Shown: piece by piece, positions 1-64,000 of the stretch
Layout: the number at the start of each line of letters is the position of its first letter
Position numbering within the stretch: the first letter of the stretch is position 1
Source of the DNA: Podospora anserina
Lineage: Eukaryota
Assembly: GCA_017654855.1 (NCBI GenBank)
Contig: CM030333.1
Location: 1,860,001 to 1,924,000 of the forward strand
Direction: 5' to 3'
Length of the DNA: 64,000 nt
The notes under the pieces: generated by a model
Seen by the model: the letters and a program-made list of their open reading frames with translations, nothing else
Database searches by the model: none
What the model was told of the DNA's origin: nothing
Program-made: the position numbers and the translations under genes

Positions 1-259
1 AGACTGACCCACCATCTTCTTCCCATTGATTGAGGGAGGAGGATGGATGTGTGTGTGAATACGAACCAATGGGGGGGTATACCCAAGACTTCTTGACCCC
101 GAAAGCTGGCGGCTGGATCTGCCATTGTTGAGAGCGAGCATGAAAGTGGATGGTGCCTGGTGTAGTGTGCGGGTGAAGGGACCCTGTCAAGCTGGGAGAA
201 CCAAGAGGCAAGACCGCCTCCCGTCTCCAAATCACCCTCCCTCAAGCCAGAGTGAGTGG

Positions 260-265
260 TATAAA
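260..265 (+). promoter_or_regulatory. Probable TATA box of the CFEM gene
   Basis: TATAAA about 190 nt upstream of ATG 450, followed by a C/T-rich leader. Confidence 0.5.
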
Positions 266-449
266 TCCAGACTCTTCCTCCGCCTGTCACTTTACCTTAG
301 CCTCTCCCCCCTTCTTCACCGACCATCGTGTTCCACTGTACTTCACTCGCTCTCAAGTACATACAACAAACACCGTCGACACTCGTTCGTCAAGAAACTA
401 CCAAACCCAACACCAACTAATACTTAATATCCACCCCCCAACCTTCAAA

Positions 450-1065
450 ATGAAGTACACCGCTGCCCTCCTCGCCCTCGCGGCCGCCGTCTCCGCCCAG
501 GACATCTCCATCTTCCCCGAGTGCTCCCTCGACTGCATCATCAGCGGCATCGGCTCCGGCACCTCCTGCGAGCTGACCGACTTCGCCTGCGTCTGCGAGA
601 ACACCCAGTCCCTCATCACCTCGGCCACCCCTTGCGTTCTCGAAGCCTGCGGTGCCGATGTTGCTCTCAGTACGCCCCCTTCCCCTATTCCCATCCCTCC
701 CCCCTTACTAACCTTCTCTCCCAGACGAGGTCCTCCCCGCAGTCGACGAGTTCTGCGCCGGCGTTGGCGGTGGCGACGATGACGCCCCTGCCGAGGACGA
801 CGAGCCCAGCGTCACTGCCACCCCCGCCCCTGAGCCCACCGACGCTCCCGCCGAGGATGATGACGACGAGGACGACGAGGACGTCGAGCCAACCCCTACC
901 GGCTCCTTCGTTTCCAACATCACCCCTGCCCCCACCAGCAACACCACCATCCCCCCTCCCGTTGAGGAGACCACCACCCCTCCTCCCGTCACTGCTGGCG
1001 CCGCCGCTGTTGGATACATTGGCTCTTTGGGCATGCTCGCTCTCGGTGCCATTGCTGCTCTCTAA
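450..1065 (+). CDS. CFEM-domain, GPI-anchored cell-surface protein (2 exons, intron 670-724)
   Basis: Signal peptide MKYTAALLALAAAVSAQ. CFEM cysteine pattern PECSLDC...CELTDFACVC...PCVLEAC...EFC, completed across a GTACGC...CTAAC...CAG intron. Acidic/Pro/Thr-rich stalk and hydrophobic C-terminal GPI-like signal (AGAAAVGYIGSLGMLALGAIAAL). Confidence 0.92.
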
Positions 1066-1441
1066 ATGACGTTTCTCATAACCTGGAGTGGTTAGCGACC
1101 GTACAAGCACGGGGGGGGATACAAAATGTACCAATATCATCTTGTCTCGAGAGAGAAAGGCTGTACTGTACATATCTAGTTGGCTAGATAATGAAGTACA
1201 ATGGAACATGCAACCGCAGCACATTACCACCTGAGGGTGAAAGAAGTATATATGCCTCATCTCTCTACATAAACGACTGGAAAACTAAAGATGATCAAAA
1301 ACCGCCAAACAATAAAAAGTGACTAGTGATATAAACGGGCCTTGTGATAAAATAGACACCATACAAATGCAATTCATCCCCCGACTGACTGTTGTTGCCC
1401 CATGCTGTGCCTACTCACCTCAAACATATATACCCCTTCTT

Positions 1442-4400
1442 TCAAGTATACCTCACCTCATCAAACAACCCAGCCCTCACCTGCACCACGCTCGCCATCT
1501 CAAACAAAAAGCTCTGCAGCAGCACCACATTCGTCAGCACATGTGATACCGACACCGTCTTCTCCTCCACGACGGTCCCCGCATCCGTCTCCCCGTCCTC
1601 AGACGGTGCCAACAATGCATCCTCCCCGCCTCCTTCACCTTCACCTTCAGCGTCATCAGATGCATCCTCCCCGCCCTCCGCAGAGTCGGCCGAGACAATA
1701 GCTGGTTTCCTATCATAGCTCAATGTAATTGGCTCCACTGGCGGCTTGACCTCCGGGATTCCAATCCTCCTCGCCAAGATACTCTGATCAATCGCCTGGA
1801 AAGCCTTGGCTTGCGAGTTGAGGATATCGCCCCGGTTATTCCACGATATAGGCGCCGGGGCACTTGCTACGCTGGTGGGCGAGAAGGACCGGTTGGGGAT
1901 AGGTGTCCGGAGAAGCGTGGCATCGTTCATCGGTACAACCCGTTCTGAAGCCACCCGTCTGGTCTCCTTCCTGCCACGGGGACTGCCTGAGCGACTGGGT
2001 GTACCGAGCTCAGACAATATGCGCTGGGCAAACACCTCGAGGCCAGAAGGTCGCTCCCTAGATGGGTTGCGAGCCTCGTCAAACATGCCCTTTTCAATGG
2101 ACGGTGTGCCCGCGACTGTCGGTGCTTGGGAAGACGGGGTTCTAGCCCGGGACGGGGTAGGAATAGGAGGAGCGTGATCAGCAATCTGGAAAGCCTCTCG
2201 GCGTTGCTGAAGCAGGTCATCAAATCGTGGAACTTGCTCCCGGTATGCCTCAACCTGGTCGCAAAGAAGCTGGAGAACCTTGAGCAAGCGGGGAAGGCTT
2301 GACTGGTTCCACTTGGGACGCCGCCGGCACTCCTTCAGCTGCTGCATTTGGACGTATTCGGCGTATTCCTGGGACTCGGGATCCAGGGACGGGTCAGGAA
2401 GAGGCAGCTCCTCGTCTTCCTCGTCATCCTCGTCGAAATGGTAGCTTTGTGGGCTTCTCAAGAACCACCCTTCTAGATGCATGTAGCCGCACACAGCAAG
2501 GTCGATAACGGCTTCCGTCAGGCATAGGTTGGTTTCTACCGGGTTGGTGAAAAACGTTTCGAGCCGGTCAAGCATTATGTTTAGTAGAGGGTCTTCTGGG
2601 CGAAGGGTATGTGATCGGACGCTCCGAGGTGCACTGGGAAGACTGTCTGGCACGGCGGGTAATTGGTGGTTATTTGATGAAGTCTTGGGCGTGATCAACG
2701 GCGTTGAGCAGGGGTGGTTTTCTACACGTCCCAATGTGTCCCTGAGTAGGTTCTCGTAGAGCTCGTTAAAAGCGTCATCGCCGCCAATGGTACCAGCCAG
2801 TGCCATCAGATAGTCAATTTCTTGCGCCTGGGCTCCGGCTGTTCGGTGGTGAGACTCATCGAGCACACCTTCTGTGTCGAGGAGTGTGGTGACTGCGTAT
2901 CGGTGATGTCTCTTAAGAATCGTCGATACAAGTTGGAGAGTCACATGAACAGTTTGATGATTCTGAGAACGGAGACAGGCGCGTATAAGGTCAACAAGGT
3001 TGAAGAGCAAGGGGTCAGCTGCCTCCTCGCTTTTGGAGGCCATCATGGTAGCCAGGTCCAGTGATTTACGTTTCCGAGCAGCGCTGACAATGTCGCCAGA
3101 ATCAGCAGGGGCGGGCGATACAACGTCGGGTAAAGCAAGAAGGTAGTGAAGAATGAGGTTGATCATGTCGGGATGATCGACAGATTCCAAAATGCGGCGA
3201 AGATAAGTCAAGACGGCCACCGACGAGCCACCGTCCACATCAGAAGACTCAAGCAGCGAAGGGTATCTGCGATATATCAGCAAAGTTCATACGACTGACC
3301 ATTGGGCCGAAGAGAACTTACAAAAGTTGCTGCAGAAAGATGACTTGGAAGTGCTCCAACAAGGTCGATTTGACTTCGACAGACTTACAATGATTCAGAA
3401 CATCCTGCCAGAAGAGCAGATGGGAGAGAAATGTGTCCACATGAGATAAAAACTCGGGTGAGCAGGAGCTCACAATCTCGTAGTTTGATTTCGGATGTTC
3501 GTAGTCAGATAATGCAAGACAAGGGGGCACTTCGTTGCTTGGGTGGTCAATCACGAGCTTGCGGCTCAGTTGACTATACAGAGCGCCCAATCCCGTGGCC
3601 ATGAGCGTTGACAAATCGCTCTCGACAATCCACTGTTCGAGCAGAACCGAGCTTGATGCCGCTTCGATGATATAAAGCAGGCCGGTCCTGGCAAAGTCAC
3701 CCACCTTGCCCTCATGATGGATGTAGTCCATCAACAGATAAAAGAGGGGGAAGTCCTGTTTTTGGGTCTTCCCCGTGAACTTATCATGGCCGTCAACATG
3801 TTTGGCATCATGTGGACCGTGGTGGTGGGACTTGAACCAGGCGGGCAGTATCTCGGGATTCAGACGGATCTTAGTCGTGATGTTGAAAGCCAGTTCAACG
3901 ATACGGGCCTCAATCTCGGCACTGAGGCGTATGCTGTTTGCGCCAGTTATGCGCACCAGCAGGTTCGTCAAGCTGCCGGAGAAGTTGTCGTTCTCCACAA
4001 AGGCTTCCTCCTCGCTTTCGATCAGCGTCGCGAAGAAGAGCACTGCCTCCTTGATGATCCATTCGTTGTAGGAGCTGGTGGCGATTTTGGCCACCGGGAT
4101 ATAAACTTGCTTTGCAGCAGCAAAGGAAATACATGGATGTGGGAGGGGACGTCTGGACTCGTCACTGAGGAGACTTGTCAATTCTTGAAGTCTGATCTCG
4201 ATTTGTTCGGCGGCTTCATCATCGTGGGCGAGGTTGGAGGAGTGACGCCATGTGTGCTAATTATAGGACATGATCAGAAACGATGCCCCGATCTATTCAT
4301 AGCAGACCTTGGGGAGTCTCACCAATAGCTGACTGTATTCCTTCTCGAAACGGTGTAGGCGACGGGCAGGATCCTTTGCGAAGTCCTTCCGGGAGCTTGC

Positions 4401-4503
4401 CGACGACAGCGGCGTGTGTGCTAGGAGGCGCGACCACTGTAGATGGGGAGTTAGGGGGAGACCTGGTTCCGGTCCTGGGGCGGTCACGGCTTACAAAATC
4501 CAT
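1442..4503 (-). CDS. FHIP/FAM160 (retinoic acid-induced 16-like) protein, FTS-Hook-FHIP complex subunit (4 exons)
   Basis: The spliced N-terminus MDF|WSRLL uses a 9-nt first exon (intron 4494-4437). Motifs DFPLFYLLMDYIHHEGKVGDFARTGLLYI, TGLGALYSQL, FLQQLL|YPSLLE and C-terminal HVLTNVVLLQSFLFEMASVVQVRA are typical of RAI16-like proteins. Joins ORFs 3318-4181 and 1442-3283. Confidence 0.88.
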
Positions 4504-5835
4504 GGTCTGTTTGGCTGCATCTCGAGCACAACTCGAAGCAGCGCAGACGGCGTTATCTCGTTGAACGACTGATGTCCAGTTGCATGAAGAGGTGCTGTTC
4601 CAGATGTCTTGTCGCGAAATTGATTAGATTAGCCGTTTGGCCTCGCCTGACGTCCACCGGCCGGCAGCTGCAGCGCTGAGTGAGCACGGGCGGCTTTTTC
4701 AGGGGTGCCATGCCCTGCGTGCCCGCCTGCAGCCCAGCCTGTAATTACAATGCCAAGCATATCGAGATATCCACCAGTTCTCACAATCACAAGCATCACT
4801 TTTAGTTTTTGCGCTTCACCGTCTTTCGTCCCGTCGGTGTAGTTCATCGTGACTCACCTCGAAAGACCCCCTCGATGGAAGCTTGTGTTTGAAGTTAGGG
4901 TCTAGCCGCTTCAACCGCTTCAGGTACCGGTGCCTCTACCTATCAAGACTCCCCACGTTGTTGCTCCCCTTGCTGGGCAGGGTCCAACCCCTTTGCAGCT
5001 CTCAACTCCAACGAAAAATTCACCGTTGCAACTGACGCAGCAGACAGAATTGCCGAATGGCATCATGTTCTTGCTGCAGGGCTTGCTAGATAGCAGCATT
5101 GAAGCCTGATGCGCTGTTGGGTACTGCGACAACTGGCCTTGAAGATGGATCTATACTATCCCAGTGCGGGGAAGCACAAGTCGAGGCTGGTCTCTCTCGC
5201 AACCTCACTGCGGCCGAGTCGGCGACAGTTCGCGGGATCGTGGGTCGGATGATGGTCTTCTGCGGCCGCTATTCGCGGCGACCTGCAGAGAGACACTGCA
5301 CATGCAATATCCAGACCGTTTCTCGCTGCATTGGATTTCACCCCACAAATCGAACACTCTTCATGACTCCCACACATTCGACCACGGCGGCTATCAGCAA
5401 ATCACCGACCCCTCATAGAGGACCTTTGCCCTTTTTTTGTGTGGTTAGACACCAGTGGGACACCTCGGGGTAGGGTTCTGGTTTGGCAGACCCGTCATCG
5501 ATCATCATGATTGGAGGCTGAGCAGTTACACAGCAAGCGAATAGGAGAACACCACCAACCTCTTGACCGGGATATGGCAAGGCACTCCCGCTGCTGTCAC
5601 TCGGTACCTTTGTTCGCCTCGAGTTAAGCCCGTGACTATCATCTACCGAGACCTGCTCCCAAGGCCCACCGAGTGCCTAGGGCCGGGTTTCGGTTTTCTT
5701 CTTAAGCTGGGCCAAGTCGGCCTGTGGCAAGTATTTTTTATTTTTGCTCCTTTTGGTCTTTGCATTGCGTCAAACTTCAACCTATACTGTATCACCCATC
5801 TCACCCCTCGTCTCTCATGGGACCTTATCGTCACC

Positions 5836-7765
5836 ATGGGCTTCTTTACGCGCTCCAAGAAAGCGAAGAAGGACACCCCAAAGCCCCCATCTAAACATCA
5901 GTCCAGTCGAGCCTCTGGTCAACGCCAATTACCTCCCCCTCCTCCATCAGCAACACCGGCCTCACCACACTTGCAACATGGCCGGCCATACATTCCATCA
6001 TCTCCTCAATTCCAGCCCGCTGGCTTGCTCCCTCCACCTTCTGGCTGGGAACCTTATCAGCTACCATACCCATCCCCTCCCATCATTGTGAATCAACATC
6101 ACTATTATCTTGGTCCGCCACCGCCATTACCACCTCGCGACGACCATTCATCCCGATCTCAACCAAGTGGTAGTAATCACAAGCTCAACCTCGACTCGGC
6201 TGTCGATTTGGCAAAGAACCTCTGCCAAGAGGCTGGGATCACCAGGATGTTTGACAGTGCTCTTTCACAATCTCCATTATCTAGCTACGGGGCTGAGCTG
6301 GTTGACCAGAGCAATGCCCTCTTGAACCAAGTTTCCAACCAGTTCAATGATGTCTTGACCATGATTGATCGAGACCATTACTCGAGCCACGAAAAGGAGA
6401 TTCTCGCTTGGCAGCCACAGCAACCACCTCAATCGCAGGAGCTTGTACGGGTTTCAGACTCCTCGCTGAGCGAGAAGAGCATGCACAAACCACCCAAAAG
6501 AAGTCACAAAAGGGATCACCCCAAGGGACAGACAACAGCGGCAGCAACAGTTGTCTCGGGAAGCATTTTCTCCAAGGTGGAACTGTATGCGAACTCGAGG
6601 CTGCCTATGAACCTGCAGCCTCTCAAGTTGTATGTCTCCTTTTTCGCTTTGGCCGTCAGATCCGCTATTAACACCACCGCAGATACATTCCCACCTACCC
6701 CTTACTATGCTTGGCAGCACAATACTCTGAACGTGTCTACGACAAGCCTGAGGGCGCCGAGAGCGATGCCCACGTCGATGCGGATTGGCGAGCTGGTACA
6801 AAAGCCATGGTCATCAAGTCAATGCCGATGGATTACATGAACACAATTGTCTTTTCCATTCGTGGTACGGCAACGTTTATGGATTGGACGGTCAATCTTA
6901 AGACCGATCCAGCGTCTCCATCTGGCTTTTTGGTACGCATCTGACTCGTCCTTTTGAGCAGTCTCGTAATTCTAACCTTTATCAGGATGACCCTCACAAC
7001 CTTTGCCACTCCGGCTTCCTTTCGGTCGCTCGCAAGATGGTGATTCCTGTCGCCCGCCGCCTCCGGCAGCTGCTTGAGGAGGACCCAAACCGTGCTTCTT
7101 ACTCGCTCTTGATCACGGGTCACAGCGCAGGAGGAGCTGTCGCTTCCCTCCTCTACATGCACATGTTGTCCACTTCCAAGGCGGCAGAGAGCGAGTTGAA
7201 CATCGTCGCCGGGTTCTTCAAGCGCATTCACTGCATCACCTTTGGGACACCGCCGATCAGCCTTCGACCGCTCACCAAGCCCGAGGACTACGAGCGTCGC
7301 CCTCAGCTCAGAAAGAGCTTGTTTCTCAGCTTTGTCAACGAAGGTGACCCGGTGGCGAGAGCAGACACGGCCTATGTCAAGAGTTTATTGGAGCTTTTCG
7401 TTGCCCCTGCGCCGCCTGCCATCATCAGCTCGCGAGATGCTGCGAATAAGAAGGTCCGCACGAAAGAGAAGGCTCCCAGCAAGAGCTCGAAATCCTCTTC
7501 TGGTCCGATCTGGAAGGTGCCGCCCAACAGACTGAGCAGTGCCGGCCGAATTGTGGTGTTGAGGTCGGGGGATCCAAAAGCCAGGTCAAAGGGAAAGAAA
7601 AAGACGGTAGAGGAGCGCCTGAACGAGGGTGTGGTTGCTCAAATCACGTCTGATGAGCAACTACGGGGTGTAATCTGGGGTGATCCTGTCGCTCACGTCA
7701 TGAGACTGTATGCTGGCAGGATCGAGACGCTTGCTGTCGGTGCTGTCACCGGGCGAGGATACTGA
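5836..7765 (+). CDS. Class 3 lipase-domain protein with Pro-rich N-terminus (3 exons; introns about 6630-6682 and 6933-6985)
   Basis: IVFSIRGT, CHSGF, catalytic GHSAGG, ITFGTPP and FVNEGDPV motifs. Canonical splice signals join the three ORF pieces. Confidence 0.88.
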
Positions 7766-8296
7766 TGATGAAAATATTCTGGATGGAGTTTTGGATTTGA
7801 TTTCTCTGGGGATGATACCAAGGACGGGCGTTCCATTGGCTTTTTATTGCATGAGACATGAGACATGACAAGTACATACCAGAAAAAGGCACAAAACATC
7901 CCGATAACAGTTTGGGAAATGTTACGAGTATCTTTTTGTACTACAGACATCACTACACACTACTTGAAATATATCCCATACCATGTTACAACGTATTCTC
8001 GCTGTCACACACTCTGTACAATGATGGTCAGGGATATGTATGCCAACAATAAACCGGAGCCCCTGACAGTCATTGTGTGGGGGTGGGGCGGCACCGATGA
8101 CGGCGCCGAGCGATGCGTGGCCCGATATGGAAACTCCGATAAGAATTTCTACCCCTCCGAGCCCCACCGTTAACACCGGCTCCGAGCCTCCGTTAGACTG
8201 GAATCATTTTATTTGTTGCCCGTAGAGGTACTCGCGATCTGGAGGAGAATCATCAAGGAAGGAGTAGCGACAGCCCTCATCTTATAGACAGTCAAG

Positions 8297-9893
8297 ATGG
8301 ATCTAGACCCAAAGATTCGTATGTTGATGCCAAATGGTTTCCTCAAACGACAACCCCCAAAGCTAATCACAGGTTACAGCGCAATACTCAACCGGCGACC
8401 CCAACTCCTTTGGTTGGCAAACCGGAAGAAGAAGATGGCCCATCATCATCGTCAGTAACCACCCCCTTTCTCTTCCAAAACATCCCCTCTGACTCCTCCC
8501 CGCCAGACCCAAGCCATAGACGACGCCTACCGCGCAGTAGCCCACTGCCCCGACCCCGAAAAGCAAACCGAAGGTAAGCGCATCGTCGAAGCGCTCACCA
8601 AACTTAAATACGAAGTCCAGCACGACCGCGCCCTCACCCCCCTCCCCGACGATGGCTATCCCGATATAGCCACCTACAACGCCGAGCTCGAACAGCTCAA
8701 CTCCCCAACCTGGCTGAAATCCCCCTGGCTCTACACCGAATGCTACCTCTTCCGGCGCATTGCCACCTCCTTCGCCCTGTCCAGCCACTGGAAAAACTAC
8801 GATGTATTCGCCCGCCAAAAAACCTCCACCTTCCGCTCCTCCCGCCCCGCCGTCCTCGAGCTCGCCGCCAGATACAAGGACTTGATGTCCCAGCTCCAAA
8901 ACCACCCCGACCAGCCCCGCGAGGCGCAGGAGTTGCTCTTCGCCGAAATGGCCGAGATCTGCCTCTGGGGCAACGCCACTGACCTATCTCTGCTCACGTC
9001 CCTCACGTACGAAGACATCCAAGCCCTCCAAGGGAGCGAAGCCCGCAAGAAGGCAGAGGCCAACATCCTGGTCAACGACCTCCCGTCTTGCTTCGCCCAC
9101 CTTCTCGAAGCGAAACAATCCGGCAAAAAAGAACGTCGGGTCGACATCGTCCTCGACAATGCTGGCTTTGAGCTGTTTGTTGATCTCGTCTTGGCTGGGT
9201 ACCTCCTCTCTGCTGGATTGGCCACACATGTCGTCTTGCATCCAAAGTCAATCCCCTGGTTTGTCTCCGATGTTTTGCCGTCCGACTTTGCCGCTTTGTT
9301 AAACGCGCTGGCGGCGCCGAGGTGGTTTTACGAGACGCCCTCTGGGGAGGAGGAGCTACAGGGGAAGACGCCAGAGAAGTTATCTGACAAGGAGGTGGAG
9401 GAGTTGGGGTTCTTGTTCCAGGAGTGGAGCAGGTTCCATGCTGAGGGGCAGTTGGTCTTGAGGCCAAACAGAGTGTGGACCGGACCGGGTAGCTTCTGGA
9501 GACTGCCCAAGGAGGCGCCAGAGTTGGTGGAGGACTTGAAGGGGAGCGAGGTGGTGATTTTTAAGGGGGATTTGAACTATAGGAAGCTGGTTGGAGATGT
9601 GAGTTTCTCTTCATGTTTACTGTTTTCTTCTTTTGCGACCGATGCTAACAGAGACTGTGTAGGCTGCCTGGGATCCTACTACCCCTTTCACAGAAGCCAT
9701 CGGTCCTCTTGGTCCTGGCTCTGGGCTCAACATCCTCGCTCTGAGAACGTGCAAGGCCGATGTCGTTGTTGGTCTTCCTCCCGGAAAAGACGAGGAGCTC
9801 AAGGCGCTCGAGGATGGCGGTGGTGACTCTGGAGCGCGCAAGTGGGCTTGGAACGGAAAGTGGGCTGTTGTCTCCTTCTCCAAGGGGTCATGA
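8297..9893 (+). CDS. ARMT1/DUF89 damage-control sugar-phosphate phosphatase (4 exons)
   Basis: Motifs RWPIII, PWLYTECYLFRRI, LWGNATDLS, VLDNAGFELFVDL, HPKSIPWFVSD, FKGDLNYRKL and RTCKADVVVGL. The exons are joined by GT-AG introns. Confidence 0.92.
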
Positions 9894-10663
9894 GCGGAGG
9901 ATTTGTCACGGATCTGTCTGTTGATACAGGAAGCAAGGCACCGGTAGCATACTAGAAAGTCAAATTTTGGCAATAGATGAACTAGCTGGTTAACCAGATC
10001 GGTGTCCATACTGCGCTATGTATTTGGGGTGGGTGGTATGCTAATTAAGTAGCCGCTATACTTGACAATTTTATAGTATTCAGACGCTGGGACTGGAGCA
10101 ACAATAATGATGTCGGCTCATGCCCGTCGGTGTTCCGTCCAATCATGCTGTGCTACCGACTCATGTTAGCGGCGGTGACACCCGACTACACTCGTTCCCA
10201 GCAACTCTTACCTAGTTCTTCCGTCCAAATTGTATTTTCCCTGAATAACCCGACATATTTGCAAATGCAACCTGGCGCTGATGCTGATGGGTACCATACC
10301 CGCACTTCCCAATGTTACCAGAACTCTTTAGCAGCAAAAAGAAAATAAATAAATAAATGCCCCATGTAACCCCGTACATATTAGTGTTTTCGTCATGGAA
10401 GGAGTCCGTACCCAAGCTCCGCACCGGGCCTCTATCCCGTTTCCAGTTGGTCTTCGACTGTACGTGACTTCGGAGACTTGGCCCTACTCGATGCTCCTGT
10501 CTGCTTCTCGCCCTCCTTGTCAACAGCATCGTCCTCTTGTTCCTCACAAGAGTCAAACTCCATCTCGGGGTCGGAAACTGTCGCCTGAGAGTCCACATAT
10601 GTTTTCTCTTCTGACTCCGGTTCCATGTCTGCATCCTCTTCTGGTTCGTACCCTACAAGGCTT

Positions 10664-11491
10664 CTACCGTTGATGCCCCTCTGCGCCCTGATGACGCTGG
10701 CCCGGAGCTCGGCGTCTGTCGTTTCCTCTGGTTGTTTGTGTAGCCTCGGCGTCAACGTCCATCTCGTCCTCGCTGGAGCTGCCGTCTTTGTCCTCCCAAC
10801 CGTCCTCGCTGTCATACAAGTCCAGATCAAACTCAGTATCGGTCATCAAATCCTCGGGGTACTCCTCCGGCAGAGTCTGGCTCGAACCGACATCAACGTC
10901 TTTAAGCCCCTCGCCAGAGCCATTCTTCCTCCAACACCCAGCCCCTTGATCATAAACCGGAATTGCTACCTATTTGTTAGCCTCTCCCATCGATCAGCAA
11001 ACACCCCCACCCAAGTCAAACTTACTCCGCCCAAACCAAGTACACTTCGAACAAGGCAGATGCGCACAAGTCCTCCAATACATTGACACCGACCTTCTAC
11101 TGCCCCTCTTTTCTTCCTTGCCCCTTTCCTCCGTCCCCCTCGGACCCAAACTCGGACCCAAACTCGCACCCCTCCTCCTAACTGACTCAAACCTCTGCCT
11201 CAGCACAACCTGCCTACAAAAAGTATCCCAATTCGGGCCCTTCTTACAAGAACAACACTTCCAGTACCTCCCCAACCTCTCATAATCCCTACATTCCTCC
11301 TTCGGACACTTCCAGTCCACATTCTGTATCTTCCCGCGTTTCTTGTACACCTTTTCCCCCTCCTTTGACTTGCGGCAGAATTTGCCCAGAGGTTTTTTGG
11401 TGGTCGGGTCGCGGGGGGCGAGAGGACAGAAAACTTTCAGCTTTCCGTGGTGGCCGCATTTTTTGTGGCGGTAGTAGACTTTGTGGCACAT
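10664..11491 (-). CDS. Met-Cys Cys/His-rich protein, cluster member A (intron 11025-10966; acidic tail apparently continues in a shifted frame to 10432)
   Basis: MCHKVYYRHKKCGH...FC...CPKEEC...WKCCSCKKGPNWDTFC...CAHLPCSKC. A GTAAGT...GCTAAC...TAGGTAG intron follows the last Cys, then an Asp/Glu-rich exon 2. Confidence 0.75.
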
Positions 11492-14420
11492 CTTGGGGGG
11501 TTTCTGGGCGGATACCTAGGCTCCGTGAGGTGTGGGAGAGTATTTGCATCTGTTGTTATGATTGTGTCGGTGTGGGGGTGGTCGTGAAAAAGCCGTTCTT
11601 CGTGGGGGGTTGGAAGGGTTGGCAGATGGGAAAAAGAAGAAAAAAGATGTGTTTGAATAAAGAACGAGGGAAGATAAGACACTGTCTTTGGCTTGTGTAT
11701 CCTGCTTAGAAGAAACTGGGTAAGATTGCTGCTTCGGCCCAAGACAAAAATAGCACTGTATATGTTGAAATATCTACTATTCTTGGTGCAAGAGAAGATA
11801 GAGATACCTTTGAGAAATGTGATTGCAAAGAAGAAATTGAGTTCGCAGTTGGAAAGACAATCTCTGCTTTGGCACGCAAGTGAAACCCAATTCATTGCAG
11901 GAACCATCCTTCTGCTGCCCCAACAATGAGGGAAAGAGCGGCCCCGGATGAGGCACCCAGTATCCACCCTCATGGGCGCTAGGGAACGAAAAGTCGGGGT
12001 TGTCCCACGCCATTTACATTCTACTATGGGGTGGATGGATGTTTGGGTCATTGACGCCATGGTCATAATACGTAGCCGCGGTCGAAGCCACCAACTGGTG
12101 GGGATAGGACGTTTTGCCTTGCTCACGTGGATGGATACGAGCGTTGGTTGTTTACTAGCATGGATACTGGTCACGAATTTAGCCCTTTTTCCCTTTTCTC
12201 AACGGTGGAGGCTGTTGCCACTTACATTTACAATTGTCTAGGCAAGAGAGAGAGATCATGGAACATGTCATGAGGGAGGAAGAACAGTTTGATGTCGACG
12301 ACAAAACATGTCCAAGAGATACGATAATAAGATGAAAGAGAAAAGGAAAGGAAAGAAAAGAAAAGAATCATCTGAAAAACAAAGGGCCCTGGCCTGACAC
12401 TGAAAAAGGGAGGCAACCAACTGGCCAGCATCTCCCTGGCCCAGGTCAAGCTTTGTTTGATCTTCCCGTCCTGCTCTTCCCCTTCACTCTCCAACCAGCT
12501 AAGCCATCAATGACATCAACATCATGAATCCAACCCCCGTCTCTCACAGACGGAATCTCGCCAAGCAGTGGCATACCTAGACCATGGTCTGATTTTCAAA
12601 AAGCCTCCTTCCTATCCTGATAAGATCCGCTTAAGCTTTCATGTCCGCCGCCGCAACACCAGGTGGGAGTCAAGGGAGTAGCGTGGTTGATAGTTCCTCC
12701 ACCTCAACACCCCACCACGGGTCGCGTCCACATGTCTGTGTGAAGTGATGGCACAAAGCTGAGCCATGTTGTGCCACGGGACTTTTGGCAACCCCTCTTC
12801 TCCATACGGAATTCAACTGGCGCACGCCATCTGCCGCCTTCCCCGGCACATCAAAAAATCCATGGTAAATATCCCACCTGGAAGCCCACTGTCTCACAGG
12901 GATTGTGATATCCAGTCGGGTTTTTGCCTTCGGAGGAGGAGGTGGCTGGGTTGGGATTCGCTACACTTACGGAGTACTACTTTGTCGTTATCAATCAGTC
13001 ACCCACAACATATGTTGTATGCAGTGTCGATCTCGATAGGGCCAGGGGTGCCCAGCAGCCGATCCCCCTTTAGTGCTGATCATGGATCTTGACGCGGGCT
13101 CTAGTCCCAAACCGGCAAAGTGTGAACCCCACAGAAGCACTGCTTCTGCATTTTCGAAGCACTGGCACTGGCAACCGGAGGTGGCTGTGTTGACTTGAAG
13201 CTTTATGCCTCCCCTCATCGTCAGCACCAACCCCAGCCTGCGAAGGAGCAATCGATGACGTTCATCAACATGATACTTTTTTCCCGCAAAGAGGCTCGAG
13301 ACATTGACGCCTCACAGCCTCAGGAGCGCATGGTTTGGACCATGTCCCTGTCCCTGTCCAAATGGTCGCGACGAGACATCTTCTCCGCCTTTTGCCCGTC
13401 CATCGTACTTTGGTAAATAGTGGCGGTGCACAGCAGGCTCTGCTTCAAACAGGTCTGCACCTGAGCCTTTTTTGCTGCCGTCCCTGTGTCGCGTGTCGCA
13501 TGTCGGATATCTTGCAGGTCTCAGTCGGGGGTTTGGGTTGGTAGGCATATCGAGATTTTTGGCATGCGGAGGCGGAGCTGTCTTGGAGCATGTGTCAACC
13601 CTAGTTCTCCTGAGCCTTGTGCGTGTGAGCAAAACAAGACGATAGAAACCAAATAATCGGATGCTCGGCGAAGTCCTCTTCAGCTGTGGGTAGCTTCGTG
13701 CGAGTATCGGGCCTGGGATTGTCGTTCAAAAATACCCGAGGCGGCGCAAGGTCCCGACCGTTCGGAGCTGTGTGCCGGAGCTGCGGAGCTATACCAGCTG
13801 CTTCTTGGAGCTATCGGGTCCGCGCCGAGACCAACTGCAACTCAACCCGGCGCCCTGATTGGAGCAACCCTTGTCTCAAGAGATCTCCCTCTGCCGATGA
13901 CAAGCTTTTGTTCGCAAATCTGTAAATCGACGTTCCTGACAATACTTCACCCCGTGGACCAGCGCTTGTCTGTCTCAGCTTTGTGTCACGCTTGTCTCGA
14001 GCCCGCTTCCAGCACTGGCCACGTTTTCTGTACAACTCCGTCTACCACAATCCTCCATGAAGCCGGGACTCGTCTTTGCGCACGGGTGGCATAGGCGCCA
14101 CGTGCGTTCACCGGCTGTAAGAAGCGTGCTGCTCGTGGTAGTTGATGACTTGGGGTTGAACAATGCCGTAGATGGCTGCCAATAATTGGGACCCAGACTG
14201 CTGACGCGACAGATTGGGCCCCTCATGGCGGCCATACTTCCTCGTTCTGTTTGGGGCATGTACACCGTCTTGACCTGTTGGTCACTTTCTGGGAATACTG
14301 TTCCACTTGTCAACTCCAATGGCGCGAGAGGTACTCAGCCTCACGGGGTAGGGCATCAAGACGGCAAACTCATGAGCAGTCAACGTCATCCTCACCTATC
14401 GATGCCTCCATCGAGAGTCC

Positions 14421-14427
14421 TATATAA
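14421..14427 (+). promoter_or_regulatory. Probable TATA box for cluster member B
   Basis: TATATAA directly upstream of an 866-nt ATG-free stretch leading to ATG 15326. Confidence 0.5.
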
Positions 14428-15325
14428 GACGCAGGTCGTCCTCCCTGTCGAGGCCGATGTGATCTGCATCAGCATCACCAGCTTCCCAAGTCGCCTTTGT
14501 ATCCTCACTCGCCTCCATCCGCATCGATCCTTCAAACAAACATCATCAACACATCCACCACGAGATCAACGGCGGCCCACCTAAAATTCCCACTTGGGGC
14601 TAGAACCAGTTCGACTCCGCTCATTACCAACCAACTCAGGGCTAGACTGAACTGTTGCCTTCTGAACCTCTCTTCTCTTTGAAGGCTTTGGTAAGATACT
14701 CTGTCAATAGAGATCTAGCGGCCGAGCTTTCTCCAAGTCGGTGGCGGACAACAAGAAACCATATTGACTGAGACCTTGTCTACAGCTTAGGCTCTTTTAC
14801 TTCGAGTTCAACAAAACCCCCTGTGACAACGTGGATATTGACTGGCTGGGCCACCGGCTTCACTCAAGCCTTGAGACAATTGTGCAACCATCAACCACTT
14901 GGGTGCCAATTTAGCAACGAAGATCACAACTTCAGCGAAAACGCCATATCAAAACCGCCTCCGTATCCGCTGCACAGCAAACACAGTATCAGTTCGAATC
15001 TCCACACAATCTCGCCAACAGTCTCCGACTTGTCTCTCAATCCCACAAAGCCAACTTGGCTGACTGAAAGCTCCCTCTGGCGAACGCTGCTTTCCGAGAC
15101 AATTGCCTGATATTCCCTTTCCCAGCAACAAGTCTCAACATTCTGAAACGGGTTTGAAAACGCACACCCGAGATCTCTGTCCAGTTAAACCACTCTCGGC
15201 TCCATTGACTTCAAAGGAAGTTCGGATACGAGATACCAAGTCAGCTCAGGACAGGCGCAGTAAAAACAGGCGCAATCCGTGTTTCGGCATCACCAAACGT
15301 GAAAAACCAGCAAACCACAAACAAG

Positions 15326-15745
15326 ATGTGTACTTACTTCTATCTCCATCACCACCACATGCCACCCTGCACCCGCAACATCGACATGGTGGTACACTAC
15401 AGCTTCTGCCCCAACTCCACCATCGACAGTGCAGGTGCTCAGCAGCCGTGCGACAGCCCGCATTTTGACAACACCCAGAGCGTCGACTACAACGATCCCT
15501 GCGCCTCCGGTGGATGTCTCGTTTCGGCCGACTGCACCTCGGGCGGCTGCCGTCTCGAGCAACTCAACGGCCGTTGGGTATGCTGCCAGTGCAACGGCCG
15601 CGGCAATGAGTATCGCTGGTGTCGCCACCGCATGCGCAGCAGCCCAGATACCTTTTGCTACCACGTTTGCTGTAGTGGGTGCAAGGCCGATAACAAGTCA
15701 TCATCGTCGTCGAGTTCCAGCTCCAAACGCAAGGGTGCCAAGTAG
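15326..15745 (+). CDS. Met-Cys Cys/His-rich protein, cluster member B (139 aa)
   Basis: MCTYFYLHHHHMPPC...FC...CTSGGC...WVCCQCNGRGNEYRWC...CYHVCCSGC, followed by a Ser/Lys tail. Good start context (ACAAGATG) and C-rich third codon positions. Confidence 0.85.
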   Translation: MCTYFYLHHHHMPPCTRNIDMVVHYSFCPNSTIDSAGAQQPCDSPHFDNTQSVDYNDPCASGGCLVSADCTSGGCRLEQLNGRWVCCQCNGRGNEYRWCRHRMRSSPDTFCYHVCCSGCKADNKSSSSSSSSSKRKGAK

Positions 15746-16893
15746 GTCGGTGATAAAACTGAAGGACAGGGGCAAATTAGAACGTTGTCATGACGATATG
15801 AAAAGATGAAAAGATTTGGGTAGCCGAAGGATTTTGGAAGACTGGAAGGAGAGCAGAGGGGAAGCTCAGGTCAACCTTCACAACTCCGGATGAACCTCTG
15901 CGATAAACCCAAAGAGACCTCACCCGGCCCGACTTGACGGTGTCACCGCCGACACCTGTTTCTTCTTTCCGTCCCCTACCCGTTCTTGTTTCTGAAGACC
16001 GCTTGGGAGCGACAAATGGCGGCCGATGGAAATGTTGGGGCACGCGTGACGCGTGGAGGGCCCCGAACGAGGGGCCAATGTGAATGACCGATCATGAGAT
16101 TTGGGCGCTAGGTTTTGACATGATTATTTTTCTTTTCTCTTGATGGATCTCGTATGAGCTGGCCGGCCAGTGTGGACTAACGGCAACTTGGCATCTGTAA
16201 CCATCTCGGTGTTGTCGCGTGTTGATAGGCGAAGGTGCCCTAAACCCACCCACCCTTGAGACTTCAACCGGCCAGTGCTGTAGGGAACTTCTCAACACCC
16301 CTTCGGCAAGATTTGTGTATCTTTATCTTTCTTCGTGTAACAATAGCGGGCCGGATTTCCCCTTGAGGAAGGCCCAAGTTAGTGACTGCGATCAAGCGAT
16401 GAGGCTTTTGGTGTTTCACAGATCCTGCTGGTATTCTCGCTCGCGTTGGTTGCCCGAACCGACAGGTGAAGCTGCTTGATTCGATGGAGAAGAGATAGAT
16501 TGAAACCAGGAAAATTGCTTGGTCAGATCTGTTGACCCAACTGGTCAGTTCAATCCTCTAGTTCCATGCGGTATCCAAACGAGCTTCCGGTTTCTGCAGC
16601 CATGCTGCTGGCATCGAGGGTGGGTGGCCCGTTTGGAAGGCCACCCCCACCCTAATGACCACAGGTATTGACATCTTGCTTAAATATTGAATGATAATAG
16701 TGACTGATTAGTATGCCAAAAGGGCCGGCCGTCCTGGGTGACTTCTTTGCCATGGAGTCCTACACCCGGTCCAGAGGCATCAACACAACGCATAGACAAA
16801 CGGGAGGCTACCAGAGAAGTCGTTCGGAATGAAAACCAGATTCAGTAACTTTGGAAGAAACGATACAATGACTAGTTTCGTTTCGAAGAACGC

Positions 16894-16899
16894 TATAAA
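16894..16899 (+). promoter_or_regulatory. Probable TATA box for cluster member C
   Basis: TATAAA about 90 nt upstream of the putative 5'UTR intron 16985-17067. Confidence 0.4.
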
Positions 16900-17166
16900 G
16901 AAGATGGAGAGCGTCCACCGCTTGGTGGTTGAAATAACGAGGAGTATGGCGTGAGCGTCCTCTGATAAGCAAGCAGCAGCCCTGGTAAGAGAAGTTGACA
17001 CCCCTGAAGCACTCTTTCGGTGCCTGGGATGCATTCTGTGGCCTCGAATATGGCACTAACGATCCAGGTCTCAAGCCGAATTCAAAAAGGAGCGATCCAC
17101 AAGCCCCCTCCCCTCCCCAGCAGACACGACTCCAGACTCGACGACGTAGGGATCCGCGGCTGCGAA

Positions 17167-17688
17167 ATGTGTCATCAGGTAGCCTATGCCTTGCCGTGTG
17201 AGCACGTCAAGACGCAGATAGTCTACTGTGCCAATGCAATCCTCGAAAATAGTGCCGATGAGGGTGAAGTCCAGGGCAGCTCTGCGGCCCGATCTTCCTC
17301 GTCATCCGCAAAGCCGAAACACAAGACAAAGCCAGTTTCTGAGCCCTCGAGGTCCGATAGGAAGAACCAAGGCTCGGGGTCGCCGAAAGCCATGTCGTAC
17401 AAGCAACCCTGCGCCAACTTGACAATCCAGTCCTTGCCATACCCGATGCCGCCGTCTTTCGCAGAAAACCCCGACTTCTTCACGTCATCCCTGCCATCCC
17501 CCAACTGCCCACTGTCTGATTGCCCATTCGGAATGAAAGGTCGGTGTTGGACCTGTTGTTGGTGCGGGAAAGGCGAGAATAGAACTGGACGTTGTGGGTG
17601 CGTGATGCTTGTCGAGGGGAATATGTTGCGATGTGAACACTTGTGTTGTAACGAGTGTGAACCGACTAGCATAAGAGACAGTGTGTAG
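17167..17688 (+). CDS. Met-Cys Cys/His-rich protein, cluster member C (173 aa)
   Basis: MCHQVAYALPCEH...YC...CPLSDC...WTCCWCGKGENRTGRC...CEHLCCNEC. The upstream in-frame ATGs lie inside a predicted 5'UTR intron. Confidence 0.82.
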   Translation: MCHQVAYALPCEHVKTQIVYCANAILENSADEGEVQGSSAARSSSSSAKPKHKTKPVSEPSRSDRKNQGSGSPKAMSYKQPCANLTIQSLPYPMPPSFAENPDFFTSSLPSPNCPLSDCPFGMKGRCWTCCWCGKGENRTGRCGCVMLVEGNMLRCEHLCCNECEPTSIRDSV

Positions 17689-19479
17689 GACTGAGCAGGG
17701 AATCTGCATCAGGAAACCGGCGAGGCTTTCCTCATGTCTATGGATTCGTTGGATCGGGATAAAATGGTACGATGTGTGCATGGTAACGACAGCAGATTCC
17801 CTCCTTGCTTCCCAGCCGGCTTCTCATGAAATAGCAGGTGACCCATGTCTCTCGCGTCATGTATTCCAGTTCAGCCCGTTTTTTCCGAGGAGACGGGTAT
17901 CGAGAGGGCGTCTTCCGACCTGGCCAGGGAAGGGTCTAGGGGATATTTGAAACAAACCCAACTGTTTGTAACGTTGCTTTCCTGCCAGATCCTTTCAGCC
18001 GTTGAAAAGCCTATGTGTTGAACATGTCAACGACTCAACCTTGACTTGACGCAATCGTGGTTCAAGCGTGACAGACATCCGGATTCCGATCGAACACCTT
18101 GCAGCTGATGGCTTCGTGAAAACTTGCAACCGGAAGATATTGCCCTCTCTGGCACAGATCAGATCAACGTGGCGCGCGGCCTCGGATCAGGCATGATGCA
18201 CATGGACGATAGTCTCGTCTCATCACTTGCCCGCCATAAGCACTTCTCGAAGATCTAGGGACTTTGGTAAGCGTCTACGCTGCATGCGCGGAATCATGAA
18301 ATCTCTCCGCTGCAAGACATGGCTGGTTGGGAGATGCCTCCCACGACGCTTCCCACCCACAATGTAACTGTGATGACGCTGCAGATAATGCCAGGCTGCC
18401 AATGACACAATCTAACAGGCTGACCGATGAGTTAAATTTCGATAAAGATCGGAAACAGGACGTGTGATGTTCACGCCTAGCTGCAACCATGCGCTATGCG
18501 TGTAATGTGCAGCTTGCACTATCCAGGGCATCCAGAAATTGGCCGGGGGGGGAGGGCAGTAACAGGCAGAGTGTGATCGATAACCCAGCTGGACCCCTAT
18601 GAATTCTCGATGACCAAGGTTGTGCGAAAAATGAAGAACTGCGTTGAAATCTCGAAGAGATCGAACCTTTGACCCCATATTCGGAATGCAATGGCAAAGT
18701 GCCTGGCAACGTACAATCGATTACCGGGAGCCTGGTCGTTGGGTCAGATCGGGCAGCCGGGGGCAGGGGTTTCAGCAAACACTGTGCAACGGTAGACGTT
18801 GGTTGTTGTTCTGATTGGTTGGTAGCCCTGTACGAAGAAAGCAAGGCGAAGCGCCGCAACCTCACATCTCCGAAGACAGGCCCGAGACGAAATAGAACGC
18901 TACAGGCTGGACAGATCACGGATGATTGTCAGGCTCCCTGTGGGTGAATTCGTATCGGGAATGGGAGTTCTGAAGGTAATTCGAGGAGACAGCTGGCCAC
19001 CACACAGTCTTCTTTTCTTTTTTCCAGAACAAGGAGGGTGTCATGCTCACGATCGCGACACCCTCATGAGGCGTCAGGACTTTCAAAGCCAGATCGTGGT
19101 GGCGGTCTCGCAGTGCAGAATCATTTGTATGACTGGAAGTCACAAGGAAGGCGGCCAATAGATGGGCCTTGTCGAGTATCCTGAAGAACTAAACAGTTTC
19201 GAGATGGTGTCCATGACAATCTGGGGGGTGCCGAAGGTCTTCGGGAAAGGGAAAGGTATAAGATGACGGATACCGACATCTCTTCCTCATGAGTGTAGGC
19301 GTACACAAACCGAGATTTGTATCCTGAGTGACCACCTGTCAGCCTAGACACAACATCTCGTGGGCACGGGACAGAGCGGCTCAGTCGAAGACACACCTTT
19401 CACACTCAACTCCCTCTCAAGCCCTCTCTTGATTTGGAATCTCAAAGCACCTCTCGTGCTCCCACGCCCAATATCCACC

Positions 19480-20120
19480 ATGTGCCACGGACATCCGCAT
19501 ATCCACGGCTGTGGCCACCAATCCATGACTTGGCATTACTGCCCGTCAGCCCTGATCGACCTTGAGACGGGGTACGAGACAGCGTGCTCCAATGTCACCT
19601 TTGCTGCTCCCCAGCCATCCAATGCCGCCTGTGTGCTGATCAATTGCGATTACCGCAGTGGGGGCACAGGGTGGACGTGCTGCAACTGCGGAGGGCGTAA
19701 CACGAGCGGGTGGTGCAAGAACATGTCGCCCAATCCCAAATGGGAGAAGAACACGATCACCAACGAATGGGAATGGATCGAGACCTGTGACCACGGGTGT
19801 TGTCGGAATTGTGCCAAAGACTGTACGTCCTGACCCCCTCCTGATAACCCCCCCGGATTCCACTGTTCCATGGCCAAGCCCCAGGTGTGGTTCCTGACAC
19901 GCACCCAGCCTCGAGCAACTACGGCGAGCCCAGCCGCAAAGACGGGAAGAGAAGTAAAGATTCTCGAAAACACCGCCACCGAACACAAGGAGAAGCCGGG
20001 TCTTCTTCGGCAGCTGATCCCATGGCCTCGTACAACATCACGCTGGACTACAGCAGCAAAGAGTCGAGGGGATTGTCCCGGAAAGAGGGAAAGTCGTCCT
20101 CGGGGCACAAGAAGAAATAG
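19480..20120 (+). CDS. Met-Cys Cys/His-rich protein, cluster member D (2 exons, intron 19823-19908; 184 aa)
   Basis: MCHGHPHIHGCGH...YC...CVLINC...WTCCNCGGRNTSGWC...CDHGCCRNC, with a CCACCATG start context. A GTACGT...CTGAC...CAG intron joins in frame to a basic Ser/Lys/Arg tail ending GHKKK. Confidence 0.85.
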
Positions 20121-23032
20121 GCGAAGATCCATGGCGAAAAGCGGAAGGCAAAAGGCGAAAGGCGAGTGTTGAATTCCTGTACCATGTGTTTATAAGAACA
20201 TGTATATTTGTACCATAGCAACTTGGGCTCCCAACGGGCCCAAGCACGGCGGTGTTTTTTAGAGCATTTTCATGGCACATAGCTAGGCATGGGAAACAGG
20301 ATAGGGACAGGAAGCAGAAAAAGATCAAGGGCTTACATGATGGAGCATGGAGTTTGGCGGTGACCTGCACAGAAACGAGGCGGGATTAGTGTGTTCGTTC
20401 TTGGCTTGCTGTTTTGGAGTTTTGAATTAATCGGGGGCCGGTTCCTTTGTGCGTTGGGGCGGCCGGCAAAGCCTGACGGAGGTCGAATCATCGATAAAAG
20501 GCTGAGGTGGAGATATAATGAACGAAGAGATGACTTGATTCTTGGTGACTCATGTGTTTGTTCCAATGGCTCGTGATTACTGTTGGTGACTCTGAAAACA
20601 GTTGGCTGGCTCATGCCAGTAAAAGATGGCCGGTCAGGTGTAGGTAAGATTTGAAGAAGGAGCGGTCTGCCATCTGTTGATATATGGGCAGGAGCGAGTG
20701 GTGGGTAATAAAAGACCGAGGGAAGGACCTCTGGAGGGTCTGGGTCCCGTCTGGATGAGCTTAGGTGGGCGGGCAGCTGAGAAGGCATTCCAAGATGGGT
20801 GGTATATAATGCGTACTATACAGCCGACGGTTTTCGGCATGTTGTGCTTCGTGTGCAACTGGAAATAGAACGGTGAACACCCACAATCTAGCTACCAAGA
20901 TCGAACCAACCCTGTCTCGGGTCAGGCATCCCTGCATGGGCATGGGGCGACTTGTGGCACATTGCTCTGAGGTTGTGAATCGACGTCGCCGAAGAGATCG
21001 GTGTTGAGTACCGTCATTTCACTGTGATGCCATGGGAAATAAGCCGACTTTATGGACGAGCTTGTGGCGGGTGTGGTTAACGACTGGCCACGGAAGGGTC
21101 TAGATTTGCTCGGCCAGCTGCATACCTACCTGAGCCAACCAGCTTTAACGGGATTGGGTCCGATGTTCATGATAGGGAATGAAGCTGTCTCAAAACATGG
21201 CGCCACCGACAACATCGTATGTCTACATTTTTGATCAGATCGCAACCTAGCAGTGATGAGAGCTGGGCATTCAGATCAGGACCGTCAGGTGCCCTAGGCA
21301 AGCTCACTTCGTTCCAAGACACCTACCTGCCCGTCACCTATCACATCTTGATCTGTACCTATCTGTACAACCGGAACCATTCCGTTACACCACATTGCCG
21401 TCGGTGATTGAAGAAGATTCTTTGCATTTGCTTTGTTCGACTGCGTCAGGTCCATGGAACCGATGTTGAGTATGGCTGGCGGAGGTGGTCATGTGACGAA
21501 CCATGTCCTTTCTGTATTGTCTGCATATATCTACTCCTTATAACACCAGTGTCGGGTGCCATAGTATAGCAGCCTAATGTCTCTCGTCAGTACCATCAGT
21601 CTCGATGTGGTGTGCTTGTCTTGGGACATGTGGAACAGGGTGACATGACAGACACCTAGTGACTGAGCTGCCTTGTCCTCCCTCTTGTGCCATGGAAAAG
21701 TGATGGCTAGTTTTGACCCCTGGTGAGCTATTTTGTGGTGTGAGGTTGCCGTCGGTCTCGGCGGAAGGTTGACTCTTTGTCTGTGTGACGGCGTACCAAC
21801 GGGTAGCACCCAATGCCACGTGCCAACCATCGGTTGATTGCAGCCGATGACGGCAAGGCAATCGGAGAGCCGTTATCTCTCTGCCCTTTGTTCGGACGCG
21901 GACGCATGCGATTCAAACTGTCAGATTGGCATCTGGTGCTTTGACCCGAGCCCAACGACGGTTGTGTAAACCATGGTGCCACGCGGCGAAAGCCGCCAGG
22001 TCCTTCGGAGCAACTTGTCTGATATTAAAACGTCCGGCACTGGCCCCGTGTGGAGTCTTGACCCTGAGCAATACCTACTTACTGTGTACCACCATAAGGT
22101 ATTGTGCAGTGCACTGTTGCGGCACAATTGCAGGCCTGTACAGATGATACGGAGTATTTAAATATCAGGTTTATATCGATACTGATATCTTGGACCTATT
22201 CGTACCATTGAGCAATTGTTTGGTCAAGCTGAGTACGGACTTGTGGGGACGGGCATTTGTGATTGGTGTCGCATGGGTGCCCCATCACCCAAAAGGCCTG
22301 GACCTCTGCTCTGAACAGAGGCGCTGATCATGCTTTGCACGTGTGGTGTCTTTGACGGCAGCCAGAACGGGCCACCTGGACCCGACAGGCAGGTTCCTTT
22401 GTCCGTTCTTCACCGTCTTGATCATCTCAAAGAGCTTCAGCACGTGGTTCTGAGGATGCCGTGGTTGAGATGATTCTTTCATGGCATGGGAAGAAGGAGT
22501 GGGTGGAAGTGAGGATCGGCCCCTGGCCCACAGCCCACCCCGACAAGGCAAGGGTGATGGTTGGAGGGCGCGGAGCGAAGCTGCAAGTGCGCGGGCCACC
22601 CACCTACGAGCCACATGGTTACCCGGCACTGTAGAAGTTCAGAGGTGCCTCCCGTTTCACCATTTCCTTCAAGTTCCCCTTTCCTGATTCTCTGCCCGGC
22701 CTGGCCCGTTTCTGCTTTTAGTGCCTCTCTGTCTCTGCCTCACTTAACCAAACCACTTTCCACCTCCATCATCCCAAGTGACAAAACCACCAACCAAACA
22801 CCAGACTTTGCACCATCGACTCCCTCCACGTCCTTAGTGCCCGCCTTGGTCACTGTTGCAACACGCCGCCACTGAAATACCGATCGGCATTTCCCACCAC
22901 CGCTCTTTGTCCTTTTTCGTCTTTGTCGGCGTTTCACCTTGCGACAAGGGCTCCAGCAAAAAAACAATTGCCCCGGGGTTCTATTTTCGCCTTATCGCCA
23001 GCATGTCCCTCGACTCGGCCAGTCGTCCCATC

Positions 23033-23449
23033 ATGGCTCCATCGGTACGTCTGTAAACCTGTTTATGCCCGTCGGTCCGTTGACGTTGCATCCTCATCGC
23101 CTTCTCTCCCAAACCTTCCCGCAATTCACTAACACTATTCTTTCCCCCCTTATTACAGGAGAAGCGCTACAGCACCTACAGCATGACACCCTCCGACGCC
23201 CCCACCACCCTCAGCACCGACAGCATGACTGCCGAGATCAGGCCCATCGTCGACGGCCTTGAGCGCCTCAAGAACCCTCGCCTCGCCGACCAGCGCGTGT
23301 ACCTCAATGAAGAAAAGACTACCAACCTCCAGAAGCTTGCCCTGAGCGCCAAGCTCGAGCGCGCGCTTGACCGGAGGATGAGCAGCCAAGATGCCGTCAT
23401 GCGGCCGCGGAAACCATCAGTTGTCGTCACCGAGAAGGAGAAGGCTTGA
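23033..23449 (+). CDS. Small hypothetical protein of about 100 aa (2 exons, intron 23045-23158; alternative start 23003)
   Basis: MAPS|EKRYSTYSMTPSDAP...LQKLALSAKLERALDRRMSSQDAVMR. GTACGT...ACTAAC...CAG intron in phase 0, and strong C-ending codon bias. Confidence 0.8.
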
Positions 23450-24280
23450 ATGAAGACATGCGCGACGACGACAGTCATTTGTTGAGATGGAGAATGGGAA
23501 GAAGGCCAAGACGATGGAGGCACGCATCAGCGGGTGCGATGTGGAGCAGCTATTGCAATGCCCGGTCCACGCCGTGTTTCCTCGCCAAATTCGATGCAGG
23601 AACCGCCTCGAAAACTACACCATCCTGGCAGTAGTCGAGCCATCAACTGGAGTCAACATCAGAAGAGAGGAGCAGTCATTTCATCATCAGCGCGCGTTCG
23701 GGGGCCAGCTTGGGAAACTTTTCATTGTTAATTTATTTTCGTTCGTGTTTTCAGTTTTGCGGCATTGGCATTGTCGATGTACTGTCAGGAAAGGGGTGCT
23801 GCTTCAGGATCGATGGGATGGTATGGGCAGCAATAGATATTGAGACGAGACGGGAGGTGATGTGGAATCTTGAAGGATTGTTGCAGGATTGTGGGCGTGG
23901 TATCATACTAGCCGTTCATCGGCTTTTGTCTGGGAAAGTGAGAGGTTATATCAGTGGGAAATGGACCAGGACTTATCGGCGGGCGTAATTGCAAATCCTC
24001 ACAATTATATATCTCTTGTCAAAAAAAAAGAAAAGAAAAGCGATGCCTGGTATTATGTCCGTCTCATTCACTGCGCTCTCTGCTTGCCCTGAGTTCTTGT
24101 CGCCTGAACGCCTTGGTGAACTCCCGTGAAACGATGTAACGACAGCCAAGAAAATAAAACAGACCGACAGCCAGCACCACTATGCTGCTGTCTCTATCGC
24201 ATCCCAGATAAGCTTCCAATGCCCTATCCTCTTGCCATGGCATCACCAATTCCCTCATACCACTTCTCCCGTCAAACCCT

Positions 24281-24895
24281 CTAGTTCCCCTCCTTCGCAA
24301 TCCTCCCCTCAATCTCCTTCAACAACTCAGCCAACTCCTTCTCCTCCCCCTCAAACTCCAACGCCTTGGCTACCGCCCCCCTGGCCTCTTGCAACCTCCC
24401 CATTTCAAGCAGGCACTTCCCCCTCCTAAACCAAGCCTTCGCATTACCCTGGCTCTTGGCAGCCACGCTCGCCTCTGCATCCACCGCCGCCTCTGGCCAG
24501 TTCCCCAGTTGCATATGCGCCTGCGCCCTGTTGCTATACAGCGCGTGGACCTCCTCCCGCACCAGCTGCGACGGCTCCCACGGGGCCCGTGTAAGCGCCA
24601 TTTGGAGACCGAGGGTGTAGAACTTGATTGCTTCGGCGTGGCGCCCCTTGCGGTATTCGTTGTTGCCCGACTCGCGAAGCTTGGAGACGTTGGCTGAGCG
24701 CTTTGGGTTGACGGGCATGGGGGGAGGGGGGACGATGTGGGGGGGCTCGATTTGGGTGAGGATGGTTCTGTGGAGATTGTTGAGGGCGGCGAGCTCGGCC
24801 TCAAGGGCTCGCGAGGAGGGGCCGAGGGAGGAGATGGATTTGGATTTGGGGTCGATGGTTAGGGGGAGGAGGTGGAAATGGTCTTGGTCAGACAT
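24281..24895 (-). CDS. SEC72: Translocation protein Sec72 (TPR subunit of the Sec63 complex)
   Basis: ELAALNNLHRTIL, VPPPPMPVNPKRSANVSKLRESGN, RAPWEPSQLVREE and TPR motifs LYSNRAQAHM and KAWFRRGKCLLEMGR. Confidence 0.93.
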   Translation of the reverse strand: MSDQDHFHLLPLTIDPKSKSISSLGPSSRALEAELAALNNLHRTILTQIEPPHIVPPPPMPVNPKRSANVSKLRESGNNEYRKGRHAEAIKFYTLGLQMALTRAPWEPSQLVREEVHALYSNRAQAHMQLGNWPEAAVDAEASVAAKSQGNAKAWFRRGKCLLEMGRLQEARGAVAKALEFEGEEKELAELLKEIEGRIAKEGN

Positions 24896-25207
24896 TTTGG
24901 CTGCTTTGGTGGGGTTTTTTTCGAGGTTTAGGAGAGTTATTAGCGGCAGTTTGTTTAACGATGACGAGGATGGAGGTTTGGTGGGCAAGCAGAAGAGGAA
25001 AAAATAAGCTGCGAAAGTTGAGGTCGTGGTTCTAGTTGTGGGTTGAGGTGGTGGATTGGCTTGGACTGGTGAGAGCTGTCGAGAGGACACTTGTGCCAGT
25101 TGGGGTGACTTGGCCTTCAAAGTGAACCGTGGCGTTGGCAGGCGGCGCGTGGACGGACAGCTTTCCCCAGAAATTCCTTATCTCTTATCGGGGAGCCAAC
25201 GTCGAAT

Positions 25208-25396
25208 CCTGATTTACCTAGGGTAGTTGATAAGCCAAGTTAAGTTAAGCTGGCCCTCAGCTTGATTTGACTTGCCGCCTAGAGCTTAAATTTAATTTGA
25301 GATTATTACTAGCTTAATTTAGCTTATGAATATAAGCTTTCAGTTATATTATTAAATATTCAAGGATTATTAATGGATTTTGTTAGAATAGGTGCT
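25208..25396. repeat. AT/TpA-rich, RIP-like degenerate repeat relic with a 17-bp inverted repeat
   Basis: Abrupt AT and TpA enrichment. Arms 25236-25252 and 25258-25274 differ only by transitions. Degenerate GCTTRATTTRRYTT copies occur at about 25260, 25284 and 25312. Confidence 0.6.
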
Positions 25397-25890
25397 TGTG
25401 ACGAACCCCTGTACAGAACCTCTGAAAGGGATACTAGTTGAAGGTAACTTCTGACAATTGGTTCGGTGCAGCTAAACAGTGCACAACAAGATGTCTCGAT
25501 GTAAACACAAGATGCCGTGAATACAACTGTGAATTGCATACTGCGGAACTGTCTATCTACACCAGCCAGTTCCTCCGTATATATAGACCTTGGGGCCGTG
25601 AGGTGCTCGCCCTGCTATGGGCCCGATCACTCCTAGCACATTGCATCCTGCATTGTGCTCGTCGTGCTATACCTCTGATCACTCCTAGCACATTGCATCT
25701 GCATTGTGCTCGTCGTGCTATGCCTCTGATCATCCCTAGCATCTTGCATCCTGCAGACTGCTCGTGAGCCTTGGCGCCATAGCACTTTTGCCTAGCCCTG
25801 ATCGGCTTGTTCCCTGACTTCCTGAATGATTGGCTAGGGGCGACCTGCGCCCCACATGTGGCGCGACGTGCCGTTGGGTTAACTGTGACA
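25397..25890 (-). mobile_element. Probable solo LTR of a retrotransposon (about 494 bp)
   Basis: Ends are TGTGAC...GTGACA (TG...CA, near-inverted). Internal 51-52 bp tandem repeats and a TATATATA box are in U3-like order on the minus strand. No coding capacity. No matching target-site duplication seen. Confidence 0.65.
25625..25755. repeat. Tandem repeat, about 51-52 bp x 2.5, inside the LTR-like element
   Basis: GATCACTCCTAGCACATTGCATC(C)TGCATTGTGCTCGTCGTGCTATRCCTCT occurs twice, plus a partial diverged third copy. Confidence 0.92.
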
Positions 25891-26113
25891 GAACGCCAAA
25901 ACCCAAACATCATTTTGACCCTTTTGTTCTCCCCGCCCATGCCGTTGCATGGTTTTTGTCTCGCACGCAGATTCTCATCATGTCATGCCAACAATCAAAA
26001 ACACAAATGTTACTCACTCCAAAGTCCTCCCAGATATTTCCCTCGGCCAGGCATAGCCAAATCAAATCACTCGTAAATCAGTAGTCATCCCTCTGTAAGA
26101 AACCCATTCGATA

Positions 26114-29100
26114 TCATTGCTCGTTGCCCACACTCGGATTCACAGTCGAAAAGACAACGGGGGGCTTCCATGAGTTCGTCATGGACGGCTCTGAGACAAA
26201 CATCAGAGATATCCAGTACAGTTCATGTTCCCAGCAGCCCTCTTGTGGCGTGCTCGGGATTGAAGTCGCTGGCAACTGTCAGTTGGCTGGCGTTGGTGTG
26301 TTTACCGGGCAAATGGGCTGACTTACTTTTGTCTTTGAGACAGTCGATCGTCCCCTTCAAAAATGCAAGCTGGCGAGTATCGAGATATTTGATGGCCGAT
26401 TTTGAGACGCTCTCGGCATCCCACTCGAAATTCATCAGATCACAACGCTTGAAGTAGGTCCAGTACGCCAACATCACACCGGCACCATGCTGGACGTCTT
26501 CGACGAACGTTGTAAGCGGGTGGTCTCTTGGGCCGTAACGTGTCTCCTAGAGAAAAAGTCAGCAAGAAATGCGCGTTGAAGCAGAATAGCAAAGGTTAGG
26601 CTGTACCAGAGGCCGCCCTTTCGAGTTTTCCTTTGCATGACGGTACCGATCTTTGCAAATGCAGGCCACATTGTGGAGAAACAAGAACACAACCAGAAAG
26701 GCCGTAAACCATGCATCCTTCGAATCCTTCCAGAGTTCGGGACCCGAGCTGAGAATCTTTTCGAACATACTCAGAAATTGTGGCACCTGGCTCTTGAATA
26801 CCGTGTGATACCGAATGCTGTCAAACTGTGCCACGATCATTCGGGGAATGTACCTCGTCTTCAGCTCCCTCGATTCCATCCCCAGTGACTCTTGACCGCA
26901 AATCCATGCCGAGCCGGTTTGGTGTCCTGGCCAACAGTCTGTTAGTGGTATTCATCAAATTGGCGCTGGAACATCATCAGGAATTACATACGAATCGCAA
27001 ACCAAAGGCGAACAGCTTTTAGTAGAAACTCAGCCAGATCTACGCTTTTCTTGTCCCGATTTTCTTCTCGGTTTTGTTTGTGCCGCTGCAAGACAAGAGG
27101 TGGGTAATCAGCTTTCAGTCCAAATTCAAGTCAACTGAAACGTGGGGGTTCTCGTACCGATGACTGCCGAAGATGCTCCGCGATCATGGAATACATATCT
27201 TTGACGAGATCATCAGAGTCCTTGGCCGAATCTTCCAGTCCCTTGATAGCATTGGCCGCGATGTAGTGTTGAAAGGCTCGCCCGTGTTCCTTCACATTCA
27301 CGAGACCGTACGCCGGAATTCTGATGCCATCCCTGCCAACAAAATTCCGGACGAGCTGATCACCCTCGACTGCCCTGAACGCCCGCACTTTAAGTGTCAT
27401 TGGCGTTTCGCAGAGCCCTTGAGCCATTTCAATGACCTTGATGTGATTGTCTGCCCAATCGTTCGCCCTGATGTTGATCAACTGGGTATGATCAAATCGC
27501 TTCGTGTAGCCCAGCCCCCCATCTCGCTGCAACACCACCGAAGCCAGCTTGTAACGAAGACACGGGAGGTTATGGATAGTCTTTTTGGATTCCCTGCGCA
27601 CCTTGAGACAGGTGACGCAAGGTGCCAAAGGGTCATTCGGGTTATCCACATTGGGAAGACACTAAACACACCAGAGATTAGATTGTCATGCTGTTGTTCG
27701 TCATTGCATTTTGTTTACTTACCCTCACTCTCTGGTTATGACATCGTATGCAGGCCCGCATGGTCCTGGTATCGGAGGTCTGTTTCCTCAAATTCTCTCT
27801 CTGCCGTTTCCGTCGCTGTTCTTCCGGTTCTTCCAGTTCGGGTTCTTCTTTGATCGCCAGCCCTTGATTGACAGCGGCCGCTGCGCCTTGCTGAGTGACG
27901 TCCAACATCAGTGCTTGCTCCACGGCGACCCAGCCGCCAACAAGAGCCGTTTCCATAGGTACAATGATCTGTTCATCAACATCCTGCACCTCTGATTTCT
28001 GAAGCTCATCCCAGGTGTGGCCATTTCCCTCTTTTGTGACATGCACATATGCACTGCAAATCGATGAGGCTTCGGTGTCTAGCAAGTTGCCAGGGCTAGC
28101 TCTCAAGGAACCACTGTCGACCCTCGGAAGACAATATGGAAAACGATGCTCTTGGGTGATATCGACACTGCTACCAAATACCCCATCAGGATATGCTGCC
28201 TGGGCGTGAAATTGCGATAAGTACGCATGTTGCCCCTGGGCATTTGTTGGGTCCCTCGAGGTCGAATGGGCCCCATTTAGGGAAGGCGGCGGCAGGCTAT
28301 GCGTGGGTGTAGAGCCGGACTGAAAGGTGCGATGGAAGGCCTCCGGGAAACAATCTTCCTTCTGCGGTAGTGGCAATGCGACACTTTCCCAGCAATAGCG
28401 AGACTGACCAAGCCCGCCATTACCGGTATCGACTGGCGGCTGATGTAGCGGCTGAGGTGCTGGGCGGCCAGGCCGCGATTCCCAATCTTCGGTTGGATTC
28501 ACGTATTGCGTAGAAGAAACAGGCTGGGTGGTGGCAAGTCCCATGGGCAGCTCTAAAGGAACCTCACCGACGTATGGGGGGACATCTCCGTCACCCATTG
28601 TGGAATTGTCCACTATCAGACTAAAGAAGGCTCCGTGTTGGTCTATGGAACACGTCAATCATCACTGTCCAACCGGACCTTGGATTGCAACGCCATCTCG
28701 TTCGTACCTTGCTTGTAGTCGTACGGAGACCATGTAGGAACTGCTGCGCCGTCCAACCAGTTCCCATACCCATGCAGGTTTGGGGCAAACGTGGGGTGGT
28801 GGTACAGGGAGCCACCATAGAGATCACTATCTTGTGACGGGATCAGGCTGAATGGATTGACCGGTAAAGTCGGTGTGATCTCGTCAAGTATGGCACCTAG
28901 CTGACGGCGTTTCTTTGGCTGGCGGGTATCTGCATCTATCGGACTGCGGCAGCGCGGCGGCTTCGACAACCCACCCTAAGGTTCAGTAAGCATCCAGAAC
29001 TATTCTCGACAAGTTGCAAGTAGGACGGCACAGAAAGATCAAGAATAAAGTGAAAGGAAAAGGGAGTATTTACGGTCGGACGCAAAAGTGGACTCTCCAT
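26114..29100 (-). CDS. Zn(II)2Cys6-like transcription factor with an internal, wide-spaced zinc cluster (about 8 exons)
   Basis: Spliced motif CIRCHNQRVR|CLPNVDNPNDPLAPCVTCLKVRRESKKTIHNLPC. The exons join in frame via canonical introns from MESPLLRPT (29100) to ...ELYWISLMF...GNEQ*. Confidence 0.8.
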
Positions 29101-31751
29101 CCTGCTCCCCTCACCTACGTGCCCTCGCTCGCTGTTTTTTGCTTCCCCAGTTTGATTCGGGATACAAAGAACGGTTCTATCAGAATATTGGTTCGCCAAG
29201 TCAACCTGATCTCACACAATGGCCCAGGAAAGATCAGGAGCAAGATCTTGCCAAGGCTATGGGTGCCGTGGTCCGGAGCCTTTGATCCCAGAATTTGCTG
29301 CCACCACGAGAAGCCGGTTGCAAATGTGGTGTCAGACAGATCGGGCAACACGGGCAACAGTCTAGTAGACGCAAGAACAACCAACTGAGACCGGGCCGGA
29401 TGGTGGAGGGACTGCGCTCGGAAAGGATTGGTCGGCACGAGAAATGCCACTGCAAGCGAGACCGGCGAGATGTCAAGAGGGCGAGACTTGGCCGGATTCA
29501 ATTCGAACGCTGTGCAACACCGGCCCGCTTTCACAACCTGTTAAGCAAGACAGCAGCACAAGCCTGGCTTCTCGTCGAGTGCAACAAAACCCCTGGATGG
29601 GTTGCAGATGCGCCGTCAGCATGCATCCACACCCGTGGGAACTTTGAACTCGAAGACTGCGGCTGGTGGGTTGGCGGACTGCCTGGTGAGGGGGTGCCCA
29701 AAGGGTCGTGTCGTGAGACGCAAAATCGCACCAAGGAAATACCGACTTTCACCAGAATTCTGGTGTGACCTGCCCCGTGTCTAACCCAGTTGGTCAAACA
29801 GGACTGGGTTACGTGCTGTCCGCGGGGAGGGGAGGGGGGGCGAGACAGGGTACGACGATGTCGAGAGGTGGGATATCCTTGTGTTTCGAAACACCAAGTG
29901 GAGGCCGGGGAGAAAAGACCCTGGGGTGACAGTCCCCTGCGAGGCAGGTGCTGTGCTCCAGACCACAAAAGTGTGATGATACCTTAGACCGTCCTGCGAA
30001 CAGGAAAGGCTCAGAGATGGAGATGAAGGCTTTGGGGCAATCTTGGATGAAACGGGGGAAAATGGCGAACAGGTGATAGTGATGAGGGCAGAGGGAAGAG
30101 GTGTTGCGGTCACGATCCACGGCCCAAAATCGATGTCGTCTCCCACCTCTGTCCAATCATCGGCAGTGAGATGTCTTGCAGCAGCCAACAGCTCGCCTAC
30201 TGTGGAAAAGAGGGGTTAGCAAGTCTTGAGACAGAGAATTCCAGGCCTGGGCTCCCACGGCTCCTCCTCTTGTTGAGAGAGGCCACAGCAGCAACGACAG
30301 GGGGGTCTCCATTGGGAACACAGTGCATGTATCATGCAGGCAGCCATTGACAGGCCAGCCACATCTTGGTTTTGTTGCACTGGACTGGATGCAGTTGGAG
30401 ATTTTCTCCCATCATCATCACCCATCACTCCTTGGCTCCTCCCTTTTCTCCCCACAATCTACGCCTTTGTTCGAATCGAGTCGCTCGTCCCGTCCCAGCG
30501 ATACGGAAAATGGGATGTATCTCGCAGCAGCATCTGCGATCCCGCTCATTCTCCCAGAAACCCAGTACCGACCTCCGCTTCGTGTGACGTGAACTCTGCC
30601 GATGAAGCAAGGGAGAAACAGTCGCGTTCTCATTGGTGCGTCATAAATCACATTTCTGGCCACAGTGGTCAGCCAATCAACTTTTCTCGATCATTTCACA
30701 CTCAGACCTGATCATCGTCACTTGCTCATCAAGAGCCTCATATTGACGGGTGCTACAGAAAACCCTTTCTATGAATCCCTGAGTCCCGTTTCCGGAATAC
30801 TACCAAACGCTCGGACACGACTATGACAGCGGAACCATCCCGGGGCCCGGACGGTCCGTTCCTAGCCTGTTGTACTTTAGTCGAGAAATGTTTCCATCTA
30901 TCACTAGTGAACTTGGTTTAGTCTGCTCTATCCGCCCGGAAATTGGAGGGGACCCCCCAATCTCGTCTAATTGGGCCGCCAGGTTCTTCTCTCCCGTGAG
31001 CGGGCCTAAGCTCCCCTGCGTACGCCCTATGAGACTCCAAACAGAATTTGTCGACAGATGTATGTGTCCCCAGGCCTTCGATGCCTTTTCCTTGAGGATG
31101 GGAGGTTAACGCCCGATGAGCGATATAATGCTAATGCTGCTAACATAATGACTTGATCCGAGGACAGCACGGCCTTGATGAGTATCATACAACATGGACA
31201 ATTCCGGGTAGGCGGCTCTTTACCGTACGACCAACCTCACCAGGACCCCTTTTGCTTTCGTTCTATATCTCCGAACCGGTTTGCAGTTTTGTCCTTGGCG
31301 GAGCCCAAGTACATGCCACCTTTTAGGAAAATACCGCGCTTCTGGCGGGCCTATGTCTTCCCTTGAACGCCCTCCATGGTTGGCCATGATAGGCATTGGA
31401 CATGACGAGCTGATCATGCTGATGCAAGGTCCGACAGCTCAACAGCACACACAACTTCGGCACACCACTCAACATCGCTGCCGCCAACCTGCCTGAGCGA
31501 AACACCTGTCCAATCGTCCCCCACTACCGACCCCATGAGCCGTTGTCCGAATATGGGCTGGATGTGGGTGACCAGCCCATGTCGTGGAAGAGCGATCGTC
31601 CACCCGGCGAGGTTGGGCTCGACTAGGTATAATAATGGCTCCTCTCCGTCCTCGGTGGAACCCAATGTCAGCCCTGGGCTTAGAACAGATTTATTCTCTC
31701 TCACTCTACTGGAAAAGCCAGGAATACAGCACATATTCTCTCAAACTACCA

Positions 31752-33110
31752 ATGGATCAAGTTAGCAGCTTGTTTGGGCAATCTCGTGCAGGCCTGGGAT
31801 GGTTGGAGCACCACGCCATGGCTTGGGTGCCTGAAGCCATTTCCTCGGACAGTTATGTTGTTGACCTTGGTCCTCGGGGTGTTCAAGAGGTGCAAGAGGG
31901 ACTGCAAAGGTTCAAAGGTCAGTGATGTGCCCCCGTTCTGTGTTGGGTGATGCTTTCATTTGCTGACGAATAAGCAGAGCTTGAGCTTGATGGTCACGAA
32001 GTCAGTCGTCATAATTTCCACCTTCCAACCCTCGAGGCGCAACTGGAGCAAGCCTGCCACGAGGTTCATCGAGGCCGCGGATTTGTCATCCTCAGGGGCC
32101 TCGATCCCCAACAGTATTCAGTCGAGGACAACCTGATGATCTACCTCGGGATTGCTGCGTATATTGGGGATCAGAGAGGGTTTCAGGACAAGAAGGGGAA
32201 CATGTTGAGTATGTTTTGGAATCAAAACAATGTGATGAACTGAACTGATACCTGCCTCGCCCACATAGCCCACATCACAGCCTCCAAAGACTGGAAGACA
32301 CCCCCTGAGCTCCGTCATGGTATTCATACCACCAAAGGCCTAAGTTGGCACTGTGATATCGGAGTCGACATCCTCGCGCTTCACGTCCGCTCCCTCGCCG
32401 AGCATGGTGGGGACACATTTATAGCTTCATCGCTCACAATTGTAAAGGAGCTTGAGGCGCTATACCCACACGTCATCCAAGCCCTTCAAGAAGCTGCGTG
32501 GCCAATCCAAATGTCGGTTGGCACAATTTTGTCACATTTCACATGCGCACTGAGCCATCGCTAATTATATTTCCCGCTTATTAGCTCAGGCAATCCGATC
32601 CCCCGCTACATTCTGGCGCCACTCCTGCACATGGACCCTGAGAACAACCACATCATTCTGAGCGTTGACCCTGGGAGACTTGGTGTGCACCCATCTACGA
32701 CAAGAACCGATGGCACTTCGCCAATTCCGCCCCTCACACCAACTCAGCTCGAGACCCTCCGCATCCTCAACCAAGTCGCCTCAAAGTATCGTCTTCGCCT
32801 AGACACAAAGGCTGGCGACATCGTCTTGCTCAACAACTTTGCCCATTTGCATGCTCGCGATGCCTACAGCGATCCCGGACAAGGCCAAGGACGACATCTG
32901 GTCAGATTGTACCTGCGTAATACAGCACTGGCGCACCCCGTTCCAGAGTCTATGCGTGTCCCCTGGGAGGCAGCATTTGGGCCCAGGAATGGGGAGGGCC
33001 GATATCCTGTTGCTCCAGCTTTAGAATACAAAGCACCTCGATACACGGCTGGTTCTGCTGCTTTTCCCCTGGACGACAACGATGATGTCAACGGAGACGG
33101 CACCGCATGA
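31752..33110 (+). CDS. TauD/TfdA-like (clavaminate synthase-like) Fe(II)/2-oxoglutarate dioxygenase (4 exons)
   Basis: GRGFVILRGLDP, HxD motif (WHCD), GDIVLLNNFAHLHARD and RHLVRLYLR. Three GT-AG introns keep the frame. Confidence 0.9.
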
Positions 33111-33369
33111 TTCCTTCGTTGCCAGGACGCTCACTGCCACAATCTCCCTTTGCCAGCCTCAAGTTGGCTTTGATTTTGAGCAACTTCGAAGTTGAGCTGC
33201 TGCCAGCAACACTCTCGCAACCTTATCTTCAATCTAACCCGGACTATCTGCGTTGGCCTCTGGTTGTTTCACAAGCCAACGCCTTTGCACCCATTTTAGT
33301 GCAGGCCTATCATTATGTGGAATTTTTTTGGGTAGTGGTGGCCAGAAACTTTGTCTCAGAATGTGGGTA

Positions 33370-34800
33370 TCTATGGAGGACAACGCAGTGGCCAAATATA
33401 TGAGGTTACAATGAGCCAAAAGTCTAGCCTGATGGCGATTGCTAGTTTCATGAGCCTTAGGATGTCTCGTCGAGTACTTTTCGAATTAAAAATGGTCCCC
33501 TGTTCATCGCAGCTTTCCGTAATGTCTCGGCCATCACAGGCAGTCAAACATCCGTCATCAGGTAGGGATGCGAGCATGCCAACTGCATGCAAGCATAGCC
33601 TGATCACATCCACACAAAAGTTCAGAATCCGGAGGGGAAACGCCTCCTGTCAGAACGGGCCGAAGTCTCGGAAAGCAGCTGGTCAATTGTATGTGTCCAA
33701 GACATGGATGGGTACAAGACACCCCACGCTTCAGTGTCCGTAGCCCCTATTACTGGGTGATTGACACGATGGTGGATACTGTGATTGGGGAGCCGAACAC
33801 GGGCAGGTACCAAAAGAGTCACCATAATCTGCAAGCACGGCGGCTGTCAACCATGAAATTCCGCCATAAAATGTAACAGTGGATGTCTTAACTGAAGACC
33901 TGGTGTCCACGAAGAGGTGGGTACCCTAGTACCAGGGCAAAGTGACAGACCAAGCATCTCGGACATGGCTCCGCTGACAACAGCATCACATTAGGCTCGA
34001 GCTTCTTCTTTCAGATATACTTGCATCAATGCGGGGGCCTCCATCCAGGTTAGGCAGATGGAACTGATGTCAGAACTTTGGGGCAGGAGGGCAGCCGCCC
34101 TCTTTCGCGAGTCTGGCAGCACTCACCCATCTTGACTTTGCTACTGATCACCCCCGGCCCATTTTCGGCCTGATTGGCATGACCATACAACTAGAGAATG
34201 TGTCGGAGGCTGTTTCAATACCTCGATGGTCGGTTTACCGAGCATACCAATGGTATGCCTCATCACAATCTCCTACGGGTGGTACCGGTTTATTTTTCAT
34301 TGCCTCTCCCTTGATCATCTGTCGAATGCTGCCGCAGTCAGTTATCAGGAGAAACAGCATTTGTAACTCCTCTTGCCACGGGTCGTAGACCAGAATCAAT
34401 CGACTGCTTCGGGTAGAAGGTATTCTGCCGCATATATCCGGGCATCACACCATGCTTCGACCATATCGAGTAGTGAACACTTCGACAGGCGCCCACGGGC
34501 TGATCTCCCAACCGGCGTCCTCTCAGCTAAGCAACAGTTCCGCGAACAATCGCTCACTGGATGTCACGAATATCGAACTAGTATCACTTAGTACCCGAAC
34601 CATTGAAGACATTAGACCTGGAGAAGAGTGTGTATACGACTGTGTTGTCCGAGTCCGATTCGGTGCCGAGGTCCGTGGACACGTATTTGTTCAGCTCATC
34701 GCTGTCTTTTGCCTCCCCAAGGAAGCCCAAGACGGATGCGTGGACAAAGTCCGGCGGCAAACGGGTGTTAAGCACCAACACCATCAACTCCCATTCTCAC
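33370..34800 (-). pseudogene. Possible decayed gene remnant of unknown family
   Basis: Protein-like fragments in shifting minus-strand frames (e.g. RLILVYDPWQEELQMLFLLITDCGSIRQMIKG, DVIRLCLHAVGMLASL) broken by many stops. Confidence 0.25.
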
Positions 34801-35783
34801 TATACTTGATCAGGATTGTTCAGTAGATACGCATTCAAGTTTATACCAAGAAAATAGCTCATCGTGGATGTGTGGTACTGTCTGGGCAGTGCACTTGATG
34901 ACGAACCGCTTGCCCTTTCCAAACCCGCATGCAACCAGACATCACGTATTGCGTGCCATCGCCGCCAAGATAAAGCTGGATAGGTACCTAATCTGTCACC
35001 GGTTCCATGGTAGCTGGGTGCCAAAGGCTGATCCCAAGTGACAGGACTGTAGAGAACATGTCGAGTGGGTGTCCGGCATCGAGTACGAGCATTGAAGGGC
35101 CACAGAGTACCCTACCTCCGCGGATCAAGAGGAGACTAGCTGTTCCAACCAAGGATAGTCGCGTTTGTCACGGTCAAGTCACAAAGTCCAGCCAGCCACC
35201 CCACATCACGCTGCCTGAGCGGTTTGAGATGGCGCACGTCGCACCCCCCCCCCCTTATTCTGATTCTGGACCACCTCAGTTCTTGAGTCCGGGGCATCTC
35301 CCCGTTGAATAGGATTACCTGACATGTCTGGCCTTCCGCCGATTACCTACCCTGTCATTCGACTGTCACTTAGACAGTGGAGCCGAGCAGCGGCTGCGGT
35401 AAGTCTTCCTGTTGGATCGGATTTGGATCTTCACCCAAGCCTGAGCTACACTAGGTTAGCCCCCCACGATGCCCCAGTCATCCCCTGAGCCGGCCGGCAG
35501 CATTATTGGCAACGGTGTGTAGTGCAATTGCTTCGAGTAAGATGGAGGCGAGGTGGGCGAGCAACTCGGAGAGTACATGCTGTTCTTAGCTTTACTGGCC
35601 CTTGGTTCGACGCTGACAGGATATCCAGCCACGTCTCATGGGGATTTCCTGCGGTGAAGGTCACAACAGGCATGACGCCGGGTACCTGTAGGAAGCAAAC
35701 TACTTGATGACTCGCGGTGCAGTTGACAACTTGCTCAAGACCGGCATGCCAATCCCTGAAGTCTTGGGACTCCCCAGGGCTCC

Positions 35784-36700
35784 ATGTTGATAGTCCCCTT
35801 TCAATGCCTGTCTTGCTATATATCCATTTACGATGTGGAACAACACACTTGGTGGCTGGACACAAGCCGCAAACACTGTGCGGAGGATTTTCCGACGCAC
35901 AGGCTGATACGGCATCCGTGGTATATCACCTACCTACCTCGTCAGCACCCCACCGCACCTGCAGAGCCTCCTCCCTCTGCTTTCTCTTCATCTTTCCGCC
36001 TGTCTCGACTCCTTTGCTACCTCGACCACCTCGACCACGAAAGGCACACGACAATGGTTATGTTTCGAGAATTACGGGCTCTAGTCGAGACATTGACGCC
36101 CGCATTCCATCATTGATGCCGCACGCTCTCATCCGTCTGTATCTAAATACGAAAAATTGCGGTAGCCGTCTGATGTCCACCTCCATCTCTTTTTCTTATC
36201 TTCTCGCCCATTCGACCGAAGCTTCTTCTCCACGATGGAAGCCCCCGCCGCGCACGATCGGAAGAAGTTGCCGAGGGTACCCATGTCTTTCTCTTTAGGC
36301 CTGGACGCTGGTCCCCATCTGATTTCGACACTACTACAACGAGTCAGCATCATCCCTGGTTGTGGAGCTCTCAGCAAGGAACCATAGTGACGCTTCATGT
36401 ATTGGGTCTGAGGTATGGCGGGCATGTTGCAAGGAGAAATCAACCGTGTGTCAGGGAGCCATCGCTTCTGCGAACCAACCGGACTTTTGGAACGAAAATT
36501 TGCTCAGACTCTCGTCAACTACGGCTTTCGCGGTGAGCAACGAGTTTTCCTTGACTCGACGAACTCATTGACAGCTCCAGCCTCAGTATAGCTGTGTTGT
36601 CCATGCAATACAAGCAAACTCGTAAGCCTGCTGAAGAACTGGCTAATCGACTTGTCATGCACGACCATTCGCGCCCAAGAGTCGGCCATCAGGAACGAGC
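35784..36700 (+). pseudogene. Possible degenerate gene, weak resemblance to fungal F-box-type proteins
   Basis: Fragments YDVEQHTWWLD, VMFRELRALVETL, LIRLYLNTKNCGS...FSYLL and LLQRVSIIPG in different frames. The resemblance is from memory only. Confidence 0.22.
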
Positions 36701-37468
36701 GACTCGAGTGCCCATAAGCAGACGTCCACCTGTCTCTTGCACACTGCCGGCTTTTCAAACGATCAAAACAACGTACCGAATCGACGAGAACGAATCCCAC
36801 ACACCCAGCTCGACAGTTATTGCAAACATTATCTCCTTGGCGATCTCCCATCCGTCCAGACTTTCGGATGAGTCGGGCGAGGCTCACGAGCCTTGCCAAC
36901 GAGGCCCGACAGCTACTACTTTGGGGGTCTACGCTAAAAAGGAATGGCATTCAGTTCCTTTTAGAGCTGTCTCTATGGGATCGGCATGACTCGCAGCCTC
37001 GAACGTCCGAAACATTTCTAGTCGCCACTCGCCAAGCAACTGCGTTCTAGTTTCCGTCGGAAACTCCCACTCGATCGAGGGACAACAACAAGCGTTAGGC
37101 CAAGACGGGCGCCATCTTGACAGCCCGGAAACAGTCTAGATCGCGGGTTTACTAGGGGATGGCGCCGTGCCAGCGTTTGAGGCCTGTTGATGGGATTGAT
37201 GTAGTGTTCGCTGCATCGCCCAAATAACTACACTGAATTGCTAACAGAGAAGGATTCGGCTTTAGGGAACAGACCTCCCCGGCTGCTTTGTCACCTAAGC
37301 GAACGCGGGCTGTCGGAGTGTTGGGGAAGATGGGATCAAAATCCAGCTAGAAAAACGAGGGCACAATTCAAGAGCAGGACGACAGAATAGGCAAAATATG
37401 GGCATGAAAGTGGATGGATCTCCCCAGCAGCCAGCTGCAAATCTCGAGGGCAATATAGATCGTGTTTA

Positions 37469-38710
37469 CTACACCTGCCCAGAACCCCCTGGCACAGCTT
37501 GAGCAGCTCCTTGCTCCTTGACAACCCGCCTAAAGTTCTTTGGGAATCTCCTCGCCAACCTGAACTGCTCCGTTTCTTCTTCCACCGCGGCAGGAAGGTG
37601 CTCCCTCCAGGTGCCAGCCATGTCTGATCCGAATCCGAGTTTTCCACCCCACGACCAAGAGATGACGCGCTCTGCTCTTGCGCCTTCAGGGGCATGCAGG
37701 AGGCCGGGGGCGATGTCGACCATGTCTGGGCGGGAGTCGCAGGCGTAAAAGACCACGGCTGAGCAAGTGCTGCAGTGGTAGCGCTGGACGCCTTGGGAGC
37801 TGGGGTAGAGGGATAATGTGCCGAGTCTGGGGTCGGTTCCAATGGCGGATTGGAGGGCGGTGGTGTCGAGGGGAAGGGGGGAGGTGGGATCAGAGGCAAA
37901 GGTGATGTGTTTTAGCTCTGCAAAGGTCCAGGCAAAGATCTCGGTTCCGGAGACGAGGCGGCAGTCGGAGCAGCCGTCGAGTGAGCCGAGGAGTTTGTAA
38001 CTCTCTGGATCGACGAACCAAGGCAGTTGCCCCCCCTTTGACTGGCGTTCTTTCAAGTCCCTTTGGGCATTGCCGGCTTTGAGGACGAAGTCGACGCCGC
38101 CGCAGTGGCATTTGAGGGGGATGTTGCCCTCTTTTTCGGGAAGGTGGAGGAGGTTGTCAGCATGGGAAAGGAGTATGTTTTTATCCTCGGGCCAGTATCC
38201 CTCCGAGGTGATTTCTTTAGACTTTTCTCTCCAGCCTAGCCAGCGTCGGGGTTTGGCGGCGGAGGGAGGGTTGAGACCGTTGAGCCAGGGGACTGCCCCG
38301 CCGTCGATGGTGTCGGCTAGGAACATGTGAGCGTCCCATTCTATGAGGTTTTGGCCTAGTGGCAGTGGGGAGGAAGGGGTGAGGACGCCGGTGAAGGCGA
38401 GGTAATTGGTGACGCCGGGGGTGGAGTTGTCTTCCCAGAAGAGGGTGGTGGAGCAGTGACTGCAAAAGTAGATGTTTAAGCGGGGGGAGAAGGCATATTG
38501 TTTGAGGTTGTCAGAGGGTTGGGGAGGGGGCCCGGGCCAGAGGATGTCGGTGGAGCCGCGCAGGGAGCCGGTGAGGTGCCGACAGGAGTTGCAGTGGCAG
38601 TTTGTTGCTTTGAGAGGGAGGGAGGTGGTGGGGATGGGTTTGGAGGTGAAGGTCAGGGCGCGGCAGTGGCATTGGGCTGTGAGGGTGATGGTATCGGTGT
38701 TGGACTCCAT
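37469..38710 (-). CDS. Tandem GFA/CENP-V (Mss4-like) zinc-binding domain protein
   Basis: Two modules: AQCHC...CHCNSCR...FCSHCSTTLFW and KCHCGGV...DGCSDCR...YHCSTCSAVVFY. Confidence 0.9.
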   Translation of the reverse strand: MESNTDTITLTAQCHCRALTFTSKPIPTTSLPLKATNCHCNSCRHLTGSLRGSTDILWPGPPPQPSDNLKQYAFSPRLNIYFCSHCSTTLFWEDNSTPGVTNYLAFTGVLTPSSPLPLGQNLIEWDAHMFLADTIDGGAVPWLNGLNPPSAAKPRRWLGWREKSKEITSEGYWPEDKNILLSHADNLLHLPEKEGNIPLKCHCGGVDFVLKAGNAQRDLKERQSKGGQLPWFVDPESYKLLGSLDGCSDCRLVSGTEIFAWTFAELKHITFASDPTSPLPLDTTALQSAIGTDPRLGTLSLYPSSQGVQRYHCSTCSAVVFYACDSRPDMVDIAPGLLHAPEGARAERVISWSWGGKLGFGSDMAGTWREHLPAAVEEETEQFRLARRFPKNFRRVVKEQGAAQAVPGGSGQV

Positions 38711-39249
38711 AGTGGTGCTGATGGGTTGGGTTGTTTGATGGTGGGACAGGATGGCGGTGACAGGTGCGGGGGCAGGTCAATATATAGCCCACTTAGGAGA
38801 TAACGTGTTGGTTAAGAGATGCAGTTTGTATTACCTCCTAAAGTGTGGGTGATCTATCGTGAATACGCTTGATACGCCCGGCAGGCAAAGGCTGTCACCC
38901 GAAAGGCGTCGTGAGCTCCAATGGAAAGCGCGGTTGAGAACCAATCTGACGTCACTTAATTGGCTGTTCAATAATGGGCGATGCTCTCTCGGAATAGTTC
39001 CTCTTTGGGCACCGGCCGGTAACATGAGAACACATGGACAAAAGTAGTTCATCTCCGAGGAAATTCTGTAGTTTGTTTCCAACTACAACTAGAGGAAGAG
39101 TAATCCAACAACTCCTGAGTGGGAAAATCTCCGATCCAACCATGCTCCAGAAAAGACTTACACACCTTGTTGTATACCCACCCCCACAAACTCCAAAACA
39201 GCCAAATCCGATGTAAATGCTAATGATGCCCGTCCGTTTCTGCTTTTGT

Positions 39250-40939
39250 CTATGCCAACCGCTCATCGTTGCGCGCAATGGCACTTGGGCTTGCGAACCC
39301 ATTCTGTTGGCTGCCTTCGTTCTTTAGTAGCTTCCTGCTTGCTGCTTTGTCGTCATCTTCGTCGTCTGTCATGAGACCATCAAGCTCAAACTCGCTGGCA
39401 TCCTGCACCTGAGCCTCGTCACTACTGCGAGCGTGGCCGTTGAGGGAAATCATGGACGGGGGGTTGGCGGCACGGTCGTAGACGTTGGTGAACATCATGA
39501 CGACCAAAAACACCAGGAAGGCCAAGCTGTACATGATCAAAATGTACGCCACGGCGTCCATTCCGGAACCGGCAATGAATGCCATTTGTTCTTCGGTAGC
39601 GCCCATAAACAGGAAGCCTGAGGCGTAGAGAAGCTGTATTTGTGTGTTAGCAACACATTGAAGTAGCCGGTTAGCAAAGACTTACAAAAACAGGAACGTA
39701 TTGGAAGCTGTTGATCTGTGTCCCGTCCTCTGATACGCCTGCCTTGTCCCTGAGCACAAAAGAGATTTCGATGATGCGAGTGACACCAACGGCCATCAAT
39801 GTATACCCAAATGCCGCGTGTGTCATCGCACTCGTCATCAGCTCCTGAGGATGCGCCGACATGGCCCATCCTGTAATGAAGATGACAAAGCCAGGGACGA
39901 AGTTGCGCTTGGGGGTGCCGTCTCGGCCCTTGCTCAGCCAAACTCCAGCAAGGCCGGCGCTCCACCAAATGATGCCCATGGTCGTGTGCTGCCAGTCATT
40001 CCTGACCCATTCGGTTCCCCATCTGTGCTCAGTAAAGGTGTTGACACAACCCCATGCAGCAATAACGGCGCTGTCGAAGAACTCTTGGCTGCGGCCAGTC
40101 CGACGGAGCCAAACCTGACCAACGAGCAGCACGATGGTAAGGAGGACGCCATATGCGATGAAGGCACTGCCCATGATGAAGTGAGCGGCACATTGTCCCA
40201 GGTGATCACCCTGGCAAAAGCCCAGTAGAGTGATACCTCCAAACAGCATCTGAACCCATGATAGCAGCGGGAATGCTTTTCCGTTGACGCTGTGAAGAAT
40301 GCGAATGAAGGGACGGATACGGCCGTGGATGCCCCGCTCGAGATGTAGCTTCAAGTAGACGCCCAAGACAATCTGAGCAACCAGAAGAAAGAACAACGGT
40401 GTCGCGGCCTTTGCGTGGGCGTTTTCCGGGTTAAATTCGCGGCCCTTGTGGAGATGGCCGAGGACGTAGCCTAGCAATGCCAGTACGGTGCTGCCAACTT
40501 GTAGTGGGACGTGCCAACGGCTTTTGACGATCTGGGTGTGCGCGCCATTGTCAGCCCCTGCTCTTCGCTTCGAGATGTCGATAACAACCCCTGCTACGCC
40601 GTTGACTTACCCCAAGCACCATCCCCAAGGGAAACAGTATCCCAAAGGTAAACGTCTGTAAAAATATGTGTATCCATAGTGTTGTGTCCTGGTATGTTGT
40701 CAGCAAGACTCGATGCCCTGGATTCCAATGCTGCCCAGAACTCATGTCCAACATACGATTGGATCCAGCGATATGGTTGACCCTTCCGGGATGTTGTCCC
40801 CGCCGTGATTTCCATGCGATAGCGCCATTGGGAGAAGTGCGGCGGCTATTGTGATCCTGGCGATCGAAGGAGAGATTCGAGGGACATAACGCAACAGAGA
40901 CGAGGAGCCAATGCTCCCCGCTTGGGTAGCAAAAGTCAT
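39250..40939 (-). CDS. YTP1: Ytp1-like integral membrane protein (DUF2427; 4 exons)
   Basis: DTTLWIHI...GILFPLGMVLG|IVKSRWHVPLQ, GFCQGDHLGQCAAHFIMGSAFIAYG, RSQEFFDS, NTFTEHRWG, DWQHTTMGIIWW and FMGATEEQ. The start codon is uncertain. Confidence 0.88.
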
Positions 40940-41124
40940 GGCGAGGACTCGGCTTCGGCAGGACAAGCAGCTCCCTGGAAGACCGCTTCACTGTGGACGA
41001 ACTTGCGCAACTTTGGCACGAATGCACGGATCACCGGTGTCGAAAAGATCAGATGAATGCGGGCGATGACGTTACTGTTATCGTGGGGTTCGTGGCGGGC
41101 GACGGACAATGAAGGTGCAACCGA

Positions 41125-41160
41125 GAACAGGAACAGGAACAGGAACAGGAACAGGAACAG
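41125..41160. repeat. Microsatellite (GAACAG)6
   Basis: Six perfect hexamer copies, upstream of or within the 5' leader of the Ytp1-like gene. Confidence 0.95.
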
Positions 41161-41763
41161 GGCTTTCAGGTGCCAGCCGCGGTGGCCAGAAGTTTAACGT
41201 TATAAAGGGAGCATGAGAATTTGATCCTTCTTGGAAAAAAAGGGATGGGCTTTTCGATCCGGCCTCTTCGGCATCGGAATCTTGACCAAGTTGCTTGGAT
41301 TTCCTTGGACAACTCGGCGCTCATATCGACCTGTAACTGCTTCACCCATGCAGTCGGGTACTCGCTCCTCGGCATTGGGATGCGTGATTGGCCAAGCAAG
41401 CAATTCTGTGGGTCTCAATCTAACTGCTTTTGGCCAAGCCTGGGCGCCGGGACATACTGGCTTGTCCAAGTGGGCATGTTCCTCATGTTTCCTCGAGTCG
41501 ACATCTTGGGAGATGGAAAAACATCGCCAGTTGTTTCACACATTTTGCTCAAGATGTTGGTGTGAGTCGCACAGAGATTGCCATTCGGGGCTTACTGGTA
41601 ACATTGCGCAGGTACCGTCAGCTTCGCCAAAGGTACTCTGCAGCGGCCGGGGCCACTGTTCATCTCTTGGCACCGTTACACAGCCATCCGGACAATCAGG
41701 GCACAACAGACAAGCTTTTGAGGCTTCATTAACTCAGGTTGGCAATTAATAATAACAGCGCAA

Positions 41764-42981
41764 TTATTTTCCCTGGGCAGCGAGCTTCATGTCGGCCTCC
41801 CACTCCTTTTGCATCTCGTCTGCAAACACATCATCGGTCAAGACCTTCCACCCCACTAGAGCCATGCCTTTCCCGCACTCCACCGCTCTCGCAAACGCGT
41901 CCTCCGTTGCGGCGGCCCTCGTAAATCCCTTGGTGTGGTTCGGCGAGCCCTCCTCCGTGCCGATTCCGAAAACACCGTGGAACCCGGGGCACTCGTAGCA
42001 GACGTCGCCCATGTCGGTGCTACCAGCTAGAATATCCTTTGGCTCGTCATAAGAGACCGTTCCCTCCGGCATCGCCTCGACATATGCCTTGCACAGCGAT
42101 GCGCTTGGTCGAACGTCGGCATACGAGTTGAGGGGCTCCGTGTGCATCTGGCAGCCGGTTGCGAGCGCAGCGCCCTCAAAACACTTCAGCACTCGCTGCC
42201 ACAGCGCCTCCGCCTGCGCGCGTGTTTGGCTGCGGATGTAGTATTCGACACAGCAGTTCCCCGGTGTGACGTTGGGCCGGTCACCGGCCGATCTGAAGAT
42301 ACCGTGGATGCGATCGTACGGGCGAATTTGCTGGCGCAGCATGCTGATGGCATTGTACGAGAGGCACACAGCATCGAGTGCGTTGACTCCGTCCCAGGGC
42401 GCGATGGCCGCGTGCGACTCCTTGCCGGTGAAGTGGACACGGAACTTGACGTTGGCCAGCATGCGCACAAAAGAGACGCCCCGGATGTGGGACGGGAGGT
42501 TGTGGCCTGGCCCTGGATGGACCATCAACGCTGCCGAAGCTCCCTTGTAAGCGCCGGCTGCGATCAACTTCAATTTACCACCACCTCCTTCCTCGGCAGG
42601 AGTCCCCAGGAGACGAACACGACCTGGCAGGCCGGATGCCTTGAGAGCGGCCGCAACGCCAAGGAACGAGGCGAGCGATGCTGAGGCAATCAAGTTGTGT
42701 CCACAGGCGTGGCCGATGCCAGGAAGGGCGTCATACTCGGCATTGAAGACGACAAGACGGCCACCAGAGCCGAACTCGGCAGAGAATGATGTCTCGAGCC
42801 CAAAGGCATGGGGCGTCACCTTGAAGCCCAGTGAGGTCAGGATGGTGACGAAGGCTTCGTGTGCCTTGAACTCTTCATATGCCAGCTCGGGGTTGGAGTG
42901 TATTTGGTGGTTGATGGATGATATCTCGGCGTTTCTAGCCTGTATCTCATTTTCGATCACGGACGTCCACTGTTGAGCCAT
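41764..42981 (-). CDS. Peptidase M20 family amidohydrolase (PM20D2/ACY1L2-like)
   Basis: IHSNPELAYEEFKAH, NAEYDALPGIGHACGHNLIA, GTPAEEGGGGK, PWDGVNALDA and GSTDMGDV. Confidence 0.94.
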   Translation of the reverse strand: MAQQWTSVIENEIQARNAEISSINHQIHSNPELAYEEFKAHEAFVTILTSLGFKVTPHAFGLETSFSAEFGSGGRLVVFNAEYDALPGIGHACGHNLIASASLASFLGVAAALKASGLPGRVRLLGTPAEEGGGGKLKLIAAGAYKGASAALMVHPGPGHNLPSHIRGVSFVRMLANVKFRVHFTGKESHAAIAPWDGVNALDAVCLSYNAISMLRQQIRPYDRIHGIFRSAGDRPNVTPGNCCVEYYIRSQTRAQAEALWQRVLKCFEGAALATGCQMHTEPLNSYADVRPSASLCKAYVEAMPEGTVSYDEPKDILAGSTDMGDVCYECPGFHGVFGIGTEEGSPNHTKGFTRAAATEDAFARAVECGKGMALVGWKVLTDDVFADEMQKEWEADMKLAAQGK

Positions 42982-43403
42982 GTTGGTGAGGATGTTGATG
43001 AGGACTTTGAAAGGGATTGGTGATGGATGATGCCAGCCAGGAGAAGAACTCAAGTTGGGCAACCGTCTTATATCAGGTTTTGGACAGACCACAACGCCGA
43101 ATATCCTCAAAACGGTCCGCCAAGGTCTCTGCGAACGGCTCAACTCTCAGCATCACAAAGATCGGTCCGGCTGATGATGGCATTGGATGATTTGCCCTTG
43201 GCGCTCCCCGCCACGACAACCCCACCGTTCTTTGATGGTTTTGGTCACTTCAACCAATGGTGCGAGAGTGTGTTCAATTTCATCGAGACGGCCCTTCGTT
43301 CAATTACCTACTCACGCTACTCTGCCGATACCTGAGAGCAAATGATCTCATTGGATATACCGAGACGAAGGAGCCAATCGTGAACTCGACGCCAGGTACG
43401 CAG

Positions 43404-45199
43404 TCACCTCCGCATCCCCCACATGCCGCCGAAACCAGCAACTGGTACGCCGAGACACGAGGCTTGAAAGATGTCACGAATCTTGGCCATTCCAACCCTT
43501 GACCCACCCTCTTGAAGCAGCAACACACAACGCATTGCTTGAACAAGACCTTCATCTTTGAGTTCCCCCAACGCCCAGATTCGCTTGAACGGATCTATCG
43601 TCTCGATCCCCGCCCAGAACAGCGGCCATTGCATGCGATCTGGCTGGTCTTCTCTGCCGGTGGCCAAGCTTTTCTGGATGAGGAGCAACAAAGAATCAAC
43701 GACGTCGGCAATCTTGACAGTCTGGGGCTGGGGTGGAGAAAAGGCCAGATGTTCCTCAGTCAAACTGCATCGGAAGTGGTAGATACGGAGTGTATAAAAG
43801 TTCACTCCAGCCCAATCTGCGTTCAACATCACACGATCTCGGAGCGCAGCATTTGAAGCGGTTAGGCGTAGAACGCGAAGAGGACCTGGCTCACACTGCA
43901 AGGCCTGTATCTTGCTCAGGATTTCGTCGCTGGCCTTTGTATCCAGGGGCAGCTGTTCATCGGCAGCGTTATTGACCTCCTGCACGAGGACCCAGGTGTC
44001 GTGGATCATGTCAAGAGCGCTGGAGTTCTTCATGTCGTCCACAACCTCGTCATCGGGATACCTCTCGGCCCAGAACGATTCCAGAGTGGTTCTTGAAATC
44101 TTGTACAGATTTACCAAAGCTTGCCGAGAAGCTGACGAAGTTAGAAGCCTGGCAATCCTCCCACCTTCTCCTTGTGTGGCTGCTTGTGCATCAATCCAAA
44201 AAAGCCAAACCATAAGACGAGCCAACAGTGCCTTTTTCGACTCCGGCCAGGCCGGATTCTCCGCATCTGCAGAAGTCAACATTTGGTGGAGGTTGAAAGC
44301 CGTCAAGTACTCCTCCATCATCTTGCTGAGCTCACTCATCAGCATGCGGTTTCCTGCAGCATGGCGACGCTTCTGATGCAGGTAAAGGAACCAAAAACAG
44401 GACATGGCATTCAGGGGGTCGATTTCGCGACTTCGGATCTCTGCCTCCAGCTGCTGATGCCCGAGACGATAGTTTTCATCGGCGCGGGCAAACAGGGCGC
44501 CTTGGGATCCTGCTCGCCACGCCATTTCGTTCTGTGTTGCTGCCAGGAGGAGATGCAAGATAGCTTTGCTTTCGCGGGCCGTCTCCCACACAATAGCATG
44601 AGTAGACCAGTTGGGATTCTTCGCGCTCCCAAACCCAAACGTCGCGCTGCTACGGTACCATGCCAAAGCCTCGCGCTCCGCTTGGGACGGGGATACGCCC
44701 AAAGGCAGAGGGGCGAGAAGGGCATCGGAGCTGATGTGCATATCCAATGTTGGTTCGGGATACGGGACAGGAAACCATGGCATGAAGTCCGAGCAGCCTA
44801 GGCCCGTGAGAAAGCTGAAGCCTGGGATTATGGGCAGGTCGCTCATCGACAAGTCAACGTCCGGCGTCCAAGTGGATGCTTGAGCCTGAATGAGTTGGTC
44901 ATGTGTGTCGTTGACGGCGGGAGCTAAACGTCTAAGAGACCGACTTTCAGCTTGCGGGATGTCTTGCCCTGGCTGGTGGGTCTGTAGTTCCGGAGGAGGA
45001 GGCCATTCACACCCGGCCTTTTGCTTGACACACTTCAAGCAATCAGGGTGTCGCTCATCGCATTTGACATGTCTAGCACGGCACGTCAAGCAGCCTTGCA
45101 TTGATGCTCGGTCAGTCAAGTGGCTACCCAACCCCACGGGGGATGCTTACCGTTCTTGGATCTCGTCCCGGTTCTCGGTTCAGCGGAGGACATAGACAT
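43404..45199 (-). CDS. Zn(II)2Cys6 transcription factor with fungal-specific TF domain (2 exons)
   Basis: TRSKNG|CLTCRARHVKCDERHPDCLKCVKQKAGC is a canonical cluster. C-terminal WPLFWAGIE motif. GTAAGC intron near 45150. Confidence 0.92.
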
Positions 45200-45819
45200 C
45201 TTCTTGGTCTTGCCGACGCGATGTAAGCGTGTACCCGAGTTGGAACTTCGGCGAGGGTGTTGGTAAGTGACAATGGCGTGATGGAAGTCGGGTCATCAGG
45301 TTACCTACAGATTCAAGAGGCGACCCATTTTTATCTTATCATCTTCTCTTCACATGTCGTCCCTTCTTCGTTGGCGAAGGTGTGCTTGCGGGGTTGGGGG
45401 TGTGACTATTCAGCCTCGTTCTCACAGAGCTGACCCCTCATGGTCCTGGTGGTTGAAGTGTCGGCTCGACAGACCAATCATCTTAGACCGTCGCGTGAAC
45501 GCACCAATCGTCTTGTCTCTTCTGCGCGGTTTCTGCATGCACCGAGAGGACAGGGCTTGAAGGACAAATATTGGGTACGCTGCTGTCATCTACAGCTCAG
45601 ACTGGCCCAGCCGCAAGCATTGACACGAGGACTCAAGCCATGGTGTAAAAGGGTAAACACTTTCCGTCTCTCTATCCTCATACGTAAGTATCTGCATACA
45701 GGTTTTCTTCTATTCGTCTGCTCTAACACCCATTACAAACCCAGGTGCGCCACTCGGCTAGCTGGCTTGCACCTTCCACAACTTCCAATTATTCCTGCAA
45801 TGGTCTCTGGTATGTCCTA

Positions 45820-47165
45820 TCAAGCCTTCTTGTTCTCGGTGCTTCCGAGTGCTTGCAGTTTCTTGGCGTGGAATTGCTGTCAAATGTCAGTCGTCACGAT
45901 CAGGGAGATAAAGGGGGTCATTGGCTGAAGGAACCACTTACACCATCCACACCAGCCCCAACCAGCTTGAGCGGAATCTTTTGCAACAACCAAGGCACCG
46001 GAACATTGACACGGGTCACCTTGGCATCCTCATCTTTGACCTCTGGGTTCAAGAGGACATTCCTCGGAAGCAAAGGGTCGAAAATCGAGGGCCTTGCCAA
46101 CCCAACCATATCGCAATCACCCCTCCTGAGCGCCTCCTCCATCCCAAGCCTGGTGGTGAAGCCGCCCGTAACCATCAATGGAATCCCGGCCAACTCCCGC
46201 TTAGCTACTCTGGCAAACTCGAGAAAGAACGCCTCTCTTTTCTTGGTGCTCTCGGCGAGCATCTCCCTCGGTTTGATATCCTCAAAACTGCCCCCGCTGA
46301 TCTCGACAAAATCCAGCTCTGTCTTTGCCAGGAGTTGGAGCTGCTCGATGCTGTCTTCTTTGCCTTGCCTGTCGGTTTGCTGGTGATCCACGCTGTTTAG
46401 CTTGAGGCCTACGACGAACCCTTTGTATTCTTTGGTGGCTTCCCTCACGGCAGCGATGATCTCGAGGATGACGCGGGCTCGCTTGGCAGCTGTGCCACCG
46501 TAGGCATCGGTTCGCTTGTTGGAATGAGGGGAAAGGAACTGCGTGAGGAGGAAGCCGTGGGCGGCGTGGATCTGGACGCCGTTGAAGCCGGCTTTGGCGA
46601 GGATGAGGGCGGAGTGGGCGTGCTTGGTGATGAGGGATTGGATTTCGGGGATGGTCATTTCTCGGGGGTGGGCGAAGAGGAGGGTGCGGGCTATCTTTGG
46701 GAGGAGGCCGGGGCCTAGGTCGAGGGGAATGGGGGAGGGGGCCAAGGGGGGTTCGAACATGGAGCGGGCTTTGGAGGCGAAGCGGAGGAGTTGTTTGCCC
46801 GGGTGGATTAGTTGGACTATTACTGGGGATGGGGGGGTGTTGGAGGAGGCAGGGGGGCGGAAGGAAGCTGCCCAGGATTGGAGGGAGGAGAGGAGGGTTT
46901 CTTCGGGGAGGTTGGGTTGGTTGGCAAGAACGGCGTTGGTGGTGACTTGGAGGGGGTCGATGGCTACCGAGCCGGTGAGGATGAGGCCCCAGGAGCCGGT
47001 GGACCAGGAGGAGGAGATGGCTTTTAATTGGGGGGAGGGGAGGTTGGTGGTGGGATCGGCGCAGTCTTCGAACATGGAGGCTTTGGCGAGGCGATTGGGG
47101 ATGGTGAGGTTGGAGACGGGGAGGGTTAGGGGTTGGGAGAGGAGGAGATTAGGTGATGGAGGCAT
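45820..47165 (-). CDS. NADH:flavin oxidoreductase (Old Yellow Enzyme family; 2 exons)
   Basis: PNRLAKASM, GFNGVQIHAAHGFLLTQFLSPHSNKRTDAYGG, GLKLNSVD, EISGGSFE and MVTGGF...GLARP. Short last exon QFHAKKLQALGSTENKKA*. Confidence 0.93.
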
Positions 47166-50100
47166 TTTGGGTGTTGCTGAAGGGGCGGAAGGAGCTTTGG
47201 TGAGTATTGAAGATTCAAGGGGTCAAAGCGTGATATCAGGATACGGTGGTGTGGTCTGGAGTCAGCAACAGGTGCAGCTATGCAGTGGGCATGGTGGTGT
47301 TTATACTTGAGCATGGAGGCCTTGGTTTGTCTACTTTCGTTGCCCAAGCGGATCATGCCCGTTCCCATGTTTCCCTTTTGACTTCACTGCCTCACTTCCA
47401 TAAGGCACGCGTGTCACATTGGGTCATACGGCGGGCCTCGGTGTTGACGCTGGACCTTCACCAAAGTGTCCGTTTAGCAGGGGTTTTCTTTCGAGATATT
47501 TGTCAAACGGACAAACTTTTCCTTCTTGTCTAAGAAGTCACTCATCGAGGCTCCATATCTCGGACACATATGATGGTCAGGGTGAGGCATCGGGTCTCGC
47601 TTTGCTTGTGTAAGCCATCGCGCGCGGGTTCCGTTTTGGGACTAGCGGCTGTGCAACCCCAACCCTTGACACAAAGTCACTACAGCCACTTGTTGATGCC
47701 AATGAGGACAATGTTGGGATGGTTACACCAGCGGCCTACAATTTCTAAGCCCAGTAATAAGTGCCGTTGGAGTGGGTCTTCTATTCGGTCAGTACTGAAT
47801 GCTGATGTTTCATCATTGGTGGTCTTGTCTTGTGCGGAGACTTTTATGTTTGGATGGAGCAATCTTCGCCGCTGATGAAGAACACCGAGGTTTGAAAGCG
47901 AGGTTGCGGAGGTTTTCTTTTATCACACTTGAAGGTTTGTACTCCGTCAAAGCTTGGTGCAGACGAATAGGGACACGCCTATTTGATGGCAGAGTGTGGG
48001 GGGTGGAGGCTTGTAGGGAAGGAACGTTCTCTTGATTACACCCCTTCCAGGCACTGTTAGTCCCCCCCTGGATTCTGCATACAAAAATTGTCTTCTCGAC
48101 TACCCTCTCTAACAGATGGCTGAATGGGGGTGGGACTGCTGAGGCTCTTGCTGCTTCATGTTGGGGGGTTATAAGGTAACCTGGTAAGTGGTCATGTTGG
48201 GGGAGTGAAGGTGGGAAGTAGCGGGACCGGACGTGTGTCAATGCAAGTTCCAGTGAGGTGCGAAGGCAAGTTCAAGTGCTGTTAAGGGCAGTGGCGTGAC
48301 TTCTGTTGATGTTGTGAAGGAAGGAGAGAATCTGTCTTACACAACAGCTGAGCTGAGTGCCTTCCTTTCAGTCTGGTGTTGGCGGCAGTTGCTCTCACTG
48401 CTGCCTGTCCCTTCCTGTCATTACTTTTGCTGGTAAGGCAGTTGCGTCAAGCCAATGGAATGGGTCCTTGGCACGGTTGCCGTTGCTGTTGCTGTTGCTG
48501 CTGGAGTACTTGCAGCAGAGCAATCTTGAATTACCAGCAGCGGGTTTTGACTCGACAGCAACTTTGATTTGACAGCAGTTTTTCTGACAGCATTTTGGTT
48601 ACCAGCAACTCAACTGCTCTTGGCCCTGCCAGCAGAGAGCCATTGCAGCAAAGCATTAGCTTTGGTGTTGGCCTTCCTCCCTGCCACTGGTGTGGTGCCG
48701 ACTGATATCCTTTCGAGGCAGTAGTTTGTTCAGAAAGCACATTCAGGGGATCGCTCCACCTTACCCCTTGCATTACTTGCCCGGCTTGTACAACGTCAGA
48801 AATGTTCCGGCTGTTTGATCCGACACAGTGGCTCTCCTCTCAGATTCATGGTGTTCCGGACCCTTGGCTAAATGACGCTTGATCACTTGAACCGGTACCC
48901 TTATTAACGGCTCATTGTCTACACGGCACCCCCACATACCCCCATCACCATAATATTCCTCGATTGGCCAAAGTCTGAAGCAAACCCAATTGATAGTTGG
49001 AGAGCATCTTTTGCTCGTTCCAGTGGACTTGGCTCTGCACCACACAGCAGACAACAAGCTTTCGCGCTATCACCATCGAACGTGGCCAAGCAAAAGTCAT
49101 CACATCATGGAGTTTTACTAGCTGACGCCTTTTTACAACCCTGAGATCAAATTCTCCCTTCGCACAATGACTCTTTTCAACCCTCCCGTTATGAGATCTG
49201 TGATGATGCTCACCGGGTAATTTCACCCGCGCAATATAGGAATCGGATGAGGAATTATGCAGCCATCGACCATCCTGGCCCCACGCAGTAGAGATTTGTC
49301 CGCTTACATGTTGCATGTAGGACTCGGCAGGTGAAGGTCTCGAAGGCTTTTACACATCGGATATCTTGTCTGCGCACCCGCCATCAAGGCTTCGCCAAGG
49401 AATACCACAACGCAGAGGCAGAGCCGCCATCTACACAACCACATGGCAAGATCTGGGCCAGCCGCCGCTGCTACCCCACGAATGCCTGTTCCTTACCACC
49501 CAGTACCGCCCGACTGGTTATACGCACATGAACAAGTACGGACACGAACAAACGCCACAAACACCGCAGCTCCCTGGCGCAGCCCGCAACCGATATTGCT
49601 CCTCCCGAGGAGCCGTCAGCTTGAGGACTCGGGGTTTACTCGGTCGGTACCATCGTGGAAGATCGGCCGAGATCCCCTGCTGTTCCCCTGAAAGGCGCGT
49701 TTCCCACGTTCCCGTATATGGCACCAACAAATGACGCTGCATCTCGAGATTAATCTTCCGCAAATCTCCCCAGTTGCACACCACAGGATCGGCTCGCCCA
49801 GGACCACATACACTCTCGTTCCGGGCTCGTCTGTTGTTCCTCGCTCACAGCCTACGTTCCTTACCATCAGCCTTGACCATGTTAATCTATTGACAACCGG
49901 CAAAACGCTTGAGTGATCCGATCCCAGTGCTCACAAGATCACAATCTCAAAAGGCAAGAAAATCAGATTTAAACATGGGGAGACCGCCATACGATCTAGT
50001 GGGTAAAGTCGCACCACTCCCATTACCAGTCTTTACCACGGACTCACCAGCCACCGCCTGTGGAAGCGGCCGACGAGGGCAAGATATCGGCTCATCCCGT

Positions 50101-50294
50101 CGATGAGTATATTTCGGGCTGCATTTTCCCAGATTCTCAAGCCACTTCCCCAGGATCTTACCCCAGACGACAAGAAGCGAGTCCCGGAGATCTCCATCGA
50201 CGTCTGTGTCTGCCCCTGATTACAAAAGGTTTTGTCATACAGCTCGCCTGCATCACGTTACAAGTCACAACATACGCCGCAGATCTCTCGCCTG

Positions 50295-51859
50295 ATGTTA
50301 ACTCTCGCCCCCTTTTGCGCCCTGTTGGGCTTGGCGGCAACCTCATATGCCAACCCATTCGACAAACAAGACGCACTTACCGACTGCCTGGTCGGATCAG
50401 GCGTTCCAATCAATGCACCTGGTTCGGCCGATTGGAAGCTTGATTCTGCCCCTTTCAACCTGCGGCTCAATTACACCCCCGTCGCTATTGCTGTCCCAAC
50501 AACAGCCAAGCACGTTCAAGATGCCGTTGCTTGTGCTGCCGAGCTTGGGATCAAAGCCAATGCCAAATGCGGCGGGCACAGTTATGCATCATTCGGTCTC
50601 GGTGGCGAAGATGGCCATCTCACGATTGAGATGGACCGAATGAACAAGGTTGTCCTGGACAACAGCACCGGCATTGCAACGGTTGAAGGTGGCTCAAGGT
50701 TGGGTCACGTTGCCTGGGAGCTCTACCAGCAAGGTAGGAGGGGCTTCAGCCACGGCACATGTCCAGGGTGAGTTGTGATTTCCATTACATTGAATTCAGT
50801 TGACAGAATAGTGGGGCTAACCAGAAAGATAGGGTCGGAGTGGGAGGTCATGCACTTCACGGTGGGTATGGTATCAGCTCCCACACCAAGGGTTTAGCTC
50901 TTGACTGGATAGTTGGGGCCACCGTTGTCCTCGCCAATTCGACAATTGTCAACTGCTCCAAGACGGAGAATCCGGACTTGTTTTGGGCCATCCGTGGTGC
51001 AGGATCCTCCATGGGCGTTGTCACCGAGTTCAAATTCGACACCTTTGAGGTGCCTGAGAAGGTTACCTACTTCATTGCGCCAGTACAATGGCCAACAGAG
51101 GCCAGAGCTTTGGTTGGTGTCCGAGCCGTTCATGAGTTTGCCAAGACTATGCCAATGGAGTTGAACATGCGTTTGTTCATCGCCAAGCGCTTTATCAACC
51201 TGGAGGGTCTGTATTATGGAGACAAGGCAGGCCTGCAAGCTGTTCTCGCACCTTTGCAAAAGATAACCAACGCAACACTCGCGGTGGCCACAACAGGTGG
51301 CTGGCTGGATCAAATCAAACACTTTGGCAACGGAGTCAACATTGATCAGGGGCACAATCTCGCGCAACATGAGACTTTCTACTCGACCAGTCTTTACACC
51401 AAGGCTTTGAGCGAAGAGAAGCTCGAGCAGTTCGTCAGCTACTGGTTCAAGCAGGCCAAGTCCAATCCTAGGGACTGGTATGTGCACATTGACTTGCACG
51501 GCGGTGAGAACTCGGCAGTCAGCTCTCAGGATGACGATTCAAGTGCCTATGCGCACCGAGATTATCTTTTGATGTACCTTCTGTATGACCGCATAGACAA
51601 GGGCACATATCCCGCCGACGGCCATACCATCATGAGCAACTTTGCCCGCAACATCACCGAGGGCCTGCCCAAAGAGGACTGGGGAATGTACATCAACTAC
51701 CCTGACTCCAGGGGTCTTATGGACCAGGAAACAGCGCAGGTCAATTACTGGGGCAAGAATCTACCGAGACTTCAGGCAATCAAGAAGGCCGTTGATCCGA
51801 ACGATGTCTTTCATTACCCCCAGGGTGTCTTGCCAACTACTGATGCTAGAAGTCTTTGA
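50295..51859 (+). CDS. Secreted FAD-linked berberine-bridge-enzyme-like oxidase (AA7 oligosaccharide oxidase-like; intron 50768-50832)
   Basis: Signal peptide. GGHSY and HGTCPG|VGVGGH carry the His and Cys expected for bicovalent FAD. Also NPDLFWAIRGAG and the BBE tail YINYPD...YWGKNLPRLQAIKKAVDPNDVF. Confidence 0.92.
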
Positions 51860-52023
51860 GCGAGACCTGACATTGGTGGAAAGGACTAACGGTGTGAAGT
51901 CAGGGAGATACCCTTGTATATATGAGGAATGGGATAGACGAAAGATTCATTCAAATAAACTCGCAGTTTTCAATTCCAAGGATATCAAAGCATCTGCTCC
52001 AAGCGCCTTACAAACTAGCAATC

Positions 52024-53253
52024 TCACATCATGTTTAGAACCAGCCAAACACCGAAGCTAATGAATGCGACCTTCACCAAGCTTCCTTCTAACCTTTCAC
52101 TGCCGCTAGTCACTTCAGTCAAAGGCCCTCTAGGGCTTGCGACGGTTCTCACTGTTGTCTCATTTCCACCCACAAACGCCCTAGTCACATTCATCCTAGC
52201 AACCCACCCCTCCAAAAACCTCTTCACAGCCCAATACGCCGGCTTCCTCTGATAATCCTCCGTCCAAAGACACGCACCGCCCTTCCCTGGAAACGTCCCC
52301 GGCACCCAGCTATACCGATCCGTAAACTGCCACACCGTCACCCCGACACACCTCTCTACCTCGAGACACGCCCTCACCGCAACAACATAATCACTTGCCT
52401 GCTGCTCCACCGCCAGCTCACTCGCAGTTTCCACATCCTCTTGCGCCACATCCAGCTCCGTCCAGGCGACATCCACCCCCAGATCAGCAAACCTTTGCAG
52501 AGTCGCTATCAAACTCTCCACGCTCGGCGTCTGGCCAACTGTGAAGTGAGCCTGGAGTCCCACGCCATCAATTTTAACACCTTTACTCTGAAGCGACTTG
52601 ACCAGTTCAACAGCGGCGGTTTGCTTTTCTGGTGCGGTCTCAAGGTTGAAGTCGTTGTAGTAGAGCTTCGTCTCTGGGGGCGCTACCTCCCTTGCAACCT
52701 CAAAAGAATGAGCGATATACTCCTCCCCCAACACGTTGAAAAACACCGAGTTGCGAAATGTTCCGTTTTCGTTTAGCGCCTCATTGACGACATCCCAGGC
52801 GTAGCAGGCACTGCCAAAGTGGGAGATTACCGAGGTGATGTGTGTTGTGATCAACTGTCGTAACGTGTCTGGTGTCCATGATGTGGAGGAGACAAAGGGG
52901 GGGAGTTGGGAGTGCCAGGTCAGTGTGTGACAACGCAAGAGGTGGTTGTAGCTGTTGGCAAGGGAGGCGACTTGGTCAGAGGCGTTGAAGGAAAAGTCGC
53001 CTGGTTGGGGCTGGATGAGACCCCATTTTTGTGAGTTTTCTGGGGTGAGCTGGCCGAATTCGAGGGGGTTAGAGAGGATGTTTTGGTAGGTTGGGTCGGC
53101 GAAGTTATTGGTTTCGGTGGCAGTGCCAAAGTAGAGTTTTCCGGCGGAGAGGAAGAGGGAGTGTAGGCCGGTGGAGGGGGGTTCGCGGTTGGATTGGGCG
53201 ATTGTTGTTGTTGCCAAGAGGGTGGTGGTCAGGAGGACGGATATTCTTGTCAT
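52024..53253 (-). CDS. GH10 endo-1,4-beta-xylanase with hydrophobic C-terminal tail
   Basis: Signal peptide, TPENSQKW, HTLTWHSQLP, acid/base WDVVNEA, LYYNDFN, IDGVGLQAH and nucleophile TELD. Confidence 0.95.
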   Translation of the reverse strand: MTRISVLLTTTLLATTTIAQSNREPPSTGLHSLFLSAGKLYFGTATETNNFADPTYQNILSNPLEFGQLTPENSQKWGLIQPQPGDFSFNASDQVASLANSYNHLLRCHTLTWHSQLPPFVSSTSWTPDTLRQLITTHITSVISHFGSACYAWDVVNEALNENGTFRNSVFFNVLGEEYIAHSFEVAREVAPPETKLYYNDFNLETAPEKQTAAVELVKSLQSKGVKIDGVGLQAHFTVGQTPSVESLIATLQRFADLGVDVAWTELDVAQEDVETASELAVEQQASDYVVAVRACLEVERCVGVTVWQFTDRYSWVPGTFPGKGGACLWTEDYQRKPAYWAVKRFLEGWVARMNVTRAFVGGNETTVRTVASPRGPLTEVTSGSERLEGSLVKVAFISFGVWLVLNMM

Positions 53254-54545
53254 GGTGATTATGGTGAGTGTTAATGACTCGCAAGCCGTTTGTGGCTTCT
53301 GTTTTCAAATGTCAAAATGACAGCTTCTCTGTATTTTCACCTGTTTTACACTATCGCTAACAGTGAACTGTCGTGGACAACTCGAGGGGTGAGCCCGGTT
53401 CTTGTATGTGTGCCGCTTTTGATGGGCAGAAGATCTGGGGTATTTTCATGCTTGATTCGGCCGATTTCCGGATTTTTTGATAAGTTTAATTCACCTTTTT
53501 GGTCACTCGTTTGATCTCCATCTAGGGCCGTGTTTACCTTGTCGGCGCCAAGTGAGCGCTCAGAACAATGCTCAGGCCATCGACGTTTCAGACGAAGAAG
53601 CAGCCTTTGGAGTCACGCATTTGGCAATTCAATGCTTTGAAAGCAATGCAACAGACCACAAAACTTCATATATCACTGTTCCAGCTCAGTAATCACCACC
53701 AACCCATTGTTTCACATGTGTGAGAGCTGTAGTTATGACCTCTGAAAGAAGAAGCAAAAGGGACTCTAACCCTCTATACTTTTTAGGGGCAAAATGGTTT
53801 CAGGTAACGAAGTCTCTTTCACTAGACTTTGCAGTACAGAAAAACATATTAATGCGTTGCGGCTGGTTTTTTTCTATTTTTTCTTTCCTTTTCGTTATTA
53901 ATGCTCCATTTGATTATTGGCAGTTCCAGGTTTCCAGAGACTTTGCCATGATCTGATGATAACTGGTTACCCCTGAACCCCTTTTTACGCCTTATCAGCC
54001 CGCAGTCTGCAACCAAGGTACCATGGGCATCCATTGGCCAATGGACAATATCTTGCATCAACCACCACCAACTTCAGCTGCACTGTGTCGACTGTTAAAG
54101 ATGTGCAGGTTCCCCGCTGCCAAGTTTGACTGTGCCACAGCTCGGTTCCATCCCCGTCCTTTCCACGGAAGTATCGCGCCATTCGATACTGGAAGAAAGG
54201 TGCGAGTAGCCGAGCGAACATGCATGCGGTTTGGGGGTCGGAGCTCAATCAGGACGATAAGGTGCTCTCAAATGTGGGCACCAGTTGGTTTGAGAAGCCG
54301 ATTGGTGGGGGAGGGGATAGATTGCGTACGAGATGCATGTGCTGTCGCGCAATCCGGACCAACGCCCGGACGCCTTGTCTTAAACCGGTGTGCGGATGTA
54401 ACGACGGCAGGGCTAGCGCCCGGTGGGATTCTCACAAGGTCAACCCCGTCACCTGCCACATGAGCGAGGGAGTTTTATTCTAGAACTGCTGTTCACCTTC
54501 TTTCCCGCACCACCTCGCCTGTCGATCATCAACAGCACAGCAACA

Positions 54546-55941
54546 ATGACCGAGGAAAAGGCAGCATCTCCAGCCCCCGAGGCGGCCACCAAGGCCCAAT
54601 CACCGCCACCTGCCGCTGCTTCGTCACCAACCCCAGAACCTGCCCAGCCAGAGCCTGCCCATATTCAAGCTGACGATGAGGTGCCTGATGACACTGATGT
54701 GGACTCGTCGTGGGGAGAGGTAGGATATCGGACCGCCTCTGGTCACATTCTATTCCTTTTGCTGACAAGCCACAGGACGCCGTCTCCTCGACTGCTAGCA
54801 TCTCTAGTTCCATCTTGGACTACAGAAAAGAGAACGGGCGCACTTACCACGCCTATAGAGACGGAAGTTAGTGGCAGCCAAGTCTTGTGACAGGTGGAGA
54901 ACACTAGTGGTGATAGTGATACTAACACAATGTAACAGAATACCTGATCCCCAATGATGAACAAGAAAACGAGCGTCTTGATTTTCAACACCATCTTTGG
55001 TATCTGACTCTCGATGGTCGGTTGGGATTCGCTCCTCCCGCTCATCCTGAAGCCAAATTTGCTGGCCGGGTTCTCGATGTTGGCACTGGTACAGGTATCT
55101 GGGCTATTGATTTTGGTGATGAGCATCCAGATGCCCATGTTATCGGCGTCGACCTCTCACCGATTCAACCGAGCTTGTAAGCGCCTCGGTTTCTTGCAAT
55201 GGAGAAAGAATTATAGGCAACTGCTGACATTGAGTTTCCACTACAGCACACCTCCCAATGTCCACTTTCAAATCGACGATCTGGAGGACGAATGGACCTT
55301 CTCACAGCCATTTGACTACATTCACGTTCGCGCCATGTCCGGTTCAATCAAGAACTGGTCTGCGTTTCTTGAAAGATGCATCGAGTAATGAGCCCCACCC
55401 AAAATCTTTCTCAATTGCTTCTGACATGCGAAAATAGAAACTTGAAGCCTGGCGGTTGGCTCGAAGTTCAAGAACCGGGCAGACCCATTGCCGACGATGA
55501 CACATTCCCCCCTGACTGTGCTCTCGCCAAAGCTACCGCTCTTTTTGCGGAAGGACTCGCAGCAGCAGGCTCGCCGCTTCTTGACGTCTTCACTCTCAAG
55601 GACTTGTTCAACGGAGCCGGCTTTGTCAGCTACGATGAAAAGCGGGCTTATTGGCCCAGCAACCCTTGGCCCAAAGACAAGAAGCTCAAGGAGATCGCCA
55701 TGTGGTCCAACACAAACCTCTCCGCCGGCGTTGAGGGTTTCTTGATGGCGGTGGCGACACGCTTCTTGGGCTGGAGTCTGCCAGAAGTCACTGTTCTTTC
55801 TGCTCAAGCAAGAGCTGATCTCAACGACAGAAGAATCCATGCCTATTGGCCAGTGTAAGTTTGCCTGAGGGTGGCTGTTGATTTGGTTCAAAGCTAACAA
55901 GACTTTGCAGCATCTCTGCATTTGCGCAAAAGCCCGAGTGA
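54546..55941 (+). CDS. SAM-dependent methyltransferase, LaeA-like family (6 exons)
   Basis: ENGRTYHAY, PNDEQENERLDFQHH, VLDVGTGTGIWAIDFGDEHP, GVDLSPIQP, FDYIHVR and LKPGGWLEVQE. Confidence 0.92.
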
Positions 55942-56129
55942 AAAACACGAGGATGTAGCTTGCTTTTTGAATACCCATTATGTACCTAAATGCTACCATA
56001 TATCTAACGTCTATTAAGCATTACCATCGTGTCATTAGTCGTCGTTCCCAATTTTGAGTCCCGCCCCCAGTGCCTATCTTCCAGCAATTGAAATACCATG
56101 CCAGCTTTTCCAACCTTTGTTGTCTCAAC

Positions 56130-58110
56130 CTATACAGCAGATATATGGCTCATAGTCCGACCCAACGCGGCCTCCTCCCGCTGTCCTTCAGTCTTGAGTG
56201 CTGCGGAAAACTTGCTAGCAGCACGAATTTTATCACCATAAGCAACAAAACACAATGGAACGGCTGCCAAAGCTGCACTGATACCAGCAAGCAACGCACA
56301 AGACTTGGCAATACCCAAAGCTTTGAGCATATCTTCGATAGCGAGTGGGAGGAGAGCACCAGCAACACTACGCGTGGTGCCCAATGCCGCCAGGGCAGAG
56401 GCAGAGTAGATACCATACGCATCCGCAACGTACTAATCTTGATGAGTAAAAAGTCCAGGATGCTTGTGAAAGTGAGTACTCACGTTGATCATTGCTACCC
56501 ACATGATATTGTAAGCAATTCCATAAGGCACAGTTGCGATAAAGGGGACCGCCCAATGCACATCGGACCGAGCAGACAGTCCAATCCACAGTATTGAGAT
56601 GACGAAAAACGGGCCTCCAATGCAGGCCAGAGGGAGGCGGAAGTACTCTGCTCTCTTTGTAGGGTGTTTGGCGCTGAGCCGAAGAGTGACTGGGTCGCAC
56701 CACCAGCAGATGAAGCAGCCGATGATAGTTCCAAGACCAACTTAAGAGATGATAAGCTTTGTGCTAGGTAGGTACTGAAAACAGTAGTTGGGAGGAGCAC
56801 TTACTGATCATAAACAATAGCCCTGAAACACCAGGACTGAATCCGTACACGCCCACGAAAATTGCGTAATAGATCTGGACCATCCTGTGACCGGTTGTCA
56901 GTATAATTCAACGCATGAAGATCCAGCCGACGTACATGTAGAACACCGAGTAAATAAAACCGATGTAAAGAGATGTGAGAACCACCACCATCTCTCCACA
57001 TAGCAACTCCAACGGGCGCAGCAAGGTTGTTTTCTACCCCTATTTGTCAGCCCCATTCCCCTTAATCCTCTCAGGGATACATGTCACAAACTCACCAAAG
57101 TGACAAAGACACTCTTCTGACTCAACTCCGCCGGCGCCACCCACCTCCTCCCATCCTCCCTCGGCTCCTCCTTATTCAACCTCTCCGCCTTCCTCTTCAA
57201 AATCTTGGCCGCCAACGTCTCAGGGATGGCCAACACTGAAGCCAGCGTGACTCCCGCAAAGATCAACGCGATCCTATTTCCTCGTCAGCCCCCCTCATCT
57301 CTTTTTACCCATAATTTCTGAAAATACTCACCAAAAAACCCACCTCCACCCCAAAATCCCTCCCACAAAACCCCCCAAAACTGGCGCCCCCAAAGGCCCC
57401 ACAAACGTAGAAGCACTCCAAACCATCAACATCCTTCCCCGCTGTACCTCATCCCCAAAGCAATCAGCTATAACCCCTCCAAACACACTCAACGGTGGAC
57501 TCCCAAAAGTCCCGCACAAGAACCTCATCAACAAAAAACTCCACCAACTCGGCGCAACAGACGCCCCCGCCGTGCTAGCCACAAACAATAAGAAACCCGT
57601 CACAAGAATGGGTTTCCTCCCGTAGGTTTCGGACAAGGGCGCAAAAATGATAGGCCCGAAGCAGAACCCCATCAGGTAGAGCGAGGCAGGGAGGACAGAT
57701 TGGGGGCCGACGGGGACGTGAAATTCAGCAGATAGGAGGGGGAAGAGGTTGGCCGAGGCGATGGTGGAGCCCATTGTTGAATTGAGGCATGTGAGGGTAG
57801 CGCATAGGAGCAGGATGGATTTCTTTTTCTGTTTAGAGGGGAGGAGGTATGGTTAGAAGAGCAAAGGGGGAGAAGAGAAGGAGGAGGAAGGATGACGAAC
57901 CATGGACCAGTTGTAGGGGTTCTCGGGGTCGTTAGGAGAGAACGACACAACAGCGTATTCTTGTTGGTCGGGTGGTGTTGGTGAGGAGGCGTTGTCGTCA
58001 TGGTTGGATGCCAGCGAGATGGTATCATGAGTGCTGGAACCGCTAGAGGAACTACTGCTGTTCACCACCGGAAAAGGCGTAACCTTTTCCTCCACCTCTG
58101 CTTTCTCCAT
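56130..58110 (-). CDS. MFS transporter, DHA1 drug:H+ antiporter family (multi-exon)
   Basis: DPENPYNWS, GPIIFAPLSETYGRKP, GWRWVFW, PETLA, PEYFRLPLAC and YGDKIRAASKF. Confidence 0.9.
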
Positions 58111-59284
58111 CGTTGAAGCTGGGGCGTTCCAATGTTAAAATAAAAACCAAAGCAAAGCAAGTTGAATTGCCCAAAAAAAAAACACCTCAAAAAAATAAAA
58201 AGAAGTTACGGTTGCATATATGTAACAAGACACAAGCACAACTTGTAAAACGAGAGCACGAAATTAATAAAAAGTCAAGACCAAGAGTCGTCAACTTGCC
58301 TGAGGAGTGGGTGAGTGTCTGGAAACAAAAAGGAGACACCAACCTGTCCCTATTTAAAGCCATAACACCATGCACTCCGCATTTTCATTCTCCAACCACC
58401 CGGGACGGAAGCTAAAAACCAAGGCCCATCAGTCTAGTCTCCTCGTTCTACAGAAACACAATACAGTGACTCAATTTTCCGGGACTCCCCCTGGCCTTCC
58501 TGTTCAAGCATGGAAGCAAAGCTGGTAAGCGGTCCCGGTTGCCCCTAGCCAGGAAGAAATTTCATTGCTATCACAGGACAATGTAGTATCGTAACGTCTG
58601 AGCACCGGAAACAAGCCGTCTCCTCTGCTGCTTGGTCCCGGTCCGATGACGGCTACACTCCCCGCCGGCCGGTGGTGCCCTTCCGCCGACCAGGGGCCAT
58701 TAGCAGTCTGGGCGGTCGTGGGAGGTGGGGTCTTGAAGGAACCGCATCCCCGGAATCACCTAGCAGGAGGGAAGTTCCACAGGTTCAAGGTGAGATGGTT
58801 CGTGGAACATGGGATGGGAACAAGGACTCGGGCAGACAGGGTGCGGTACCCCCAGAGATCAAAGATCGAGTCCAGCCACGAAACTCGAGACGGGTCTCGA
58901 GTCACTCCAACGTGTGTTGGCATCGGCGTTCCTGAGCTTGTGTACTCGCATGTTACTACGCTGCTAGCGAATTAAAAAAATGTTCTACGAATACGAACGT
59001 AGCGGTCACAGAGTTGAAGGAAGCCGCGGCATATGGGTCAACTTATCCGGAATTAGTCCTGTTGCTTTCCGTTAGTCATGAAGATCATCCTGTGGGTTGG
59101 GTGACCATGGCCTCGAACTCGACCTTGGCGTTTTCTGGAACTCAATGCAAGTTTGGGACCTAGCGGCTGTTGAAACTGCCCAACCTCCAACGGTGATTGG
59201 CGTCTCGATCTGAGCCCACCAGGTGGATGATGTTCAAGGCTGAAATTGATAAACAGCCCGATTTGGAAGGTTTTCAGAGTGCAC

Positions 59285-60013
59285 TTACACCAGAAAAGTG
59301 GGTATCTCTGGTCCGAAGTAAACCATCTGAGGTCCATTGGCAGCGCGAGCTTCATCAAAGGATGAAAAGGTCCTGTGTTTGATTGGTGTTGAGGTTGTAG
59401 GTAGACCCACGAGCCCTGGGTCTGTTGCGTCATCAGACCACAGGGGAGCTATCAGAGCCACAACGAATGAGCGGTGAAAGATGTATGGATGGGACGAATT
59501 TTGATGCTTGATGATGTCCTTCTTCAATCTTCTCAGGACCTTGAGGCTAGAACCCGTAGCAGAGTCAGCGGAGAGTTCACAGTGAGAAACGCACAATATT
59601 TCCCCAGTCATGTGCAGAACCAGCCAAGTTTGCCATATTGCAGATAAATCCCCGGCAGGCTGTTCCTCTTTGCGCTTCCGATTGGCCCCAAGTCTGCGCA
59701 AATGGTCACCTGCCATCCTGATATCACCCAATATTCGGCGTAAACCTGGCTGGCCGACCGGCATGCCATCGGAGGGGCACCAAGCGTGCTGCTCTCGAAC
59801 TCCGATATCGTTCCGCTTCAGCGCTTTAGCCATCAGAGAACCTCTTCGATGTTCCGTATCTTCAAGGGCGTATCACTGGGTTCGACAGACCGCCAGTTGC
59901 GTGAGCGATGACATTACACCAATGCCTCGCCAAACTGTCTCGATCAATCCAGGCCACCCTTCCAGAACTCCAGTCCAAGGCTCCTGTGCAGCAAATGAAT
60001 AGTCATGACTCAT
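59285..60013 (-). pseudogene. Unknown ORF of about 240 codons interrupted by one in-frame TGA (59873-59875)
   Basis: ORF-track pieces 59873-60109 and 59285-59833 are in the same frame, separated by TGA plus 13 sense codons. Confidence 0.3.
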
Positions 60014-60340
60014 GGGAGGTGCCAAAAATGCAAGGTAAATAGAATCTGTATGTCTTGTTCCTAAACGGGTCAAATAATCCGACCACCAAACCGTCACCCT
60101 CCATCTCACTCAACTCCCTCAAACGCCAAACCCAGCCAGGTATCATATGCAAAAAGACCACGACACCGCTATTATATAGTTGCGATGCGTTCCCACGTTG
60201 CTGCCACAGCCATAAAACCCCAAAACGCAGTCATCTTCTGACTCCGTGATTGCGCCTTTGTATATCGACCACAGCCAAGATAGAGGGGTGAAAAACACGG
60301 TTGAAAGGGGTATCTCATCAAAGTCGGAAACCATGCAGAG

Positions 60341-61722
60341 CTATGAAACAATAGAAAGAAGTCGGTTGTAGAGCCTCAAAACGAGGTTGATCAGTAGAGC
60401 GACAATGCCGACCACGGCATAAATCTGGAGGAACTCAAACTTGTAACGAGTGCGAACCTCGGTCTCGAGAAAGCCTTCCTGGTTCTTGTTGGCAGCGGTG
60501 GGCGGGCTCGCAGGGAAACGACCAGTAGAGATGTACTGCTCCATCAGAGCATCCTTCTCATACCACCGCTCCCGGAGCCACACATCGAACTGTTCGGCGC
60601 TGTCCAGGGGAATATCCGCAATACGGAATCGACGCCAGTAGAGGTTGACTGACTTTGGAGGTTGGCCGCGGAAGTAGGTACCTGAGAGAGTAAAAAGCTG
60701 CTCGCCGAACTTCCCACGACTATGACAAAGTGACCTGTCAGAGACACATCACACTCTCCACATAAGGGCAATGGAAACTTACGGTACACCTTCGTATGCC
60801 ACAGTGCAATCGTATACATACTCCACAGTGCCCTTAAGTTCGTTCAGGCAAAAGAAACTACCAGTGCTTCTCGGGAGAAGCATGTGCTCCGGGTCCTTGA
60901 CTCCAATCTTCTCGGCCCACCTCGCAGACTTGTTTCGTCCATTTTGCGATGCGTTTGTGCCTTCGGGGAAGAGCAGGAGCCACATTGGGTTTAGGTATTT
61001 CGTGCCATCGGGGGTCGTGTTGTATGTTTTGAGCTTGCCGAGACGGTGGGCCAGGCGTGGCTGGTCAACAGCCATCTTCCGGGACATAAAGATGAAGCCA
61101 TAGAAAACCATGCCAAGTCCTGCGATAGGAATGTATTTGAGTGATTCCTTCAAGATGATGTAGACATAGCCATGCATCTGAGGGCTATTGGCGTACCCGA
61201 TCCACCACAGATATAGCCAGTCAGTGTAGATCTGTGCGTTGCGGTTAGTCAGTCTGGCAACAGCGCAACAGGAAAAGACACTCTACCTGATGGTTGGCAA
61301 TCATCACCATGCGCTCTGGAAACGAAAACTCAACCCTACCATCCTTCGTTTTCTTGATCTGATCTGCCACCGAGGCATCCCCACTTATGCGTATCGTGGT
61401 GGGGCCCCACCAGTTTGTGGAAGTTGTGATCAGCAGCCCAAAAGACTGTTTCGTCAAAGCCATATAGGAGTAGTAGATATCATGGTCGACGTAGTACAGC
61501 GGCGAGCCGATCAGTTGTGCAAGATGGATACTGCAAAGACCTTAGTTAACGACGAGCTGGAAGAAGGAGATGAAGTGACGAGACCTACGCAATACAGCCA
61601 GCCATAAAATAGACGAAGAATGAGAAGCCTCTCAAGAACTGGACCAATTTCCCGTGCTTTTCCTTTCCAGACGGATGGGCTGGAGCAACGGCCGAGGCCG
61701 CCGCTTTGGTATTAACCGTCAT
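60341..61722 (-). CDS. Phospholipid/glycerol acyltransferase (LCLAT1/Cst26-like; 4 exons)
   Basis: NHQ|IYTDW (HX4D) motif, ILKESLKYIP, LLLFPEGT, LLPRSTG, YDCTVAY and WLRERWYEKD. Confidence 0.92.
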
Positions 61723-62755
61723 TGCTAGGTCCCGCGACGGCGGGCGAGTTACAACAATGTGTTGGACTTGTCGGCGGGTGCGGAGTGCGGAGAGGAGCTG
61801 GAATACGCTGAGATGGCAGTTTTCTCGAAGCTATTTTATGGGTGAGGCTTGTGCGAGGCAGCAACAGGTGCGAAGGTTTACGATCGTGGGAGGGTAATCG
61901 TAAAGGCAAGGTTGACGGCAAGGCGGGCAGTTGATAAGCGATACGAGGGAGCTGATGCGGGAGACGGTTAGGTCAGGCTGGCGAGCTGTCGAAGCCACCG
62001 TTGTTGTTGGGCTAATAAGGTGGTTAGTCGTAGCTCATGAGGCGCGGCCGGATGCAGTGCGTGCGGCGTGAAGGTTTCCCGAGACTCCGACCCCAACTGG
62101 CTGACATGGAAGTCTACCTGTCAAACAGCTTTTCGCACAGTTGGGCTTGAAGACATCGTCAAAGGGCCGAGGTGTTGAGATCGGAGCACACGGGATTCCC
62201 CGTCCTTGATGAAACATTGCAACTCCATTCAGGGTGCCTATCCGAGGCTGCCGTAGGTGTCGTCATGTGTGCACATGCGCATCCCACCTCGTTTGTGGCT
62301 CTGAATTCCGTCCAGGCTCCAACAGCTTGGATGCAGTCGCCCCGCCAGCCCACAACCAGCAACTTACACTAGGCGAGCTGGGCACCTGCCTGTGGGTGGA
62401 AGATCAGTAAATGCCGGCTCCGACCCGAGGAGACAGAAGCTTGGTTGGAGCTAGGACCAACGGCCAAGCCGCCAGCGGGGCCACCGGCAATTCTGACGTT
62501 TTCCATTGGTTGAAGACAGTGTGGTCCCGTAGTATCCTTATCGATACGGATAACGATGTCATCTCCCAGTCCAAGTGCTCCCCAAAGAACCGAAGTTCTT
62601 CATGGACCCTGAGTGCATGAACGAGTGCTCAAAGCCGCCGACATACACCCACTAGCTTTGGCCATTCCCTCTGTCGACTGTAAACTCGTCTTCGGGTAAC
62701 AAGATTTCCCAAAGCCACAGCGCAGCTGGTTAGTCGGCCAGTCGAACATGTCACC

Positions 62756-64000
62756 ATGTCGAGGTTGTGTTGCCCTGCTCAAGCCTTCGCCTTGCTGAAC
62801 ACAACCAGCAAGGTGACCAATATCACCCGATGCAGACTTAAACTTGCAGCCCAACCATGGCGGGACTTTTCCGTCTCAACAAACCGGAGGCAGATTCTTG
62901 ACGTCTCAACCTTGAGTAATCGCATTGTCCCTCACTACCAGCAAACGAAGACGGCGTCGCTCCTCGCCTTGCACTGGCCGGAGCCACCACGCAACATCCT
63001 TCTCATGCCCAAGTTGCACGCTCCTCACGTTACCGTCTCGGCCGTCGAATTCGCAAAGCACATCCACAACAATTACCCTGGGCTCAACCTCGTCTTTGAG
63101 AGCCATGTTGCTCACACCATACACAAAGACTTGCCATTCCCCATATATTCGGCCGCTCCTGCTGATGCTACAGCACTGTATGCCGACAAAATCGACCTGG
63201 TTACCACTATGGGTGGTGACGGCACCATCCTACGCGCCGCAAGTCTCTTTTCAAGCCACTTCAGTGTGCCACCAATCCTGGCTTTCAGTATGGGCACCCT
63301 TGGGTTTCTCGGCGAGTGGAAGTTTGACGAATACAAACGAGCTTTTCGAGAATGCTATATGAGCGGTTGCAGCGTCTCAACCGAGGATCTTGGGGATCCT
63401 CATACCCGAACAGCTACCACCAGGGCCATCGATGGTCTGCCAGACCCCGAGGGCTGGGATAGTGTACGGGGGAATGGAAAATGCATGGGCTTGAACCGTA
63501 CCTCCAAGATCCTCCTCCGAAACCGACTACGAGTCGGCATCTACGACAGCGAAGGCCGCAATATCAACGAACACATACTACCTACATCCACAGCTGAACC
63601 ATCCTTGGGTCTCGAGGGCGAACCAGTGTTTACTGCGCAGTCTTCCACGGCTGGTGCAGCAGGAGGTAGGGGCGGCAACTCACCATATTTGCACGCTATC
63701 AACGAAGTCTCGATCGATCGTGGATCGCATCCTCATCTCGCCATCATTGATATATTTGTCAACGGCCATTTCCTTACCGAAGCTGTAGCAGACGGTATCC
63801 TTATTAGCACCCCTACAGGATCGACAGCATACTCTCTCTCGGCCGGCGGCTCGATTGTTCATCCCCTTGTGAAATCCCTTCTTATCACACCTATTAGCCC
63901 GCGAAGCTTGAGTTTCCGCCCTTTGGTCTTGCCACTGCATACCAAAGTGGTGTTGAGACTCAGCAAGCGGAACCGAGGCAGAGAGTTGCCGGTCTCGATC
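62756..64000 (+). CDS. POS5: Mitochondrial NADH kinase Pos5-like (3' end beyond window)
   Basis: Arg/Ser-rich presequence MSRLCCPAQAFALL...RDFSVS, then GGDGTILRAA, NEVSIDRG and ADGILISTPTGSTAYSLSAGGSIVHP. Confidence 0.92.
   Translation, partial: MSRLCCPAQAFALLNTTSKVTNITRCRLKLAAQPWRDFSVSTNRRQILDVSTLSNRIVPHYQQTKTASLLALHWPEPPRNILLMPKLHAPHVTVSAVEFAKHIHNNYPGLNLVFESHVAHTIHKDLPFPIYSAAPADATALYADKIDLVTTMGGDGTILRAASLFSSHFSVPPILAFSMGTLGFLGEWKFDEYKRAFRECYMSGCSVSTEDLGDPHTRTATTRAIDGLPDPEGWDSVRGNGKCMGLNRTSKILLRNRLRVGIYDSEGRNINEHILPTSTAEPSLGLEGEPVFTAQSSTAGAAGGRGGNSPYLHAINEVSIDRGSHPHLAIIDIFVNGHFLTEAVADGILISTPTGSTAYSLSAGGSIVHPLVKSLLITPISPRSLSFRPLVLPLHTKVVLRLSKRNRGRELPVSI

Follow-up and report, generated by a model that had tools for sequence, protein, structure and literature searches.

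Four anciently diverged paralogues in Podospora anserina belong to a Sordariomycete-restricted family of predicted multi-zinc proteins

Introduction

Four small Cys/His-rich genes, designated A to D, lie next to each other in a 64,000-nt stretch of the Podospora anserina genome (contig CM030333.1, positions 1,860,001 to 1,924,000; hereafter the window), which raises the question of what their products are and whether the genes stay together because they work together. An original prediction, made from the sequence alone, described them as old tandem paralogues whose ligand-like scaffold matches none of the known spacings considered, and as probably intracellular multi-zinc proteins that may be co-regulated or form a complex. 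Here, we re-examine the gene models, family range, conservation, neighbourhood and predicted fold.

Results

Gene models and transcripts

When the whole window was translated in six frames and scanned with a family HMM, D, B, C and A were the only family members detected (E-values of 1.4e-44, 9.6e-40, 5.6e-36 and 4.5e-26, respectively), the next-best match having an E-value of 0.39. The four ORFs lie where they had been placed: A on the minus strand with exon 1 starting at 11491, and B (15326-15745), C (17167-17688) and D (from 19480) on the plus strand.

Exon 1 of A (11026-11491, minus strand), delimited by ORF and HMM, encodes the complete Cys/His domain, which begins with M-C and closes with C-A-H-L-P-C-S-K-C. 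A splice donor after 11026 occurs in RNA contigs of runs X1 and X4, and the following 60-nt GT..AG intron (10966-11025) is represented by the joint 10965/11026 in two of four runs. Read colinearly with the RNA, exon 2 (10664-10965), whose region contains an ORF at 10664-10846, encodes an acidic tail with the stop codon at 10664-10666. Contigs are colinear up to 10965 in X1 and X4 and up to 10953 in X11, with no gap and no differing letter, and in three runs the contigs over the A region run colinearly from 10965 to 10212. While the start of A was thus placed correctly, the originally proposed end at 10432 lies in another frame than the RNA-colinear one, which stops at 10664. An out-of-frame continuation of the tail (10441-10737, minus strand) has its homologue in residues 331-445 of the Triangularia setosa orthologue (478 aa), and tblastn of P0151 aligned first in frame -1 (11491-10757) and then in frame -2 (10737-10441; E 5e-18). 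This out-of-frame homology implies a frameshift near 10737-10757 in A.

B is a single exon of 139 aa covered by an RNA contig spanning 14935-16166. Its 5' leader includes a GT..AG intron (14690-14784, plus strand; joint in X11 and X12), and the leader segment from 14785 to 15325 (541 nt) is devoid of ATG triplets. C, also covered by RNA contigs, encodes 173 aa; its N- and C-modules are joined by a long linker rich in Ser and Lys. Its 90% cluster contains six named NCBI models, of which five share this length (four Podospora species plus P. comata) and one, from Cercophora samala, has 204 aa.

In D, exon 1 (19480-19822, plus strand), again defined by ORF and HMM, comprises the whole Cys/His domain with its four predicted sites. 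An 86-nt GT..AG intron (19823-19908) separates it from exon 2 (19909-20120), which supplies a basic tail rich in Ser, Lys and Arg, with KKK at its end (stop codon at 20118-20120). Spliced RNA contigs from four of four runs, taken from four studies, contain the intron joint and confirm the end at 20120, and a 184-aa model of P. bellae-mahoneyi is 98% identical. The motif Y-N-I-T-L-D-Y-S (20031-20054, plus strand) is conserved within the otherwise variable tail: tblastx conservation extends over 20014-20079 in loci L001, L003 and L006 and over 20014-20064 in L002, and Fusarium proteins carry Y-K-[IL]-D-[LM]-E-Y-T at the same position.

The claim that no other gene lies in between holds insofar as no conserved ORF was found, but there are spliced minus-strand RNAs as well as the plus-strand leader intron at 14690-14784. 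Two minus-strand introns (CT..AC as read on the forward strand) lie upstream of the A start codon, at 12167-12225 (joint 12166/12226 in four of four runs) and at 11701-11806 (joint 11700/11807 in one of four); they belong either to a long spliced A 5' leader or to a separate non-coding RNA. A 209-aa ORF in the 12167-12225 region gave no match in a Pfam search. A and B are divergent and, judging by the RNA contigs, seem to have long leaders.

Shared scaffold, family range and selection

Pairwise identity among A to D is 26-34%, and the B clade (60 rows) has a support of 99, which agrees with old paralogues and not with young duplicates. The proposed common Cys/His scaffold was recovered, with exact spacings in A, C and D and a variant in B. 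Invariant columns in the alignment of the four proteins are M1, C2, C12, C22, C-x4-C, W-x-C-C-x-C, N, C and C-x-H-x2-C-x2-C. The translated N-module of B, MCTYFYLHHHH..C-T-R, has the form C-x12-C-T-R with Arg replacing His; this protein also carries two additional Cys and a basic, Ser-rich tail. The four proteins look intracellular, with no signal peptide or TM segment: Kyte-Doolittle means in 19-residue windows peak at 0.14-0.90, and the first 20 residues average -1.06 to +0.29, which makes the N-termini hydrophilic or near neutral.

In a profile search against 1.84 billion representatives, 211 matched the family at a cut-off of E<=1e-3, of which 116 remained at E<=1e-10. All named organisms among the matches belong to Sordariomycete genera; class placement was checked in the taxonomy for four species, and the genera of the others are ones that we take to be Sordariomycete. 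As far as its named members go, the family is Sordariomycete-restricted, and it occurs in saprotrophs and pathogens alike. As anticipated, known families were not recognised: Pfam-A yielded none for B, C and D at E<=10 and only a chance-level BHD_1 match for A (E 3.9; 7.9 bits versus a cut-off of 27), and for 150 family members nothing exceeded threshold, the sole recurrent signal being a weak RING match discussed below.

In an alignment of 282 sequences (D numbering), the Cys residues ahead of W65 are kept at C11 (260), C21 (264), C36 (273), C51 (281) and C56 (281). Conservation is equally visible from there on, at W65 (279), C67 (278), C68 (278), C70 (279), N74 (269) and C79 (269), and at the end of the C-module in the ligand-like residues C103 (267), H105 (267), C108 (265) and C111 (264). 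Position 13 is His in 186 sequences and Arg in 67. The resulting 16 conserved Cys/His positions would fit several tetrahedral metal sites and suffice for about four zinc ions. Across the family, the tail at the C-terminus measures between 0 and 297 aa. As to residue numbers, an even Cys count would permit disulfides as well.

Transcription and purifying selection, both of which the original prediction called for, were found. For D, dN/dS relative to the window copy was 0.07-0.19 in the four comparisons with estimable dS, and one metagenome pair had 0 nonsynonymous changes at a dS of 0.35. The dN/dS values of B were 0.13-0.22, and C had a pN of 0.33-0.38 versus a pS of 0.81-0.84. All four genes evolve under purifying selection, as these figures show for B, C and D.

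Gene D and asy-1 of Fusarium graminearum

FGSG_02102 of F. graminearum (P0042) aligns with D at 55% identity and 97% coverage (E 3.2e-31) and shares the Met-Cys start, the scaffold and the tail motif. P0042 is missing from the tree owing to the 80% redundancy filter; P0034, a Fusarium protein 57% identical to D, was classed as D-type. Judged by sequence, gene D falls into one orthologous group with FGSG_02102, which is asy-1, a gene whose knock-out results in asynchronous perithecia (Trail et al. 2017, PMC5509106). This phenotype co-segregates with the marker but is mild, and knock-out of the Neurospora crassa orthologue, NCU07748 in the paper's naming, is wild type (PMC5509106). The accessible parts of that paper offer the knock-out phenotype and an expression-based ranking only, and make no mention of a domain, metal binding, paralogues or a cluster (PMC5509106). 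Source records call the protein hypothetical or uncharacterized. Novelty can thus be maintained for the family, of which we found no database description, but not for its D orthologue, for which both a name and a knock-out phenotype have been published. The D lineage most likely influences perithecial timing, and we infer a link to sexual development in Podospora.

Gene neighbourhood

Of the flanking genes originally named, ARMT1/DUF89 and SEC72, the upstream one is indeed ARMT1-like (PF01937, E 6e-61), and the downstream neighbour is a TPR protein. The four-gene cluster A-B-(C)-D was found only in Podosporaceae, with consecutive accessions in Triangularia setosa. Consecutive accessions or locus tags also put B next to D in Thermothelomyces thermophilus, Thermothielavioides terrestris and Madurella fahalii. 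In metagenomes we found 34 loci, 17 of which include at least 3 kb upstream of D; B is present in ten of these (eight distinct), C in one and neither in seven. Considering all 34 loci, C occurs in two and A in none. One locus, L031, has B-C-D in the same order and strand as the window, even though its D is only 49% identical to that of the window. The adjacency of B and D, with or without C, is old, and to this extent the expectation of clustered, syntenic homologues was borne out; for A and C, so often absent, it was not.

This pattern bears on the proposal that A to D form a co-regulated metal-binding system or hetero-complex kept together by joint function, a reading we consider unlikely. 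The adjacency of B and D in three named species and, on one strand, in ten of 17 loci, the persistence of B-C-D in L031 despite the divergence of its D, the arrangement in T. setosa and the divergent, long-leadered A and B would all be compatible with it. However, the same metagenome loci also show synteny of the unrelated ARMT1 and TPR genes, so the B-D adjacency looks like ordinary conserved synteny and needs no functional cause. D also stands without B and C in seven loci, and it occurs in Fusarium, the host of asy-1, where, in contrast to the window with its four types, profile searches for A, B and C (71 matches) returned no protein, an absence that is weak evidence because the search was word-based. 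Moreover, D alone yields a phenotype in Fusarium (PMC5509106), D and its neighbours are more than 100-fold apart in contig depth in X1, albeit by a poor measure, and we did not find a convincing shared upstream motif. This suggests that the neighbourhood reflects old tandem duplication within a conserved syntenic block, not an obligate four-part machine.

Predicted fold and relation to RanBP2/NZF and RING

AlphaFold2 modelled D, whose family core spans about 115 residues, with a pLDDT of 92.0 and a pTM of 0.70, as a fold rich in beta hairpins in which residues 2-8 form a beta strand. The best B model reached a pLDDT of 86.8 and a pTM of 0.66, the five models spreading widely from 40.9 to 86.8. 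No whole-domain structural match exists among 48,161 PDB chains. Eight chains matched the D model at Z>=2, and three of these are RanBP2/NZF fingers that align with residues 61-116. None of the structural matches is strong: they lie at Z 2.0-2.5, below Z 5, and are tied with unrelated chains by the comparison tool's own standard. The NZF of TAB2 (7e62) superimposed on D residues 61-109 with a Z of 2.5 (rmsd 1.2 A, 28 of 30 residues), and RBM5 (2lk1) and Vps36 NZF-N (2j9u) each gave a Z of 2.1. For B, the corresponding values were 2.2 for Vps36 and 2.1 for TAB2 (rmsd 1.6 A), and integrase C-terminal domains and other zinc ribbons scored the same.

Alignment (VIA-align) together with the consensus delimits a RanBP2/NZF-like ribbon in D at 19660-19812 (plus strand, residues 61-111), of the form W-x-C-C-x-C-x3-N ... 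C-x2-C. The RanBP2/NZF consensus is given as W-x-C-x(2,4)-C-x3-N-x6-C-x2-C (PMC7154859). D follows its first knuckle with W65-T-C67-C-N-C70-G-G-R-N74, and hardly any family member departs from this Trp and Asn. Departing from the consensus, the compact 30-residue finger with its second knuckle N-x6-C-x2-C is not kept: C108-x2-C111 lies 33 residues past N74 instead of 6, and the intervening N-x4-C79 and beta-hairpin insert add C79 and C103-x-H105 as ligand-like residues that NZF fingers do not have. Furthermore, the ribbon sits inside a larger multi-site domain, unlike a lone NZF finger, and zf-RanBP (PF00641) matched none of 150 members at E<=1 and none of the four window proteins at E<=10. 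Ubiquitin-binding NZFs use a T-F dipeptide; this position is G-G or G-x-G in the A to D family. In the models, the C-terminal module weakly resembles a RanBP2/NZF-type zinc ribbon with a long insert, and the N-terminal half of the core has no recognisable counterpart. Contrary to the original view, the scaffold is not without precedent, its core following the first half of the consensus and superimposing weakly on NZF fingers.

A RING identity was also considered. The spacing of C67/C70/C103/H105/C108/C111 (C-x2-C...C-x-H-x2-C-x2-C) matches RING C3HC4 ligands 1-6, zf-C3HC4 appeared below threshold in nine of 150 members (best E 0.0021), and RNF4 was the sole match in a PDB sequence search (E 1.9). 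We rejected it because the family has no conserved C-x2-C past C111 for ligands 7 and 8, the Pfam matches stay below cut-off and no RING chain is among the Z>=2 matches of the D and B models, in which the C-terminal zinc domain of Pirh2 occurs but its RING does not.

The fold also speaks to a metallothionein-like role, in which the proteins would buffer, store or chaperone zinc or copper, holding it or handing it over with no macromolecular partner. Cys accounts for 13% of the 117-residue D ORF (15 of 117, one in intron read-through), the N-termini are His-rich (MCHGHPHIH in D, HHHH in B), and D contigs reached a depth of 25,000 versus 78-210 for neighbours in one RNA run, depth being a poor measure. 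Metallothioneins, however, are low-complexity Cys clusters with few aromatic residues, whereas this family has a confidently predicted hairpin-rich fold, an invariant Trp and Asn and class-wide fixed spacings; its tails and conserved tail motif suggest roles in partner choice or localisation, and the sole known phenotype is one of developmental timing. Such a role is therefore quite unlikely.

The Met-Cys N-terminus

C2 is present in 254 of the 282 sequences and directly preceded by Met in every one of them, the pair forming residues 1-2 in 187 and following a gene-call extension in 67. The domain thus seems always to be located at the protein N-terminus. Methionine aminopeptidase cleaves off a Met that precedes Cys, and in plants and animals a Cys at the N-terminus acts as an oxygen-dependent degron. 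The exposed Cys might hence be a metal ligand requiring the free amine, or a conditional N-degron or redox sensor, such that protein stability would report zinc, redox or oxygen state; the absence of native N-terminal extensions or fusions, next to tails of any length at the other end, is in line with this. To our knowledge, however, fungi have no established degron of this kind, and the rule may simply reflect the edge strand of residues 2-8 in a young family that has not acquired N-terminal fusions; we rate the switch as an improbable reading. No better are the prospects of its broadest version, a new, obligately N-terminal four-metal fold with a split NZF-like ribbon and a functional free Cys as a metal-, redox- or oxygen-dependent switch, B, C and D jointly timing fruiting-body development; if true, genes that have stood side by side since early Sordariomycete evolution would time fruiting bodies together.

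Finally, unconventional export as disulfide-rich effector-like or cell-wall proteins, for which many conserved Cys, small size and restriction to one lineage might speak, is extremely unlikely given the lack of a signal peptide or TM segment, the conserved C-x-H pairs with the zinc-ribbon signature, long charged tails like those of nuclear or cytosolic proteins and the occurrence in saprotrophs and pathogens alike.

Discussion

The explanation that we favour, and hold to be probable, is that A to D are anciently diverged paralogues of Sordariomycete-restricted small intracellular proteins, whose core of about four zinc ions with an NZF-like ribbon serves as a binding module. Our analysis shows homology, transcription (in spliced form for A and D), purifying selection, the range of the family, a confident fold prediction and the lack of a Pfam or whole-domain PDB match; zinc binding, the number of sites and the role as a binding module are inferred. 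The zinc-stabilised core would be a rigid module binding protein or nucleic acid, like other RanBP2/NZF ribbons. The variable, low-complexity tails, acidic in A and basic and Ser-rich in B and D, could confer paralogue-specific localisation or partner choice, and the D lineage may, as asy-1, act on the timing of perithecial development.

Altogether, the family is real and represents biochemically uncharacterised, predicted multi-zinc proteins. What the data indicate is not a new kind of system but a set of zinc-ribbon-type binding proteins placed side by side by tandem duplication. The family spans a fungal class that includes the model Podospora and the crop pathogens Fusarium, Verticillium and Gaeumannomyces; with a confidently predicted fold that is unmatched as a whole, and with no Pfam entry, solved relative or biochemical study, it lends itself to structure determination and a new domain entry, and its strict Met-Cys start is unusual and easily testable. 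The link to asy-1 assigns a developmental phenotype to a protein hitherto named hypothetical or uncharacterized, and suggests that redundancy among paralogues could mask stronger phenotypes in species that also have A, B and C.

Four neighbouring genes share a Cys/His scaffold

An ORF scan recovered all four genes of the original prediction, A on the minus strand (start at 11491) and B, C and D on the plus strand (starts at 15326, 17167 and 19480), and alignment of their products bore out the common Cys/His scaffold proposed for them. The columns common to A-D comprise M1-C2, two more N-terminal Cys, C-x4-C, W-x-C-C-x-C, an Asn, a Cys and the motif C-x-H-x2-C-x2-C. Pairwise identity is only 26-34%, which upholds the view that these are old paralogues. 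Searching the six frames of the 64-kb window with the family HMM detected D (E 1.4e-44), B (E 9.6e-40), C (E 5.6e-36) and A (E 4.5e-26) and no fifth member, the next score being E 0.39. As claimed, the proteins carry neither signal peptide nor TM segment: no hydrophobic N-terminus or TM-like stretch was present, and 19-residue hydropathy maxima were 0.14-0.90. Readings of A-D as chance ORFs, as secreted disulfide proteins or as metallothioneins were rejected.

Spliced transcripts and revised gene models

Contigs from four sequencing runs (four studies) represent RNA, since they show canonical spliced joints. The intron of D (19823-19908, 86 nt, plus strand) was removed in all four runs and that of A (10966-11025, 60 nt, minus strand) in two of the four; RNA contigs span B and C as well. 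In run X1 the D contigs (19372-20419) had a mean depth of 25,000 compared to 78-210 in adjoining contigs, depth being a poor measure of expression, and D may be expressed very strongly under some condition. A loose end of a D contig of this run at 20419 reads AGATCGGAAGAGC..., which we take to be Illumina adapter sequence.

The end of A had been placed at 10432, which would require a splice that is absent from the RNA contigs. In three runs the contigs follow the window without a break from 10965 (10953 in run X11) down to 10212, and in this colinear reading the frame stops at 10664. When the 478-aa Triangularia setosa orthologue of A (P0151) was used in tblastn, its match shifted to another frame at 10737-10441 (minus strand). 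Relative to that species, A of the window is therefore frameshifted in its acidic tail (10441-10757), and the frameshift is real in this organism, since three RNA assemblies carry the sequence of the window. About 450 nt past the stop of A, spliced RNA marks a further minus-strand intron (10153-10211, 59 nt), which belongs either to the 3'-UTR of A or to an antisense RNA. The contigs holding it reach 9825 and 9800 and overlap the convergent ARMT1-like gene at its 3' end.

The claim that no other gene lies between A and B held only in part: no convincing ORF was found around 11701-12225, but spliced minus-strand RNAs occur there, with introns at 11701-11806 and 12167-12225 upstream of the ATG of A. 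These introns belong to a long 5' leader of A that is spliced, or else to an independent non-coding RNA from the A-B intergenic region. The 5' leader of B also contains an intron (14690-14784, plus strand, from spliced RNA), and its final 541 nt are free of ATG. Just 3' of the stop of B, position 15758 is joined on the minus strand to either 15876 or 15924, in run X4 only; these joints may stem from an antisense or intergenic transcript. For C, an in-frame ATG at 17029 lengthens some automatic models to 216-219 aa; we favour the start at 17167 on the basis of five named 173-aa Podospora models and the family-wide Met-Cys rule described below. Comparison of the upstream regions for a promoter motif common to A-D returned a single 8-mer, CAACCAAC, which we regard as unconvincing because at least one 8-mer upstream of all four genes arose in 4 of 200 block shuffles and because it is located in CA-rich leaders.

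An undescribed family beginning with Met-Cys

A profile of the four proteins, searched against 1.84 billion representatives, matched 211 clusters at E<=1e-3 and 116 at E<=1e-10. The precomputed annotation of these matches held no Pfam domains, and comparison of A-D with Pfam at E<=10 gave nothing apart from a chance-level BHD_1 match for A (E 3.9). A Pfam scan of 150 members produced weak RING matches as its sole recurrent signal (zf-C3HC4 in nine members, best E 0.0021). The ESM Atlas returned 'hypothetical protein' clusters only, with scores of at most 0.84, below lead level, and literature word searches for such a Sordariomycete family gave nothing relevant. All named organisms with family members are Sordariomycetes, four species having been checked in the taxonomy; the orders seen are presumably Sordariales, Coniochaetales, Diaporthales, Glomerellales, Hypocreales, Ophiostomatales, Magnaporthales and Xylariales.

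In a FastTree phylogeny of 189 rows (filtered to <80% identity, 115 columns), many forks of which are unresolved, B-type sequences formed a clade of 60 rows with support 99, and 32 of the 33 C-type rows grouped together with support 95. The 92 D-type rows did not form one clade (four changes on the tree), and A-type rows numbered only four. A search with A for longer proteins yielded 183 candidates, none of them significant, and also missed the known T. setosa orthologue, so that its negative outcome carries little weight. Within Podospora, QC761_204180 of P. bellae-mahoneyi is 98% identical to D. A 124-aa protein of P. pseudocomata (P0261, QC762_0096250) falls into the 90%-identity cluster of D and is encoded on another contig than QC762_204180. 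Possibly this is a second, near-identical copy of D, which would be unexpected under repeat-induced point mutation.

In the HMM alignment of 282 sequences, C11, C21, C36, C51, C56, W65, C67, C68, C70, N74, C79, C103, H105, C108 and C111 are each kept in 260-281 sequences. His occupies position 13 in 186 sequences, and Arg, the B type, in 67; position 107 is Cys in 219. Tails past the last Cys range from 0 to 297 residues (median 19). The first Cys could be aligned in 254 sequences and is directly preceded by Met in every one, at residues 1-2 in 187 and behind an upstream gene-call extension in 67. Judged from these sequences, the domain therefore appears always to begin the protein. The family's most unusual trait is this strict Met-Cys at the N-terminus, on which a bolder and unlikely reading is based: the free N-terminal Cys would itself be functional, as a metal ligand or a conditional degron.

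Purifying selection, on which the original prediction depended, is clear for D and B from dN/dS and for C from pN versus pS. Comparison of D with the four loci that allowed estimation of dS gave dN/dS values of 0.07-0.19, and two metagenome D genes had no amino-acid differences at dS 0.35. Values for B were 0.13-0.22; for C, whose synonymous sites are saturated, pN was 0.33-0.38 versus a pS of 0.81-0.84. Altogether, A-D are real, expressed and constrained genes. They are long-diverged paralogues within a Sordariomycete family that has no description and whose Cys/His domain probably has several sites.

Predicted structure and weak likeness to zinc ribbons

The AlphaFold2 model of D (150-row alignment) displays beta hairpins at a mean pLDDT of 92.0 and a pTM of 0.70, and that of B (41 rows) reached pLDDT 86.8 and pTM 0.66, its five models spanning 40.9-86.8. 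Foldseek against the PDB found no match at E<=0.001 (best E 2.6 for D and 2.9 for B), and the sole match in a PDB sequence-profile search was RNF4 (E 1.9). Exhaustive alignment of the D model with 48,161 representative chains gave eight at Z>=2 and none at Z 5. Three of the eight are RanBP2/NZF fingers, all placed on residues 61-116 and all weak matches: TAB2 NZF (Z 2.5, rmsd 1.2 A, 28/30 residues), RBM5 (Z 2.1) and Vps36 NZF-N (Z 2.1). Vps36 NZF-N (Z 2.2) and TAB2 NZF (Z 2.1, rmsd 1.6 A) recurred among the ten chains for the B model, the rest being integrase C-terminal domains and further zinc ribbons, again all weak.

The first half of the RanBP2 consensus W-x-C-x(2,4)-C-x3-N-x6-C-x2-C, as given in PMC7154859, is kept exactly by the A-D family. 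The second knuckle of the family lies about 33 residues later than this first half, and the insert holds C79 and C103-x-H105; the Pfam zf-RanBP model had no match among the 150 members scanned. We read this region as a putative NZF-like ribbon, split and set within a larger new domain; by score, the match is weak.

Gene order in relatives

A metagenome scan with a 13-sequence D-type alignment identified 34 loci, each of which was rescanned with the family HMM. Upstream sequence of at least 3 kb next to D is available in 17 loci, and in ten of these a B-type gene precedes D on the same strand (L002, L007, L009, L013, L014, L019, L021, L022, L028, L031). L007/L009 and L013/L014 look like duplicates, leaving eight distinct B-D loci. 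The remaining seven (L004, L006, L011, L012, L018, L020, L033) have no family gene upstream of D. C was found in L031, arranged B-C-D with a D 49% identical to that of the window, and in the short locus L024; the family HMM detected A in none of the 34 loci, including ten with at least 8 kb upstream. In L002 (3-1073), L007 (4754-5637) and L009 (5909-6792) B is split over three frames, reflecting either introns absent from the B of the window or decaying copies.

Further cases of adjacency were taken from consecutive accessions or locus tags. In Triangularia setosa the numbers of A, B and D run on with a single gap that C could fill. D, C and B are consecutive in Cercophora samala, as are B and D in Thermothelomyces thermophilus, Thermothielavioides terrestris and Madurella fahalii; in Mycothermus thermophilus two genes are separated by one other. 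In L007, L009 and L013, B and D lie between the ARMT1-like gene and the downstream gene, without A or C; L014 displays the ARMT1 side only. Since the flanks are conserved too, the whole block is syntenic and adjacency alone is uninformative on joint function, which leaves the proposed four-gene system unsupported. A complex prediction for the D and B cores, run without supplied alignments, scored 0.04 versus a mark of 0.34 and speaks neither for nor against binding.

A D-type gene with a phenotype and proposed function of the domain

P0042, the Fusarium graminearum protein FGSG_02102, is of the D type and shares 55% identity over 97% of D. Its gene was named asy-1 by Trail et al. 2017 (PMC5509106). 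According to that paper, perithecia of the knock-out develop asynchronously but mature normally in other respects, and marker and phenotype co-segregate; the knock-out of NCU07748, which the paper lists as the N. crassa orthologue, is wild type. Literature searches found no mention of FGSG_02102 or NCU07748 besides this paper, and none of Pa_2_4140 to Pa_2_4190.

We infer zinc binding by the family domain from its C-x-H and C-x2-C knuckles, from the NZF-like ribbon and intracellular character, and from the confidently predicted fold, in whose model the hairpins would be the sole hydrophobic-core elements. By analogy with what other RanBP2/NZF ribbons do, the domain would act as a binding module. 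The tail of D contains a conserved motif, Y-N-I-T-L-D-Y-S (20031-20054), and this motif together with the variable charged tails suggests that the paralogues have specific partners or localisation.
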